A DNA stretch of 64,000 nt from Candidatus Sulfomarinibacteraceae bacterium (GTDB lineage: Bacteria > Acidobacteriota > Thermoanaerobaculia > Thermoanaerobaculales > Sulfomarinibacteraceae). The stretch lies in NCBI GenBank assembly GCA_963796455.1, contig CAWCLO010000004.1, forward strand, positions 768,001 to 832,000, in the 5' to 3' direction. Position numbers and translations under genes: made by a program. The notes beneath the pieces were generated by a model. The model saw nothing but the letters and a program-made list of their open reading frames with translations, did not search any database and was not told the origin of the DNA. Shown piece after piece: positions 1-64,000 of the stretch (position 1 is its first letter; every line of letters begins with the position of its first letter).

Positions 1-1131
1 TAGCGAGATCGCGGTGTTGACTGTGGCGATGTCGAGATAGGTTCGCTTGCTGACCTTTTCGAAGTTGAAATGGCAGGCGGTGCCGGGTGCGCGGAAGCGC
101 AACCACTCAACCAACTCGCCTGGTTGAAGATCGAGCTTCTTGTAGTCGAGGAAAAAGTCATTGAGCGGCAGATGCCGGCGGTTGTCGCCGTTGATCAGAC
201 CGATCTCGGAGTCGAGGGCGAGCAGGATGATCGTCATGTCGCCGATGGGTGATGCATTGACGATATTGCCTGCGATGGTGGCCCGGTTGCGGATCGGCAG
301 CGAACCCATCAAGGTCATGGCGCCGGAGAGATCGCCCACCACCTCGGCCATCAGTTGCGACTGCTTGAGATCTTCGGCGGTGGCAGTGCCCGCGAGATAG
401 ACCCATGGATCTTCTCGCCGAATCGGAACACCGCTCGGGGTCGGCAGAACATAGACGTCACCGGCGTCGAGATCATCGGGTCGTTGGACATAGAGATCGG
501 TACCGCCGGAAATAACGACCATCGCTGGAACCGAAACCTCCGGCGGTGCGGCGGGAATCTGCGGCACCTGGCCGGCGATGTCGAGAAAATAATCCGGCAG
601 ACAGCCCTCGGCAATCAGGGCGGGGATACGATCCTCGCGTGGTTCGACCCTGGCGCGCAGCCCATCGATGACCGTCTCCATGGCTCGGATGATGGAGGAG
701 TAGCCCGTACAACGACAGATGTTCCCCGCCACGGCCTCGACCGCCTGATCGATACTCCACTCGGTGGCCTCGAGCAGATAACCGGCAAAGGAAACCACGA
801 AACCAGGGGTACAGAATCCGCATTGGGATCCTCCCTCGGTTTCGATGGCTGTCTGGAATGGACTCGCTTCGGCGGGGTTCAGTCCTTCGACGGTGACGAC
901 ATGCTGTCCATGGAGGGCACCGGTCGGCAGCAGACAGGATGTGACCGCACGATACTGCATGCCGCCGCTCACCGAGCGTCCAATCAGGATGACGCAGGAT
1001 CCGCAATCACCCTCACGGCAGGCATGTTTGACTCCAAGGAGGCCCGCTTGATCTCGAAGAAAGTCAAGGGCGGGCAGGCCCGGGTGGCCTGAGTATTCCA
1101 CCAAAGAGTCGTTGAGCGCGAATTTCAGCAT
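1..1131 (-). CDS. xdhA: Xanthine dehydrogenase small subunit (2Fe-2S + FAD-binding), 3'-truncated by window edge
   Basis: Not in ORF track (runs off the edge). My translation from ATG 1131: MLKFALND..KHACREGDCGSC..VTSCLLP..SQCGFCTPG..GNICRCTGY..SGGTDL..IRNRATIAGNIVNASPIGD..FEKVSKRTYLDIA. Confidence 0.92.
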   Translation of the reverse strand, partial: MLKFALNDSLVEYSGHPGLPALDFLRDQAGLLGVKHACREGDCGSCVILIGRSVSGGMQYRAVTSCLLPTGALHGQHVVTVEGLNPAEASPFQTAIETEGGSQCGFCTPGFVVSFAGYLLEATEWSIDQAVEAVAGNICRCTGYSSIIRAMETVIDGLRARVEPREDRIPALIAEGCLPDYFLDIAGQVPQIPAAPPEVSVPAMVVISGGTDLYVQRPDDLDAGDVYVLPTPSGVPIRREDPWVYLAGTATAEDLKQSQLMAEVVGDLSGAMTLMGSLPIRNRATIAGNIVNASPIGDMTIILLALDSEIGLINGDNRRHLPLNDFFLDYKKLDLQPGELVEWLRFRAPGTACHFNFEKVSKRTYLDIATVNTAISL

Positions 1132-1207
1132 GTGTTCCGCCCCGATCGTTCAGCTCGCATCGCACACCGCTTTCGAGCCCACTGAGAGTGGATCTCGAAT
1201 CAGGGTA

Positions 1208-3349
1208 TCACGACGAAAGGTGGACGTTTTTAAGGAACTCGGCGAGCTGTGGTTTCGATAGAGGCCGAGCCAGAAAGTATCCCTGGCCGTACCGGCATCC
1301 GAGGTCCACGAGGCTCTTCATCTGATTCTCGGTTTCGATGCCTTCGGCGACCACCTCGAAGGTCAGACCGAGCCCGAGACGGAGAATGGCCTGTACCAGC
1401 GCCGCAGCTCCGAGGTCGGTTTCGATCTCGTCAACAAAGAGTTTGTCGACCTTGACCACGTCGACCGGAAAGCTCCGGAGGTAACTCAGCGAGGAGTAGC
1501 CGGTCCCGAAGTCGTCCAGGGCGAGTCGAACACCGAGCGACTTGATGGCCCTCAGCTTGCTCGCGGCCTGTTCGACATCGTGCATGATCACGCTTTCGGT
1601 GATTTCCAGAACCAGTTGATCGGGATCAAGGCCCGATTCGTGAAGATCCAGGGCCAGGTTCGAAACAAAGTCCGGCTCGCGGATCGTGTTGGGAGAGAGG
1701 TTGACATGGGCGGATGCCGGGCTGGCGGCAAAGATGCCGGAGTTCAGTTCTTTGACCCGCGCACAGGTCTGTTGCAACACGAATCGGTCGATTTTCGGCT
1801 GCAGCCCCGCTTCTTCGGCCAAAGGAACGAAAGAAACGGCCGCCACCAGACCTCGAACCGGGTGATTCCAACGAACCAGGGCCTCGAATCCGTGAACCGA
1901 AAGATCCTCGAGATTCATCAAGGGCTGGAAATAGACGTCGAGGCCCTCTTGCTCCACCGCCCGCCGCAGATCCTGTTCGAGATCGAGACGGTTCATCGCC
2001 GATGCCTGCATGGATTCTTCGAAAATGGCGATCTGACCCCGGCCGCGGTCTTTGGCGGAATGGAGAGCATTGAATGCCCTCCGCATCATCTCCTCGGGTC
2101 GAATCTCACTCGAGTATTCCATGGCGATCCCGACGCTGGCGCTGAATCGAACCTCACGGTTTTCGAGGAGAAATGGTTTCTGAAGATCGCCGAGGATCCT
2201 GTTGGCGGCGCCGATGGCCTCTTCCGAGTCAGTGGCTTCGAGCAGAATAGCGAACTCGTCACCCCCGAAATGACCGACCGAATCGCCGGCCCGCACGCTC
2301 GATCGCAGGCGTTCGGCAAAGGCTACGAGGACCTCGTCGCCCGCGGTGTGCCCCAGACTGTCGTTGACCCTTTTGAAATCATCGAGATTCATGAACATGA
2401 GAACGACCGCACGGTCCGGCGGGCGCCGACGAGCGAGCGCGTTGCCGACCCTGTCGAGCAATAGCGAACGATTCGGCAGACCGGTCAGTGGATCGTGCAT
2501 CGCCTGTGTCTGGCCCTGTTGGCGAATCTTCCGGGTCGCCTCATAGGCCTCCGCGTTGGCGATCGCGGCCCCGGCCTGTTCGCCAAAGGATGTCAAGACG
2601 CGAAGATCGCGTTGGGTATATTCTCTGCCGGCCTGGGCATTGAGGCTCAGTACTCCGATAAGCCTTTCGCCTGCGGTGAGCGGAACGCAAAGCGCGCTGG
2701 TCGAGCGCGAATCGTCCTCCCCCTGGCGATAGTGCTTCCAATTGATGGTCCCGCCGATCAGGACAGCTTCGCGGTCGGCGGCCACCTTTCCGGCAATGCC
2801 CTCGTTGAGCATCACGCTGGCGCCGCGGGCAGAAGTGAGACCCGAAGAGCAGACGGTCTGGAGTTCATTGACTCCCTGCAGGGTCATGATCGATCCACCG
2901 CGGCCGTCCAGGAGCTCGATCGAGCATTCGAGGATGGTTTGAAAAACCTGTTGGATCTCGAGTCGGATATTCGCCTTTTTCCCGCCCTCGATCAGCATGT
3001 TCGTTTCACGGAGACTGTTGCTCAATCCGGCGCTCAAGACGCGTTCGTCGATCAAGTGCTGGGTCATCGAACGCAGCTCGAATTCTTTCTTGACAGCAAA
3101 AACGCTGAAAACCAGGACCACGACCATCAGCCCGAGGTAGAAAATCCCCCGGGACGAAGTGAGGTTGTTGCTGGTTGTGACCCAGAAGAGCACGTAGGAG
3201 GTGACGGCAACAATCGAGATCAGCAGGAAAAGAGTCAACGACCACATCTGGAGACGCCGCTTCTCGATGGCTTCGAGTTGCGGAGACTCTTTTTGAGTGA
3301 GCCCGGTGACGTGCCCATTTCCGGATTGTTCGACGCTGCTCGATGTCAT
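1208..3349 (-). CDS. Membrane-anchored GAF-GGDEF-EAL diguanylate cyclase/phosphodiesterase
   Basis: Two N-terminal TM segments, GAF, HDPLTGLPNR, GGDEF, FEALVRW, LDDFGTGYSS, VAEGIE. Confidence 0.93.
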   Translation of the reverse strand: MTSSSVEQSGNGHVTGLTQKESPQLEAIEKRRLQMWSLTLFLLISIVAVTSYVLFWVTTSNNLTSSRGIFYLGLMVVVLVFSVFAVKKEFELRSMTQHLIDERVLSAGLSNSLRETNMLIEGGKKANIRLEIQQVFQTILECSIELLDGRGGSIMTLQGVNELQTVCSSGLTSARGASVMLNEGIAGKVAADREAVLIGGTINWKHYRQGEDDSRSTSALCVPLTAGERLIGVLSLNAQAGREYTQRDLRVLTSFGEQAGAAIANAEAYEATRKIRQQGQTQAMHDPLTGLPNRSLLLDRVGNALARRRPPDRAVVLMFMNLDDFKRVNDSLGHTAGDEVLVAFAERLRSSVRAGDSVGHFGGDEFAILLEATDSEEAIGAANRILGDLQKPFLLENREVRFSASVGIAMEYSSEIRPEEMMRRAFNALHSAKDRGRGQIAIFEESMQASAMNRLDLEQDLRRAVEQEGLDVYFQPLMNLEDLSVHGFEALVRWNHPVRGLVAAVSFVPLAEEAGLQPKIDRFVLQQTCARVKELNSGIFAASPASAHVNLSPNTIREPDFVSNLALDLHESGLDPDQLVLEITESVIMHDVEQAASKLRAIKSLGVRLALDDFGTGYSSLSYLRSFPVDVVKVDKLFVDEIETDLGAAALVQAILRLGLGLTFEVVAEGIETENQMKSLVDLGCRYGQGYFLARPLSKPQLAEFLKNVHLSS

Positions 3350-3484
3350 CGTCGGTCCCTGCGAATCAAAAATTAATGGCGTTTCGAAATAGGATAACCC
3401 GTAGTTCTTCCGGGTTTTGCCTCGTATATCTAGGGTATCACGGGTGTTGTATACGGCTCGATCGGCACGCTGATTCCGATCTGA

Positions 3485-4915
3485 TCATTGGAGGTCGATC
3501 ATGACCGCGATCGCCATGAAAACGGCAGCCAGGAGCATGAGCTGAAGGAGGAGGGGCGCCATGAATCGCAGCCACTTCTGGTAAGGGACTTTGGCGAGAC
3601 CGAGAGAGGCCATCAGGATGCCGGATGTAGGGATCACCATATTGGAAAGGCCGTCACCGCAGGTGAATGCGAAGACCGCCGTTTGGCGGGTCAATCCGAG
3701 CACATCTGCAAGTGGGGTCATGAGGGGCATGGTTACCGCCGCCTGTCCCGATCCGGAAGGAATGAAGAAATTGAGGGTTGCCTGAAAAACCAGCATTCCC
3801 TCGGCCGCGAGGTAGCGCGGAACTTGCTCGAGCACACCGGCAGCCGTAAAAATCAGGGTATCGAGGATCTGCCCGTCTTCGAGGACCACCGTAATGCCAC
3901 GGGCAAAACCGACGACGAGGGCAGCGACCGTCATTTCCTCCATACCCTTGACGACGGCACGGGTGGCCTCGGCGACGGGGAGTCGTGCGATGGCGATGGC
4001 CACCAGGGCCATGAGGATAAAACCGCCCGCCATTTCGGCCAGCCACCACCCCATTTTCTGGACGGCATACAGGATGAAAACAAAAATGCCGACCGAGGAG
4101 GCGAGGATCGCGAGGTGGGTGGCGCGCAGGGCCGGTGGCTCGACATCGAGTTCCGGTAGATCGAATGGATCGTCCGCCATGAAGGATGTCTGTGGATCGC
4201 GGCGAATCCTGGAACCGTAGCGAAGTACATAGACGAGGGTGACCAGCAGACAGCAGACCAGGAATACAAGGCGAAATCCGATCGCACTGTTGAGCGGCAC
4301 CTCTGCGATGCCCTGTGCGATGTTGACGGTGAACGGGTTGGTTGTCGCCGCCGCGAAGCCGACCGCACCCGCGACATAGACCAGGGCAACACCATAGATC
4401 CGGTCGCAGCCGATCTCCTTGGCGACGATCAAGAAGATCGGAACCAGGGGGATGAACTCCTCGCCCATGCCAAGGGTCGAACCACCAATGGCCATTCCGG
4501 TCATGAGCACGATGGTCAGAGCCTTCCACGAGTGGCGGAGCCGGTCGAGGATGGAATGGACGATGGCCGGAATGGTGCCGGTGGCTTGGAGCACGCCAAA
4601 GACACCACCGATGATGAAGACGAAGAAGATGATTTCGGCGGCCGCCGCCATGCCTCTTGGAATCGCGCTCAAAAAGCCCACAACACTCTCCGGGCTCGCC
4701 ATGGAGGGAACCTTCTCGCCAAAAACCACACCCTTGGCCGAGATGTGTTTCGGGAGGGTTTGATAGGTGTCAGGGACCACGACGGTTCTTTCGACGCCGC
4801 CAACCTGTCGAAGTTCGCGTTCGTAATTGCCGGAAGGTATGACGTAGGTCAGAAAGCTGCAGACGAGAATGATCGCGGTCAACAGCGCGAAGACATGGGG
4901 GATCTTAAGCCGCAT
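3485..4915 (-). CDS. yfcC: YfcC/DcuC-family (C4-dicarboxylate anaerobic carrier-like) amino acid/dipeptide transporter
   Basis: KIPHVFALL, IPSGNYER, TTNPFTVNIAQGIAEVP, FFIPSGSGQAAVTMP, GDGLSN motifs; polytopic membrane protein. Confidence 0.88.
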   Translation of the reverse strand: MRLKIPHVFALLTAIILVCSFLTYVIPSGNYERELRQVGGVERTVVVPDTYQTLPKHISAKGVVFGEKVPSMASPESVVGFLSAIPRGMAAAAEIIFFVFIIGGVFGVLQATGTIPAIVHSILDRLRHSWKALTIVLMTGMAIGGSTLGMGEEFIPLVPIFLIVAKEIGCDRIYGVALVYVAGAVGFAAATTNPFTVNIAQGIAEVPLNSAIGFRLVFLVCCLLVTLVYVLRYGSRIRRDPQTSFMADDPFDLPELDVEPPALRATHLAILASSVGIFVFILYAVQKMGWWLAEMAGGFILMALVAIAIARLPVAEATRAVVKGMEEMTVAALVVGFARGITVVLEDGQILDTLIFTAAGVLEQVPRYLAAEGMLVFQATLNFFIPSGSGQAAVTMPLMTPLADVLGLTRQTAVFAFTCGDGLSNMVIPTSGILMASLGLAKVPYQKWLRFMAPLLLQLMLLAAVFMAIAVMIDLQ

Positions 4916-4956
4916 CGCTCAACCGATCCGGAACAGGAGGCAATGGATGAGCACCA

Positions 4957-5820
4957 TCATTTGGTTGACTGAAGCACGTCTTCATCCTCGGCCAAGGCCC
5001 GGTTGATCATCGCCAGTGCATCGAGCGCCTCTTCCCGATGACTGGTCGCGACCTGTGTTGAAAGAGCGTTGAGCAAGACCGTCATTGCTGCGATGGCATT
5101 GGTAAACATCATATTGTCGCTTTTGACCGTCAACGCCCAACGCGCGAGGCGAGCGGCCGGCGCCGTCGGACGATCGCTGAGAGCGACCGATGGAATTCCG
5201 AGCTTCCCGACATCGCTGAGGATGTCGAGGCTTTGGCGTGAATATGGCGGCAGAGAGATGACCATCACGAGGTCTCGCTGGGTGATTCCGACCAATTGCT
5301 CGCAGGGGGATGAAAAACGGGTCGAGAGGGTTGTCGCGCGGACTCCTACCTGGAGCAGCGTATATGCGGCGAGCTCTGCAAGGAGCGCGGAGACTCCCAT
5401 GCCAAAGGTATAGACGCAGCGTGCGTCAAACAGTGCCTCGGCAACCTCGGCGAAGTGGCGCCGGTCGAGCGCCTCGACGGTACGGCCGATGTTGGTGACT
5501 TCGAGATTTGCTACCGAAGCCAGCAAGTCCTCCGCGACTTCCTCGGTCTCGTCGCCTTCGCCGTGCAGGCGATTCTGCAGGATTTCGACAAGTTCCATTT
5601 TGAGTTCGGAGAACCCCGGGTAGCCGATCCGCTGGGCGAACCTCACGACGGTGGCTTCAGAAACGCCGACCCGGCGCGCCAGTTCAGGAACCGAGAGAAA
5701 CGGCACGGTGGTCAGGTGCTCGATCACATAGTCGGCTAGCGACCGCTGCTGCGGCGGCAATTCGCCGCTTTGCTGGAGCAGTCGGTCCTTGAAGTCCATT
5801 TCTGGCTTTGCCTGTTGCAT
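4957..5820 (-). CDS. RpiR/MurR family transcriptional regulator (HTH + SIS)
   Basis: LARRVGVSEATVVRFAQRIGYPGFSELK HTH; SIS domain. Start chosen at ATG 5820 (ORF extends to 5853). Confidence 0.9.
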   Translation of the reverse strand: MQQAKPEMDFKDRLLQQSGELPPQQRSLADYVIEHLTTVPFLSVPELARRVGVSEATVVRFAQRIGYPGFSELKMELVEILQNRLHGEGDETEEVAEDLLASVANLEVTNIGRTVEALDRRHFAEVAEALFDARCVYTFGMGVSALLAELAAYTLLQVGVRATTLSTRFSSPCEQLVGITQRDLVMVISLPPYSRQSLDILSDVGKLGIPSVALSDRPTAPAARLARWALTVKSDNMMFTNAIAAMTVLLNALSTQVATSHREEALDALAMINRALAEDEDVLQSTK

Positions 5821-5902
5821 CGATCCCCCGTACTCAGAGAATACTATCGCCACCCGTTCCGCGACCGCCCTTGCCGAGATCTCGAGAACTCAGCGTGGGG
5901 TG

Positions 5903-5986
5903 TTGACAGCAACCGTGGCACGCCGTATCTTCTCTGTATGCTATTGGAAATTTCTTCTATGTCAACAGATGAAATTATCGTTTCAT
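5903..5986. promoter_or_regulatory. Overlapping divergent sigma70-like promoters and palindromic operator between rpiR and TonB receptor
   Basis: Plus strand TTGACA(5903)-17-TATCTT(5926); minus strand TTGACA(5965-5960)-16-TAGCAT(5943-5938); inverted repeat ATGAAA-ttatcg-TTTCAT at 5969-5986. Confidence 0.55.
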
Positions 5987-6005
5987 TCGGAGAAGGGGAG
6001 GGATC

Positions 6006-8777
6006 ATGAAGACAAGCGCGCGGGTTCTTTCAATGCTGATGGTGTTCGGGATGGTCTTGGCGGTGGTACCGGTATTTGGGCAGGGCCAGGTGTCGGGGCT
6101 GATTCGGGGTACGGTTTCGGATTCCCAGGGGGGAGTGATGCCTGGCGTCACGGTCATCACCCGGTCCGAATCTCTGATCGGTGGCCAGAAGGTGGCGATC
6201 ACCAATGAACAGGGCACCTATCGGTTTCCGTCGCTTGCCCCAGGAATCTATGAACTCGAGGCACAGCTCGATGGGTTCCAACCGGTCCTGCAGCAAAATG
6301 TCGTGGTGAGCCTCGGCAAAAGCATCGAGATGGACCTCGTGCTCGGTGACATCACGATCTCCGACGAAATCGTCGTCATTGCCGATTCGGTCCAGGTGAA
6401 CACGATCTCCAACAGCACCGACTTCAACCTCGGAACGGTGTTTATTGAACGCCAGCCGGTGGCTCGAAACCCGACGGATCTGATGAACTATGCTCCCGGA
6501 ATTCAAAACGACCAGGCCTATGGAGCTCCGTCGACGTACCAAAACGCCTTCAACATGGACGGAATCGATGTCTCCGATCCCGAGCTCGGGTCGCAATGGG
6601 TATTGCCGAGTATGGACTGGGTGCAGGAAGTTCAGGTGGCAGGACTGGGTGCCGACGCCGAATACGGCGGGTTTACGGGCGCGGTGGTCAACGTGGTCAC
6701 CAAATCGGGCGGCAACCAGTTCCACGGCGATGTGCGGGCCTACTATTCGGGTGGAAGCCTCAACTCGGACAACGCTCCTCCGGGGGTCGAGGGCACGAAC
6801 AAGCTCGACTCCGACATCGATGTGAGTGCAAGCGTTGGTGGTGCCATCATCCAGGACAGCCTTTGGTACTTCGTTTCGGCGAACCGACGCGACATTGACG
6901 TGCAACCGTTTTACGCCGACAACGCCCCGATCGACGATCGCGCAAATAACACCGAGGAGAACACGCGAATCCTCGGCAAACTCAGTTGGCAGGCCAGCAA
7001 TTCCAACAAGCTGGTTTTCCTCCTCGACTCGGATGACAAAAAGGAAGACTATCGGGGCGTCGGGAATCTGACGCTCGCAAGCAACGCCGCGCGCCAGGAC
7101 TCACCCAATTTCGTCTACAGCCTGGGTTGGGAATCGGTGATCGGCAACTCGAACTTCGTCACCGCCAAGATTACCGGCTATTCCGGTTCCGACGACCGCC
7201 TGCCGTACAATGGCGACATCCCCGGCCGGCTCGACCGCGAGAGCCGATTCCGGTGGGACAACCTCAACAGCACCTCGAAGAAGGACGTCGAGCGCGTCTC
7301 CGTCGATGCCTCGTGGTCGCTCTTCGCCGATGGGCTGCTGGCGGCCAACGATTCCCACAACTTCAAGTTCGGGTTGGTCTATGAGGACTTCAGCGTCGAT
7401 TGGACGACTCGACGCAACGGCGGTTTCACCTACTACGACGATTCGTGGAATTGCGGGGACGACGACACCGATCCGGACGAGCAGCTGGGGATCTATTTCA
7501 ATGATCCGTTCTGTGGCGTTTTCTCCTCCGACTGGGGTGGGGAGTGGGATCTTCACGGCAAGATGGACGGTCTCCATTTCTTTGCCCAGGACGCCTGGAA
7601 GGTCGGCCGTTTCGCGGTCAACGCGGGCGTGCGCTACAGCAAATACACTGGCAGCTTTGCCAGCGGTGGCAATGTCTATGACCAGGATCTGTGGTCGCCT
7701 CGTCTCGGTTTTGTCTGGGATGTTGCCGGCAACGGCAAGGCGGCGATCAAGCTTCACTATGGTCGCTACTACGAAGGCATGACTGCCACTCTCTACGACC
7801 GAGAGGTGTCGGGCAACGCGCAGTCAGACCTTGAGTATTTTGACTACAACTCCGATACCGGCGAGTTCGATTTACCCGCGGGTGGGTCGGTCACAGCGAC
7901 CGCTGAGATGGATCCCGGCATCGGACATCCTTATGTCGACCAGTACGTGGCCACCTTCGAATACCAGATCGCCTCGCAGATGTTGGTCGGTATCGACTAC
8001 ATCAACCGCAAGAATCACAACATCAACGCGATGATCACAGCCAATGTGGATGACTATGATCCGCAGGTCGCTCCGAACAGCCTGTACAACGGCGAGGACG
8101 TGCCGTTTTTTGATCTTCTGGCACCCAACGAGAACCTCATTACCAACCCGAAGGAAGCCACCCGGAACTATGAATCGGTGGCCCTCAGGGTTCAAAAACG
8201 GTATGCCAAGGGTTGGACACTTGACGGTTCACTGGTGTGGTCCGATCTCACTGGGAATGCCGACTACGGTGTTTCCGGATACGGGACCGGCTTCGACGAC
8301 CTCAATGGGTTTGTCAACGCCGACGGCAAATTGCCTTTCAACTCCGAGTGGGTGTTCAAGGTCTCGGCCTCGGTAGACCTGCCCTGGCGGACCCTGCTGT
8401 CAGGTTTCTATCAATACCGGACCGGGGAGTATTGGACCCCGTATGCACAGTTCGATGGCCTCTTTTACAACAACCGGACCGACATTTTCATCGCCGAACG
8501 TGGATCTGAACAGTACGACGACAGATCGGTGCTCGATCTGAAATTCCAGAAAGACATCGCTCTCGGCAGCGCCATGTCGCTGGCACTTTTCGTGGATGTC
8601 TTCAACGTACTCGACTCCGACAAGGTGACAGCGGTCGAGGAGCAATGGGGTTATTACGATTACGTTTGGAACGATCATCCCGATGGCAGCGAATGGGATA
8701 ATGCCTCGTTCTTCATGGATCCGCTCGATATTCAGAATCCGCGGACCATCCGCTTCGGCGCCAAGTTCGCCTGGTAG
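6006..8777 (+). CDS. TonB-dependent outer-membrane receptor with N-terminal carboxypeptidase-regulatory-like domain (Oar-like)
   Basis: Signal peptide, GTVSDSQGGVMPGVTV, plug motif ADAEYGGFTGAVVNVVTKSGGNQFHG, C-terminal PRTIRFGAKFAW. Confidence 0.93.
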   Translation: MKTSARVLSMLMVFGMVLAVVPVFGQGQVSGLIRGTVSDSQGGVMPGVTVITRSESLIGGQKVAITNEQGTYRFPSLAPGIYELEAQLDGFQPVLQQNVVVSLGKSIEMDLVLGDITISDEIVVIADSVQVNTISNSTDFNLGTVFIERQPVARNPTDLMNYAPGIQNDQAYGAPSTYQNAFNMDGIDVSDPELGSQWVLPSMDWVQEVQVAGLGADAEYGGFTGAVVNVVTKSGGNQFHGDVRAYYSGGSLNSDNAPPGVEGTNKLDSDIDVSASVGGAIIQDSLWYFVSANRRDIDVQPFYADNAPIDDRANNTEENTRILGKLSWQASNSNKLVFLLDSDDKKEDYRGVGNLTLASNAARQDSPNFVYSLGWESVIGNSNFVTAKITGYSGSDDRLPYNGDIPGRLDRESRFRWDNLNSTSKKDVERVSVDASWSLFADGLLAANDSHNFKFGLVYEDFSVDWTTRRNGGFTYYDDSWNCGDDDTDPDEQLGIYFNDPFCGVFSSDWGGEWDLHGKMDGLHFFAQDAWKVGRFAVNAGVRYSKYTGSFASGGNVYDQDLWSPRLGFVWDVAGNGKAAIKLHYGRYYEGMTATLYDREVSGNAQSDLEYFDYNSDTGEFDLPAGGSVTATAEMDPGIGHPYVDQYVATFEYQIASQMLVGIDYINRKNHNINAMITANVDDYDPQVAPNSLYNGEDVPFFDLLAPNENLITNPKEATRNYESVALRVQKRYAKGWTLDGSLVWSDLTGNADYGVSGYGTGFDDLNGFVNADGKLPFNSEWVFKVSASVDLPWRTLLSGFYQYRTGEYWTPYAQFDGLFYNNRTDIFIAERGSEQYDDRSVLDLKFQKDIALGSAMSLALFVDVFNVLDSDKVTAVEEQWGYYDYVWNDHPDGSEWDNASFFMDPLDIQNPRTIRFGAKFAW

Positions 8778-8787
8778 GAATATATCT

Positions 8788-8818
8788 CGGGCGGCCCACC
8801 CGGGGCCGCCCGTTTATT
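8788..8818 (+). terminator. GC-rich hairpin after TonB receptor (terminator/attenuator or mRNA stabiliser)
   Basis: CGGGCGGCCC-acccg-GGGCCGCCCG followed by TTTATT. Confidence 0.6.
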
Positions 8819-8828
8819 GGAGGACCTG

Positions 8829-9698
8829 ATGAAGCGATGGTTCACCTTCGCCGTGATTCTTGGTTGTCTGGGTGTCTCTGCCAGGAGCACAGCGGGGGAT
8901 CAAGGTGGCCACCTGATACTCAATGGCGGTGGATCGAAGCCCGACGCGGTGATGGAAAAGTTCATCGAGCTCGCTGGTGGGAACGATGGGTTGATTGTAG
9001 TTTTTCCGACCGCCTCCGCTGAAGCGGATACCGGTGAGTACTATCGCGATCTGTTGAACGGATTTGGAGCCACCAACATCGAGATTGCTGAAGTGCGCTC
9101 GCGGGAGCAGGCGCAGGACGCAGTATTGGCTGAACTGGTTCGTGGGGCAGGCGGCGTGTGGTTTTCCGGCGGGGACCAGCGACGGATCACCGAGGTACTG
9201 CTCGACACGGCGGTCGGCAACGCGGTGGGAGAGGCTTTCAATCGGGGAGCGGTGGTGGGGGGCACCTCCGCGGGAACGGCCTGCCAGAGCGAACTCATGA
9301 TCACCGGTGACGGGAATTTTGAGGTGATCACCGCCGACAACGTGGAGCTGTGGCGAGGTCTCGGTCTGTTCAAAGGGGTCATCGTCGACCAGCACTTCGT
9401 GGCCCGTCAGCGCCAGAACCGACTGATCTCGGTGGTGCTCGAGCATCCCGATCTGATTGGCGTCGGCGTCGATGAGGCGACGGCCGTATGGGTTCGGCCC
9501 GACGGCACCTTCGAGGTCCTCGGCGAAGGTTGGGTCGTGGTATTCGACGCGTCACAGGCCCGCATCACTCTCGGAAGACTCGGCGACGACGCCCAGGCCC
9601 TCGGAGCGACCGGCATGTTGACCCACATTCTGCGTCCTGGTGACATCTACGATGTCGCAAAGAAAAGGGTGGTTCTCCACGGGCCGAGGTCTCGATGA
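8829..9698 (+). CDS. cphB: Secreted/periplasmic cyanophycinase (peptidase S51)
   Basis: Signal peptide MKRWFTFAVILGCLG; SGGDQ, GTSAG nucleophile, DQHFVARQRQNRL, GVDE; RBS GGAGG before ATG 8829. Confidence 0.88.
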   Translation: MKRWFTFAVILGCLGVSARSTAGDQGGHLILNGGGSKPDAVMEKFIELAGGNDGLIVVFPTASAEADTGEYYRDLLNGFGATNIEIAEVRSREQAQDAVLAELVRGAGGVWFSGGDQRRITEVLLDTAVGNAVGEAFNRGAVVGGTSAGTACQSELMITGDGNFEVITADNVELWRGLGLFKGVIVDQHFVARQRQNRLISVVLEHPDLIGVGVDEATAVWVRPDGTFEVLGEGWVVVFDASQARITLGRLGDDAQALGATGMLTHILRPGDIYDVAKKRVVLHGPRSR

Positions 9699-10921
9699 GG
9701 CCGGTGGCGCTGAGGGTCTCGGAGGGAATTCATGCTCGAGCGGCGGGCCTTCTGGAATCCCTGTGTTCGATCTCCTCGTCGAGCTCTGACCGGGATGGGC
9801 TCTACCGGATGGCCGAGCGGGTCGCCAGGGAACTCGCGGACTTTGGTTTGCAGGTCGAGATCCATGACGAAGAAGGGTTGGGTGGAGATTCCCTGCCGCT
9901 TCTGATAGCTCGAAACGGTGGTTCGGCCGAGTCGCCGCGCCTCCTGCTGCTTGGCCACCTCGATACCGTTCTGCCGGCGGTGACTCCGCGCTGGGTCAAC
10001 GGATCGTTGTGCGCCACCGGCGCGCTTGACATGAAGGGTGGCATCGCGGCCCTTGTCGGCGCGCTCCTGGTGCTCCGTGAGGCCGACGAGGCATTGCCCG
10101 ACAATCTGGTCTTCGTCGCGGTGCCAGATGAGGAGGTCGGTGGGCCGATCTCCGCACGCGCCGTTGCCCGGTGGGGGGAGGGTGCCCACACTGTCTTGAT
10201 TCTCGAACCGGGCGCCGGCCGTGAAAGTGGAGTAGAAACGCTCGTGACGGGCCGGCGTGGGCTCAGCATATGGCGGCTCGAAGCACGGGGTACCGCGGCG
10301 CACTCGGGTGTCTCCTACTGGGACGGCCGCTCGGCCCTGGCTGCTGCCGCGACCTGGGCGGGCGGTGTGCAGCAGATGTCCGAAAAGGGTGATGGTCCGA
10401 TCGTCAATGTCGGCCGAATCGTTGGCGGTGATTCCGATTTCGTCAGCGATTTCGGTGAAGAACACCGATTCATCGGCACCACCGAACGCCTGAATGTCGT
10501 CGCCGATCGGTGTGTGGTCGAAGGTGAGCTGCGGTATCTCGATCCATCAGATCGCGGTCGCGTTCTGACTCGGATGCGCGATCTGGCGTCGAAGCTCGCT
10601 TCCGAGTGGAGCGTCACGATCGAATTCGAAGAGGTCGAGCAGATCTTGCCGCTGACACCCTCACCGACAGGGAACTCGATTGCCAAACATCTGATCGGAC
10701 TGGCTCGGAGAGACGGCTGGTCGCTCGAGGTCGAATCCGATCGTGGGGGCATCTCATTTCCGAACTACCTGCCGGACCCGCGATCGATTCCGGTGATCGA
10801 CGGTCTTGGGCCGGTCGGGGACGGCATGCATACCCGAGGCGAGTACCTCGATCTCGAGAGTCTACGGCGACGGGTCGTCCTGATCGCCGAGGCGCTGGTC
10901 TACATTCGGAATCAGCGGTAG
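9695..10921 (+). CDS. M20/M25/M40 metallopeptidase (carboxypeptidase G2-like)
   Basis: GHLDTV, GALDMKGG, PDEEVG, LEPG, AAHSG, GMHTRGEY metal-ligand motifs; ATGA overlap with the cyanophycinase gene. Confidence 0.88.
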   Translation: MRPVALRVSEGIHARAAGLLESLCSISSSSSDRDGLYRMAERVARELADFGLQVEIHDEEGLGGDSLPLLIARNGGSAESPRLLLLGHLDTVLPAVTPRWVNGSLCATGALDMKGGIAALVGALLVLREADEALPDNLVFVAVPDEEVGGPISARAVARWGEGAHTVLILEPGAGRESGVETLVTGRRGLSIWRLEARGTAAHSGVSYWDGRSALAAAATWAGGVQQMSEKGDGPIVNVGRIVGGDSDFVSDFGEEHRFIGTTERLNVVADRCVVEGELRYLDPSDRGRVLTRMRDLASKLASEWSVTIEFEEVEQILPLTPSPTGNSIAKHLIGLARRDGWSLEVESDRGGISFPNYLPDPRSIPVIDGLGPVGDGMHTRGEYLDLESLRRRVVLIAEALVYIRNQR

Positions 10922-12097
10922 CTACAGTTCGCGCAACGCTGGGGCGACCTGGAGTCGCGCAGCGCGGATCGCCGGCAAGACTCCACCGATGAATCCCATG
11001 AATAGCGCAAAGAACATGCCGGCCGCCAGGAGCGCTGGGGTCACCTGGAAGGCAAAGGCGAGGTGCGAGAAGGTCTGCCAGTTCATGGTGCCGGCGGTGA
11101 AGCCGTTGAGCGGCAGGGCCGCAAGGCACCCGAGCACGCCGCCGATGAATGCGATCAGCAGCGACTCGATCATGAACGAAATCACCACGCTGCCGCCGCT
11201 AAACCCGAGAGCCCGCAGCGTCGCGATCTCCCTCGCCCGCGCCGCCACAGCCGAATACATGGTGTTGAGAGCGCCAAAGACGGCACCGATGGCCATGACG
11301 AAGGCGACCAGAAATCCGAGCACCCGAATCAGTGTGCTCACCATCTGCGATTGTTTGGCGTAGTAGCCCTGTTCCCGCTCGACCTGAACGGTCAGACGGG
11401 GATCGGAAGTCAAGGCGTCTTTGAAGGCGTCAAAATCGGTAGGTGAGTTGAGTCGAGTGGTGACTGATCCGAAAATGGTGCTCGACCGTTTGAACGCTTG
11501 CGAGAGCACGGTGTGATCTGCCCAGATCTCGGAATCGAATGCCGATCCCCCGGCATTGAAGATTCCGACGACTTTCCACTCCTGGCCGCCGAACAGAACG
11601 TTGGTGCCGAGCTCCAGGCCGCTGTAAGTATTGACGGCGTTGGATCCGATCACCAGTTCCGCCAACCCGGGTGTGAAGAACCGTCCTTCAACAACTTTCA
11701 CTGACGGTCGGACTTCGAGGGCGATCGGTGTCATGCCGCGGATCTGGACATTGGCGTCGGTGCCGCTCGATTTCAGTTGGAATGCTCCGATGACCACGAA
11801 TTCGGGGCTCGAGAGAGGGACGCCTTCGGCGTTGCGGGCGATCTGGGTCGCATCGGCAATGACCTTTGCCTGATCGAGGCTGACGCCGCTGTCCATCTCC
11901 GAGCTCGCTCCCGCTCGGCGGATGATGGAATTGCTGGTGGAGCCCGACGCGATCAGGGTCGCCTGGAATCCCGTCGCCATGGCGAGCATGGCGACAAAAA
12001 CGCCCACCGTACCCGCGATGCCCAGGATCGAGACGATTGTCGTCTTCCAACGGGCTCCCACCGAACGGATGTTGTAAGAAACGGGAATCGCCATCAC
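10922..12097 (-). CDS. ABC exporter permease (MacB/FtsX family)
   Basis: MacB periplasmic core plus FtsX domain (REIATLRALGF). Confidence 0.9.
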   Translation of the reverse strand: MMAIPVSYNIRSVGARWKTTIVSILGIAGTVGVFVAMLAMATGFQATLIASGSTSNSIIRRAGASSEMDSGVSLDQAKVIADATQIARNAEGVPLSSPEFVVIGAFQLKSSGTDANVQIRGMTPIALEVRPSVKVVEGRFFTPGLAELVIGSNAVNTYSGLELGTNVLFGGQEWKVVGIFNAGGSAFDSEIWADHTVLSQAFKRSSTIFGSVTTRLNSPTDFDAFKDALTSDPRLTVQVEREQGYYAKQSQMVSTLIRVLGFLVAFVMAIGAVFGALNTMYSAVAARAREIATLRALGFSGGSVVISFMIESLLIAFIGGVLGCLAALPLNGFTAGTMNWQTFSHLAFAFQVTPALLAAGMFFALFMGFIGGVLPAIRAARLQVAPALREL

Positions 12098-13239
12098 ACC
12101 CTCCTCAACGCATCGACGATCCGAAGATTCATGGCGGTCAAAGCCGGGATGAGCCCCGCGGCCAGACCGACAAAAACCGCGATCGCGAGCCCTAGAATCA
12201 TCTCACCGGTGGAGATATAGAAGATGGGCAGCATGCCGCCGGTCGGATCTCCACCAAGGGTGAAGAGCTTCGCCAGACCGATACCGATGGCGCCGCCGAC
12301 GAAGGCGATCACCAGCGATTCGGCCAATACCAGGAAAAGAATGGTGCGGTCTGCAAACCCGAGAGTCTTGAGCACGCCGAGCTCGGGGACCCGTTCGCGC
12401 ACCGCCATGGCCATGGTGTTTCCCGTTACGAGGAGCAGGGTGAAGAGCACGATGGCGCCGATTGACATGATCAGCACGCGAATGTTGCCGATCTGTTTGG
12501 CAAAGCCTGCCGCGAACGCCTGTTCGGTTTCTGTGGAGGTCTCGAATGCGGAATTGGCGAATCGCTCATCCACCGCCTTGCTCACCGCAACCGCGTTGTC
12601 GGGGTCGTCGATCTGAACGGTGTACCAGCCCACTGTGCCGCCGCCAGAATTTGTCTGGCGGCGCTCCTCGAGGTACTTCCATTGGAACCAGAACTGCGAC
12701 TCGTCATCTCCCTGACGGGAACCTTCATAAATGGCGCGGATGTTGAAATCCCATGTACCGGTCCAAATGGTGCCCTGGATCGGAATTCGGTCGCCCAGCT
12801 TCCATCCGAACCGATCGGCGGTGACCTTCCCGACCACTGCGCCTTCGCGGTCGGCGAGAAAGGCCTGCCATTGTTCGTCAGAGATATCGAATTCGGGAAA
12901 GACCGAGCGATAGGTATCGGTGTCCACGGCGAACTGGGCGAAGAAGTTTTTCGGGTCCTGGTAAATGCCGCCAAACCAGGTGGCAAAGGTTGCCTCCGTC
13001 ACATGATCGATCTGTCGGATGCGTTCCTGGTAGGCGAGGGGCAAGGGCATGATCAACGAGGTCTTATTGCGTACGATCAATCGATCGGCGCCGGCCACGT
13101 CCACGCCGGCGTTGAGGGCGGTCTCGATGGTCACCAACAGACCGAAGAGAAAGAGCGCCACGGCAATGGATCCAACCGTGAGGATGGTCCTGGTCTTCTT
13201 TCGGAAAAGATTGCGAAGGATGAAGGGGATGTATTTCAC
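12094..13239 (-). CDS. ABC exporter permease (MacB/FtsX family)
   Basis: RNLFRKKTRTILT, ERVPELGVLKTLGF. Confidence 0.9.
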   Translation of the reverse strand: MKYIPFILRNLFRKKTRTILTVGSIAVALFLFGLLVTIETALNAGVDVAGADRLIVRNKTSLIMPLPLAYQERIRQIDHVTEATFATWFGGIYQDPKNFFAQFAVDTDTYRSVFPEFDISDEQWQAFLADREGAVVGKVTADRFGWKLGDRIPIQGTIWTGTWDFNIRAIYEGSRQGDDESQFWFQWKYLEERRQTNSGGGTVGWYTVQIDDPDNAVAVSKAVDERFANSAFETSTETEQAFAAGFAKQIGNIRVLIMSIGAIVLFTLLLVTGNTMAMAVRERVPELGVLKTLGFADRTILFLVLAESLVIAFVGGAIGIGLAKLFTLGGDPTGGMLPIFYISTGEMILGLAIAVFVGLAAGLIPALTAMNLRIVDALRRV

Positions 13240-13961
13240 GAGGGCGCCCCCTGGGTGAGGCCCTCGACCAGCACACCCTTTTCGAGGTGCAGGGTGATGT
13301 CGGCCCGCTCGGCCGCCAACGGGTCATGGGTCACCATGAGAATGGTCTTGTTGTGCTCGCTTTCGAGCTCGGTGAGCAGATCGAGGATCTCTTCGGCCGA
13401 TTTCCGGTCGAGATCACCCGTGGGCTCGTCACACAGCAAAAACGAAGGATCGGTGACGATGGCGCGTGCGATGGCCACCCGCTGCTCCTGGCCGCCTGAA
13501 AGCTGACGTGGGTAGTGGTTCATGCGATCGCCGAGACCCACCAACTTGAGAGCGGTTTCGACGTGCTGTCGCCGTTGCGCTTTTCCAAGCTTGGTGAGCA
13601 GAAGCGGCAGTTCGACATTCTGAAACGCAGTCAGAACCGGTAGAAGGTTGTACATCTGGAAGATGAAACCGACGTGCTGTGCCCGCCATGCGGTCAGCTT
13701 GCGGGCCGACATATGTGTAATTTCGTCGCCGTCGGCAGTAACCGTCCCCTTGGTCGGTGTGTCGAGACCTCCGAGGAGATTGAGCAGCGTGGTTTTACCG
13801 GAGCCGCTCGGACCCATGAAGGCCACGAACTCGCCCTCTTGCACGTCAAGGTTCAAGCCCTGGAGGACATTGATCGTTTCGTTGCCGCGCGTATAAACCT
13901 TGTTCAGGTTGCGTACTTTGATCAGGCTCTCCGAATGCTCCTGTCCGTTCACATCGACCAT
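13236..13961 (-). CDS. ABC transporter ATP-binding protein (LolD/MacB-like)
   Basis: GPSGSGKT, LSGGQEQRVAIARA, DEPTG, VTHD. Confidence 0.95.
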   Translation of the reverse strand: MVDVNGQEHSESLIKVRNLNKVYTRGNETINVLQGLNLDVQEGEFVAFMGPSGSGKTTLLNLLGGLDTPTKGTVTADGDEITHMSARKLTAWRAQHVGFIFQMYNLLPVLTAFQNVELPLLLTKLGKAQRRQHVETALKLVGLGDRMNHYPRQLSGGQEQRVAIARAIVTDPSFLLCDEPTGDLDRKSAEEILDLLTELESEHNKTILMVTHDPLAAERADITLHLEKGVLVEGLTQGAPS

Positions 13962-13993
13962 CTCGCTCTTCCTCCAAAAATTCGATGGGCATT

Positions 13994-15217
13994 TCAGCCC
14001 TTGATCCGGACCTTCTGCCCGTTTTCGAGCCCGTCGGGTCCGGTCACCACGACTCTCTCCCCGGCGCTGACGCCGGCCATGATCTCCACCTCGTTGCCGT
14101 TGCTCCGACCGATGCCGACAGCGCGTCGATCCAGGGTCTCACCATCGACCACAAAGACGATCGAGGTTCCGCCGTCATCACGAATGGCCGGCCCCGGCAC
14201 CAGCGACTGCGGCGGGTCGGTCTCGGAGAGTTCTTCGACCGTTTCACGAAAGGCCACCTTGACTCCCATGTCCGGGAGGATCTTCGGGTCGAGCTCATCG
14301 AAGGTCAAACGCACTTTGACCGTGGCCTTCTGCCGATCGGCAGTTGGAATAACGGTTCGTACGGTGGCCGGGATCCGCCAGTCGGGGTAGGCGTCGAGGA
14401 CCGCTTCCGCCGGTTGGCCGGGTTGGACCTTTGCGATATGACTCTCGTTGACGTCCACCTCGATCTCCAACGACTCCATGTCGACGATTGTGGAGATGCC
14501 GGTCCTGGTGAATCCGCCACCCGCCGAGACCGGTGACACCATCTCGCCGGGCTGGGCATCCTTGGACACCGCGATTCCGGCAAATGGCGCGCGCACGGTG
14601 TAGTTCTCGAGATCCTGTGCCGCCACGGCAAGTTGCGCATCGGCGGCGTCGAGCGACGATTTCGCGACGCCGAGCCGGGCCTCGAGGGCGTCGACGGCGG
14701 CTGCGGCCGAGTCCAGATCCTGGATGCTGGCGACGCCGTCCTGATGGAGCTTTGTGATTCGACGGAGTGTACGTTCCGCGTCCGCCAGGTTGACCTTCAT
14801 CTCCTCGATGGAGGCCCGCGCGACATCGCGGTCGGCACGGATGGCCTCGTAGCGGCGGCGCGCGTCGGCATCGTCGAGTCGAGCGAGCACCTGGCCGGCT
14901 TCCACCACCATGCCCTCGTCCACCAGCACCTCGACGACCTTGCCGGTGATCTTTGAAGACACCGTGGACTTGCGACGGGGCTCGACATAGCCCGAGGCGT
15001 TGAGGATGGTCGCCGAGCCGCCGGTCGGGGCGGAGCGTGCGGTGGCGACTTCGACCTCTACCGGTGAGTTCTTTCTGGCGAAGAAAATCACCATGGCTGC
15101 GATGACGACCACAACCGTCGCCGCGATCAGCATCAACCGGCGACCTCCACGGTCACCCGATTTTTGTTCGCGGTCGATCTTCAGATCAGCCAGATTCGGT
15201 TTCGATGTTTCATTCAT
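13994..15217 (-). CDS. Efflux periplasmic adaptor (MacA/HlyD-type membrane fusion protein)
   Basis: N-terminal TM, lipoyl halves (VLVDEGMVVEAGQVLARLD, VRAPFAG), helical hairpin. Confidence 0.92.
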   Translation of the reverse strand: MNETSKPNLADLKIDREQKSGDRGGRRLMLIAATVVVVIAAMVIFFARKNSPVEVEVATARSAPTGGSATILNASGYVEPRRKSTVSSKITGKVVEVLVDEGMVVEAGQVLARLDDADARRRYEAIRADRDVARASIEEMKVNLADAERTLRRITKLHQDGVASIQDLDSAAAAVDALEARLGVAKSSLDAADAQLAVAAQDLENYTVRAPFAGIAVSKDAQPGEMVSPVSAGGGFTRTGISTIVDMESLEIEVDVNESHIAKVQPGQPAEAVLDAYPDWRIPATVRTVIPTADRQKATVKVRLTFDELDPKILPDMGVKVAFRETVEELSETDPPQSLVPGPAIRDDGGTSIVFVVDGETLDRRAVGIGRSNGNEVEIMAGVSAGERVVVTGPDGLENGQKVRIKG

Positions 15218-15434
15218 GTCTTATGTCCTACGTTTTGCGCAACGGAGGATTCCCTCCACTTGTTCCCTCGGCTTGTGTTTTCGGTGCCGGAGTTTACCAT
15301 CCATACTCTCTTGGCCGGTCGCTATCGCTATCGGAAACGCAACTGACACTGCCAACTCCAGGATCGCGTTCAATTCCCTGCGGTGTGTCATCTGCGTTCA
15401 TCTGCGGCTGCTCCTCCGGTCTTGCTCGGATCGG

Positions 15435-18400
15435 TCAATGAAAATCATGGCTCGCCACCGCCGCGTCGGCATTGACCGCTTGGAAACGTCGAGCCTTGAC
15501 GGAGATCGTGCCGTCCTGCTTCTGTAATGGGCCTTCCACCATGATCACCGGGGTGCTGACGATGAAGGCCCGGTGTTTCTGGTAGAGATCGGGGCGGATG
15601 ATGGATTGCACCGTCCCGGTTTCGTCCTCCATGGTCAAAAAGACAAATCCCTTGGCGGTACCGGGCCGTTGTCTCACGATCACGGCTCCGGCGACCCGCA
15701 CCACTTCGCCGTCCGGGATTTCTGCGAGCTTCGCCGTCGTGATCACCCCGAGGCGATCCATCTCGTGGCGGACGTAGGCCATGAGGTGGGGGCCGGTGGT
15801 GAGGTGGAGCCCGGCGTAATCGGCAACGGTCTCATCGAGCGGCCGCATCTCGTGAAGCGGCGATGTCTTCTCGGGTGGCAGATCGGCAAAGAGAGGTCCG
15901 CGTCGCCCCGCCACTTCACCGACCTGCCACAAGGCTGCGCGGCGGCTCAAACCCAGCGAGGCCAGGGCCCCGACGTGGGCCAGCCGTTCGAGCTGTTCGG
16001 AGGAGAGATCGCACCGTCCGGCGAGGTCGGCGGAATCGGTGAAGGGTCTCCGTGCGCACTCGTCTTCGATGATCTCGCCGGCGGCCCTTTTGAGACCGTG
16101 CACATAACGCAGCCCGATCCGCACCGCGCCGTCTTCCCAACGGCAACGCCACCCCGAATGGTTGACGTCGACCGTCAGAAAACGGACGCCGTGTCGTTGG
16201 CCGTCCTTGACCAGGGTGGCTGGGTGGTAGAAGCCCATGGGCCAGGCATTGAGCAGGCTGGCGTAGAAGGCGGTGGGGTGGTGGGCCTTGAGGAAGGCGG
16301 AGGCGTAGACCAGAAGGGCGAAGCTGGCCGAGTGGGATTCGGGAAAGCCGTAAAGCGCAAAGGAGGTGATGGAGCGCACGATCTGCTCCTGGGCCTCGCC
16401 GCTGATTCCCCGTTCGGTCATCCCGCTGCGCAGACGTTTTTCGATCACCACCATTCGTTCCTGCGAACGCTTGAAGCCCATGGCACGTCGCAGCTCTTCG
16501 GCCTCGCCGCCGGAGAAACCGGCCGCCTCCATTGCGATGCGCAGCAGCTGTTCCTGGAACAGAGGCACCCCGAGGGTGCGCTCGAGGATCGGCTTCAGAC
16601 AGGGGTGGGCATAGGTCACTTCTTCGCGCCCCTGGCGCCGTTCGAGGTAGGGATTGGTCATGTTGCCGGCGATCGGTCCGGGGCGGATGATCGCCACCTG
16701 CACCACCAGGTCGTAGAAGTGTTCGGGCCGGTTGCGAGGCAGCGATGCCATCTGCGCCCGGCTTTCGATCTGAAAGACCCCGGCGGTATCGGCGCTGCGA
16801 ATCATGTCGTAGGTCTTCGGGTCTCCGGGCGGAAGGTGGGCGAGATCGATCTCAACACCTTCGTTGTCGCGGATCATGGGGATCGACTCCTCGAGGGCGG
16901 CCATCATCCCGAGCCCGAGCAGATCGACCTTGATCAGACCGAGATCGGCGCAGTCATCCTTGTCCCATTGGATCACCGTGCGGTTTTCCATTGCCGCGGG
17001 CTCCAGGGGCACCACCTCGTCGAGACGGCCCTGGGCAACCACCATCCCACCCGAGTGTTGGCCGAGGTGGCGGGGAAGGTGATGGATCTCCCACCACAAT
17101 CGTTTGAAGTGTTCGACCCGCTTCGATTCGGGGTCGAGACCGACTGCCGCCAACTCGGTGTCGAGGTCGCGCGCGCCCTCTCTGATCTCGGTCGTCATGT
17201 GGCGGCCGAATCGTTTGGAGATGCGGTCGACCTGCTCGAGTGAAAACCCCAGGGCTTTGCCGATCTCGCGCGCCGCCGACTTCGCGCGGTAGGTGATCAC
17301 GTTGGCGGTCATCCCGGCGCCGTGCGGGCCATAACGCTGGTAGACGTACTGGATGACCTTCTCACGTTGGTCGCCCGATGGCAGGTCGAGATCGATGTCG
17401 GGCCACTCGCCACGTTCTTCGGACAGAAAGCGCTCGAAGAGCAGCTCCATCTTGACCGGGTCGACCGCGGTGATCGAGAGTGCGTAACAGACCGCCGAGT
17501 TGGCCGCCGAACCACGCCCCTGGGCCATGATCTGCTCGCGCTGGCAGAAACGGACGATGTCCCAGACGATGAGGAAGTAGCCCGCCAGATCGAGTTTTTC
17601 GATCAGGTTGAGCTCCTTCTCCAACTGTGCCTGGGCGCGGGCGGTGAGCGGCCTGAAACGGGTGCGGGCGCCGTCCCAGGTCACCCGCCGGAGGTGGGAG
17701 ATCGGGCTCTCTCCAACCGGCAGGGGGTAGTCGGGAAAGCGGTAGCCGAGGTCATCCAGGGTGAACTCGAGCTCGTCGGCGAGCACTCCGGCCGCGGCCA
17801 GGGCCCGCGGCTGGTCGGCGAAGAGCAATTCCATCTCACGCGGTGATCGCAAGAAGCGCTCGCGCCCTCCTTCGATCAGGCGGCCGGCAGTGTCGACGCT
17901 GACGCCTTCGCGGATGCACGCGAGGGCATCGGCAAGATCGCGATTCTCGGGTCGGGCATAACGAATACCGCCGGTCGCCACCAGCGGCAATCTCAGGCTG
18001 CGGGCGAGATCGATCAGGGCCCGGTTGCGGTGCTCTTCATCGCGCAGCCGGTGGCGCTGCAGCTCCACATGGAGCCGTCTCGGAAAGAGCCGGTTGAGGT
18101 GTTCGAGCTCTCGTCGTGCGCCGTCGATGCCGCGGTGGATCAGACGCTGGGCGATGACTCCTTCGGAACTGCCGGTGAGACAGTGGAGCCCGTCGGCGTG
18201 GGCTGCCACCTGGGACCAGCTCGCTCTCGCCTTGCCCTTCTGACGCCCGCGGGCGGCCTCGGTGAGAAGACGGCAGAGATTGCGATAACCGCGGCGATCG
18301 GCCGCCAGGAGCGTCAACCTGGGCAGGGGAGTGCCGGCGGGAGGAGGGTTGGGGACGAGGCCGAGAGGACCTGGCAAGTTTCGGAGTTTGGAGTTCGGAA

Positions 18401-18696
18401 TTTGAATTTTCCCGCCGTTCTCCCTGAGATTGTGGGATGGGGTGGGTGTGATCAGCATCCAGCATCGAGTATCCAGCATCTGCTTCGTCCAGAACGACTT
18501 CTGCGCCGACGAGGGGTTTGATCCCTGCGTCGCGCGCCGCCTTCCAGAACCGCGGTGCGCCCGAAACGCAGTTGCGATCCACCAGCGCCACCGTTTCCAG
18601 CCCGAGTTCCGCCGCCCGTTCGACCAGATCTTCGGGTTGCGAAGCGCCTTCGAGGAAGGAGAATGCCGAGGCGCAGTGCAGCTCGGCGTACTTCAT
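15435..18696 (-). CDS. dnaE2: Error-prone DNA polymerase DnaE2, with a +1 frameshift in a repeat-containing insert in the PHP domain (between about 18480 and 18325)
   Basis: N-terminus MKYAELHCASAFSFLEGAS..GAEVVLDE (ATG 18696) is in a different frame from the body RLTLLAADRRGYRNL..GRGSAANS..PDIDLD..HLGQHSGG..ending in SHDFH (DnaE2 signature). Confidence 0.92.
18377..18480. repeat. Two heptamer tandem arrays inside dnaE2
   Basis: Minus strand GATGCTG-GATACTC-GATGCTG-GATGCTG (18480-18453) and AAATTC-AAATTCC-GAACTCC-AAACTCC-GAAAC (about 18409-18378). Confidence 0.85.
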
Positions 18697-18702
18697 CGGA
18701 CC

Positions 18703-19700
18703 AACCACAGAGGCACAGAGGTGGAAGAACGCCCGCAGATCACGCAGATAGACGCAGATCCATCGCGCTCGCTCTCGTCGCAAACACGAAGACACAAAGG
18801 CACGAAGGAGTCACACCAAGAAAACCACAGAGGCACGGAGACACAGAGAGGGAACACAGAGGGCTGGCGCAAAGGCCCACAGAACAAACAGAAAAACACA
18901 GAAGCCATCGCAAAGGCACGACCGGAGTGCAGCCGGGACGGCTGCACCACCATGGTGGTGCACGCGTCTCGCGTGCACATGGTTGAACCGCAAAGAATGC
19001 AAAGTCGCAGAGACGCAAAGGCCTGGTTGGCGAGCTTTTGCGACGTTGCCATCGGTGTCGGCAGATCGCCAGACGATCTCCGATCGCCAGTCACCGGGTG
19101 AGAAGTGGGGCGATCCCGATCGCCAGCGTTCGGAATCACCCCACTCCTCACCCGTCCGGCACGCCTACGGCATGCCGGTTCTGCCTTGCATTAGGTGACC
19201 CCAACTCTTGATTGAAGTAAGGGGGAGGAAGGAGGCGAGACCTGCGCGGTCGCGCAGGCCGCTGGGTAAGGAAACCACGACGAAAGCTTGTTTTCGGGGT
19301 GGTTTCCTTACCCAGCGGTACCTGGCCGCCGGATGGCGGCCAGGACCTCGCCGGGCGGAGGGTTCTTCCGGGAAGTCCTCTGCGTCTCCGCGCCTCTGCG
19401 CCTCTGCGTTCAATACGCTTTTGGCAAGATCGATCCAGCAGTTCGGCGGCCATTGCGCCTTCGCGTCTTTGCATCTTTGCGTTCGAAAAAGAACGGTGGG
19501 GACATGAACTCGTTGAATCAGCTCGTCGATATCATCTGTGGCTGAACCAATTCTGTGTTTTTCTGTGTGTTCTGTGGGCAACTCCGAGCGAGCCCGGTTG
19601 CGGCGAGAGGATGCCAACGGCTTTGTGATGTCTTTGTGCCTTCGTGTCTTCGTGTTTGTGACGAGATGTGTCGGGTCTGTGCCTCTGGGTCTCTGTGGTT
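18703..19700. repeat. Nested palindromic composite element, copy A (fills the imuB-dnaE2 intergenic region)
   Basis: Four nested inverted arm pairs plus multiple internal hairpins; homologous to 21401-22162 and 23259-24286. Confidence 0.9.
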
Positions 19701-19705
19701 CATTC

Positions 19706-21319
19706 CTAGTCATACATGCCATCCGCGAACCAGTCGCCGCTCGTGCGATCGCGGTAGACGCGGTACAGCCCACCGCCCGAAAGCTCCACATCCCAGTAAT
19801 CCCGCTCGATGGGCTCGTGCTTCCACCACCCGTCCTCGACGGTCCAGGGCCCTGCCGATACCCGCACGAGACCTTGAATTCTCGGTGTCGCTGCGGACTC
19901 GGAAGCAACTGAAACAAGCCGAATCGAAGCGAACAGGTTTGAGTTTTGAGTTATGAGTTTTGAGTTGTTCTCCGAGACTCTATCCGGCTGCGATGGTTGA
20001 AATTCCGAACTCCGAACTCCGAACTCCGAACTCACTTCCGTGATCACCTCGATCGGCACCGCCGGCCGCAGAACCCGCACCACCAGTAAACCTCTCCCTT
20101 TGCGCGGCGGTTGCCGCAGCTTCGGCGCCGGTGGTGGGTCGAATGCGACGGTGTTGAAACGCTCGGGCAGGTGGCCGTCGACGATCCGCGGCGAACCCAC
20201 CCGATCCGAACCAAGGCGGGCTGCGAGGTGGGCGAGGGTGCCGGCAAGCTTGTCGGGGTGGATTTCCGGCGCCCCGAAGAGGGTCAGCTGGCCGCGGCGC
20301 GGTCGATCGGGGTGGGTGATGGTGATGAAGGAGACCACCGCCGCCCGCGGTGGCTTCGATTCGAGCTCGAGACGGGTCAGGGCCAACAGGGCATCCACAT
20401 CGCGGGTCGGAGCGGGGAGCCGGATCGTACGGTGCTCCGCGCCCTCGGGTTCGAGCCCGAGCTCGATCTCGAACAAAGCACAGGCCAGGTCTTCGCGTTC
20501 GAGCCTTTTGCGGGTTCGCTCCAGGGACTGCCGCAGGGCGTAGAGCAGGGGGTCGACGGTGACCACCGGCCACTCCAGCTCCATGCCCTCGTGGAAGGTC
20601 GGTGGCGGGTGGTAGGGCTCCAGGGGGTTGGAGTCCATGCCGCGAGCCGAACGGTGTGCGTTGGCGCCGGCCGGGCCGAGGCGGCTGGCCGTGCGGTCCG
20701 CCGGCAAGCGGGCAAAGTCCCCGAGGGTACGGACGCCCCAGCGTCGCAGCGTGTCCATCAGACGCCGGTCGAGCATCAGATAAGTGAGGGGCAGGGGAGC
20801 GAGGAAGCGGGATTCCTCGCCGGCCGGCACGACCTTCGGCGTGTCGGGCATGCGGGCCGCGATCCGCGCGGCGAGTTTGTTGTTGGCGATACCGACCCGG
20901 ATCGGCAGGTCGAGGGTCTCGGCGGCGATGATGGCGGCCTGCCCCATGTCATGCTCACCCGAGGAACCTTCGTACAGTTTTTCCATGCCGCCGACATCGC
21001 TGAAGACGGTATCCGGGGCGCTGTCTTCGATCCGCGGTGAAAGGCTGGTGGCGGACTCGAGCAGGGCCTCGTGGGCCGAGCCCTCGCAGGCCTCATCGCG
21101 GCCGCGGGCGATCAACGAGGGCAGGATGCCGCGCGCCTGGGCGAGGCTCATGCCTGTGCGCACTCCGGATTTTCTTGCCGGGCGGGAGGCACCGGCCACC
21201 TTGGCGGCCGAACCGTTGCCCTCGCAGACCGCCACGGCTTCACCCGCCAACTCGGGCTCCGCGCGGAGTCGTGCCGCGAGCGGGAAGAGGGGGATGAAGA
21301 GGCATGCGATTCGGGTCAT
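19706..21319 (-). CDS. imuB: ImuB, inactive Y-family polymerase of the mutasome
   Basis: MTRIACLF start, GVRTGMSLAQAR, clamp-binding QLTLF, GPWTVEDGWW..RDYW..WFADGMYD; lies between imuA and dnaE2. Confidence 0.92.
   Translation of the reverse strand: MTRIACLFIPLFPLAARLRAEPELAGEAVAVCEGNGSAAKVAGASRPARKSGVRTGMSLAQARGILPSLIARGRDEACEGSAHEALLESATSLSPRIEDSAPDTVFSDVGGMEKLYEGSSGEHDMGQAAIIAAETLDLPIRVGIANNKLAARIAARMPDTPKVVPAGEESRFLAPLPLTYLMLDRRLMDTLRRWGVRTLGDFARLPADRTASRLGPAGANAHRSARGMDSNPLEPYHPPPTFHEGMELEWPVVTVDPLLYALRQSLERTRKRLEREDLACALFEIELGLEPEGAEHRTIRLPAPTRDVDALLALTRLELESKPPRAAVVSFITITHPDRPRRGQLTLFGAPEIHPDKLAGTLAHLAARLGSDRVGSPRIVDGHLPERFNTVAFDPPPAPKLRQPPRKGRGLLVVRVLRPAVPIEVITEVSSEFGVRSSEFQPSQPDRVSENNSKLITQNSNLFASIRLVSVASESAATPRIQGLVRVSAGPWTVEDGWWKHEPIERDYWDVELSGGGLYRVYRDRTSGDWFADGMYD
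19937..20034. repeat. Paired heptamer arrays forming an in-frame hairpin insertion in imuB
   Basis: (TTGAGTT)-type x4 and (CCGAACT) x4, mutually inverted; translated as SEFGVRSSEF..NSKLITQNSN. Confidence 0.85.
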
Positions 21320-21328
21320 GGACAGGAG

Positions 21329-21386
21329 GAGTTCGGAATTCGGAGTTCGGAATTCGGAATTCGGAGTTCGGAATTCGGAATTTCCG
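21329..21386. repeat. Heptamer tandem array (GARTTCG)x7-8 immediately upstream of the imuB start
   Basis: gagttcg gaattcg gagttcg gaattcg gaattcg gagttcg gaattcg gaatttc. Confidence 0.9.
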
Positions 21387-21400
21387 ACCGTCCGTCCGGA

Positions 21401-22162
21401 AAACCACAGAGGCACAGAGACGCAGAGAGAGAACACAGAGATGCAAGAGCGGAAGAACGCCCGCAGATCACGCAGATCGACGCAGATCCATCGCAAACGG
21501 TCTCGCCGCAACCACCAAGACACAAAGGCACGAAGGAGTCACACCAAGAAAACCACAGAGGCACGGAGACACAGAGAGGGAACACAGAAGCCATCGCAAA
21601 GGCACGACCGGAGTGCAGCCGGGACGGCTGCACCACCATGGTGGTGCACGCGTCTCGCGTGCACATGGTTGAACCGCAAAGAACGCAAAGTCGCAGAGAC
21701 GCAAAGGCCTGGTTGGCGAGCTTGTACGGGGTTGCCATCAGTGTCGGCAGATCGACAGACGATCTCTGATCGTCCGTCGCCGGTGAGAAGCGGGGTGACT
21801 CCAATCGCCAGCGCTCGGAGTCACCCCGCTTCCCACCGGCCGGCACGCCTCCGGCATGCCGGTTCTGCCTTGCATCGGGGGCCCCATCCTCGATTGAAGG
21901 AAAGGGGAGAAAGGAGGCGAGACCTGCGCGGTCGCGCAGGCCGCTGGGTAAGGAAACCACCCCGAAAACAAGCTTTCGTTGCGGTTTCCTTACCCAGCGG
22001 TACCTGGCCGCCGGATGGCGGCCAGGACCTCGCCGGGCGGTGAGTTCTTTCGGGAAGTCCTCTGTGTCTCTCTGCGTGATCTGCGGGTCCGGCTTCGTCG
22101 CTCCGCGGCTACGCCGTGACAAGCACCTTGGTGGCGGCTTCGTGTCTTGGTGTCTTGGTGGC
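21401..22162. repeat. Nested palindromic composite element, copy B (imuA-imuB intergenic)
   Basis: Core GTGCAGCCGGGACGGCTGCACCACCATGGTGGTGCACGCGTCTCGCGTGCAC at 21613 is identical to 18927 and 23506. Confidence 0.9.
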
Positions 22163-22174
22163 AAAAACATCCGC

Positions 22175-22285
22175 TCACACGCAGAAGGCGAGCATCAAAA
22201 AACAAAACCCGAAGAGCAGCAATCCGCAGGCCTGGCCAGCGAGTTCGAAGAAACCACGAACGCTCATTTCAGATGTTTGCGACAT
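22175..22285 (-). CDS. Putative 36-aa hydrophobic small protein overlapping the imuA 3' end
   Basis: AAGGAG RBS upstream of ATG 22285; MSQTSEMSVRGFFELAGQACGLLLFGFCFLMLAFCV. Confidence 0.4.
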   Translation of the reverse strand: MSQTSEMSVRGFFELAGQACGLLLFGFCFLMLAFCV

Positions 22286-23156
22286 GTCTTTCTCTCCTTT
22301 TTTCCTCGGCTCCGGATCGTTCCGTCTCCCCGGGACGGGTGGGCGGCAAATCCGAAATTCGAAATTCGAAATCCGAAATCTGATCGTGTCCAGTACCGGC
22401 GGCCAAACCGAACCCCGCTTCAGGAAGGGTGAAGGTTGCAACAACGCTGCCGAGGTCCGGGTAGCCGATGCGTTTGTTCAGATAAAGGCGTGTCTGCAAC
22501 CCATTGAGCAGCCGGGAGGCCTTGCCGCCGCCGCTCCAGCTGCCGCGCCCGCGGCCGCCGGCAAGCACTGCACCGGCGGCACACCCGCTCGAACGGTAGG
22601 GCGAACCCACCAAGACGATCGCGCCGTGGGTCGCGGCGGTGCGGTTGAGCCGCAGCCAGGCCGCCAGCGGTGCCCGGCCGCGCACCGGCGGCAGACCGAG
22701 ATCGAGGGCGACCAGTGGAAAGCCGGTGTGGAGCAGGATCTCGGTGGTCGCCAGGGAGTCGTTGAGGTTCTCGGGGCGCAGCCACAGGAGCCGTTCGAGA
22801 TCGACCCCGATCTCCGCCGCTGTCTGCGGGTCGAGCTGTGCCCCCTGATCGACCAGCGCCGCGACCTCACCGGCACCGGTCACCGCCCGCAACGCCGACA
22901 ACAGGGCGGCGAAGCGGCCGCAGGACCCACGCCCTACCAGTTCCACGAGCCGGCCCCGGGGCAGACCGCCTCCGAGCAGGTGATCGAGGCCCTCCAATGA
23001 GGTGGGGAGGGGCTCGTCATGCAGTTCCTCGCGTCGTCGGCGGACCAGATCCGAGGCCAGGTGGAGGGAGTTGCGCAGTTCTTCCGGGAGCTCGAAATGC
23101 CCTGTCGACAGGGTTTCTGAGGCTTTTTTCTCGGATTTGAGCTGTGCGACGGCCAT
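22269..23156 (-). CDS. imuA: ImuA/RecA-like mutasome protein
   Basis: LDHLLGGGLPRGRLVELVG with degenerate Walker A (GRGSCGRF), GVDLERLLWLRP; RBS GGGAGG before ATG 23156. Confidence 0.88.
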   Translation of the reverse strand: MAVAQLKSEKKASETLSTGHFELPEELRNSLHLASDLVRRRREELHDEPLPTSLEGLDHLLGGGLPRGRLVELVGRGSCGRFAALLSALRAVTGAGEVAALVDQGAQLDPQTAAEIGVDLERLLWLRPENLNDSLATTEILLHTGFPLVALDLGLPPVRGRAPLAAWLRLNRTAATHGAIVLVGSPYRSSGCAAGAVLAGGRGRGSWSGGGKASRLLNGLQTRLYLNKRIGYPDLGSVVATFTLPEAGFGLAAGTGHDQISDFEFRISDLPPTRPGETERSGAEEKRRERHVANI

Positions 23157-23187
23157 CTCTTGCCTCCCGATTCGGGTCTGGTTTTTC

Positions 23188-23216
23188 AGTATAGGTGTAA
23201 ATAAGGTATAAATCAA
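23188..23216 (-). promoter_or_regulatory. sigma70-like promoter of imuA-imuB-dnaE2 overlapped by a direct-repeat operator
   Basis: TTGATT(23216-23211)-17-TATACT(23193-23188); AGGTGTAAAT/AGGTATAAAT direct repeat with 11-bp period. Confidence 0.65.
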
Positions 23217-23258
23217 CTCGAAATCTATTTCCACCCGGAAAACCACCGGTGACAACGG

Positions 23259-24286
23259 CGGAAGAACGCCCGCAGATCACGCAGATGAACGCAGATCCAT
23301 CGCGCTCGCTCTCGTCGCAAACACGAAGACACAAAGGCACGAAGGAGTCACACCAAGAAAACCACAGAGGCACGGAGACACAGAGAGAGGACGCCCGCAG
23401 ATCACGCAGATAGACGCAGATTCATCGCAAACGGTCTCGTCGCAACCACGATGGCCCACAGAACACACAGAAAAACACAGAAGCCATCGCAAAGGCACGA
23501 CCGGAGTGCAGCCGGGACGGCTGCACCACCATGGTGGTGCACGCGTCTCGCGTGCACATGGTTGAACCGCAAAGAACGCAAAGTCGCAGAGACGCAAAGG
23601 CCTGGTTGGCGAGCTTGTACGGGGTTGCCATCAGTGTCGGCAGATCGACAGACGATCTCTGATCGTCCGTCGCCGGTGAGAAGCGGGGTGACTCCAATCG
23701 CCAGCGCTCGGAGTCACCCCGCTTCCCACCGGCCGGCACGCCTCCGGCATGCCGAATCTGCCTTGCATCGGTGACATCCTCCATTGATTGAAGGAAAGGG
23801 GAGGAAGGAGGCGAGACCTGCGCGGTCGCGCAGGCCGCTGGGTCAGGAAACCGTGACGAGAGCTGGTTTTGGGGCGGTTTCCTGACCCAGCGGTACCTGG
23901 CCGCCCTTGGCGGCCAGGATCTCGCCGGGCGGAGGATTCTTCCGGGACGTCCTCTGCGTCTCCGCGACTCTGCGCCTCTGCGTTCAATATTCTTTTGGCA
24001 CTATCGATCCAGCAGTTCGGCTGCCATTGCGCCTTCGCATCTTGGCGCCTTTGCGTTGATGAACCCGGATGCTGATGCTCTTCGATTGCAGAATTGGTGA
24101 TGCCTTCGCAATCAGGCTTTCATCTGCGTCTATCTGCGTGATCTGCGGGCTATTCGCGCTGCGTTGCGATGGTTTCTGTGTTTTTCTGTGTGTTCTGTGG
24201 GTCCGGTTTCGTCGCTCCGCGGCTACGCCGTGACAAGCACCTTGGTGGCGGCTTTGTGTCTTGGTGTCTTGGTGGTTGCGACGAGA
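23259..24286. repeat. Nested palindromic composite element, copy C (between imuA promoter and blaI)
   Basis: Shares left arms and distal block with copy A, central block and right end with copy B. Confidence 0.9.
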
Positions 24287-24339
24287 TGATCTGCACTGTG
24301 TCGTCTCTGATCCCTCTGCCGAAAGGGTTTTCGACGGGC

Positions 24340-24375
24340 TTGACAAACGAAGATCATAGTACTAAGTTTTTAGTA
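24340..24375 (+). promoter_or_regulatory. blaI promoter with palindromic operator; probably a leaderless mRNA
   Basis: TTGACA(24340)-17-TAAGTT(24363); TACTAA-gttt-TTAGTA (24360-24375) overlaps the -10 and the ATG; ATG lies 6 nt after the -10. Confidence 0.65.
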
Positions 24376-24749
24376 TGAAGAAATCAGAAAGCAAGCTGAC
24401 CGACACCGAACTCGAGATCATGCAGGTGGTCTGGGCAATCGGTGGCGGCACCGTGCGCCACGTCCACGAATGCCTCAACCAACGCCGCCAGTTGGCGTAC
24501 ACCACGGTAATGACCATGATGAACATTCTCGAGGAGAAGGGGCATCTCACCCGCACCAAAGAGGGCCGCGCGTATCGTTACGAGCCCGTTCGTCCGAAGA
24601 GCCAGGTCATCTCGGGGATGGTGGATGATTTTGTCGGCAAGGTCTTCGAGGGATCGGTGCGGCCCCTCGTTCTCAGCCTGGTCAAAGACCGCAAATTGTC
24701 GGAAAAGGACCTCGAAGAGATCGCACGCATGATCCGGGAGATCGAATGA
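24375..24749 (+). CDS. BlaI/MecI/CopY family repressor
   Basis: LTDTELEIMQVVW..LAYTTVMTMMNILEEKG..FEGSVRPLVLSLV. Confidence 0.93.
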   Translation: MKKSESKLTDTELEIMQVVWAIGGGTVRHVHECLNQRRQLAYTTVMTMMNILEEKGHLTRTKEGRAYRYEPVRPKSQVISGMVDDFVGKVFEGSVRPLVLSLVKDRKLSEKDLEEIARMIREIE

Positions 24750-26086
24750 ACCTCCACGAAACCGCCACCGCCGTCCTTTCCTACGCGCTCCAGAGCGGCC
24801 TCCTCTTGGGGGTCGGCCTCCTGTTGCCGCGTCTCCTGAAGATCCGGCACCCAAGAACTCTGCTCACATATTGGCGAGCCCTCCTCGTAGTCGTGGTGCT
24901 GCTTCCCGTCCTCCTTGCCGGTTGGACGCCGCCAAAAACCCTGCCGTTGCTCCGACTCGAGGCCGCTTCGGTAGAAACGGTGACGGCGACCCTTCCACCC
25001 TCGGTGGCGGCCGTCAGCGGTCGCAATCTGCTGGTCGCAGCCGCGGTCGTCACACTCCTCGGACTGATCCGGCTTTTCGTGGGCCTCGTTTTTCTCAACC
25101 GTTGCCGGCGGGCGGCATCCCCGTTGACGCCGTTTCCGATGGTCCTGGGTGCGCTGCAGCGCCGCTTCAAGCTGGAGGTGCCGATCCTGGTGTCGGATCG
25201 ACTGACGGTGCCCTTCACCTTTGGATGGATCCGCCCGGTGGTGATGGTCCCGCCATCGTTCCATACGCTCTCGGTGGACGAACAGGAGGGAGTGGCTTGC
25301 CACGAACTGCTCCACATCCGGCGTCGCGACTGGGCGATGACGGTTCTCGAGGAGATCCTCCGAGCCGCACTGTGGTTTCATCCTGCGGTCTGGATCCTGC
25401 TGCCGAAGATCGCGCTCAGTAGAGAAATGGTGGTGGATGCGGGAACCGTCAGGATGACCGGAAAACGCCGCCAATACCTCGAGGCTCTGTGGCAGATCGT
25501 GTGTTCCCAGTCTCGTCCCACCGCAACCCTGGCTTTGCCCCTACTGGGCAGATCCAATGTCTTCGAACGTGTGCAATGGCTGAAGAAGGAGAGAACAATG
25601 TCCAAAGGCCGAGTCATTTTGTTCGCAGTTGTGATGGTCCTTGCCGTTGGCGGCGCAGGGGTCCTCGGTGCCGCCGTGTTTTCGCCGGTGGCCCATGACG
25701 CGATGGACGTGGCACCGATTGCGTCCTCCGATGAGCCGGAAAAAGAAAAACAGAAAGTAAAATCGAAGGCTGAGAAAAAGCAGCTGAGGCGCTTCGAATC
25801 GAGCGAAGAGTGCAATGAAATCACCCATCCGACGGTCGGCGAGAAGACTCCGCCAAAATATCCCGAATCGGCGCGGGCGGAAAAGGTCATGGGAATGGTC
25901 GTCGTCGAGACGGTGATCAGCGAAGAAGGGTCGGTCGAAGCGATCAAGATCCTGGAATCGCCGGATGACCGCCTGTCCGAGGCAGCCACGGAGGCGGTCC
26001 GGCAATGGCAATTCGAACCCGCCCTGTGCGATGGCCGACCGGTCGCCGTGTACTACAACCTCACCGTCAATTTCCGACTCAAATAA
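24746..26086 (+). CDS. BlaR1-type M56 peptidase fused to a TonB C-terminal domain
   Basis: PFTFGWIRP, HELLHIRRRD, WFHPAVW, REMVVD; C-terminal PKYPESAR..AVRQWQFEPA..VNFRL. Confidence 0.9.
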   Translation: MNLHETATAVLSYALQSGLLLGVGLLLPRLLKIRHPRTLLTYWRALLVVVVLLPVLLAGWTPPKTLPLLRLEAASVETVTATLPPSVAAVSGRNLLVAAAVVTLLGLIRLFVGLVFLNRCRRAASPLTPFPMVLGALQRRFKLEVPILVSDRLTVPFTFGWIRPVVMVPPSFHTLSVDEQEGVACHELLHIRRRDWAMTVLEEILRAALWFHPAVWILLPKIALSREMVVDAGTVRMTGKRRQYLEALWQIVCSQSRPTATLALPLLGRSNVFERVQWLKKERTMSKGRVILFAVVMVLAVGGAGVLGAAVFSPVAHDAMDVAPIASSDEPEKEKQKVKSKAEKKQLRRFESSEECNEITHPTVGEKTPPKYPESARAEKVMGMVVVETVISEEGSVEAIKILESPDDRLSEAATEAVRQWQFEPALCDGRPVAVYYNLTVNFRLK

Positions 26087-26114
26087 TCTTCGCGAAAACC
26101 TGGAATCGAGGCTG

Positions 26115-26139
26115 AGGGAGGCGTTCGCGCCTCCCTTTT
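26115..26139 (+). terminator. Intrinsic terminator
   Basis: AGGGAGGCG-ttcg-CGCCTCCCT then TTT. Confidence 0.7.
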
Positions 26140-26164
26140 CGTCGTCCGGCGACAGGGTGACGGA

Positions 26165-26200
26165 TGTTATAATTTACGTAGGTCTGTAACTTACGGACCT
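26165..26200 (+). promoter_or_regulatory. Extended -10 promoter with downstream palindromic operator
   Basis: TG-t-TATAAT (26165-26173); AGGTCTGTAA-c-TTACGGACCT (26180-26200). Confidence 0.5.
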
Positions 26201-26286
26201 TATGATCAGCTGGAATTGGATGTACGTCTCCGAGGGCTCGGGAGCCGGGGTTCGTGCGTTCGATTTCCTGTTATCGAGGTTATTCA

Positions 26287-27405
26287 GTGTCGATCAGTGG
26301 CAATCTGCGCACGATGCCCTTTGCGGACCTCCTGCAATGGGTATCGCAAAGCCGGAAAACGGGGACCCTCTCCGTCGAGGGTGAGCCGTACAACAAAAAG
26401 ATCTACTTCCGGGACGGCCTCGTGGCTGCCGCGTCATCCGAGAACCCAAAAGAGTTCCTCGGCTACTATCTCGTGGGCTGGAAGATTCTCGCCGAGGACG
26501 AGCTCCAGGAACTCCTCGACATGCAGGAGGGCCACGGAACCTTGCTCGGTGAGTTGCTGGTCATCATCGGCCGCCTCGACCGGGAAGATTTGCAGCTCAT
26601 TCTGCAGGTCAAGACCGAGGAGACGATCTACGAGCTTTTCACCTGGCAGGAGGGAGATTTCAGGTTTCTCGAGAACATCCTCCCTGCAAAGAAATTCCAA
26701 CCTCTGAATCTGCCGGTCGAGATGATCATCATGGAGGGCGTGCGCCGCAAGGACGAGTGGACCCGTTGTCGGGAAATCATCCCCGACGAGGGTTGGATTC
26801 CCCGCGTGCAGCGAGCCGTCGATGTTGAGCAGCTCGGCGAGATCGAGCTCAATATCCTGCGCGAGATTGATGGCGCCAACAGCATCGAGAGTATCGCGCT
26901 TTCCAACCGATTGGCGTTTTTTCACGTCATGATGTTTGTCTTTCAGGGCATGAACCACGATCTCTTTTCGATCCACCCGCCGGGCGCCGAGCTCACGCCG
27001 ATCCCGGGTTTTACAAAGGGCACCTGGATGACCCTCCTGCATCAGGTGGAAGAGATGATTGGCGAAGGAAATCTCCTGATGGCCTTTCATCGACTGGTGG
27101 AGATCCGTGACAAATATGCCGACAACAAGGATGTGCTGAAACAGGCAATCTCGGTCCAGGAAAAAATCTCCGATGCCGCCACCAAACTCCAGATGACCGA
27201 TACCGCTGTGCTCGAGCTGGCCATCCCGTCTTCTGAACTCACCAGTCTCAGCTGCAGCCCTCAGGAGGGGTTTCTCCTGTCACGAATCGACGGCGCATAC
27301 TCCCTTGGCGAGATTCTCAAAATGATCCCCGGATCGGAGCTCGAGAATAAACTGTTGGTCAACGCACTTGTGCAACGAGGTGTCGTTCGCCATTGTGAGG
27401 GCTGA
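26287..27405 (+). CDS. DUF4388 (PatA N-terminal-like) domain protein
   Basis: SISGNLRTMPFADLLQWVSQSRKTGTL..IYFRDG..LFTWQEGDFRF; start at GTG 26287 after GAGG (ORF from 26254). Confidence 0.85.
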   Translation: MSISGNLRTMPFADLLQWVSQSRKTGTLSVEGEPYNKKIYFRDGLVAAASSENPKEFLGYYLVGWKILAEDELQELLDMQEGHGTLLGELLVIIGRLDREDLQLILQVKTEETIYELFTWQEGDFRFLENILPAKKFQPLNLPVEMIIMEGVRRKDEWTRCREIIPDEGWIPRVQRAVDVEQLGEIELNILREIDGANSIESIALSNRLAFFHVMMFVFQGMNHDLFSIHPPGAELTPIPGFTKGTWMTLLHQVEEMIGEGNLLMAFHRLVEIRDKYADNKDVLKQAISVQEKISDAATKLQMTDTAVLELAIPSSELTSLSCSPQEGFLLSRIDGAYSLGEILKMIPGSELENKLLVNALVQRGVVRHCEG

Positions 27406-27451
27406 AATCAGAGCCTCTGGCATTGCAGAGAGCGCACCGGAAGGAGTGTGA

Positions 27452-27994
27452 ATGTCGATCTTCGATTTCCTGGGATTGAGTTCCAAAGCGGAGGCGTCAC
27501 CGTCGACTCAGGAGTCGTCGGCCGTCAACGACATCGTCGACCGTCTCCACCACCTCGACCCCGATCGAGCACGTTGGGTCGCCGCCTTTGCAATGGTGAT
27601 GGCACGGGCCGCCCGCGCCGATTTTGAAATAAGCGGCGACGAATTCCGGACCATGGAGACGATCCTGCAGGAGCACGGTGGGCTCGACGCCGAACAGAGC
27701 ACCCTGGCCGCCGAGATGGCGGCACATCGCAATCAGTTGTTGGGAGCCAGTGAGGACTATCTGGCGACCCGCGAGTTTCGCCGGCTTGCGGCGGAGGGTG
27801 ACAGCCAACGCCTGCTTCACTGCCTTTTTGCGGTCGGCGCTGCGGACGACAGGCTCTCCATCGTCGAAGAGGAAGAAATCCGCCAGGTGGCCAACGAGTT
27901 GGGGATCGACCACGCCGAGTTCAATGCCATTCGTGCGCGCTTCCGTGACAAGCGAGAGGTGCTCAAAGGGATGGGCCGAAAGACCGAGGGCTGA
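27452..27994 (+). CDS. TerB-family protein
   Basis: ARADFEISGDE and AADDRLSIVEEEEIRQVANELGI duplicated TerB motifs. Confidence 0.82.
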   Translation: MSIFDFLGLSSKAEASPSTQESSAVNDIVDRLHHLDPDRARWVAAFAMVMARAARADFEISGDEFRTMETILQEHGGLDAEQSTLAAEMAAHRNQLLGASEDYLATREFRRLAAEGDSQRLLHCLFAVGAADDRLSIVEEEEIRQVANELGIDHAEFNAIRARFRDKREVLKGMGRKTEG

Positions 27995-28007
27995 AAAACG
28001 ATTCGGC

Positions 28008-28994
28008 CTACTCCCGCGGAGCACGCTCCTCGGGAGATTCGACCTCGCTTCGTTCCGGGAGAAGAAAGACCAACCCGGCAGCCAGGGATGCGACGTAGAT
28101 CCAGGCCAGACCCGCCAAGGCCAGGGTCGTGGCCTGATCGGCTGGGAGCCCCATTTCGGTGAAAAACGCCGCCAGAGTGATCTCCCGCGTTCCCAGACCG
28201 CTGATCGAGATCGGGAGGGTGCAAGCCAGGTTGTACAACGGCAGAAAGACGAGCAGCTCACCCAGATTGATCTTGATACCGAGCCCAGAAGCCAGGGTGA
28301 AGATCGCCACCGCCACGCTCGCCTTCATCAGAACCGAGTAAAACACCATCGCCGCGAGCAACCCGGGACGCGACACGAACTCCCGTAACGAGGCCGAGAG
28401 ATCCGCGATCATTTTTCCGGCTCGCCGCCAACCGACGGCCCTGGATATTCGCTGACACAGATGGGAAACGCGAGAATTGGCGGCAATCAGAAATGCCGCC
28501 ACAAAAACCACGAACATCAGGACCACTGCTGCTGCCAGACCCGGATGGCGGCTGCCGAAGTCGGTCACGATGAGAGCTGGAATCGCGAGCACGAATGTGC
28601 CGAGAAAACCGCAATAGCGTTCGATGGCGATGATCCCGGTAGATTTGAGCACACCGGCCGTTTCGTTCTTCGTCCCATAAACCCGAACTACGTCTCCTCC
28701 GATCGCGCTCGGTAGGAAAAGATTGACGAAATAACCGGCGATGACCAGACGAAGCAGACGGGGCAAACCGATTTCGACGTCCAGAGTCTGCAGCGCCAGC
28801 TGCCAGCGCAATGTGTGCGCGACAGCTGTTCCGAACCAGGCGAGTGAGGTGATGAGGAAGACCCAGGGCGGTATCTGTTTGAACCGGGCGAGTACCTCGC
28901 CGAGATCGACGAAACGTGCAAGGACCGCCACCAGGGCCACCCCGACCGCGAGCCTGAGGATCGACCGCATCCAGAATCTTCCCGTGAACCTCAT
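28008..28994 (-). CDS. Lysylphosphatidylglycerol-synthase-TM / UPF0104 flippase-like membrane protein
   Basis: LRWQLAL, GYFVNLFLPSAIGGDVVR, LPISISGLGTRE; ATGA overlap with the GT4 gene. Confidence 0.85.
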   Translation of the reverse strand: MRFTGRFWMRSILRLAVGVALVAVLARFVDLGEVLARFKQIPPWVFLITSLAWFGTAVAHTLRWQLALQTLDVEIGLPRLLRLVIAGYFVNLFLPSAIGGDVVRVYGTKNETAGVLKSTGIIAIERYCGFLGTFVLAIPALIVTDFGSRHPGLAAAVVLMFVVFVAAFLIAANSRVSHLCQRISRAVGWRRAGKMIADLSASLREFVSRPGLLAAMVFYSVLMKASVAVAIFTLASGLGIKINLGELLVFLPLYNLACTLPISISGLGTREITLAAFFTEMGLPADQATTLALAGLAWIYVASLAAGLVFLLPERSEVESPEERAPRE

Positions 28995-30193
28995 GGATTC
29001 TGCTGCTCCTGAGAGGCGTGCGTGCCGGTCGCCGCGGCCACTGCCTGGCGAAGCCGTTTGCTGAAGATCTCTTCGGAAGTGATCGAAGCCACCCTTTCCC
29101 GAGCCCTCCGGACAAGATCTGCGGACTGCGACTCGTCGCCGGCCGCCCACCGCATTCCCTCAACCAACCCATCTTCAGTCGCTTCAACCAGAATCGAGCA
29201 GTCCTCGTCGAGCACCTGGGTATGGGTTGTCAGCCGCGTCGCTACGATTGGGCTGCCGGAGTGCATGTAGTCGTAGATCTTCATCGGTGTGTTGGAGCCG
29301 GAAACCCTCGGAGCGACGACCACATCGGCGATTCGATAAAGACCCGGAAGGTCGTGCGGATCGATCGTTCCGAGAAAACTCACATTGGGGCTTCGGGCCG
29401 CCATTTTTTCGACCTCGTCGGGTCGCCCGCCGGCGATCACCAATGACCCGTCGAGGCCTTCCCGGCGCAGGCGGGCAAATGCCGCCACCAGGAGATCGAC
29501 GCCCTGGTGGGATCCGAGATTTCCCACATAGAGGAAAACCGGGGGTAGCAGCGGGAGAGTTTCATCCCACGGAAAAGGAGGTGCTGACCGGATCTTTTCC
29601 GCCGTGACCAGGGGAAGATCGGGAACCGTGATGACGCACTTTTGCGGCGAGATCGCCGCCACCCGTTCGGCGTATGCCCGGCACTGCACAACCACGACCG
29701 CGGCGACCCCCACACATCGCGTCTCGGCGAAGTGACCCAAACCCACCAGTCTCCTGAACCGGGGGTTGAGTTCGAATTGTTCGCCGATGCTGGCGTCCAT
29801 GTCGTAGATCACGGGGCAGGGCAGGAGCCATGCGAGCAGCCAACACAAAAACGCGGACTCATCGAGGGCGAATACCATGTCGTAGGTCTTGCCGATTCGC
29901 AATCGTCCGGCCAGGAGACGCCAAAGAAGCTGCAGGAAAATGGCGCTGTCGAGTGCGGCCTTTCCGAGGCTGGCCCCAAACGAGACCTTGCGAATCGGCA
30001 ACCATCTGCCGCAGCGGATGATCTTCAGCCCGGGCATTTCTCTGTCCTGGCCGAAGGGAAAGGTCAGAAGATCGATCTGATGGCCGTCATTGGTCAAGTG
30101 TTCGATGGTGTCACGGGTCACGAGCGGTGCGCCGCGAACGCTGAAAAACGGTGTTGGTGCCAGATAGAGGATGTTCATTGTTGTTGCTATCAC
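28991..30193 (-). CDS. Glycosyltransferase family 4
   Basis: YVGNLGSHQGVDLL, ADVVVAPR, PMKIYDYMHSGSPIVAT. Confidence 0.88.
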   Translation of the reverse strand: MIATTMNILYLAPTPFFSVRGAPLVTRDTIEHLTNDGHQIDLLTFPFGQDREMPGLKIIRCGRWLPIRKVSFGASLGKAALDSAIFLQLLWRLLAGRLRIGKTYDMVFALDESAFLCWLLAWLLPCPVIYDMDASIGEQFELNPRFRRLVGLGHFAETRCVGVAAVVVVQCRAYAERVAAISPQKCVITVPDLPLVTAEKIRSAPPFPWDETLPLLPPVFLYVGNLGSHQGVDLLVAAFARLRREGLDGSLVIAGGRPDEVEKMAARSPNVSFLGTIDPHDLPGLYRIADVVVAPRVSGSNTPMKIYDYMHSGSPIVATRLTTHTQVLDEDCSILVEATEDGLVEGMRWAAGDESQSADLVRRARERVASITSEEIFSKRLRQAVAAATGTHASQEQQNP

Positions 30194-30297
30194 TCGCGGC
30201 CGGTATCTCGATCATGCCCCATTCCAGCCGCCCGTACAAGCCGTGCCGCATCGTGAGACAATGGACCTCCGGCTAAGCCCACACCCTTGGAGGGGAA

Positions 30298-31197
30298 TTG
30301 CAGAAGAGACGCGCCGAAGACCTCCCGCCGCCGATCACCGTCGTGGTTCCGTGCTTCAACGAGAAGGATGCGATCCAATCAATCCTTTCCAGGTTGGAAG
30401 TCATCGTCCGCGATATCGGTGGAGAAATCGTCGCGGTGGATGACGGTTCGACCGATGGGACCGCTGCGATTCTCGACGAGATCGAAGGCCAGGCCAGCAA
30501 CGAAGATGGCGTGATCCGGGTGATCCATCATCGGCGCAATCAGGGCTACGGTGCAGCTATCAAGAGCGGTGTCAGGAGAGCCCGGTTTCAGTGGATCGTG
30601 ATCACCGACGCCGACGGGACCTATCCCAATGACCGGATTTACGATCTGGTCAAAGAGGCGACGGATGCCGACATGGCGGTGGGCGCCCGGACTGAGGGGG
30701 ATGGCGGTCAACCCTGGCTGCGGAGGTTTGCAAAATCTATTCTCAGAGCTCATTGCTCATGGCTGGTGGGCGAGCCGATTCCGGATATGAACTCTGGTCT
30801 CCGGATCTTCCGCAAGACCATTTTTGAACAATTCGCAAAAATCCTTCCCGATGGTTTCTCGCTGACCACGACCATCACGGTGGCCATGATGAGGAGCCGG
30901 TACCGGGTCGTTTTCATACCCATCGATTACGCCGAGCGCGTCGGTAGTTCGAAGATCCGGCCGATCAGAGACAGTGTCGGCTTCTTCCAGTTGATCATCC
31001 GGACCGGGATGTACTTCGCCCCGCTTCGGGTTCTTCTTCCGGTCGCCACCGTGCTTTTTCTACTTTTCGCGGGGAGTCTCGGCTACGACGTCTTTGTACT
31101 TCAGAATCTGACGGACAAGACCATCCTGCTTTTTTTGTTCACCGTCAACACGATTCTTTTCGGCATGCTGGCCGACATGATCGACAAACGAAGTTAG
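30298..31197 (+). CDS. Glycosyltransferase family 2 (polyprenol-phosphate glycosyltransferase-like)
   Basis: VVVPCFNE, VDDGSTDGT, NQGYGAA, TDADGTY; C-terminal TM segments. Confidence 0.9.
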   Translation: MQKRRAEDLPPPITVVVPCFNEKDAIQSILSRLEVIVRDIGGEIVAVDDGSTDGTAAILDEIEGQASNEDGVIRVIHHRRNQGYGAAIKSGVRRARFQWIVITDADGTYPNDRIYDLVKEATDADMAVGARTEGDGGQPWLRRFAKSILRAHCSWLVGEPIPDMNSGLRIFRKTIFEQFAKILPDGFSLTTTITVAMMRSRYRVVFIPIDYAERVGSSKIRPIRDSVGFFQLIIRTGMYFAPLRVLLPVATVLFLLFAGSLGYDVFVLQNLTDKTILLFLFTVNTILFGMLADMIDKRS

Positions 31198-31200
31198 CGA

Positions 31201-33192
31201 CTATTCCTTCACCAGCGATCTGATCTCCCACCAACGTCCGTCGGCAAACGGCCGGGTGTGATCGGCAAGAAACCGATCGAGCCGCTGACGGGCCTCCTCG
31301 GTCGGACATTCGAGATACTCCGCACGACCGCCGGCCTCAGCGAGGCGGGTCGCTTCTGCCTGGTTCCACAGAATATGGGTGACGCCAAGACCCTCGAGGT
31401 GCTCCGCGATCTGTTGCGATGTCTCCGAATTTTGCGCCAGCGTTACCAGAAGCGGTTCACGAAAACCGTCTTCAACGATCACATCGCGATCGATGCCGTA
31501 GGCCCTCGGTTCGCCCACCAACAGGACCTTGGCCGCGGCAGGAAGTTGTTCGTTGGCTGCGAGATTCGGCTCATAGGAGGTGACGCGGAGCGATAGAAAC
31601 TCCTGTTCGTCGCGAACCCCGAAGGCGCACTCGAGCTGGCTTTGCAGGTACTCGGCACGATAGGGGCTGCAGTTTGCAATCAGGAGCACATAGAGAGCAA
31701 TCGAAAAGACACCCCGACTGACGCGGTTGAGTTGGGGGATGAGGTCATTCCACGCCGCACCCACGAGGGCGCTCAGCACTGCCAGAGTCGGAACGAGGTA
31801 GCGGCCCAGGGTCGGGCCGATCGCCCAGAAGAAAAGGCTCAAGACGAAGACCCCGAAAACCGCCCAGACCCGCGGCTCTCTGTGCCTCCTCCAGACCCAG
31901 AAGAGAGCCAACGGCAGCAGCCACAGATGGATCGGACCGATGTCCCCGGCGTGCCCGCGGCGGGAAAAGGTCCCGAGCGAAAGCCCCTGGTTGATTTTCT
32001 CGGGGCCGATTTCAAAATCGCCAATCTTTTCTGCGACCTCTGTTTCGTCCCGGTCGACGCCGAGTGTCTGGAATAGAGCCTGCAGGTAGGGGTGCACCGG
32101 GTTACCGGTCAACAGGGCATTGCGGAGGAGCCAGGGACCGAAAGAGAGACCGACTGCGAGACCGAAGGCCAGGGCGTGGATCCCCACCCGACGGAGTCGC
32201 GAGGGAGCCGCCTGATCGGCGAACACCAGCAACACTCCCATACACGCGAGAGGGATCACGAACTGACCGATCGCGGTATATTTGCAGCCGGCGCTGAAGC
32301 CCGCCAGAAGACCTGCAGTCACGATCCAGCGGAGGGACCGGTCCTGATTTCGGTACATTTCGAGGAGAGCGATCAGCCCGCCGATTCCGAATGCCGCCAC
32401 TCCGAGATCGGAACCGGCCAGGGCTCCGAGTTGGACGAAAGCCGGAGTGGCCGTCAAGACGACGGCCGCAAGCAGCCGGCCGAAGCTTCGTGCGCCCAAC
32501 TGTTTCGCCACGGCGGCCGATCCCCCGGCGGCGAGAAAACCGAACCACCAATGGGAAACCTGAGCGCCCCACGGGCCCGGACCTGCCAGGCTGTAGAGAT
32601 AAAGCAGCCCCGAGTTGGCGGGCATGAACGAGAACCCGTGCAGAGGATAGGTGACGACTGTTCCTGCGCGAAGCCACTGATATGGGAAAGCGAGATGGTA
32701 GTTCCATTGATCGTAAAAGGGGGCGAAGCTCGTGGCAGCGATCAGGGTCAGGGCGCTCGCGCCTAAAAAGATCAAAGCCGGTGGAAGTTCCTGCCAGCTG
32801 CGGTCAGCGGACCATTCAGGCCGCAGTCGAGACAGGAGAACGGCTCCGCGACAGGTCCATCCGGTGAGCACGATCAGAAGAAGCGACGGATAGGCCAGGT
32901 GCACGAGCGCAAGCAGGCCGGCGCAGGCAATCAATACAGCGGTGCCCAAAGTGAGGGTGATGATGACGTGCTCGAGACCGAGATCATCCGATGCAAAAAG
33001 CCAGCGGGCGCAGAGGCTCCCGGCGCCCCAGCAAGCGACGCCGATAACGGTAGCCCACAGGGAGGCAAGAAACAGGGGATAGACCGCGCTGATTGCCGGC
33101 AGCCATCCGTAGAGGGTCAGCACCAGACCGGCTGCAACGGCCAGGATTGCCGTGACAATTAAAGGGAACCGGTCGGTCTTTGCCTGAGCCAT
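31201..33192 (-). CDS. Polytopic membrane protein, GT-C (ArnT/PMT-like) glycosyltransferase candidate
   Basis: Many TM segments, YDQWNYHL, GCKYT, PWLLRNALLTGNPVHP, RYLVP; next to GT2/GT4/flippase. Confidence 0.65.
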   Translation of the reverse strand: MAQAKTDRFPLIVTAILAVAAGLVLTLYGWLPAISAVYPLFLASLWATVIGVACWGAGSLCARWLFASDDLGLEHVIITLTLGTAVLIACAGLLALVHLAYPSLLLIVLTGWTCRGAVLLSRLRPEWSADRSWQELPPALIFLGASALTLIAATSFAPFYDQWNYHLAFPYQWLRAGTVVTYPLHGFSFMPANSGLLYLYSLAGPGPWGAQVSHWWFGFLAAGGSAAVAKQLGARSFGRLLAAVVLTATPAFVQLGALAGSDLGVAAFGIGGLIALLEMYRNQDRSLRWIVTAGLLAGFSAGCKYTAIGQFVIPLACMGVLLVFADQAAPSRLRRVGIHALAFGLAVGLSFGPWLLRNALLTGNPVHPYLQALFQTLGVDRDETEVAEKIGDFEIGPEKINQGLSLGTFSRRGHAGDIGPIHLWLLPLALFWVWRRHREPRVWAVFGVFVLSLFFWAIGPTLGRYLVPTLAVLSALVGAAWNDLIPQLNRVSRGVFSIALYVLLIANCSPYRAEYLQSQLECAFGVRDEQEFLSLRVTSYEPNLAANEQLPAAAKVLLVGEPRAYGIDRDVIVEDGFREPLLVTLAQNSETSQQIAEHLEGLGVTHILWNQAEATRLAEAGGRAEYLECPTEEARQRLDRFLADHTRPFADGRWWEIRSLVKE

Positions 33193-33242
33193 CTACTCGA
33201 TCGTATCGCAGCAGGCCCGCACCTTTTGCTTCATCCGCGGGA

Positions 33243-34676
33243 TCAAACGGTCCTCGAATACACCGGCCCGTCGCTGGGCTGATCGAGGTAGGCGTCGAAA
33301 GGCATGCAGATATTGCGGAGAAAAAACCGTCCGGTGTCGCTGACCCTGAGACCGTGGTCGTCCATTTCAAGCAGACCATCTGCCCGCATCGTGTCGAGCT
33401 GCGACAGTGCCGCCGCGAAATGCGATCGAGGGTCTACCTGGAAGTGCTCTTCGACCCACCGGTAGTCCAGTTTGAGGGTGCAGATGATGCGGTTGATCAC
33501 CGCGCGTCGAAGTTCGTCCTCGGCGGAGCGAAGGATTCCCCGTTCAACCGGCAGTCGGCCCGAGGCCACGGTGCGTTCGTATTCGGCGAGTTTTTTCCGG
33601 TTGGCGACGAATGCTCCGGCCACATCACCGATGGAGCTGACGCCGATCCCCACCTGATCGGATGCAGGCATTGTCGTATAGCCCATAAAATTGCGGTGTA
33701 CCCGATCCTGCTCGAGCGATTGAGCCAACTCGTCGCCAGGTCGCGCAAAATGATCAAACCCGACAAAACGGTAGCCGGCTTCAGTGAACTCCTGGGCCGC
33801 ACCGACAAAGATCCTGAATTTGTTCCAGCCCGCGGGCATCGGCATCGTTTCGAGCTGTCGTTGGTGGGGCTTGATCCACGGCACGTGGGCATAGGAAAAA
33901 CAGGCTACGCGATCGGGCTCGAGCTCTCGAATCACTGTTCGGACGGTGCGGCGGAACTGTTCCTCGTCCTGGCCGGGGAGGCCATAGACGAGATCGATAT
34001 TGACCGATTGGAATCCCAGTCGCCTCGCCTCGGTCACATGATCGAGGGTGAGCTCCAGTGGTTGGATCCTTTTGATCGCCTCCTGGACGGAGTGGTCGAG
34101 ATCCTGGACGCCCATGGATACGCGATTGAAGCCGAGCTGCCGCAGTGTCGCGAGGTGATCATGGGTTGTCACGCAGGGATCGATCTCGAGGGCGATCTCA
34201 GCGTCCTCGGTGAGTTCGAATCTGGATGAGATGTCTGCAAACAAATGGGAGCATTGCTCGGGCGACAGATAGGTCGGGGTTCCGCCTCCCCAATGGAGCT
34301 GGTTGAGCAAGCGCCTCGGACCGAGCGCGCCCTGCAGGAGATCGAGTTCCGCCGCCACCACTTCGAGGTAGGCCTTCTCCGGTCCCCGCCGCGGCGAGAT
34401 CACCACGTTGCATCCGCAGAAGGTGCACCTTTCTTCGCAAAAGGGAAGGTGGACGTACATCGACAAGGTTTCATCGGGGCGTTCGGCGGCCGCCCGCAAT
34501 CGTTCCCGGTAGGCCACCTCGTCAAAATCCGGACTGAAATGGGGGGCGGTGGGGTAGGAGGTGTAGCGCGGACCCGGCTTGTCATAGCGGGCCAACAGAT
34601 CGGGCGACAGTGTGGACAGATCGAGCGTCACGCTCTTCGCCCGGCGCTCGGCTTCGAATTTCGGATTTCCGTCCAC
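33243..34676 (-). CDS. hemN: Oxygen-independent coproporphyrinogen III oxidase
   Basis: GPRYTSYPTA, YVHLPFCEERCTFCGCN, HWGGGTPT, HRNFMGYT. Confidence 0.95.
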   Translation of the reverse strand: MDGNPKFEAERRAKSVTLDLSTLSPDLLARYDKPGPRYTSYPTAPHFSPDFDEVAYRERLRAAAERPDETLSMYVHLPFCEERCTFCGCNVVISPRRGPEKAYLEVVAAELDLLQGALGPRRLLNQLHWGGGTPTYLSPEQCSHLFADISSRFELTEDAEIALEIDPCVTTHDHLATLRQLGFNRVSMGVQDLDHSVQEAIKRIQPLELTLDHVTEARRLGFQSVNIDLVYGLPGQDEEQFRRTVRTVIRELEPDRVACFSYAHVPWIKPHQRQLETMPMPAGWNKFRIFVGAAQEFTEAGYRFVGFDHFARPGDELAQSLEQDRVHRNFMGYTTMPASDQVGIGVSSIGDVAGAFVANRKKLAEYERTVASGRLPVERGILRSAEDELRRAVINRIICTLKLDYRWVEEHFQVDPRSHFAAALSQLDTMRADGLLEMDDHGLRVSDTGRFFLRNICMPFDAYLDQPSDGPVYSRTV

Positions 34677-34740
34677 TCTCCTTGAAAGTCTTCTGAAGGC
34701 AGTGCGACAAATTCGAAATTCGAAATCCGAAATCCGAAAT
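34653..34740. repeat. Heptamer array (AAATYCG)x4-5 after the hemE stop, with an inverted partner inside the hemN 5' end
   Basis: aaattcg aaattcg aaatccg aaatccg aaat (34709-34740) versus ttcgaatttcggattt (34654-34669). Confidence 0.75.
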
Positions 34741-35759
34741 CAGTTGCCATATCGAAAACCCTGCACGGTCCTGACGAAGGCCTCCATCGCGTGGACCGGC
34801 ACGTCGGGTGTGATGCCGTGGCCCAGGTTCGCGATGTATCCGGTTGTTGGTGCGCTCTTCAGCATGGCCGTGGCACGTCGTTCGATCTCTTCATCCGGGC
34901 CCATCAGGGATCCCGGGTCGAGGTTGCCCTGAAGCGCGTGGCCGGGCAGTGCCGCGGCCGCCCTGCGAAGATCCACACGCCAGTCGAGACCGAGGACCTC
35001 ACACGGCATATCAGGGAGGTCGTGCAGAAGGTGGGCGCCACCGTTGGCAAAGTAGATCCTCGGCACGCCGAGACTCTTGGTTGCTTCGAGAAGGCGTCGT
35101 GCCGGTCGAAGCGCCCATCGGCGGGCATCGTCCGCTCCGAGGGCTCCGACCCAGGAATCGAAGATCTGCACCGCCTGGGCGCCGTGTTCGACCTGCGTCG
35201 CGAGGTAGGCCGCCATCGCATCGGCGAGAGTGTTCAGCAGACTTTCGAATGCTTCGGGGTGGTGCAGCGCGAAGGACTTGACCTTGGTGAAGCTGCGCGA
35301 AGTCCCACCCTCCACCAGATATGAGGCCAGGGTCCACGGTGCGCCGCAGAAGCCGATCAACGCGGTTTCGTCGTCGAGATCGGAACGGACGAGCGCCAAC
35401 GTCTGCGACAGGAACTCGGTACCGGCCCAGGGCTCCGGAATCGACAGCCTCGCAAGGTCTTCGGGCCTGCGGATCGGGTTGTTGATGTGGGGAGCCGGAC
35501 TGAAGCTGAGTTCGATCCCCATGGGAACCAAGGGGGTCAGAATGTCCGAAAAGACGATCGCCGCATCGAGCCCGAATCGCCGGATCGGTTGCAGTGTCAC
35601 TTCTGAAGCGATCTCGGGGGTTCGGCACATGGTGAGGAAATCGCCGCTCTTCTTGCGGATTTCCCGGTACTCCGGCAGATAGCGTCCCGCCTGGCGCATG
35701 ACCCACACCGGCGGCCGATCGACGGTCTCGCGCCTGCACGCACGCAGAAAACGGTTCAC
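34740..35759 (-). CDS. hemE: Uroporphyrinogen decarboxylase
   Basis: PVWVMRQAGRYLPEY, FSDIL, QIFDSW, LQGNLDP, NLGHG. Confidence 0.96.
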   Translation of the reverse strand: MNRFLRACRRETVDRPPVWVMRQAGRYLPEYREIRKKSGDFLTMCRTPEIASEVTLQPIRRFGLDAAIVFSDILTPLVPMGIELSFSPAPHINNPIRRPEDLARLSIPEPWAGTEFLSQTLALVRSDLDDETALIGFCGAPWTLASYLVEGGTSRSFTKVKSFALHHPEAFESLLNTLADAMAAYLATQVEHGAQAVQIFDSWVGALGADDARRWALRPARRLLEATKSLGVPRIYFANGGAHLLHDLPDMPCEVLGLDWRVDLRRAAAALPGHALQGNLDPGSLMGPDEEIERRATAMLKSAPTTGYIANLGHGITPDVPVHAMEAFVRTVQGFRYGN

Positions 35760-35785
35760 GAGCGGTGCCCTCGATTTCTGAAACG

Positions 35786-35877
35786 GAATATCGAATTTTG
35801 AATTTTGAAGACTGAATCCTCAGTTCCTGGAGGCCAGGAGGATGAAAATCCGAAATCCGAAATTCGAAATTCGAAAC
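35786..35877. repeat. Inverted pair of heptamer arrays between hemL and hemE
   Basis: cgaattttgaattttgaa ... aaatccgaaatccgaaattcgaaattcgaaac. Confidence 0.8.
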
Positions 35878-37176
35878 TCATTTCATGTCCCTCAGCACCG
35901 CTTCAAAGATCTCGACCGTCTGATCAATGACCTCCTCGTCATGGGCCAGTGAGACAAACATGACCTCGTAGGCCGACGGTGCGAGCGAGACCCCGTGGTC
36001 GAGGAGCGCGCCGTGAAGCGTTGCGTAGGTTTCGGCAGCGGCGGGATCGATGTCTTCGAATCGTCGCGGCGGATCACCATCCTGGAGCGCCAGCCACAGG
36101 ATCGAACCGACCCTGACCACTGTCCACGGCAGATCGACATCATCAATGGCACTCTGAAGTCCCGTTTGCAGTCTGTCGCCAATTTCGTCGAGGCGGGTGT
36201 AGGCGGCGCCGTCGTTTTCGAAGAGACGATTGAGGGTTGCCGTTCCGGCGGCCATCGCCACCGGGTTGCCGGAAAGAGTTCCGGCCTGGTAGACCGCCCC
36301 CAGCGGCGCCAGGTGTTCCATCAGTTCGCGGCTCCCTCCATAGGCGCCCACCGGCATGCCGCCTCCGATCACCTTGCCAAAGGTGCTGATATCCGGGGTC
36401 AGACCATAGCGGCCGGCCGCTCCCTGGGGACCGAGGCGGAAGCCGGTGATGACCTCGTCGAGGATGAGCATGGCGCCGCAGCGATCGCACTCGCTGCGCA
36501 ACAGAGCCATGAATTTCGAGCACTGAATCAAGAGCCCCGCGTTGGCCGGGACCCCCTCGATGATCACCGCCGCGATCTCGTCACCGCGCTCTGCCATCAC
36601 TTTGAGGAAGGCTTCGCTGTCGGCAAGAGGGAGGACGATTGTATGGCTGGCAAAGCTTGCCGGGACTCCGTCGGAGGAAGGTGTGCCAAAGGTCGCGAGA
36701 CCCGAACCGGCGGCCACGAGGAGGTGGTCGGCGTGACCGTGATAGCAACCGGTGAATTTGATCACGGCATCGCGGCCGGTGATTCCGCGGGCGAGCCGGA
36801 TGGCCGACATCACGGCCTCAGTTCCCGAGGAGACGAATCGGACGGACTCGACGTGCGGAACCGCCGATGTGACGAGCTCCGCCAACTCCACCTCTTGACG
36901 GCAGGGAGCTCCGAAGGAAAGGCCCGCCACTGCGGTTTCGCTGACCGCTGCCACCGCATCGGGATGGGCGTGGCCGAGGATCAAAGGCCCCCACGAGCAG
37001 ATGTAGTCGATATAGCGGTTACCATCGACATCGAACACGTGACAGCCCGCCCCACGATCGTAGAAGAATGGATCGCCGCCGACGCTCTTGAAGGCCCGTA
37101 CCGGAGAGTTGACCCCGGCCGGCATCACGTCGCAGGCACGGCGATAGAGTTCCTCGGAGCGCCGGCGATCTCTCAC
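35878..37176 (-). CDS. hemL: Glutamate-1-semialdehyde 2,1-aminomutase
   Basis: GVNSPVRAF, SWGPLILGH, DEVITGFR, FGKVIGGGMP, YQAGTLSGNP. Confidence 0.96.
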   Translation of the reverse strand: MRDRRRSEELYRRACDVMPAGVNSPVRAFKSVGGDPFFYDRGAGCHVFDVDGNRYIDYICSWGPLILGHAHPDAVAAVSETAVAGLSFGAPCRQEVELAELVTSAVPHVESVRFVSSGTEAVMSAIRLARGITGRDAVIKFTGCYHGHADHLLVAAGSGLATFGTPSSDGVPASFASHTIVLPLADSEAFLKVMAERGDEIAAVIIEGVPANAGLLIQCSKFMALLRSECDRCGAMLILDEVITGFRLGPQGAAGRYGLTPDISTFGKVIGGGMPVGAYGGSRELMEHLAPLGAVYQAGTLSGNPVAMAAGTATLNRLFENDGAAYTRLDEIGDRLQTGLQSAIDDVDLPWTVVRVGSILWLALQDGDPPRRFEDIDPAAAETYATLHGALLDHGVSLAPSAYEVMFVSLAHDEEVIDQTVEIFEAVLRDMK

Positions 37177-38156
37177 AGCCAGCCCTCCTGCAGCGCCATG
37201 CGGCCGTGGTATGTGATGAGGATGTCGGCACCTGCCCGGCGGAAGGCGTGCCAGTTTTCCAGAACCACCGCACGTTCGTCGATCCAGCCCTTTTCGGCAG
37301 CGGCCTTGACCATGGAGTACTCGCCGGAGACGTTGTAGACGGCCAGCGGTTGGGTAAAGGCCTCGCGGAGATCGGCGACGATGTCGAGAAATGCCAGCGC
37401 CGGTTTGACCATCAGGATATCGGCGCCCTCTTCCACATCGAGTTCCGCCTCGGCCATGGCCTCGCGGCGATTGCGGGTGTCCATCTGATGAGATCGGCGA
37501 TCGCCCGAACTCGGCGCCGAATTGGCCGCCTCGCGAAAAGGACCGTAGTAGGCCGACGCATATTTCACCGAGTAGGACATGATGGCGACATCGGACATAC
37601 CGTCGTCGTCGAGGGCCTCGCGAATCGCCGCGACCCGTCCGTCCATCATGTCCGAGGGGGCCACGATGTCGGCTCCGGCCTGAGCGTGCGCCAGCGCCAT
37701 GGCCGCGAGGTGGGGGAGGGTGGAGTCGTTGTCGACCTTGTCGTTGACGATGAGCCCGCAGTGGCCGTGATTGGTGTAGGCGCAGAGACAGACGTCGGTC
37801 ATCACCAATAGATCGTTTCCATAGGCCTTTTTGAGGGCCGCCACTGCTTCGGAAACCAGATTGTCATCGCTGGCGGCGCCGCTTCCATCCGGTCTCTTGA
37901 CGTCGTTGTCGGGGACCCCGAAGAGGAGCACCGAACGGATACCCAGTTCGAGGTCGCTACCGACCGTTTTCACCAGGTGGTCGACGGACTGGTGGTCGAT
38001 CCCCGGCATGGCGCCGATGGGCTCGGTCACTCCGGTTCCTGGCACGACGAAATGTGGTTGAACCAGCATATTGGAATCCAGCCGGGACTCCGCAACCAGG
38101 TCGCGCAACACGGGATTCATACGAAGACGTCGGGGTCTGATGATCAGCTCTTGCAT
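37173..38156 (-). CDS. hemB: Porphobilinogen synthase (Zn-type)
   Basis: DVCLCAYTNHGHCG, PSDMMDGR, YYGPFREA, MVKPA, YNVSGEY. Confidence 0.96.
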   Translation of the reverse strand: MQELIIRPRRLRMNPVLRDLVAESRLDSNMLVQPHFVVPGTGVTEPIGAMPGIDHQSVDHLVKTVGSDLELGIRSVLLFGVPDNDVKRPDGSGAASDDNLVSEAVAALKKAYGNDLLVMTDVCLCAYTNHGHCGLIVNDKVDNDSTLPHLAAMALAHAQAGADIVAPSDMMDGRVAAIREALDDDGMSDVAIMSYSVKYASAYYGPFREAANSAPSSGDRRSHQMDTRNRREAMAEAELDVEEGADILMVKPALAFLDIVADLREAFTQPLAVYNVSGEYSMVKAAAEKGWIDERAVVLENWHAFRRAGADILITYHGRMALQEGWL

Positions 38157-38869
38157 AGCTCCTCCGAGAGGCTTTTCATGGTCGGTTCATTGGGGATTTT
38201 GCACTCGATGCCGATGGCGGCGGCCGCCTGTTGGGTGGTGGTTCCGAGAGCCCAGTGTTGGCAGGGGAGAGGCATACCGCCGACTCCATCAAGGTAGAGC
38301 GTAGCGGCGCGGGGCGAGGTGAGAACGACCGCCTCCAGGCTCGGGCCGAGGGGTGGCAGTTCGCGTGGCGGTGTGGGTTTCATCCGGTAGACCACCACCG
38401 GCAACACGTGGTGCCCAGCGGTGCCGAGAATAGTCGGAAGCTCGCGGCGACGTTCGCGTCCGCAGGCAAAAACGACCGGCGTCGGGGCCTCGAGTTCAGT
38501 GACCATCTTTCGTGCGAGACCTTCTCCGTTGCCCGGCCCGACGATTCGAAGCTTGAATCCAGCGTCCTCGGCGGCTTGTGCGGTGCTGGTTCCCACGGCT
38601 GCAGTCGGAAGATCGAGCAGGTGCTCCGCATCGTGGAACCGGCAGGCGGCCGCAAAACGTTTCGGCGCCCTCGGTGAGGCCATGACCAGCCAGGCGTCGT
38701 GGTTCTCGGCCGGCACACTGGCGAGGACGTCGCGCCATCCCTTGCTGTCGTCCAACTCTTCGAGGCGAAGAACGGGGTAGGGCCGAACGGTGATGCCACA
38801 GGGGCCCAGCAGCGCACGAAGCTCATCACAATCGGATGGATGGCGAGTGATGAGAACGAATCGGCTCAA
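38144..38869 (-). CDS. hemD: Uroporphyrinogen-III synthase
   Basis: VLITR, AVGTSTAQA, VVYR, LTSP; lies between hemC and hemB, TTG start overlaps the hemC stop. Confidence 0.85.
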   Translation of the reverse strand: MSRFVLITRHPSDCDELRALLGPCGITVRPYPVLRLEELDDSKGWRDVLASVPAENHDAWLVMASPRAPKRFAAACRFHDAEHLLDLPTAAVGTSTAQAAEDAGFKLRIVGPGNGEGLARKMVTELEAPTPVVFACGRERRRELPTILGTAGHHVLPVVVYRMKPTPPRELPPLGPSLEAVVLTSPRAATLYLDGVGGMPLPCQHWALGTTTQQAAAAIGIECKIPNEPTMKSLSEELCKS

Positions 38870-39807
38870 TTGTCGACCACCGTGGGCATGGCCACGCGGA
38901 GCGCTTCGAAGCACACGCGGGCGGCGGTCTCCGGGTCGCGGGCGACTCCCGCCACACGGGCGACCCTGCCGCGGGTGGCTTCGTCGTCGATGTCTCCGAG
39001 GATCGCCTGCAGCCGCAGACCGTTCTCGTCCTCCGTCGCCAGACAACCGAGCGGCAGGTGACAGCCTCCTCCGAGGAGTTCGAGCAGCTGCCGTTCAGCG
39101 CCGACGCAGCGTGCAACATGGTGATCGTTGAGGCCGGTGAGAATCTCGACGGTCGGATCCTCGGCCCGGGTCTCGATGGCCAGAGCCCCCTGGCCGGGGG
39201 CCGGCAGCATGATCTCCGGCGCCATCTCCAGGAGATCGAGATCGCCAAGGTCGAGTTGCAGTCGTTCGACTCCGGCGGCGGCCAGGAGGATCGCATCATA
39301 GTCGCCGTCTTGCAGTTTGCGAACACGGGTCGGGACGTTGCCCCGAAGAGCACGGATCACGACCTCGGGATTGTGCCCGAGGGTCTGCGCCGCGCGACGC
39401 AGGGAGGAGGTCCCGACGATCGCTCCGGTCGGCAGACCCAGCGGGTTCGAGGGGGTCGAGTCGAGCAACCCAGACCTGGCCAGGAGCAGATCTCGCGGAT
39501 TGGCCCGTGAGAGCACGGCCGCAACCGCGAGCCCGTCGGGTTCTTCGGTCGGAAGATCCTTCAGAGAGTGCACCACGAGATCAATGCGTTTCTCGAACAA
39601 TGCCTCCTGCAGTTCTTTGGTGAAAAACCCCTTGCCTTCCATTTTTCGAAAGGCCACGTCGGTGACCCGGTCGCCCAACGTCTTGATGATCTCGATCGAA
39701 CAATCGCAGCCGAAGCGTTCTTCGATGAGAGCAGCCACATGGTGAGCCTGCCACAGCGCGAGATCCGATCCCCGGGTCCCGAGGCGAAAAGTCCCGGGAT
39801 CACTCAT
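38866..39807 (-). CDS. hemC: Hydroxymethylbilane synthase
   Basis: GTRGSDLALWQA, VHSLKDLP, GTSSLRR, RGNVPTR, GGCHLP. Confidence 0.96.
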   Translation of the reverse strand: MSDPGTFRLGTRGSDLALWQAHHVAALIEERFGCDCSIEIIKTLGDRVTDVAFRKMEGKGFFTKELQEALFEKRIDLVVHSLKDLPTEEPDGLAVAAVLSRANPRDLLLARSGLLDSTPSNPLGLPTGAIVGTSSLRRAAQTLGHNPEVVIRALRGNVPTRVRKLQDGDYDAILLAAAGVERLQLDLGDLDLLEMAPEIMLPAPGQGALAIETRAEDPTVEILTGLNDHHVARCVGAERQLLELLGGGCHLPLGCLATEDENGLRLQAILGDIDDEATRGRVARVAGVARDPETAARVCFEALRVAMPTVVDN

Positions 39808-41114
39808 GTCGTGGATCCCCCGTCGCCGCCGTTTTTCCCATCGAGACCCTTGAGGAACCCGTCGATTACGGCGCTCGAGTGGTTCCAGGCTGCACTTTTG
39901 AGGCCTTTCAACGGGATCTGGACGAGGCGTTTTGCCAGGCCCGCTGTCATCCGCTCCACGGCCTCACGATCGGCTACCGCGAGGTGCGCCAGGTCCTTGC
40001 CGAAACTGTGCCGGATGGCCCGCTCCGCCACCTCCTGAAAACTCTCATTGAGGCTGCGGGCGGCGGGAGACAAGGCCCGATCGAAGAGATGCCGGCGAAG
40101 GGTTTCCAATTGGTGCTCGACCAGTACCTCGCAGCGGTCCATTTCTTCAAGCCGTCGCTGGCGGTTGGTCTCCGCCTCCTCGCGCATCTCCTCGATGCCG
40201 TACAGCGAGACCCTGGCCAGGGCCCCGGCCTCAGGCGCGACGTTTTGCGGCATTGCGAGGTCGATGACCAGAAGCTCTTCATCGCCTGCGAGTTTTTCCC
40301 GTACTGATTTGATTTGGTTGCGGTCCAGGAGCGCTTCGTGCGAAGAAGTGACCGCGACGATGGTGCCGACCAATGGGGTCTTGTCGATCGCATCCTGAAG
40401 CGTCATCGTCGAAGCATTGCCGTCGCCGTCGATCATCTCTTTGGCCCGGGCGGGTGTTCGATTGGCGACGATGACCGGTCTTTCGGGATCGGCGCTGCGG
40501 ATCAGTTTGAGGGTCTGGCGCGCCATGTCGCCGGCACCGAGGATCATGACCGGAAATTGATTGTTCGCCAGGTGTTCCCGCAGGGTCCGTTCCACCAGAG
40601 TGACCAGCGATACCGGACGGCGGGTGAGCTCGGTTTCCGAACGGATTCTCTTGGCGAGGTGGAAGGACTCGTGGAAGGTCTGGTCCAGGATCCCACCCAG
40701 CAGCCCGGATTGGTGGGCCGCTTCATGGGCCTCCTTGGCCTGGCCGGTGATCTGTGCCTCTCCCACCATCATCGAATCTAAGGCCGAGGTGACGCGAAAG
40801 AGGTGTCGGACGGCTGCCGGTCCGAAATGCACGTAAAGGCCTTCATCGGCGGGCAGTTGACAGGCACCTCCGGTAAGATCGGCGAGGCTGCGGCGAAGAT
40901 GGAAGAGCAGGGGATTGGTGTGGATCCGGGTTTCGCCGCGGAAGTAGAATTCGACCCGGTTGCACGTTCCGAGGTAGACAAGTTCCGAAAAACCCGCCAA
41001 CCGGGCGAGATCGACCAGATTTTCGTGCGGAAAATCGGCCGGCAACGAGGCCTCGGCGAGCTGATCTACGTGGACTGTCCGATAGGACGTCCCGACGACA
41101 CCGATTCGATCCAA
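39804..41114 (-). CDS. hemA: Glutamyl-tRNA reductase
   Basis: GTCNRVEFY, LDSMMVGEAQITGQ, GAGDMA, ANRT, IDLAMP. Confidence 0.93.
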   Translation of the reverse strand: MDRIGVVGTSYRTVHVDQLAEASLPADFPHENLVDLARLAGFSELVYLGTCNRVEFYFRGETRIHTNPLLFHLRRSLADLTGGACQLPADEGLYVHFGPAAVRHLFRVTSALDSMMVGEAQITGQAKEAHEAAHQSGLLGGILDQTFHESFHLAKRIRSETELTRRPVSLVTLVERTLREHLANNQFPVMILGAGDMARQTLKLIRSADPERPVIVANRTPARAKEMIDGDGNASTMTLQDAIDKTPLVGTIVAVTSSHEALLDRNQIKSVREKLAGDEELLVIDLAMPQNVAPEAGALARVSLYGIEEMREEAETNRQRRLEEMDRCEVLVEHQLETLRRHLFDRALSPAARSLNESFQEVAERAIRHSFGKDLAHLAVADREAVERMTAGLAKRLVQIPLKGLKSAAWNHSSAVIDGFLKGLDGKNGGDGGSTT

Positions 41115-41293
41115 GCTACCTCCCGCAAGAGATTCTACGCGACATTCTATCGGTGATGGGTCATCGTGGCGTAAAACCAGCGAAATTGGCGCGATCAGTG
41201 GGGAAATCTGCGTTGTTTTATGGCGGAGACCGATTCCACAACGGATCTCATCTGATCACCATGGAGTCTTCGGAAGAGCCTCGGAGCAGGAGC

Positions 41294-41345
41294 TTGAGAA
41301 AATTTTCACAGAATCGTTGAGAAATTGTCCGGTGAGGAGTAATCT
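41294..41345 (+). promoter_or_regulatory. sdhC promoter with upstream Rex-like palindrome
   Basis: TTGAGAA-aatt-TTCACAG (41294-41311); TTGAGA(41317)-17-TAATCT(41340). Confidence 0.45.
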
Positions 41346-41421
41346 CGAAGCCACCATGACGCTTGCGGTCCACGGACTCGATCATCCGTCATGAATTCTC
41401 TGAGGGGGTTGCGTTCGGCCT

Positions 41422-42078
41422 ATGAGTCAAGCGGTTGGATTTTTGAGTTCGACGCTGGGCAAGAAGATCTTGATGGCGGTCACCGGCATCATTCTCTTTG
41501 GTTTTGTGGTCGGCCACATGCTCGGCAATTTACAAATTTATCTCGGTGAAGAACGGCTCAACCACTACGCTGAGTTGTTGCAGGCGAACCAGCCCTTTCT
41601 GTGGACATTTCGCCTGGTCATGCTGTTCTGTGTCGGCGTGCACATCCTCGCCGCCGTCCAGGTGTGGCTGAGAAACCGCGCCGCTCGGCCGGTGAAATAC
41701 AGGGTCTTCAATCCACCGGCTGTGGATTACGCTGCCCGCACAATGGTGTGGAGCGGCCCGATTCTGGCGGCTTTCATCCTGTTCCATCTCTTCGATTTGA
41801 CGGTGGGGACGGCCAACCCGGATTTCATTCGCGGTTCGGTCTATCACAACGTGATCGCCAGCTTCAGCCAACCGATCGTCGCGATCTTCTACATGGTCGC
41901 CAATCTGCTGCTGGCCTTCCACCTCTATCACGGGCTGTGGAGTCTCTTCCAGACCTTTGGTTGGGACCACAAGCGCTTTGGCGCTTGGCGCCGGGTGCCG
42001 GCAGTCTTTTTCTCGGTGCTGATCGGCGCCGGTAACATCTCGATCCCGTTGGCAGTGCTGACGGGAATCGTGAAGTAG
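41422..42078 (+). CDS. sdhC: Succinate dehydrogenase cytochrome b558 subunit
   Basis: [27 protein letters not shown]; five TM segments. Confidence 0.93.
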
Positions 42079-42089
42079 GAGGTGACGGA

Positions 42090-43999
<1,910 letters not shown>

Positions 44000-44003
<4 letters not shown>

Positions 44004-44770
44004 AGTTAACCCTGCACGTATGGCGCCAGCGGAACAGCCAGGACAAGGGCGGCTTTGAAACCTACGAGCTCGAGGACGTCAGCACGCACATGTCCTTTCT
44101 CGAAATGTTGGATGTCCTCAATCAGGATCTGATCAACAAGGGCGACCGGCCGATCGCTTTTGATCACGATTGCCGCGAGGGTGTGTGTGGAACCTGTGGC
44201 TTCGTCATCAACGGCGTTGCCCACGGCCACCAGAAGGGCAGCACGATCTGCCAGCTCCACATGCGTCATTTCAACGATGGCGACGAGATCACGATCGAGC
44301 CGTGGCGTGCCAAGGCCTTTCCGATTCTCAATGATCTGGTTGTTGACCGGTCGGCCTTCGACCGCATCATTCAGGCGGGAGGATTCATCACCATTCGCAC
44401 CGGGAGCGCACCCGATGCGAACGCGATCCCGATTCCGACCGAGACCCTCGAACACGCGATCGACTACGCCGAGTGCATCGGCTGCGGTGCGTGTGTGGCT
44501 TCATGCCCGAACGGCGCGGCCATGCTCTTTGTCGGGGCCAAGATCTCCCACCTCAGCCTGCTCCCGCAGGGCCAGCCTGAAAGGGCGAAGCGGGCCCTGA
44601 AAATGGTCGAGGCCATGGAGCGCGAGGCATTCGGCGCGTGCACCAACTATCGATCCTGCGAGGCAGTCTGCCCGAAGGAGATCTCGATCTCGGCGATTGC
44701 GAAAATGAATGCAGACTTCCGCCGCGCAGCGCTGCACGGCGACAAAGCGCCGGTCGGGAAAAAACACTAG
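44000..44770 (+). CDS. sdhB: Succinate dehydrogenase/fumarate reductase Fe-S subunit
   Basis: [37 protein letters not shown] overlap with sdhA. Confidence 0.95.
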
Positions 44771-44789
44771 AACTGCCGGCGATCAATTC

Positions 44790-44822
44790 AAAAGGGGCGT
44801 GCTTCGGCACGCCCCCTTTTTT
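44790..44822 (+). terminator. Intrinsic (bidirectional) terminator
   Basis: AAAAGGGGCGTGC-ttcg-GCACGCCCCC-TTTTTT. Confidence 0.85.
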
Positions 44823-44838
44823 GATGCTGCAAACGGTG

Positions 44839-45010
44839 AAACCGCAGATCACGCAGATGGACGCAGATTGCGGATAGAGCTGGTCACAACGGGCACGGCG
44901 TCACGCCTTGTTGCCCTGGTTGGTTTCGCGATCAGGTTTGCGGAAGGCTGTAAATAACTGAAGGCGCTTGCGATACCGATATCAGCGCGCATCTGCGTGA
45001 TCTGCGGTTT
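44839..45010. repeat. 172-bp MITE-like element bounded by CGCAGAT-periodic inverted arms
   Basis: AAACCGCAGATCACGCAGAT (44839) is the exact reverse complement of ATCTGCGTGATCTGCGGTTT (44991-45010); same arm family as in copies A-C. Confidence 0.8.
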
Positions 45011-45027
45011 GTGATGGGAGCGGGTCC

Positions 45028-45192
45028 TCACCCGAGCAGGGAAGTGATGATGATCCCGGCGAACATCACCAGGATGGCCGCGCCGAGGATGGCCATCGCG
45101 ATCTCGCCTGCGCTGTACTTGTTATTGAGTTTCGGCTCGGCGGGCTTGTTCGCCTGCGCCGTCTTCTTCTTTTTGCGTGGTTTCTTCGACAT
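45028..45192 (-). CDS. 54-aa small membrane protein (basic N-terminus, C-terminal TM helix)
   Basis: MSKKPRKKKKTAQANKPAEPKLNNKYSAGEIAMAILGAAILVMFAGIIITSLLG; below the ORF-track cutoff; genome-like codon usage. Confidence 0.7.
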   Translation of the reverse strand: MSKKPRKKKKTAQANKPAEPKLNNKYSAGEIAMAILGAAILVMFAGIIITSLLG

Positions 45193-45287
45193 GACTCAGC
45201 CATTGTAACCCGCAATCGGGAATCAGCGACCCTTCCGAGACGTAGTTGAAATTGATGTTCAGGTATCGGTCAAATCGCGGGATTGAC

Positions 45288-45314
45288 AAATCCGAAATCC
45301 GAAATCCGAAATCC
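45288..45314. repeat. Heptamer array (AAATCCG)x4
   Basis: aaatccg aaatccg aaatccg aaatccg directly after TTGAC. Confidence 0.85.
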
Positions 45315-45382
45315 GCATTCTCCGATGGCGAGGAGCCGCCCCGGAGTTCCCTGAACTCCGGAGACAGCCTCTAAAAGGTAGG

Positions 45383-45529
45383 TATAATGGTGGGCATTAT
45401 AGGTTGGTCGTTACTGACAGGAGGCGGAAAATCCGCCCGTGCAAGGTGGGCATGCTGTCGTCCCTCAAAGCCTTCCGGGCTCTCTCGTCTGAAAACGAGC
45501 AGGGATAGAGAGTCGATAACAACATGGCA
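45383..45529 (+). ncRNA. Candidate structured ncRNA/leader of unassigned family
   Basis: TATAAT followed by stems GGCGGA/TCCGCC, CATGCTGTCGTC/GATAACAACATG, GGCTCTCT/AGAGAGTC, CTCGT/ACGAG in a non-coding gap. Confidence 0.35.
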
Positions 45530-45645
45530 ATTTACTTATGAGCAATATTTGTGCCCGAATCTGAATATGAACGATGGATCGTGTCGCGCCGTCGTGACAC
45601 AGTCGGGTGCCACGATGTACCGAATTGGTAACAGGGAGGCGTGAA

Positions 45646-46166
45646 ATGAACGATGGTCTTGAGCAGGCGCGAGAGCGTCGCAATATTCTCGAACGTTTGG
45701 GTGCGAAGATACCTGGATTCAGTGGTTACCTCGAACGTGAGTTGCGTCGCGAGGTCGACAAACTGCAGCGGGACTGGCTGGCTCATCAGGTCGATCGGGC
45801 TCGATTTGCAATGAACGGAAAAATCCGCGACTGGTCTCGCAAGGGTCGGCTCGATGTTCTCACCGACGCCGGCAGCATCGAAAAGTCCCTCGACAGGATG
45901 GCCAATCGTATCCGTCATGCCGATTACGGTTCCTCGGGATTTTTTGATGCCGTCAAGATCGGTCAGGCGGAGCTCGACCGGATCTATGAGTTCGATCTCG
46001 CGTTGACCGACTCGGTCGAATACCTCGCTCTGCAGGTCGAACAGCTCCCGGAGACCGCGGATGAACAGATGCTGGCACGCCTTCTCGAGGCGGTGGAGTC
46101 GGCGGACAAGAAATTTGACGAACGGGCGACTGTATTTGAAGACGTCACCCGAACAGGGGGTGTGTG

Positions 46167-46167
<1 letters not shown>
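45646..46167 (+). CDS. Conserved hypothetical helical protein, first gene of the SPFH operon
   Basis: [41 protein letters not shown]; overlaps the next start. Confidence 0.8.
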
Positions 46168-47267
<1,100 letters not shown>

Positions 47268-47273
47268 GGAATC

Positions 47274-48026
47274 GTGGCCGTCTCGTGCACCCAGTGCGGG
47301 GCCTCCATCGAGCCGCGCTCGGATGAACGGCTGCTTGAATGCCCCTATTGCGACACCGCGCTGGTGATTGATGGGAGCCTGACTCTCTTTCACGAGAGGA
47401 TGGTTCCCACTGTGCCCTACGACAAGGTGGCGGCCAACCTGCGTCGCTTTCTCGGCGGCCGGTCGACGGTCGCCGATCTCGACAGCAAGGCACGGCTTGC
47501 CGATCCGCAGTTGGAGTACTTTCCGTTCTGGGCCTTCACTGTCCGGGTGAAAGGAGGTGACGAGAGGGTGATTCTGCAGCCCGCTGCACCTTCATCCCTC
47601 CAGGGCTTGCAGGGGATCGAGCTTCCTGCCGGGAGCACCCGCCCAATGCGCAGTGACGCGATTGGTGAATCGACGGTGGTCGAGCCGGAGGTGCCTTTGG
47701 AGACCGCCAGGGAATGGCTGGTGGCCCGGCATGGCGACGTCGAGATCACGCGAACAGTGCTCTACCACCTGCCGATGTACCGGACGCCCTATTCATTTCA
47801 GGGAAAAGACTATCTGGCGGCTGTAGACGGCGTTTCCGGCAGGGTCTTCCCGGCCGATTTTCCTGCCAAGGCCGAGGCCCCGTTTGTCGGAGTTGCAGCT
47901 CTCGCGGTGATTGTTTTTGGCCTGGAGGGGCTGATCATTCAGAACCTCATCCTCAAGATGGCGGTCTACCTCATGTCGGCGGTGCCGATCCTCGGAATTG
48001 CCTGGTTGACGTCGAGGAAAGTCTGA
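47274..48026 (+). CDS. Zinc-ribbon protein with two C-terminal TM helices
   Basis: CTQCGA..CPYCD, YFPFWAF, VDGVSG. Confidence 0.78.
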   Translation: MAVSCTQCGASIEPRSDERLLECPYCDTALVIDGSLTLFHERMVPTVPYDKVAANLRRFLGGRSTVADLDSKARLADPQLEYFPFWAFTVRVKGGDERVILQPAAPSSLQGLQGIELPAGSTRPMRSDAIGESTVVEPEVPLETAREWLVARHGDVEITRTVLYHLPMYRTPYSFQGKDYLAAVDGVSGRVFPADFPAKAEAPFVGVAALAVIVFGLEGLIIQNLILKMAVYLMSAVPILGIAWLTSRKV

Positions 48027-48030
48027 TGAC

Positions 48031-48143
48031 GAGTTCTGAGTTCGGATTTCGGAATTCGGAGTTTCCCGCACGCAGCTGGTGTGAATACAACGGTTGGGTA
48101 GAGGGGGCGACATTCCGAACCCCGAACTCCGAACTCCGAATTC
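48031..48143. repeat. Inverted pair of heptamer arrays (intergenic hairpin)
   Basis: gagttctgagttcggatttcggaattcggagt ... attccgaaccccgaactccgaactccgaattc. Confidence 0.85.
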
Positions 48144-48177
48144 GCGGCCGTCGTCAACGCGGCCGGGGAACGCCACC

Positions 48178-49302
48178 ATGACGGATCGGCCGCTTCCGCC
48201 GCCACCGCCGCCGCCTCCTCCCGTGGAGGGGGCAAAGGTCAAGGTCAAGGCACCCGCAGCGCCGGAGAAAAAGAAGGGTAAGAAACGTCTTCTGACAGGT
48301 TTGAGATGTTTCTCCTGCGGTGGTTCGGTCGATGTCCAGGAGGGCGTCACAAACGTCGAATGCCGCTACTGCGGAACGCCTCAGGCGGTTGTCGGACGGC
48401 GCGGCGTCGTCAACGTGATGGTTCTCAACACGGTCGAGCGGGAAAAAGCCAGCCGTATTGTCCGAAATTGGTTCACCAAAGGAATCCGCAAGGATCCCGC
48501 GCTGCGCAAAGAGGCCCATTTTCAGGAGGCCTTTCTCGCGTGGTTCCCCTTTGTCCGGGCTCGTCTCGATGTGGTGGGTTGGGTGCTCGGTATCCGGGAG
48601 AAAAAACGCAAGCGCGGCAACAAATGGGAAACCGTCCGCGAACCGGTCGAACGGGCGATTGAACAGTCGGTGGATCTGACCATGCCGGCGGCGGAGATGG
48701 CCGAATTCGGGGTTCACCGGATCGATCTGGCCGGCGATGAAGTCCATCCCCTCGACGACGCCCTGTTGCGCAGCCGGGGAATGGTCTTTCGACCGAGCCG
48801 GTCGCTCGAAGAAACCGCCGCGCTCCTCAGCGACGGCGCCATCGACAACATCAAGCGGTCCAATCGCCTCGATCATGTTTCATTTTCGTGGCTGGCTGGA
48901 GTCCGACGCAGGGTGGCGCTGGTCTATTACCCTTTGTGGGTCGTTCGCTATGGCTTTCGCGGCCGGACCTATCAGGTATTGGTCGATGCCGAGGACGGGA
49001 GCCTTGCTTACGCCAAGGCGCCGGGGAACCATTTCTACCGTGCCTTCAGCCTGGTTGGAACTGCTGCCGGTGCCTGTTTCATTGGCACCACCATCCTCCA
49101 ACACGCCGGTTCCTTCCTGCGCTCCGAAAATGGTCTCATGGGCCTCGGGATCGTCGGTCTCGCGTTGGCTGGTCTGGTGTACTGGGGCTTCACCCAGTTC
49201 CGGCACGGTGGCGAGGTGGAGGAGGGGACCGGGCTGGCCAGTGATCGAGAACGAAAAACCCTCTCCGACACGGTCAAGGACGTGGTGGATCAATTCCAAT
49301 GA
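48178..49302 (+). CDS. Zinc-ribbon membrane protein (paralog of 47274-48026) with poly-Pro N-terminus
   Basis: CFSCGG..CRYCG, YYPLWVVRY, VDAEDG; two TM segments. Confidence 0.78.
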   Translation: MTDRPLPPPPPPPPPVEGAKVKVKAPAAPEKKKGKKRLLTGLRCFSCGGSVDVQEGVTNVECRYCGTPQAVVGRRGVVNVMVLNTVEREKASRIVRNWFTKGIRKDPALRKEAHFQEAFLAWFPFVRARLDVVGWVLGIREKKRKRGNKWETVREPVERAIEQSVDLTMPAAEMAEFGVHRIDLAGDEVHPLDDALLRSRGMVFRPSRSLEETAALLSDGAIDNIKRSNRLDHVSFSWLAGVRRRVALVYYPLWVVRYGFRGRTYQVLVDAEDGSLAYAKAPGNHFYRAFSLVGTAAGACFIGTTILQHAGSFLRSENGLMGLGIVGLALAGLVYWGFTQFRHGGEVEEGTGLASDRERKTLSDTVKDVVDQFQ

Positions 49303-49886
49303 CGCTTCATCTGGTTTCCCTCGATTGTCCCTCCTGCGGTTCGGCCCTTCATGGGGAGGGTCTGGATACGATCTTCTTCTGCGATCACTGCGGCGACGCG
49401 GCCACCCTCTCGGAGGATGGTTTGCAGATGGTGGAGAGCTCGGCACTGGTGCCGGCGCCGGGACGATCGGCTCGATGGTGGAAACCGGCGTGGATGCTCG
49501 AGACCGATGTCACGGTCGATGAACGGGTGCGGTCGGGTGGCCGAAGAAGCGAGGGTTGGAGTGGTCGGCGGATGTTCGTTGTGCCCGCCTTTCCGATGCC
49601 TCTGGAGGATCTGACCCGGCTTTCCCGTGCGCTCTCCGAGGCCGCCGGCGACACCGCGGAGGTTCCGCGCGAGCCGATCCACGGCGGCTCACTTGCGGTG
49701 GAGGACGCGGTCACTCTCGTGCGTCACATACTGATCGGAGACGAGGTTCGCCGTTCCGACATGCTGGCGTCGGTGCGAGTCGATGTCGATGTGGTGGCCA
49801 GTCGCCTGGTGGCGACTCCCTTCGAACCCACCACCGGCGGCCTGCGCTGTTCGGTCACCGGGGTCACCGTCCGCGCCGAGGTGTGA
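49299..49886 (+). CDS. Zinc-ribbon hypothetical protein
   Basis: CPSCG..CDHCG; ATGA overlap with the upstream gene. Confidence 0.75.
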   Translation: MTLHLVSLDCPSCGSALHGEGLDTIFFCDHCGDAATLSEDGLQMVESSALVPAPGRSARWWKPAWMLETDVTVDERVRSGGRRSEGWSGRRMFVVPAFPMPLEDLTRLSRALSEAAGDTAEVPREPIHGGSLAVEDAVTLVRHILIGDEVRRSDMLASVRVDVDVVASRLVATPFEPTTGGLRCSVTGVTVRAEV

Positions 49887-49903
49887 CGCCTCACGGCGCC
49901 AGG

Positions 49904-50800
49904 CGCTGGATGCTGGATCACTGCTGTCCAAAACAGATTGTCATGAAGTTGCCCACCTGACAACACGTGGATTACGGGTTGGTTTTTGGCATATCCGGTT
50001 CGTGGTTCGCAGGTACCCGATCCCGATCCCGAATCGCAGCGGCAGCGACAGGCAGCAGCGAACAGGGACAGCGACAGGAAACAGCGGTCAGCGATCAGTA
50101 GTCAGCGATCGGCGGCAGCGGTCATGAGTCCATGCGACGAAGTGGCCACCTCCGGGTCGTTCAACAGAAGGAGTATCCGGTGGGCGTCCGATGTCAAGGA
50201 CAGGCAGGGTGCAGGGCATCCTTGACATCGGCCGCCACACCGGCTTGTGGGTATGGGCATGAACGACCCGGAGGTGACCATGTCCAACGCCGCCGCGAAC
50301 ACCAACCTCGTTGCCCACTCGAAAGCCCTCGAAGCAGCAGGTATCGCTATCAAGCTCGTGATGAGGGTTCCAGCTCCGCTGAAATCCATAGCCGATCAGG
50401 TGATCCGATCGGCGAGTTCAGTCCCTGCGAACCTGGCAGAAGGCCACGGCCGATTCGGTAGAGACCGGTTGAACCACTGGAGAATCGCCTACGCCTCGGC
50501 CAAAGAGGTCGACAGCCACTTGCAGCTCCTCGCCCACGCCGGGGCGATCAGCCCGAACGGAGCCGGTGAAGCGATGAACGCCTTCGATCACGTCCGTGCG
50601 ATGACCTGGCGTTTACTCAACCCAAAGTCTTGATTTCAGGGCTCCATACCAGTCAAACGTGACGCTGACTTCTGTTCGCTGACGCTGAACACTGATCGCT
50701 GTTCCCTGTCCCTGACGCTGGCCCCTGTCGCCGTCCCTGAACGCTGTCCGAAACACTGTCTTGGACAAGATCGATCCTCCGCCTTGAATCCAGCATCCAG
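49904..50800. mobile_element. Putative inverted-repeat-bounded element carrying a four-helix-bundle gene
   Basis: Nested inverted arms CTGGATGCTGGAT/ATCCAGCATCCAG, TGTCCAA/TTGGACA and CAGCG-rich (50037-50124)/CGCTG-rich (50660-50746) tracts; interrupts an otherwise tightly coupled operon. Confidence 0.55.
50280..50633 (+). CDS. Four-helix-bundle protein (23S rRNA intervening-sequence protein family, TIGR02436-like)
   Basis: ADQVIRSASSVPANLAEGHGR..HWRIAYASAKEV; RBS GGAGGT before ATG 50280. Confidence 0.9.
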   Translation: MSNAAANTNLVAHSKALEAAGIAIKLVMRVPAPLKSIADQVIRSASSVPANLAEGHGRFGRDRLNHWRIAYASAKEVDSHLQLLAHAGAISPNGAGEAMNAFDHVRAMTWRLLNPKS

Positions 50801-50894
50801 AAAACGGGCGGTTTGGAAGATATCCGAGCTTCGTGCGTAATCCTCTTCATGAACGAATTGCTAAGATGGTTCTCTCAACTCCGGAGGTGAAGTC

Positions 50895-52388
50895 ATGGGG
50901 TTCACGATCCTGATAACTGCGTTGATCGTCATTCCGGTCCTGCTCTTTTTTGCGTATCTGGTGATCCGGGTTCGTTATAAAAAGGCTGGGCCCGATGAGG
51001 CATTGATCGTCTTCGGTCGGCGGAGGATCTTCGGCAAAAAGGTCCGCTCGGAGAAAGGCGAGATCGAAGGATTTCGCATTATCCGCGGCGGCGGAACCTT
51101 TGTGTGGCCGGCGTGGGAACAATACGAGGTGTTGTCGCTTCGGATGATGACCCTCGAGATCGACATGCCGCACGTCTACACGATCCAGGGCATTCCCATC
51201 AACGTGAAGGCGGTGGCCCAGGTCAAGGTCCAGGGCGATATCGGACACATCCGAAGCGCCGCCGAGGGCTTTCTTGGCATGCCGGTCGATGACATCCAGG
51301 CAACCATCAAGGAAACAGTTGCCGGTCACCTCCGCGGGATCGTCGGAACCTTGACGGTCGAGGAGCTCTATCGAGACCAGCGTCGTTTCCAGGAGAAGGT
51401 CCGCGAGGAAGCCCACGTCGATCTCGAAGGAATGGGCTTCGAATTCCGTTCCTTTGTGTTCCGGGCCATCCAGGACGACCAGGGCTACCTCAATGCGCTC
51501 GGTCAGCCCAAGATCCAGGAAGCGCTCAAAAACGCCCGAATCGCCACCGCCGGCGCCGACCGCGATGCCAAGATCGAAGAGGAGCAAGCGCGGCAGCAGA
51601 AGGAACAGAAGCGGATCGGTGTGGACACCGAAATTGCCGAGGCCGACAAGGCATTGAGCCTCAAGGTCGCGTCCATCAAAAAGGAAGTCGATGTTGCCGA
51701 CGCCATGGCGATCAAGGCGGGCGAGATGGAGCTCAAGGTTCAGGATATCCAGATCGCCGATCAGGAGGTCAAACGGCAGAAGCTCGAACTCAATGCCTCG
51801 ATCCGCGAACAGGCGGACGCCAAAAAGTACGAGGCCGAACGCCTGGCCGATGCGAAGAAGTACACCGTCGAACAGGAAGCCACGGCGGAGCGGCTACGCA
51901 GAGAGCAGGCGGCAATGGCGCTGCAGGCCGAGGGTATTGCGAAGGCCGAGTCCGAGTCCGTCCAGCGCCGACAGATCGGTCTCGCCGAAGCCGAGGCGAT
52001 CCAGGCCAAGGGCGACGCGGAGGCGGGAGCCCGACGCAAACTTGCCGAGGCCCTCAAGCTCTACAATGAGGCCGGTCTTTCGATCGAGGCCCTCAAAGTA
52101 CTGCCCGAGATCGCTGCGGCGGTCTCCGAGCCCCTCGCCCGTGCCGGCGAGACAACCATCATCTCCACCGGAGGCGGCCCGGGTGACGGCACGGGTGCCG
52201 CTCGTCTGACCGACGATGTGATTCAGGTTCTCTCGCAGCTCGGGCCGGTAATGAAACAGCTCTCAGGCGTGGATCTGGACAATCTACTGCAAGACCTCGC
52301 CCGTTTGCCGGGAGCGGTTGCCGACAAGGCGAAAACTAAACCCGAAACGGCCGCCAAGGACGCCGGTAAGGTCTTCGGTTCGGACTAG
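50895..52388 (+). CDS. Flotillin family protein
   Basis: N-terminal TM, RYKKAGPDEALIVFG, GHLRGIVGTLTVEE, IQDDQGYLNALG, AEA-rich coiled coil. Confidence 0.92.
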   Translation: MGFTILITALIVIPVLLFFAYLVIRVRYKKAGPDEALIVFGRRRIFGKKVRSEKGEIEGFRIIRGGGTFVWPAWEQYEVLSLRMMTLEIDMPHVYTIQGIPINVKAVAQVKVQGDIGHIRSAAEGFLGMPVDDIQATIKETVAGHLRGIVGTLTVEELYRDQRRFQEKVREEAHVDLEGMGFEFRSFVFRAIQDDQGYLNALGQPKIQEALKNARIATAGADRDAKIEEEQARQQKEQKRIGVDTEIAEADKALSLKVASIKKEVDVADAMAIKAGEMELKVQDIQIADQEVKRQKLELNASIREQADAKKYEAERLADAKKYTVEQEATAERLRREQAAMALQAEGIAKAESESVQRRQIGLAEAEAIQAKGDAEAGARRKLAEALKLYNEAGLSIEALKVLPEIAAAVSEPLARAGETTIISTGGGPGDGTGAARLTDDVIQVLSQLGPVMKQLSGVDLDNLLQDLARLPGAVADKAKTKPETAAKDAGKVFGSD

Positions 52389-52396
52389 AGGGAACG

Positions 52397-53515
52397 ATGA
52401 GTCAGCGCAAGCTCAACGCCCTGCTCTTCGAGCTCCAGACGGCAAATTCGCCGCTTGCTCAGGCCAAGATTCTGGCCCGAGCCTGGCGAACCGTCCGCGA
52501 GCTCAGCCCGACGGACCGCAAGTTGCTTGCGCGACATGCGGGATTCGATGGGGCCGGCGAAATCCTGGAGGGAATCTCGACGAAAAAGGGCGGGATGGCA
52601 CCGGCCATGTTGCTCCGGGCTCTGACCGACGCACGGAATGCCGACGGATCGACCGTCCGCAATCTGCTGGATGGTCTGCGCGATCCCGAGCGACGCGAAG
52701 AGACGGTGGCCGGCGGCCTCGATTACGCGGCTGAGCTGCTTCGAAAACCGGGTGAAGATGAGCCCGCACCGGGGGTCGAAGAGGCTCTGGGTCAGCTCCA
52801 GGCGGTAGAGTCAAAGGTGGAGGAGACGCCTGAAGAGGCCCTGGCCGCTCTCGGGGCCTTGGATATCAAGGGAGAGGCCGCCGAGACCGAAGCACAGGTC
52901 CCCGAGGCGGCGACGCCCGCCGAACCCGAGCCGGTGCCGGAGGTGACCCCGGAGTTCAAGTTGACGATGAAGCCGCCGGCGCTCCCGATACCGCCACCGC
53001 CGCCGGCAAAGGTTCGTGCAAAACCCGAACAACAGGCCGTCGACTGGAGCCGCTGGCAATCTGGGCCAGAAAAGGAACGTCCCGCTCCGACCCCGAGACC
53101 CGATGCTCCGGCTACGGGACAACACGCCTCCGTACCCAGTTTTGATGCCAGGAAAGTGCTCGAGGCCCTCGGTGCGGAGGGGTCGGTCTTTTCGCGTCTG
53201 CGGGTGCTTCGCCGGGAGCTCCAGGGTTTCAAGGGCTCGAGCCTCGAGACGGTACGCAATTTGGTCGAGGTCTTTCCTCCAGGGTGGGCGCGGCGCCGCG
53301 CGCTGTCCGCGCTCCTCGAAGCGGGGATTCCCGAGAACACCGGCGACGCGGTGGATCTGGTGGGGGATTTTGATCGCGAGCTCGATCGGCGCTGGTGTCT
53401 CGGCATCCTCGCGCGCTCAGGCAGGCTTCGCGGCCAGGAACTCGAGCGTGCCCTCGATATGCTCGAGTCTCCGGCAGCCAGGCGAAGGATCGAGTCTGCG
53501 GCCGAGGTGGGTTGA
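52397..53515 (+). CDS. Hypothetical protein with central Pro/Glu-rich linker
   Basis: 372-aa ORF with RBS, co-oriented 8 nt after flotillin. Confidence 0.72.
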   Translation: MSQRKLNALLFELQTANSPLAQAKILARAWRTVRELSPTDRKLLARHAGFDGAGEILEGISTKKGGMAPAMLLRALTDARNADGSTVRNLLDGLRDPERREETVAGGLDYAAELLRKPGEDEPAPGVEEALGQLQAVESKVEETPEEALAALGALDIKGEAAETEAQVPEAATPAEPEPVPEVTPEFKLTMKPPALPIPPPPPAKVRAKPEQQAVDWSRWQSGPEKERPAPTPRPDAPATGQHASVPSFDARKVLEALGAEGSVFSRLRVLRRELQGFKGSSLETVRNLVEVFPPGWARRRALSALLEAGIPENTGDAVDLVGDFDRELDRRWCLGILARSGRLRGQELERALDMLESPAARRRIESAAEVG

Positions 53516-53520
53516 GACGC

Positions 53521-55323
53521 CTATTCAGGCGTGCTGTGCATCCGCAGCAGTTCTTGAAAGCGGGGGTCGTCGCGAATCGGATCCCAATCGGGGTCGAGCC
53601 GGAGGTTTGAAACGGACAACCAACCCGGCGTTCGCAGTGATTTTTCAATCCTCTTGACCGCCTGGTAGGGTTCGTCGACCCAGGCGTAGATCTTGGCCAG
53701 CCGGACGAGGTGGCTGTGGCCGGCCATGGCGTCGGACGTGACCGGCAGGAGCTCGACCGCCCGTTCCCCGGCCTCGATTGCCTGGGCCTTGTCGCCCGTC
53801 AACGCATAGGCCCATCCAAGTGCCGCGTGAATCGCTGGATCTCCGGGTGACAGATCTCTCGCGTGTTGCAGGTACTCAAGAGCCGCGCCGCAGCTGTCGA
53901 TGGAAGGCCCCGAGGCCCCGGCGAGCACGTCAACTTCGCACTCAACGAGAACCCTCGGGAGCATGGCCTCGTCGATCGGATCGGGGATCAACTCGCCCGC
54001 CGTGGCGAGCGCGTCCCGTGCCGCGTCGAAGTCACGCTCGTACTTGGCCTGTTCGTACCAATACAAGAGTTGTTGGCTTGGATCCTTATGCGGCATGGCC
54101 TCGATCATCCGTCGCGATTCCTCGAGCGATCCGTCACGGGCCCGGACGATTCTCGCGTAGAAAACATAAGGATAGATGTCGTCGGGTGCCATTTCGACGG
54201 CCCTCCGACAGAAGTCGATTCCGTTGGACCAGCGTCTCATCCGTCCATAGGTCGAGGCGATGTCGAGTACGTAGATATCGCTTTCCGGGTCGAGATCGGC
54301 TGCCCGACTGAGTGCAACGACCGCTTCCTCCCACCGACCCTGGCGTCGAAGGACGACGCCCATTGCGGACATGATCTCGGGATCGTTCGGTCGGCCGTTG
54401 GCGGCCATGCTGAACTCGGTGAGTGCCTGTTCGTAGTTGCGCTGGCCCCAATAGTAGTAATACCCGAGCGCACGATGGCCGTCGGGCAGGTCCGAATTGA
54501 TCTCGAGCGCGCGGTGGGCCGAACCGATCGCCCCCGCCAGACGCTGCGGCGACCGGTCGTAACGAAAATGGAATGTCAGACTGTGGCTTTCGCTCAGGGC
54601 AGCGTGGGCTGCCGCAAAATTCGGATCGAGAGAAACCGCTTCCTGGAAAAACCTTTCGGCAGTGGCTATCTCCTGGCGTTCAAAGCTCCCTTCGTGGAGA
54701 ATCCCTCGCAGAAAAGCCATGTAGGCGTCCATATTGTTGGTGGGACGGTCATCTACGGCCTGCCGTTCGGATTCGTCAAGAGTGATCCGCATATTGTCGG
54801 TCGCGGCGTGGACGACGCTGGATTGAACTGAAAAGACATCTTCCATGGGACGACGAAATCGTTCGTTCCACACGACGTTTCCGTCCGTCGCGTCGATAAG
54901 AGACGCCTCCATCACGAGCTCTCGGCCTTCGGCGGACTCGTGATCCCACAGGACGGAACCGGTCAAAATGTAATCGACGCCAAGATCCTGTGCGATCTCG
55001 TGCACGGGTCGGGACCCCTGTTCCGAGTCGATATTCGGGTGGGAGACCACTCCGAGGTCTGAAATCGCCCCCAACCGATCGGTGATTTCCTCGGTCATCC
55101 CGACGGTCAGAAAAGCGTCTTCGGTAACGCCGAGGTTGTGGAATGGCATCACGACGATCCTGGTCACGTCGGTGCTCTGAGTCGGAACGACAGGTGTCTG
55201 GCTCTGGTATCTCTTACACGCCGGAGATCCAGTCAGCAGGATGGCGATGGCGGTCGAAAGCAGAACGCCGCGAATCGTTCCCCGAGCAAACCGGCCCGAG
55301 CGGTCAATTCGCGATTCACACAT
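53521..55323 (-). CDS. TolB-like N-terminal + TPR protein, possible lipoprotein
   Basis: IVVMPFHNLG..GMTEEITDRL..LGVDYILTGSV, PTNNMDAY, TPR repeats, LRLDPDWDPIRDDPRFQELL; start uncertain (ORF extends to 55407). Confidence 0.8.
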   Translation of the reverse strand: MCESRIDRSGRFARGTIRGVLLSTAIAILLTGSPACKRYQSQTPVVPTQSTDVTRIVVMPFHNLGVTEDAFLTVGMTEEITDRLGAISDLGVVSHPNIDSEQGSRPVHEIAQDLGVDYILTGSVLWDHESAEGRELVMEASLIDATDGNVVWNERFRRPMEDVFSVQSSVVHAATDNMRITLDESERQAVDDRPTNNMDAYMAFLRGILHEGSFERQEIATAERFFQEAVSLDPNFAAAHAALSESHSLTFHFRYDRSPQRLAGAIGSAHRALEINSDLPDGHRALGYYYYWGQRNYEQALTEFSMAANGRPNDPEIMSAMGVVLRRQGRWEEAVVALSRAADLDPESDIYVLDIASTYGRMRRWSNGIDFCRRAVEMAPDDIYPYVFYARIVRARDGSLEESRRMIEAMPHKDPSQQLLYWYEQAKYERDFDAARDALATAGELIPDPIDEAMLPRVLVECEVDVLAGASGPSIDSCGAALEYLQHARDLSPGDPAIHAALGWAYALTGDKAQAIEAGERAVELLPVTSDAMAGHSHLVRLAKIYAWVDEPYQAVKRIEKSLRTPGWLSVSNLRLDPDWDPIRDDPRFQELLRMHSTPE

Positions 55324-55496
55324 CGCGCCGTCCAGCCCGAAGAAGCTTGCTCGGCAATTGCTAGGAAATCTGTAGTGGTGTGGCATCGTTTTCGGTCCCC
55401 GGCACAATCGTTCCTTGTGCCAAAGATCATAGCGCAGAGTTCTACAACCGGCCTCAGTTTTGCGGGCATTTCGCCGAAATTTTACTTTCGACCCGA

Positions 55497-57686
55497 TCAG
55501 GTGGTCGGTGTGCCTGCGTTCCGCAATCTCTCGGCGAGCAAGGTGTGCCTGGTGCGGACGGTAGCATTGTGAATTGCCCTGGCAAGCGCCCGTCGCGACC
55601 CGACAATCACCACCAACCGTCGTCCACGGGTAATCGCTGTGTAGAGCAGATTGCGCTGCAACATGACATGGTGCTGGTGGTGGAGAACGATTACCACCGC
55701 GGGATATTCGCTTCCCTGACTTTTGTGAATTGTGCAGGCGTAGGCAGGCACGATGTCCTCGAGTGATTCGGGTGGCACGATGACCCGGCGGCCATCGAAT
55801 TCGGTGGTCAACTGCCGCTCGCGGTGGTCGATGGCGAGGATCCGTCCGAGATCGCCATTGAATATGTCGAGGTCATAATTGTTGCGGACCTGCATGATCT
55901 TGTCGCCGACTTTGAATCGCCGCCAACCAACGACCAGCTCGCGGCTTCCCGGTGTCAACAGCTCCTGCAGACGTTCGTTGAGGCGGGTCACTCCGAGCTC
56001 ACCCCGGTGCATCGGCGCAAGAACCTGGATGTCCCTGATGGGATCGAGCTTGAAGTGTTCAGGGATTCGGGTGGTCACGAACTCGATGGCGAGTTCGGCG
56101 GCCTCGGCGGGATCGTCACGAGCGACAAAATAGAAATCGCTGTCGCCGTCGTCGTTTTCGATCTTCGGCATGCCACCGGAGTTGACCCGGTGAGCATTGT
56201 CGACGATCAGACTGCGCCGGGACTGACGGAAGATGTGTTCGAGCCGGATCACCGGAAGCGAGCCCGATTTGATCAGGTCGGCGAGGACGTTGCCGGGGCC
56301 GACTGAAGGCAACTGATCTGCGTCCCCGACGAACACGAGTCTGCATCCAGCCGGAATTGCCTCCATGAGGGCAGCCGCCAACTCGATGTCGAGCATCGAA
56401 ACCTCGTCGATCACCAGACAGTCTGCGGCGATCGGATTATCGCGGTTGCGGCTGAATTGCCTTGTCTTTGGATTGAATTCGAGCAACCGGTGGATCGTTT
56501 TTGCTGCCAGGCCGGTAGATTCCGTCAGCCGTTTGGCCGCGCGGCCGGTTGGCGCCGCCAGCAGGACACAAAGCTCTTTGCGTCCGAGAATCTGCACGAT
56601 GCCGCGGACCAGGGTCGTCTTGCCGGTGCCGGGGCCACCGGTGATCACGACCATTTTTTCCCGCAAAGCGGCTATCAGGGCTTCTCGCTGGCGGGTGGCG
56701 AGGCGGATATTGGCTTCCCCCTGATACCAGGAGACCGCGGTATTGATGATGATCGGTGCGCAGGCGTCCGGTCGTTCCAGGATGGCCGCGAGTGTGTACG
56801 CGACAAGCTCTTCGGCCTCGGCGAGACGCGGCAGGTAGATCGCAGGGCTTTCGTTCTGCCTCGGATGGATCACGACCATGCGTCTCGCGACGAGTCCTGC
56901 GAGGGCCGACGGGAGTGCTTCGGATGAAATCTCGAGCAGGTTTGCGGCGTTGGCCAGCAGCTCCTCTTCGGGGAGAAAGACGTGGCCCTGACCGGCCGCC
57001 TCCTGCAGTGAGTGGAGGATACCGGCTTCTATGCGTTCCGGGGCGTCGGCGGCGATTCCGAGCTGACGTGCAATACGATCCGCGGTCAGGAATCCGACGC
57101 CGAACACCTCCTCGGCGAGCTGAAAGGGATTGGACCGAACCACTTCCAAAGCCGCGGGGCCGTAGCGGCGAAAGGCCTTGACGGCGATCCCGGGCGCGAC
57201 GCCGTGCCCGGTGAGGAAGATCATCACCTGCTGGATGCCGCGATGTTTCTCCCAGGACTCCCGGATGCCCTCGAGCGTGGCGTTGCCGATGCCGCGAATC
57301 TTCAGGAGCCGCTCGAGGTCGGTGTCGAAAACGTCCAGCGTTTCGAGACCGAAGGCCTCCACGATCTGGGCGGCACGTTTGGGCCCGACGCCGCGGATCT
57401 TTCCCGAACCCAGGAAGCCGCGCAGGCCTTCGAGGGTTGAGGGCGCGATCTGAACATAGGATTCAGCCTCGAACTGCTCGCCGTACCGAGGATGGTTGAC
57501 CCATCGCCCGCTGAGGCGGAGCTGGTCGCCCTGGTGCGCGCCGAGAAGGGGGCCAATCGCCGTCAGCGCCGGTTTGTCGTCGGGTTGAAGCCTTACAACG
57601 CACCAACCGTTCTCTTCGTTGGCGAACAGAACGCGTTCAATCCGGCCTTCAGCCGTCTCTCGCTCCTCTGATCTTGTACCGAGCAT
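55497..57686 (-). CDS. recD2: ATP-dependent RecD2 DNA helicase
   Basis: N-terminal OB/HhH (HPRYGEQF, GVGPKRA), GGPGTGKT, IDEVSM, GDADQLPSVG, TIHKSQGSEY, LYTAITR; ORF extends to 57710. Confidence 0.93.
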   Translation of the reverse strand: MLGTRSEERETAEGRIERVLFANEENGWCVVRLQPDDKPALTAIGPLLGAHQGDQLRLSGRWVNHPRYGEQFEAESYVQIAPSTLEGLRGFLGSGKIRGVGPKRAAQIVEAFGLETLDVFDTDLERLLKIRGIGNATLEGIRESWEKHRGIQQVMIFLTGHGVAPGIAVKAFRRYGPAALEVVRSNPFQLAEEVFGVGFLTADRIARQLGIAADAPERIEAGILHSLQEAAGQGHVFLPEEELLANAANLLEISSEALPSALAGLVARRMVVIHPRQNESPAIYLPRLAEAEELVAYTLAAILERPDACAPIIINTAVSWYQGEANIRLATRQREALIAALREKMVVITGGPGTGKTTLVRGIVQILGRKELCVLLAAPTGRAAKRLTESTGLAAKTIHRLLEFNPKTRQFSRNRDNPIAADCLVIDEVSMLDIELAAALMEAIPAGCRLVFVGDADQLPSVGPGNVLADLIKSGSLPVIRLEHIFRQSRRSLIVDNAHRVNSGGMPKIENDDGDSDFYFVARDDPAEAAELAIEFVTTRIPEHFKLDPIRDIQVLAPMHRGELGVTRLNERLQELLTPGSRELVVGWRRFKVGDKIMQVRNNYDLDIFNGDLGRILAIDHRERQLTTEFDGRRVIVPPESLEDIVPAYACTIHKSQGSEYPAVVIVLHHQHHVMLQRNLLYTAITRGRRLVVIVGSRRALARAIHNATVRTRHTLLAERLRNAGTPTT

Positions 57687-57733
57687 CGCTGGAGATTGTA
57701 CGGCAATCACGCAGCTTTGTGGCGTTTTCCGGT

Positions 57734-58327
57734 CTACTCGGTGCCAGCAAAGCCCATCGAGAGTCGAATATTGTGTGCGTTCTCTGCGTCTGTGAGAGCC
57801 TCGAGTAGCGTCAGTGCGACCTCGATGGCGGTTGCAGGTGACGTGGAAGTCACGACATTTCCGTCGCGAACGATTGACTGCGAAGACACCTCGACCCCGA
57901 AATCGGCAAGTTGGCGCATTCGCCGGCCGTCGCCGAGATGATAGGTGGTGGCGCGGCGGCCCTTCAGAACACCCGAGTTGGCGAGCGGGAGCGCACCGAC
58001 GCAGATCGAGGCGATGGGCATCGACCGTTCGTCGAAGGCCCGGATGAGATTCGAGACGCGTTCCGAATAGGCATCGTCGTAGAACCCGTGTTCTTCGAAT
58101 CCACCCGGAACCGCCAGGGCGTCAAAGGATTCCACATCCACCTCGTCGACCAGCACATCGGGGAGGATGCGCAAACCGAAAGTACAGCGGACCTCCCTTT
58201 CGAGCCCGGCGGTCACCACCTCGATCGGTTCCGATCCTTCGGTGGACGCCCAGCCGAGCACGTCGAAGAAGGCAGCCGTTTCGAAGACCTCGGCGCCTTT
58301 TGGTATCAACAACAGCACTCGTTTCAC
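57734..58327 (-). CDS. DJ-1/PfpI family protein
   Basis: GAEVFE, AVPGG, ASICVGA, GRRATTY. Confidence 0.9.
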   Translation of the reverse strand: MKRVLLLIPKGAEVFETAAFFDVLGWASTEGSEPIEVVTAGLEREVRCTFGLRILPDVLVDEVDVESFDALAVPGGFEEHGFYDDAYSERVSNLIRAFDERSMPIASICVGALPLANSGVLKGRRATTYHLGDGRRMRQLADFGVEVSSQSIVRDGNVVTSTSPATAIEVALTLLEALTDAENAHNIRLSMGFAGTE

Positions 58328-58355
58328 TGCGAGTCTCCTTGACCTATTACTTGGA

Positions 58356-58889
58356 TCAGCCGTCTTCGGCTCGGCAGTAGTGGAGAGTCACGACGCCGTT
58401 TCCCGAGCGATGTGTTCCGACGAGCTGGAGGGACTGGCGTTTTCCGGGATCGACGAAAAGCGGGATCCCATCGCCGAGAACGACCGGTATGACAGTGATG
58501 ACGAACTCGTCGATCAGATTCTGCGCGCGGAACGAACCGGCCAGTTGGCCGCCGCCAACCAGCCATGCGTGGCTAAAGCCTTCGGCCTCGATTTCGGCAA
58601 GCACCTCCGCCGGTCCCTCGGGGCTGATCGAGATCTCGAGACGGGTGGGCTGTAAGGGACGATCGCTCATCACCCAGCACCGTTTGTCGTCATAGGGCCA
58701 GTCGCCAAAGCCCAGGACCTGTTCATAGGTTGTACTGCCCATGACCATGGCGTCGATCGACGCGAAGAAATCCGCATAGCCGAAATCTTCGCCCTCTACG
58801 CTGACGTCCTCCAACCAATCGAGTCCGCCATCGGGGGTGGCGATAAAGCCATCCAGGCTGCAGGCCACATAGTAGGTCACCGTAATCAT
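58356..58889 (-). CDS. Dihydrofolate reductase/RibD C-terminal family protein
   Basis: ACSLDGFIA, MGSTTYE, WLVGGG, PVVLGDGIPLF. Confidence 0.9.
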   Translation of the reverse strand: MITVTYYVACSLDGFIATPDGGLDWLEDVSVEGEDFGYADFFASIDAMVMGSTTYEQVLGFGDWPYDDKRCWVMSDRPLQPTRLEISISPEGPAEVLAEIEAEGFSHAWLVGGGQLAGSFRAQNLIDEFVITVIPVVLGDGIPLFVDPGKRQSLQLVGTHRSGNGVVTLHYCRAEDG

Positions 58890-59365
58890 GTGCCGTCCTT
58901 AGCCAACATATGTTCCGGCATCTGCACTGTCACCACCTCGCCTCGAGCGCAGAGTTGCCCCTCCGCCGTTACGGTGGCCGACACAATGACCTTTCGTCCG
59001 CGGATTTCTTCGACCTTGCCACGAATCGTCAACGGCACACCGATCGGTGTCGGTCGCAGATAGTCGACCTTCAGTGATGCCGTCACAAAACGAAAGGGTG
59101 GGTCGGAATCCATCTCACGACCGGCGTCACGGTACGACGCCGCGGCGGCGGTCCCGGTACCGTGGCAATCGATGACCGACGCGATCAGACCGCCGTACAC
59201 GTAACCGGGGATCGCCATATGGCAGGGCTCCGGGGTGTAGTGGGCGACCGTCTCGTCGCCGTCCCAGAAACTTTTGAGCTGATGTCCGTGCTCATTGAGC
59301 CGGCCGCAACCATAACAGTGGCTCAGTTCGTCGGGGTAATAATCCTGAAACGCCTTTTCCTTCAT
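58886..59365 (-). CDS. PaaI-family thioesterase
   Basis: HCYGCG..YGGLIASVIDCH..VTASLKVDYLRPTP; start at ATG 59365. Confidence 0.87.
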   Translation of the reverse strand: MKEKAFQDYYPDELSHCYGCGRLNEHGHQLKSFWDGDETVAHYTPEPCHMAIPGYVYGGLIASVIDCHGTGTAAAASYRDAGREMDSDPPFRFVTASLKVDYLRPTPIGVPLTIRGKVEEIRGRKVIVSATVTAEGQLCARGEVVTVQMPEHMLAKDGT

Positions 59366-59399
59366 ACGCTGCCTTCCCAAATTTGCGGACGGTCCGAGG

Positions 59400-59783
59400 T
59401 CAATCCTTGACGATGTCGCACACGTGCGACGCGACCAGCTGTAAATTGTTGTGGCGACGCGCGTAAACGTCAAGAAAGCGAAGTTCGTGTTCGAAACTGT
59501 GCTCACCGTATCGACCACGAATCGACGCAGCGCCGCGGACCAGGACGGTGTCGGACCACGATGTACTTTCGATCTCGTGGACGCCGAACGAGTCGAGCTC
59601 CACGCCCCCCGGTCCATAGGCCTCGAGATACATCTCGCGGCCGTGAACCCTGCCCCCGGCATCGCAACCCTGGTAGTCTTCCGCGACGTGTCTTCGCAGC
59701 GGCTCCACGTCGTTTTCCAACATCGCCTGGCGGATCTCTCCGAATATTTCGAGTGCCTGTTTGGTGTTGCTCGAGTCGGTCAT
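59400..59783 (-). CDS. NTF2-like DUF4440 protein
   Basis: ENDVEPLRRHVAEDY..RFLDVYARR..LVASH. Confidence 0.78.
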   Translation of the reverse strand: MTDSSNTKQALEIFGEIRQAMLENDVEPLRRHVAEDYQGCDAGGRVHGREMYLEAYGPGGVELDSFGVHEIESTSWSDTVLVRGAASIRGRYGEHSFEHELRFLDVYARRHNNLQLVASHVCDIVKD

Positions 59784-59837
59784 GAGCGCTCCTTTTGCAT
59801 GACGCCCTTCAGCTTAGCAAGAAGTTGCGTGAGATTC

Positions 59838-60431
59838 TCAGCGTCGCCTGGCGACGATCCACGAGAACCTGTGTCGGATTTCTTTGGCGGCAACGATCTC
59901 GAATCCGGTCTCGTGACACACGCTGCAGAATTCTTCATGATTGAACCGGTCTTCAACAGGGTGCTCGAAAAAGCGCCGCATGATGGGGCCCGCAAGAAAC
60001 CTGGATTGCGGTTCTTCGGCATAGAGCCGGCCGCCGGGTTTGAGCACGCGCGCGATTTCGGAAACGGCGGACCGCCAGCGCGGCACGTGGTGGAGGATGC
60101 CGAAATCAAAGACTGCTTCGTAGCTCGCGTCCGCGAGCGGTAGCGACGTCGCGTCTCCGACCCAGATTGTTGATGCAGCGCAGCTGTTTTTCATCCGGGT
60201 GGACGCCCTCAGAACCATCCGGGGATCCAGATCAAAGGCATCGATCCGGTCGGCCTCGAAATGTCTGCGGATGATCTGGGTTCCCACTCCCTGCCCGCAG
60301 CCGAGTTCGAGTGCCCGGCCGCCCGAAACCTTCCCGCCCATACGCCTCAGGAGCGGTGCCTCGACAAATCTCTGCATCGCGGCCCGAACAGGGTTGTTCA
60401 TCAACAGGTACTCGAGGCGATTCAGGATCAA
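59838..60431 (-). CDS. Class I SAM-dependent methyltransferase
   Basis: LELGCGQG, GDATSLP, EIARVLKPGG. Confidence 0.9.
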   Translation of the reverse strand: MILNRLEYLLMNNPVRAAMQRFVEAPLLRRMGGKVSGGRALELGCGQGVGTQIIRRHFEADRIDAFDLDPRMVLRASTRMKNSCAASTIWVGDATSLPLADASYEAVFDFGILHHVPRWRSAVSEIARVLKPGGRLYAEEPQSRFLAGPIMRRFFEHPVEDRFNHEEFCSVCHETGFEIVAAKEIRHRFSWIVARRR

Positions 60432-60502
60432 CGGTGGATTCCAATCATCGGGTCAGAATCGAGGCCTGAACGGTTCGTCGTGCACCGGGGGTGCGGTTCG
60501 GA

Positions 60503-60940
60503 TCATGGATGGCGTTGATAGATCTTGGCGACGATCTTCCAGCCTTCCGGGGTCTTGTAGAGCGAGAGAAAATCGGTGAATACGTGTTTGCCGTCACGGC
60601 TCAATTCAACCTTGACCACCGCAGCATCGCCGCTCCTTCCAACCACCTCGAGGTCCGCCTCGACCTCGTAGATCGTGCGATCGGGGTCCGCGCCGGCCTT
60701 TTCGATTCGAGCTGCCCAATCATCGCGGGTTACGGTCATCAATCCCTCGTCGGCATTCACATACATCACGAATTTCTCGTGGAATCCCGCCCGCATCGCG
60801 GCGGCGTCAGCATTCCGGTGGATGCCGTCGACGTAGGCGGTCTGGACCACATCGACGGGTCCTTCGTCACCAGCGAGAGCCGGAACGGAAGTGAGGAGAA
60901 GAATGGTGACGAACACGGTGAGTTTTTGGTTGCGATTCAT
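60503..60940 (-). CDS. Secreted NTF2-like (lumazine-binding-like) protein
   Basis: Signal peptide; YVDG..FH..GDAAVVKV..FTDFLSLYK..WKIVAK. Confidence 0.8.
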   Translation of the reverse strand: MNRNQKLTVFVTILLLTSVPALAGDEGPVDVVQTAYVDGIHRNADAAAMRAGFHEKFVMYVNADEGLMTVTRDDWAARIEKAGADPDRTIYEVEADLEVVGRSGDAAVVKVELSRDGKHVFTDFLSLYKTPEGWKIVAKIYQRHP

Positions 60941-60963
60941 GGAAACCTCCAAGGATCTTGATT

Positions 60964-61407
60964 CTACCGATCCCGCCGGGGATCGATCTGTCTGTACTTT
61001 TCGAGTTGTCGCGATTCGCTGTCCAGTTCGGGCAGTCCGTCGTTGATGTGGATCCACGGCACGTGCTGGTCAAAAAAAACGTGCGCCTGCGGCTCCCGAT
61101 CAACCGGTCCCTCGATACAAGCGGAAGCAATGTGCATTTCCCCGGGGGATAGTTTCGAGGCGTAGAACATTGTCGTCCCGCAGGTCGGGCAGAAGCCCCG
61201 CCGGCTCTGACGGGACGATTGATACCAAGAAACCTGGTTCTCTCCCTTCAAGAGCACGAATTTCTCTTCGGAGACGCCGAGCCACGTGACAAAGGCGGCG
61301 CCGTGGGCCTGCCGGCAGAAGCGGCAATGGCAGTGGACACAGAAGAGAGTCGGCCCTCCGGCCTCGAATTGCACTTCCCCGCACAGGCACTGACCGGTGA
61401 ATTTCAT
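60964..61407 (-). CDS. GFA (glutathione-dependent formaldehyde-activating) family protein
   Basis: GQCLCG, CHCRFC, RGFCPTCG. Confidence 0.9.
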   Translation of the reverse strand: MKFTGQCLCGEVQFEAGGPTLFCVHCHCRFCRQAHGAAFVTWLGVSEEKFVLLKGENQVSWYQSSRQSRRGFCPTCGTTMFYASKLSPGEMHIASACIEGPVDREPQAHVFFDQHVPWIHINDGLPELDSESRQLEKYRQIDPRRDR

Positions 61408-61663
61408 TGTGGTGTGAACTCCTTTCCTGGATACCGGAGAAGCGAGGTTCGGATCAGGTGATCCACTAATGGTTGTCCAAAGAACCGAGCGCGTAGGTGT
61501 CCACGATAAGGCGCAAAGAACGGAGAATGTAGCTGGCCACAAAAATACCCCACGTCGTTCTCACCGAGAGCGTTTTGACAGATTGTCAATTGAGCATACC
61601 CTTTGCAACGGACACTACGGGAAATACGACGACTGCCCCGAAAATGTTCAAAAGGCCTCAACG

Positions 61664-61683
61664 AATCGAGAATCGAGAATCGA
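61664..61683. repeat. Heptamer array (AATCGAG)x3 abutting the cupin stop codon
   Basis: aatcgag aatcgag aatcga. Confidence 0.7.
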
Positions 61684-62043
61684 TCAGAGCGTTTCGAGAT
61701 CGTGAACCATCCGGTGATCGTCGGCGTCTCCCGTATTGAGGGTCTCAGCCGGCTCGAAGAGAAGGATGTGGACCTCCTCATCAGCCCTCGGACAGTGCTC
61801 GATTCCGCGGGGAACGATGATGAACTCGTCCTTCTCAACGACGACGGTCCGGTCGCGAAACTGCATCTCGAGTGTGCCGTCGAGGACCAGGAAGAGTTCG
61901 TCCTCAGAAACGTGAGAGTGCCAGACGAACTCGCCCTGGAGCTTGGCGAGGCGGACATGTTGCCCGTTGAGCGAGCCGACTATCTTGGGGCTCCAGTGTT
62001 CGCTGAACTGCCCGAGCTTTTCGCGAAGATTGACTTTATCCAT
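61684..62043 (-). CDS. Cupin domain protein
   Basis: EHWSPKIV, GEFVWHSH..DELFLV..VPRGIEHCP; start at ATG 62043. Confidence 0.9.
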   Translation of the reverse strand: MDKVNLREKLGQFSEHWSPKIVGSLNGQHVRLAKLQGEFVWHSHVSEDELFLVLDGTLEMQFRDRTVVVEKDEFIIVPRGIEHCPRADEEVHILLFEPAETLNTGDADDHRMVHDLETL

Positions 62044-62260
62044 CGTGTGCCGGGCGAACGGGTGCTGCAAAAAACCGGATGCCGAGGCCGAGGCCGAGCA
62101 CAATGGTGGGGATGACGAACCCCCAGATATTCTGACGAACAAATGTCGGAATGAACGCACCGATGATGACTCCAAACAAAACGCAATAGATCTTCAGAAC
62201 GCCGATGTCCCAGATTCCGAGTGCTCGTGTCCTGCGGTCCGCCCACTGGATCAATTCCAT
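62036..62260 (-). CDS. Small two-TM membrane protein
   Basis: RBS GGAGG; two hydrophobic helices; overlaps the cupin start. Confidence 0.7.
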   Translation of the reverse strand: MELIQWADRRTRALGIWDIGVLKIYCVLFGVIIGAFIPTFVRQNIWGFVIPTIVLGLGLGIRFFAAPVRPAHDG

Positions 62261-62293
62261 TGTTCCTCCACGAATGTTCGTTGATTTCGCGCC

Positions 62294-63037
62294 TCAATTG
62301 GTCGTTGGAGCACCACGATCTCGGCACCCGGGAGATCTGGCGTCCGGCATACAACCGACGATGCCGTCGATCTCGGCCAGATCCTTGATCGTGAATGTCG
62401 GTTCCGGAAATCCGTTGAGTTCGAGCCCATTCGGGTTGAACCAGCAGGTGTCGATTCCAAATGCCGCACCGCCCGCGATGTCGGAGCTGAGGCTGTCGCC
62501 GATCATCAAGACCTCGGACTTCGAGGGGTTGCCCATTCTGGAAAATGCTTCGACCATGAAGGCCACTTGCGGCTTGGCGACGCCGATCTCGTCCGAAATC
62601 ACCACATCCTCGAAGAAGCCTCGGATGGACGACTGGCTGAATCGGGAACGTTGGACAATAGCAATCCCATTGGTCGCAAGCAGAAGTCGGTGCTTGGTCG
62701 ACAATCGCTTCACCAGATCTTCGGCTCCCGGCAACAACTGTGTCTGTTGTCCCAGGGCCCTCATAAAGGAGAGGTTGAATTGCACCGGATCGAGGTCGAT
62801 GCCGAGCTCGTCGAAGAGGTCTTTGAAGCGGGCTATGCGCAATTCCTCGGAAGAGATCTCTCCGTTTTCGAATTTCCGCCATAAACCGGCGCTGATACCG
62901 GCGTAGGTCTGGTGGATTTCGGCGGAATAGCTGAGATCGTGGCTCCGGGTCGTCTCCATCAGGGCCACCTTTTCGCCGCTGCGGAAATCGAAAAGCGTGC
63001 CGTCAGCGTCAAAGACCAACCACTGATATGGCGGCAT
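62294..63037 (-). CDS. yjjG: YjjG-family HAD pyrimidine nucleotidase
   Basis: FDADGTLFDF, TNG, KP, IGDSLSSDIAG. Confidence 0.85.
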   Translation of the reverse strand: MPPYQWLVFDADGTLFDFRSGEKVALMETTRSHDLSYSAEIHQTYAGISAGLWRKFENGEISSEELRIARFKDLFDELGIDLDPVQFNLSFMRALGQQTQLLPGAEDLVKRLSTKHRLLLATNGIAIVQRSRFSQSSIRGFFEDVVISDEIGVAKPQVAFMVEAFSRMGNPSKSEVLMIGDSLSSDIAGGAAFGIDTCWFNPNGLELNGFPEPTFTIKDLAEIDGIVGCMPDARSPGCRDRGAPTTN

Positions 63038-63039
63038 CC

Positions 63040-63426
63040 TCAAGCGACCTGATAGATCTGGATGACGTTGCCGCAGGTGTCTTCAAAAGCCGCGACCATC
63101 GTGCCGCCCACATCGGTGGGGTCCATGGTGAACACCACGCCGAGCTCCTTGAGTCTCGCGTGCTCCGCCTCCATGTCGTCGACCTGGAACGCGGTCAGCG
63201 GGATGCCCTCATCGAAGAGCGATTTTTGGTAAGCCGCCGCTCCGGAATGAACGTTCGGCTCGAGAACGAGCTGGGTTCCCTCGGGCTCGTCGCGCGACAC
63301 CACCGTCAACCACCGGAAATCTCCCGCCGGGAGGTCGACAGCTTTGATGAATCCGAGAACCTCGGTATAGAACTCGAGGGCGCGCTCCTGGTCGTTGACG
63401 ATCACACTGTTCAATTTGATTTTCAC
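63040..63426 (-). CDS. VOC/glyoxalase family protein
   Basis: VNDQERALEFYTEVLGF..RWLTV..FEDTCGNVIQI. Confidence 0.92.
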   Translation of the reverse strand: MKIKLNSVIVNDQERALEFYTEVLGFIKAVDLPAGDFRWLTVVSRDEPEGTQLVLEPNVHSGAAAYQKSLFDEGIPLTAFQVDDMEAEHARLKELGVVFTMDPTDVGGTMVAAFEDTCGNVIQIYQVA

Positions 63427-63504
63427 TGGTGTCTCCGTTTGAACGGCCGCCGGTCGGTTTTCGCGAAATTCGGGCCCCTGAACTCTGGTGGGGGACGCCT
63501 CACT

Positions 63505-63897
63505 TTACCAGGCCACAATCCTTGGAAACGGTTCACCGCAATGTTCGGTGGTGGCAAGCAAGTGGTATTTTCCGCCCTCTTCGCTGCAGATCGCTTGGGT
63601 CACAAAGGCCTGATCGCCGTCTGCAAACCGGAACACGAAGACAAAGCTGTCGTAACCCACGTCATTCGGTTCAGCCTCGGCCCGAGCATACCTCCGGCGA
63701 CCGACGTGCAGTGTCTCCAGCAGCGTCCACTTATTGTGTTCATTGTCCGGGAATTCGGAGACCCCGATCCTCTGCAACAAATCGGAGATCATGCGATCCC
63801 GCGATAGCTTGAGCTCGCGGGCCAGAGATCCGAGTTCGAGAACCCCGGGGTTCCGATGGTGCTGCTGGTGGCTTTTTCTTTTTGAAAAACATCTCAC
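63505..63897 (-). CDS. Hypothetical protein (5' end uncertain, possible frameshift)
   Basis: 130-aa ORF filling the gap between co-oriented genes. Confidence 0.55.
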   Translation of the reverse strand: MRCFSKRKSHQQHHRNPGVLELGSLARELKLSRDRMISDLLQRIGVSEFPDNEHNKWTLLETLHVGRRRYARAEAEPNDVGYDSFVFVFRFADGDQAFVTQAICSEEGGKYHLLATTEHCGEPFPRIVAW

Positions 63898-64000
63898 TCC
63901 TTCGAACTCGAAGGCCTCCAGTCCATTTTCATATAAACGTCGCCCCGGCTCAGTTCGTCCAGCATCTGGAGCAGGCGCTTTTCCCTGGTGGCCGGTCGTT
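63894..64000 (-). CDS. YdeI/OmpD-associated family protein, C-terminal fragment
   Basis: My translation ..RPATREKRLLQMLDELSRGDVYMKMDW..; runs off the window edge. Confidence 0.6.
   Translation of the reverse strand, partial: RPATREKRLLQMLDELSRGDVYMKMDWRPSSSKE

Follow-up and report, generated by a model that had tools for sequence, protein, structure and literature searches.

Composite palindromic repeats at a bacterial mutasome locus combine nuclease-cassette ends with twin four-way junctions and likely act as folded DNA

The three non-coding elements interspersed with the imuA, imuB and dnaE2 genes of a Candidatus Sulfomarinibacteraceae bacterium, here copies A, B and C, are best read as an undescribed BIME/REPIN-like composite that acts as folded DNA. 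More specifically, we propose, with a probability of about 0.55, that they are gene-less composite repeats in which nested, inverted ends of GxxExxY cassettes surround two inverted four-way junctions, and that they likely act as folded single-stranded DNA, and not as a DNA-damage RNA, and are likely kept uniform via gene conversion. The window, by which we mean the whole stretch of 64,000 nucleotides analysed from the genome under study (G000), has the following features at this locus, with neighbouring genes identified with Pfam.

15435..18696, minus strand: dnaE2 (Pfam)
18703..19700, no strand: copy A in full, lying within the imuB-dnaE2 gap and delimited by arm pairs, alignment and fold; the orthologous gap is filled in other species
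18703..18903, plus strand: left shell of copy A, with arms of the CACAGAG, CGCAGAT, CACGAAG, CACAGAG and CACAGAA types, the first three types of which flank GxxExxY genes
18927..18978, no strand: REP doublet of copy A, matching REPs around a RAYT gene
18989..19024, plus strand: CGCAAAG-type arm of copy A, a type that also flanks the GxxExxY gene at G000:C1:750134
19060..19185, minus strand: core D1 of copy A, a four-way junction with a preference for the minus strand, as judged by covariation and strand asymmetry
19186..19233, no strand: variable spacer of copy A, from D1 to D2
19234..19352, plus strand: core D2 of copy A, an inverted homolog of D1 whose four-way junction prefers the plus strand
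19380..19700, minus strand: right shell of copy A, with mirrored arms of the CGCAGAG, CGCAAAG, CACAGAA, CACGAAG and CACAGAG types
19706..21319, minus strand: imuB, IMS family (Pfam)
21399..22162, no strand: copy B, upstream of imuB, right shell shortened; REP doublet 21613-21664, D1 21746-21869, D2 21916-22034
22175..22285, minus strand: 36-codon ORF in the interval between imuA and copy B, present in relatives
22269..23156, minus strand: imuA, RecA-like (Pfam)
23188..23216, minus strand: sigma70-like promoter match upstream of imuA and downstream of copy C, a consensus match only
23243..24286, no strand: copy C, between the imuA promoter match and blaI; REP doublet 23506-23557, D1 23639-23762, D2 23810-23926

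The anatomy set out in the original prediction was confirmed. All four arm pairs of copy A were found (including 18773-18815 with 19624-19666 and 18875-18903 with 19551-19579), the copy folds concentrically, forming over eight hairpins (z = -17.2 relative to 20 shuffles, minus strand), and copies B and C align to it, B being without most of the right arms and C having its left boundary near 23243. In each element, nested inverted arms form an outer shell around a core of two inverted, homologous four-way junctions, and no ORF was found in the elements. The placement of the copies upstream of dnaE2, imuB and imuA was supported by the Pfam neighbours, with the correction that a conserved 36-codon ORF separates imuA from copy B. 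Mis-assembly is unlikely, since contigs from public mixed-community runs bridge the right end of copy A (X1 record 4, X3 record 20) and of copy B (X2 record 14), and equivalent gaps in other species hold elements. Within dnaE2, the PHP domain is spread over two frames at a heptamer-array linker (~18380-18490), and no contig spans 18383-18440.

Five of the shell arm types are the arms that flank genes for GxxExxY nucleases, a family listed as being of unknown function (PDDEXK_3, PF13366) in the cited part of PMC3424549. Of the 31 GxxExxY locus rows in the genus, 22 are flanked by the same arm type left and right, and these two-sided arms cover the five element arm types plus a sixth variant. 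GxxExxY proteins (n = 22) cluster by arm type with the minimum possible number of changes (5), a count in which kin share labels. For the CACAGAA-type arm no gene was found, and 7 of 24 relatives, all draft genomes, gave no GxxExxY match, some of them being rich in element copies. The element thus has the terminal inverted arms of these cassettes as its shell arms, and differs from the cassettes in being gene-less and in stacking the arms of several subtypes in one. By arm type it is, on sequence grounds, a gene-less derivative of GxxExxY cassettes, and binding or cutting of the arms is predicted. The nuclease has the PD-(D/E)XK fold, with a best Z of 8.0 (SSO0001, rmsd 3.3, 96 aligned), and no solved homolog was found by sequence. 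Its identification as a Holliday-junction resolvase was considered and rejected: Hjc reached a Z of only 6.4 against the best value of 8.0, and GxxExxY therefore bears no special likeness to Hjc. The shell also houses an inserted REP pair, a 52-nt doublet, and the first REP of copy A matches the REPs on either side of the RAYT gene at G000:C4:210157 with full identity over 29-34 nt. None of the Y1 matches in G000 (n = 6) showed similarity to the core.

Arm order is fixed in relatives (58 full cores), where CACAGAG lies outside CACGAAG in 27:0 cases on the left and 25:0 on the right. Arms are mirrored as well, at least two types being common to both sides in 38 of these 58 cores, and in relatives the ends of many copies are perfect inverted arms. 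Shells in G000 are irregular, and its intergenic DNA contains free modules (79 CGCAGAT arms and ~100 REPs). The proposal of a non-autonomous palindromic composite stands insofar as the element is modular, covarying and without an Rfam match, but its corollary of independent, repeated insertion at each locus is not supported, because arm order in relatives is fixed and mirrored and copies group by genome.

Turning to the core, its unit is a four-way junction of 120-130 nt, the spacer between D1 and D2 measures 40-68 nt (38 aligned cores), and reverse-complemented D1 aligns to D2 with two-sided change in 41 of 51 pairs. The covarying structure that had been anticipated is confirmed here: 60 of 103 core pairs show two-sided change, compared with 36 when shuffled and 18-27 when slid, and 92% of core alignment cells are paired. 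Compensatory changes in palindromes can come from strand-switch correction without selection. On the plus strand, A-C exceeds G-T in D1 (39 versus 16 pairs) and the relation is reversed in D2 (22 versus 35; Fisher p = 0.0007). Judged by this pairing asymmetry, D1 and D2 favour opposite strands, D1 the minus and D2 the plus, which speaks against the single large structured RNA that had been envisaged. Tandem G-A (31/52) and strand-specific wobble pairs are kept, and the core tips are CUUG-like. The Rfam search returned 0 matches at gathering threshold across the window, its 9 weak hairpin matches over 5 loci all lying below that threshold. Core hairpins were not found outside elements in G000, and in a generic junction search over 607 of its gaps, 23 of 25 matches fell inside already known elements. 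As for a cognate enzyme, the searches found no gene lying between the core domains or next to them: none of 114 loci carries a gene between D1 and D2, as an autonomous version would, and among 206 frames near elements that have no G000 homolog, the 57 non-overlapping frames scanned gave no nuclease or transposase family.

The three-copy, mutasome-specific system of the original prediction gives way to 34 copies genome-wide, of which A, B and C are three. All cores mapped in G000 (n = 33) are intergenic, 16 lying between convergent genes compared with 426 of 2530 gaps, and 45 of 66 element flanks are gene 3' ends. All 24 of 24 genomes in the genus contain relatives of the element, and a sister genus does so in part; match counts run from 2 to 42 per genome. 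A preference for the locus did emerge, in that mutasome gaps rank with those filled most frequently (9 of 48 in a sample blind to position) and cores at these sites have a single orientation in 23 of 23 cases, never flipped, but the 34 copies show that these sites are not exclusive. In other species the imuB-dnaE2 gap is filled too, and some species have unrelated cargo or nothing in the orthologous mutasome gaps instead. We infer that mutasome placement would reflect old, tolerated landing sites rather than the purpose of the element. A search upstream of imuA gave 1 sigma70-like promoter match versus 0.8 expected; copy C lies upstream of this match and is thus probably outside the operon transcript.

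Core orientation agrees with GC skew/replichore in 76 of 91 cores, and full copies are replichore-polar in 22 of 22 cases in G000 and 9 of 9 in genome G006. The bias extends to most of the genomes tested, but none was seen in genome G008 (8/15) or among free arm and REP modules (38/79, 51/100 and 36/61), and orientation tracks replication more than transcription. On contig C4, 11 copies lie no more than 300 kb from the skew switch versus 4.0 expected, and the origin-type contig has 1 versus 5.4, counts that, like those of orientation, are not independent, since copies are clustered (19 clusters versus 28 expected). A dif-like consensus gave no match, and terminator-like sites are not enriched (9 versus 5.3 +/- 2.4).

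Element sites persist across species, while copies group by genome. Copies A and B of one genome are 80-94% identical to each other, compared with 57-68% when G000 and six relatives are matched site by site; the imuB genes of those relatives are 80-82% identical to that of G000. Within-genome likeness exceeds same-site likeness in 18 of 21 genome pairs; some cores from the four closest genomes fall together by site instead of by genome (3 of 21 pairs). Across 22 copies, identity in D1 does not correlate with identity in D2 (rho -0.07), and four-gamete conflicts become more frequent at greater distances (15/39, 120/200 and 116/167). Grouping by genome together with this mosaicism points to gene conversion, through which the copies are likely kept uniform. 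Local copying is not clearly supported, neighbours within 30 kb being not clearly more alike (89.2 versus 88.4%, p = 0.12). Cores are inverted at 5 shared sites, orthologous gaps exchange cargo between species, and target-site duplications of at least 5 bp were found in 2 of 24 cases versus 1.2 in shuffles.

We propose that host nucleases acting in trans (GxxExxY subtypes, RAYT or a junction-binding enzyme) would nick the folded strand at the replication fork, that the nick would be repaired from another copy, overwriting the site, and that repair may sometimes seed, invert or delete an element; cleavage, excision and new insertion were not observed. A bolder version, which we consider rather unlikely, would make this a new class of element: recognition ends for multiple nucleases stacked around a replication-polar pair of Holliday-junction mimics, at genus-old fixed sites that are rewritten by nuclease-triggered conversion, the element having been co-opted for the tuning of mutagenesis at the error-prone polymerase operon.

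An unlikely alternative to folded DNA places the function in RNA, with opposing transcripts each meeting one favoured junction as a two-way processing, stabilising or blocking structure that, in the mutasome operon, would uncouple and damp imuB and dnaE2. The gene 3' ends at 45 of 66 flanks and the 16 of 33 sites between convergent genes speak for it, as do the G-U tolerance and CUUG-like tips, which are compatible with RNA, the frequency of mutasome sites (9/48) and their never-flipped orientation, which could reflect selection on the transcript. Against this, orientation is tied more to replication than transcription, the imuA promoter match lies downstream of copy C, terminator-like sites show no enrichment, equivalent gaps in other species carry unrelated cargo or nothing, and Rfam gave no match. 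Polarity in the full copies of G000 and G006, the excess near the C4 skew switch and the single copy on the origin-type contig would instead suit a domesticated, replication-polar chromosome site, at which a host protein binds the twin junction at the fork (in restart, termination or segregation), the nuclease arms having been just the vehicle of its earlier spread. The sister genus, where the two-junction layout is kept and the second junction differs in sequence (7 of 11 loci), fits such a site as well, but we regard it as quite improbable given the count of just 2 matches in a genome of the genus that is 96% complete in 10 contigs, the lack of polarity in G008, the inverted cores at 5 shared sites and the failure to find the element in 40 genomes from 22 other genera of the family (28 candidates scored in each).

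Passive accretion, in which gaps are hot spots where small elements, each independent, landed inside one another without a replication unit or selection on the fold, draws on the mosaic of free modules in G000 intergenic DNA, its irregular shells and the swapping of cargo among orthologous gaps. It is already disfavoured, and very improbable, because core hairpins were not found outside elements, arm order in relatives is fixed and mirrored, the copies of one genome group together, and both tandem G-A and the strand-specific wobble pairs are retained. The perfect inverted arms that end many relatives' copies might also suggest a classical MITE moved by a DDE transposase via its outermost arms; this is extremely improbable, as target-site duplications are at shuffled levels, the end arm type is variable, the sites are old and shared, and the arms belong to GxxExxY genes rather than to a transposase.

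Read as a folded-DNA composite, the element has its closest counterparts among REPINs and BIMEs. As described in the cited sections of PMC3116915, REPIN/RAYT systems share its inverted doublet of palindromic units, variable spacer, compensatory changes, intergenic location and non-autonomy, and the element itself includes a genuine REP doublet, for which the genome encodes a cognate RAYT. Relative to the REPINs of those sections, its doubled unit is a four-way junction of 120-130 nt rather than a REP unit of 20-40 nt, its sites are common to species, clustered and replichore-biased rather than randomly spread, and no cognate core enzyme was found. BIMEs and Neisseria intergenic mosaics, in the portion of PMC3184786 cited, are likewise ordered multi-module repeats with a bias for convergent genes, and REP dimers nested in larger palindromes (PMC3733652, section 7) similarly place one repeat within another palindrome. 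The element is an ordered intergenic module array as BIMEs are, but its modules are GxxExxY arms and junctions rather than alternating REP units and BIME linkers that bind IHF, gyrase or Pol I; compared with the mosaics as presented there, they are the ends of several nuclease-gene cassettes, concentric over 0.5-1.3 kb, with a covarying twin junction inside. In the same portion of PMC3184786, bcr1 of the Bacillus cereus group is a dispersed repeat with a cruciform-like fold kept by compensatory changes, but it is ~155 bp long with 5-bp direct repeats and non-conserved positions, whereas the element has no duplication, conserved positions and two inverted junctions. Orientation bias relative to the replication fork is shared with IS200/IS605 and IS91, for which the cited part of PMC3971601 attributes it to single-stranded DNA on the lagging-strand side; unlike these, the element has neither a transposase gene nor any observed transposition.

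The element joins three unexplained things, namely the large GxxExxY family, four-way-junction repeats and long-lived palindromic mosaics. Five of its arm types, matched to protein subtypes, offer enzyme-substrate pairs ready for testing, and the strand and replichore signals indicate which strand to test. Stable sites with homogenised sequence represent concerted evolution of a bacterial non-coding repeat, and mutasome placement, if selected, would add a new means of shaping error-prone repair.

In wider searches, a phylum-wide model search gave 0 matches in 150 other genomes, a weak result with 21 candidates scored per genome, and plasmids gave no match. Viral contigs gave 1 pattern match, without a domain, and a Saccharopolyspora pattern match (L057) was dismissed as a chance hairpin. 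Two records labelled Deltaproteobacteria and Chondromyces (labels as given) carry typical elements.

The three nested-palindrome elements predicted beside the mutasome genes dnaE2, imuB and imuA (copies A, B and C) were all found as described, each adjoining its named gene, and the concentric folding claimed for copy A was borne out (z = -17.2). Contigs from public sediment runs span the right-hand end of both A and B.

Features of the mutasome locus (window coordinates)
18380-18490: linker of inverted heptamer arrays in dnaE2, where the PHP domain is split across two frames
18703-19700: copy A, beside dnaE2
19950-20035: in-frame heptamer array in the C-terminal portion of imuB
21399-22162: copy B, beside imuB
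22175-22285: hydrophobic 36-codon ORF between imuA and B, overlapping the imuA end; many genomes of the family have it upstream of imuB
22345-22385: heptamer array in the imuA tail
23243-24286: copy C, beside imuA
24375-26086: divergent from imuA, a BlaI-type repressor and a BlaR1-like M56 peptidase carrying a fused TonB C-terminal domain

The elements are not confined to the mutasome. BLASTN with A, B and C recovered 73 merged loci, 33 of them longer than 300 bp, and a core profile search found 34 cores, 22 of which are full doublets comprising both domains, D1 and D2. All 33 mapped loci are intergenic on the gene calls made in this analysis, 16 of them lying between convergent genes (versus 426 of 2530 gaps overall), and they fall into 19 clusters where 28.1 are expected, a value as low as this arising in 0 of 5000 simulations. 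The core was matched in 24/24 genomes of the genus and, with 28 candidates scored per genome, in 6/10 genomes of a sister genus and 0/40 genomes from 22 other genera; among these 40, one (G041) gave weak covariance-model matches at its mutasome gaps. Most named records with the element belong to Candidatus Sulfomarinibacteraceae or Thermoanaerobaculia, and matches per genome range from 2 (G014, 96% complete) to 42 (G008, with reverse-strand duplicates counted).

Alignment of 38 cores resolves two four-way junctions in which 92.3% of cells are paired. Two-sided changes occur at 60 of 103 core pairs, compared with 36 in shuffles and 18-27 for slid partners, counts that relatedness inflates and that rest on a structure derived from the same alignment. 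Reverse-complemented D1 aligns to D2 over its full length, and both share a long arm with tandem G-A (31/52) and a C-T-N-G tip. On the plus strand, A-C exceeds G-T in D1 (39 versus 16 pairs, 90 versus 21 cells), whereas D2 shows the reverse (22 versus 35 pairs, 38 versus 97 cells; p = 0.0007). Because a mutational strand bias would affect both domains alike, these opposite asymmetries suggest that the halves likely work on opposite strands, which argues against one RNA and disfavours the large structured RNA initially proposed. None of the loci examined encloses a gene between its junctions. At 7 of 11 loci of the sister genus, a second junction comes after D1 but has a different sequence. Six metagenome loci (L192, L200, L211, L219, L224 and L231) carry a third four-way-junction subtype with the same long-arm tip, and two others (L152 and L202) are apparent chimeras joined at that tip.

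The sites occupied are stable while the sequence changes. Full cores fill both imuB-flanking gaps in seven genomes, and the two cores of one genome are 80-94% identical, whereas cores in the same gap of the window's genome and the six others share only 57-68% identity (imuB, 80-82%). Cores group by genome over site in 18 of 21 genome pairs, the exceptions being close relatives, indicating homogenisation within genomes. Among the 22 full copies in the window's genome, D1 similarity is uncorrelated with D2 similarity and four-gamete conflicts increase with distance, the pattern expected from conversion, to which homoplasy could contribute. Inversion is also evident: of 28 gene ends with at least three elements, nine (five sites) show both core orientations. 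At mutasome gene ends, whose loci were fetched on purpose, orientation is constant (16/16, 13/13 and 6/6). A position-blind metagenome scan placed a core domain in at least 74 of the 113 loci listed (at least 71 distinct); of at least 48 with an identifiable neighbour, at least 9 lie at the three mutasome gaps, at least 12 at further gaps filled in the window's genome and at least 27 elsewhere, several recurring. The predicted mutasome placement is a real preference, reflecting either tolerance or selection, but not an exclusive one. What occupies the imuB-dnaE2 gap in other species is arms alone, a REP doublet together with heptamer arms, or no more than one base, and at other orthologous gaps the element and a four-helix-bundle cassette swap places. 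The four-helix-bundle family PF05635 has 70 matches in the window's genome, mostly 135-codon frames, one of them in the window (G000:C4:818316).

The shell arms recur at GxxExxY (PF13366) genes. The window's genome has three (one of them broken), and each is bracketed by inverted arms of its own type; the element contains all three of these types. Across the genus, 31 GxxExxY locus rows, three of which repeat a gene, show one arm type on both sides in 22, on one side only in 4, and none by the patterns used in 5; the types are CACAGAG, CACGAAG, CGCAGAT, CGCAAAG, CGCAGAG and a CCCAGAT variant, and no gene there matched the CACAGAA arm. A tree of 22 GxxExxY proteins, in which kin share labels and one label was assigned by eye, requires 5 arm-label changes, the minimum possible (shuffled mean 14). 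Arm order in 58 full cores of relatives is fixed and mirrored, with CACAGAG outside CACGAAG (27:0 left, 25:0 right) and CACGAAG outside CGCAGAT (11:4 left, 15:1 right); shells in the window's genome are longer and less regular. The left-shell REP doublet matches REPs flanking a RAYT gene on both sides, and the HUH and tyrosine motifs of this gene look intact. The modelled GxxExxY protein (pLDDT 96) adopts a PD-(D/E)XK fold and is not especially similar to Hjc; PMC3424549 lists the family without an assigned function. At one conserved chromosomal site (L011, L283-L286, L288, L291, L293 and L294), cassette subtype and arms vary by species (CACAGAG type versus CACGAAG type), which suggests whole-cassette replacement; at L011 the left arm encodes the first residues of the protein.

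Cores are also polar with respect to replication in most genomes, running D1-to-D2 on the G-rich strand in 76 of 91 cases, a sample that in relatives comprised 40 regions chosen from match lists rather than every match.

Cores running D1-to-D2 on the G-rich strand
Genome of the window: 31/34 (full cores, 22/22)
G001: 14/16
G005: 12/15
G006: 9/9
G021: 2/2
G024: 2/2
G008, without polarity of this kind: 8/15

Skew sign in the window's genome agrees between 19-kb and 100-kb values in 217 of 221 windows. Eleven elements lie no more than 300 kb from the GC-skew switch of contig C4 (4.0 expected), and the contig with the opposite switch has 1 (5.4 expected). A second plus-to-minus switch near 200 kb of contig C5 points to an inversion or mis-join. 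Free modules, meaning arms or REPs outside elements, showed no polarity. PMC3971601 reports comparable orientation bias for single-strand elements such as IS200 and IS91.

The anatomy of the element is unusually informative, and the mechanism we offer is a proposal. The element would fold while single-stranded at the replication fork; enzymes provided in trans would nick it, and another copy would serve as template for its repair; its core would flip via the inverted arms, and rare events would seed or delete copies. We give this proposal as a whole a probability of roughly 0.55. That the element acts as RNA at the ends of genes seems unlikely. We consider a domesticated polar chromosome site somewhat less probable still, and passive accretion of modules doubtful by a further step. 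A classical MITE is very improbable: target duplication was looked for and none was found. The element works like a REPIN (PMC3116915) within a BIME-like mosaic (PMC3184786), but differs from the former in unit size and from the latter in module type; REP dimers nested inside larger palindromes are described in PMC3733652. In the literature searched, which comprised main texts open without subscription, we found no description of GxxExxY arms, of repeats of this lineage or of a twin-junction element. The element is real and, within that literature, an undescribed variant of mosaic palindromic repeats.

At the mutasome locus itself, a sigma70-like promoter match sits between C and imuA, so C is probably outside the operon transcript. 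Most relatives seen keep the dnaE2 linker in frame, and one (L042) has it interrupted; its frame split in the window could reflect an assembly error, or repeat number could act there as an on/off switch. In another genus (L118 and L119), the imuB-dnaE2 gap contains a short conserved AT-rich promoter-like stretch, and dnaE2 may therefore have its own promoter there.
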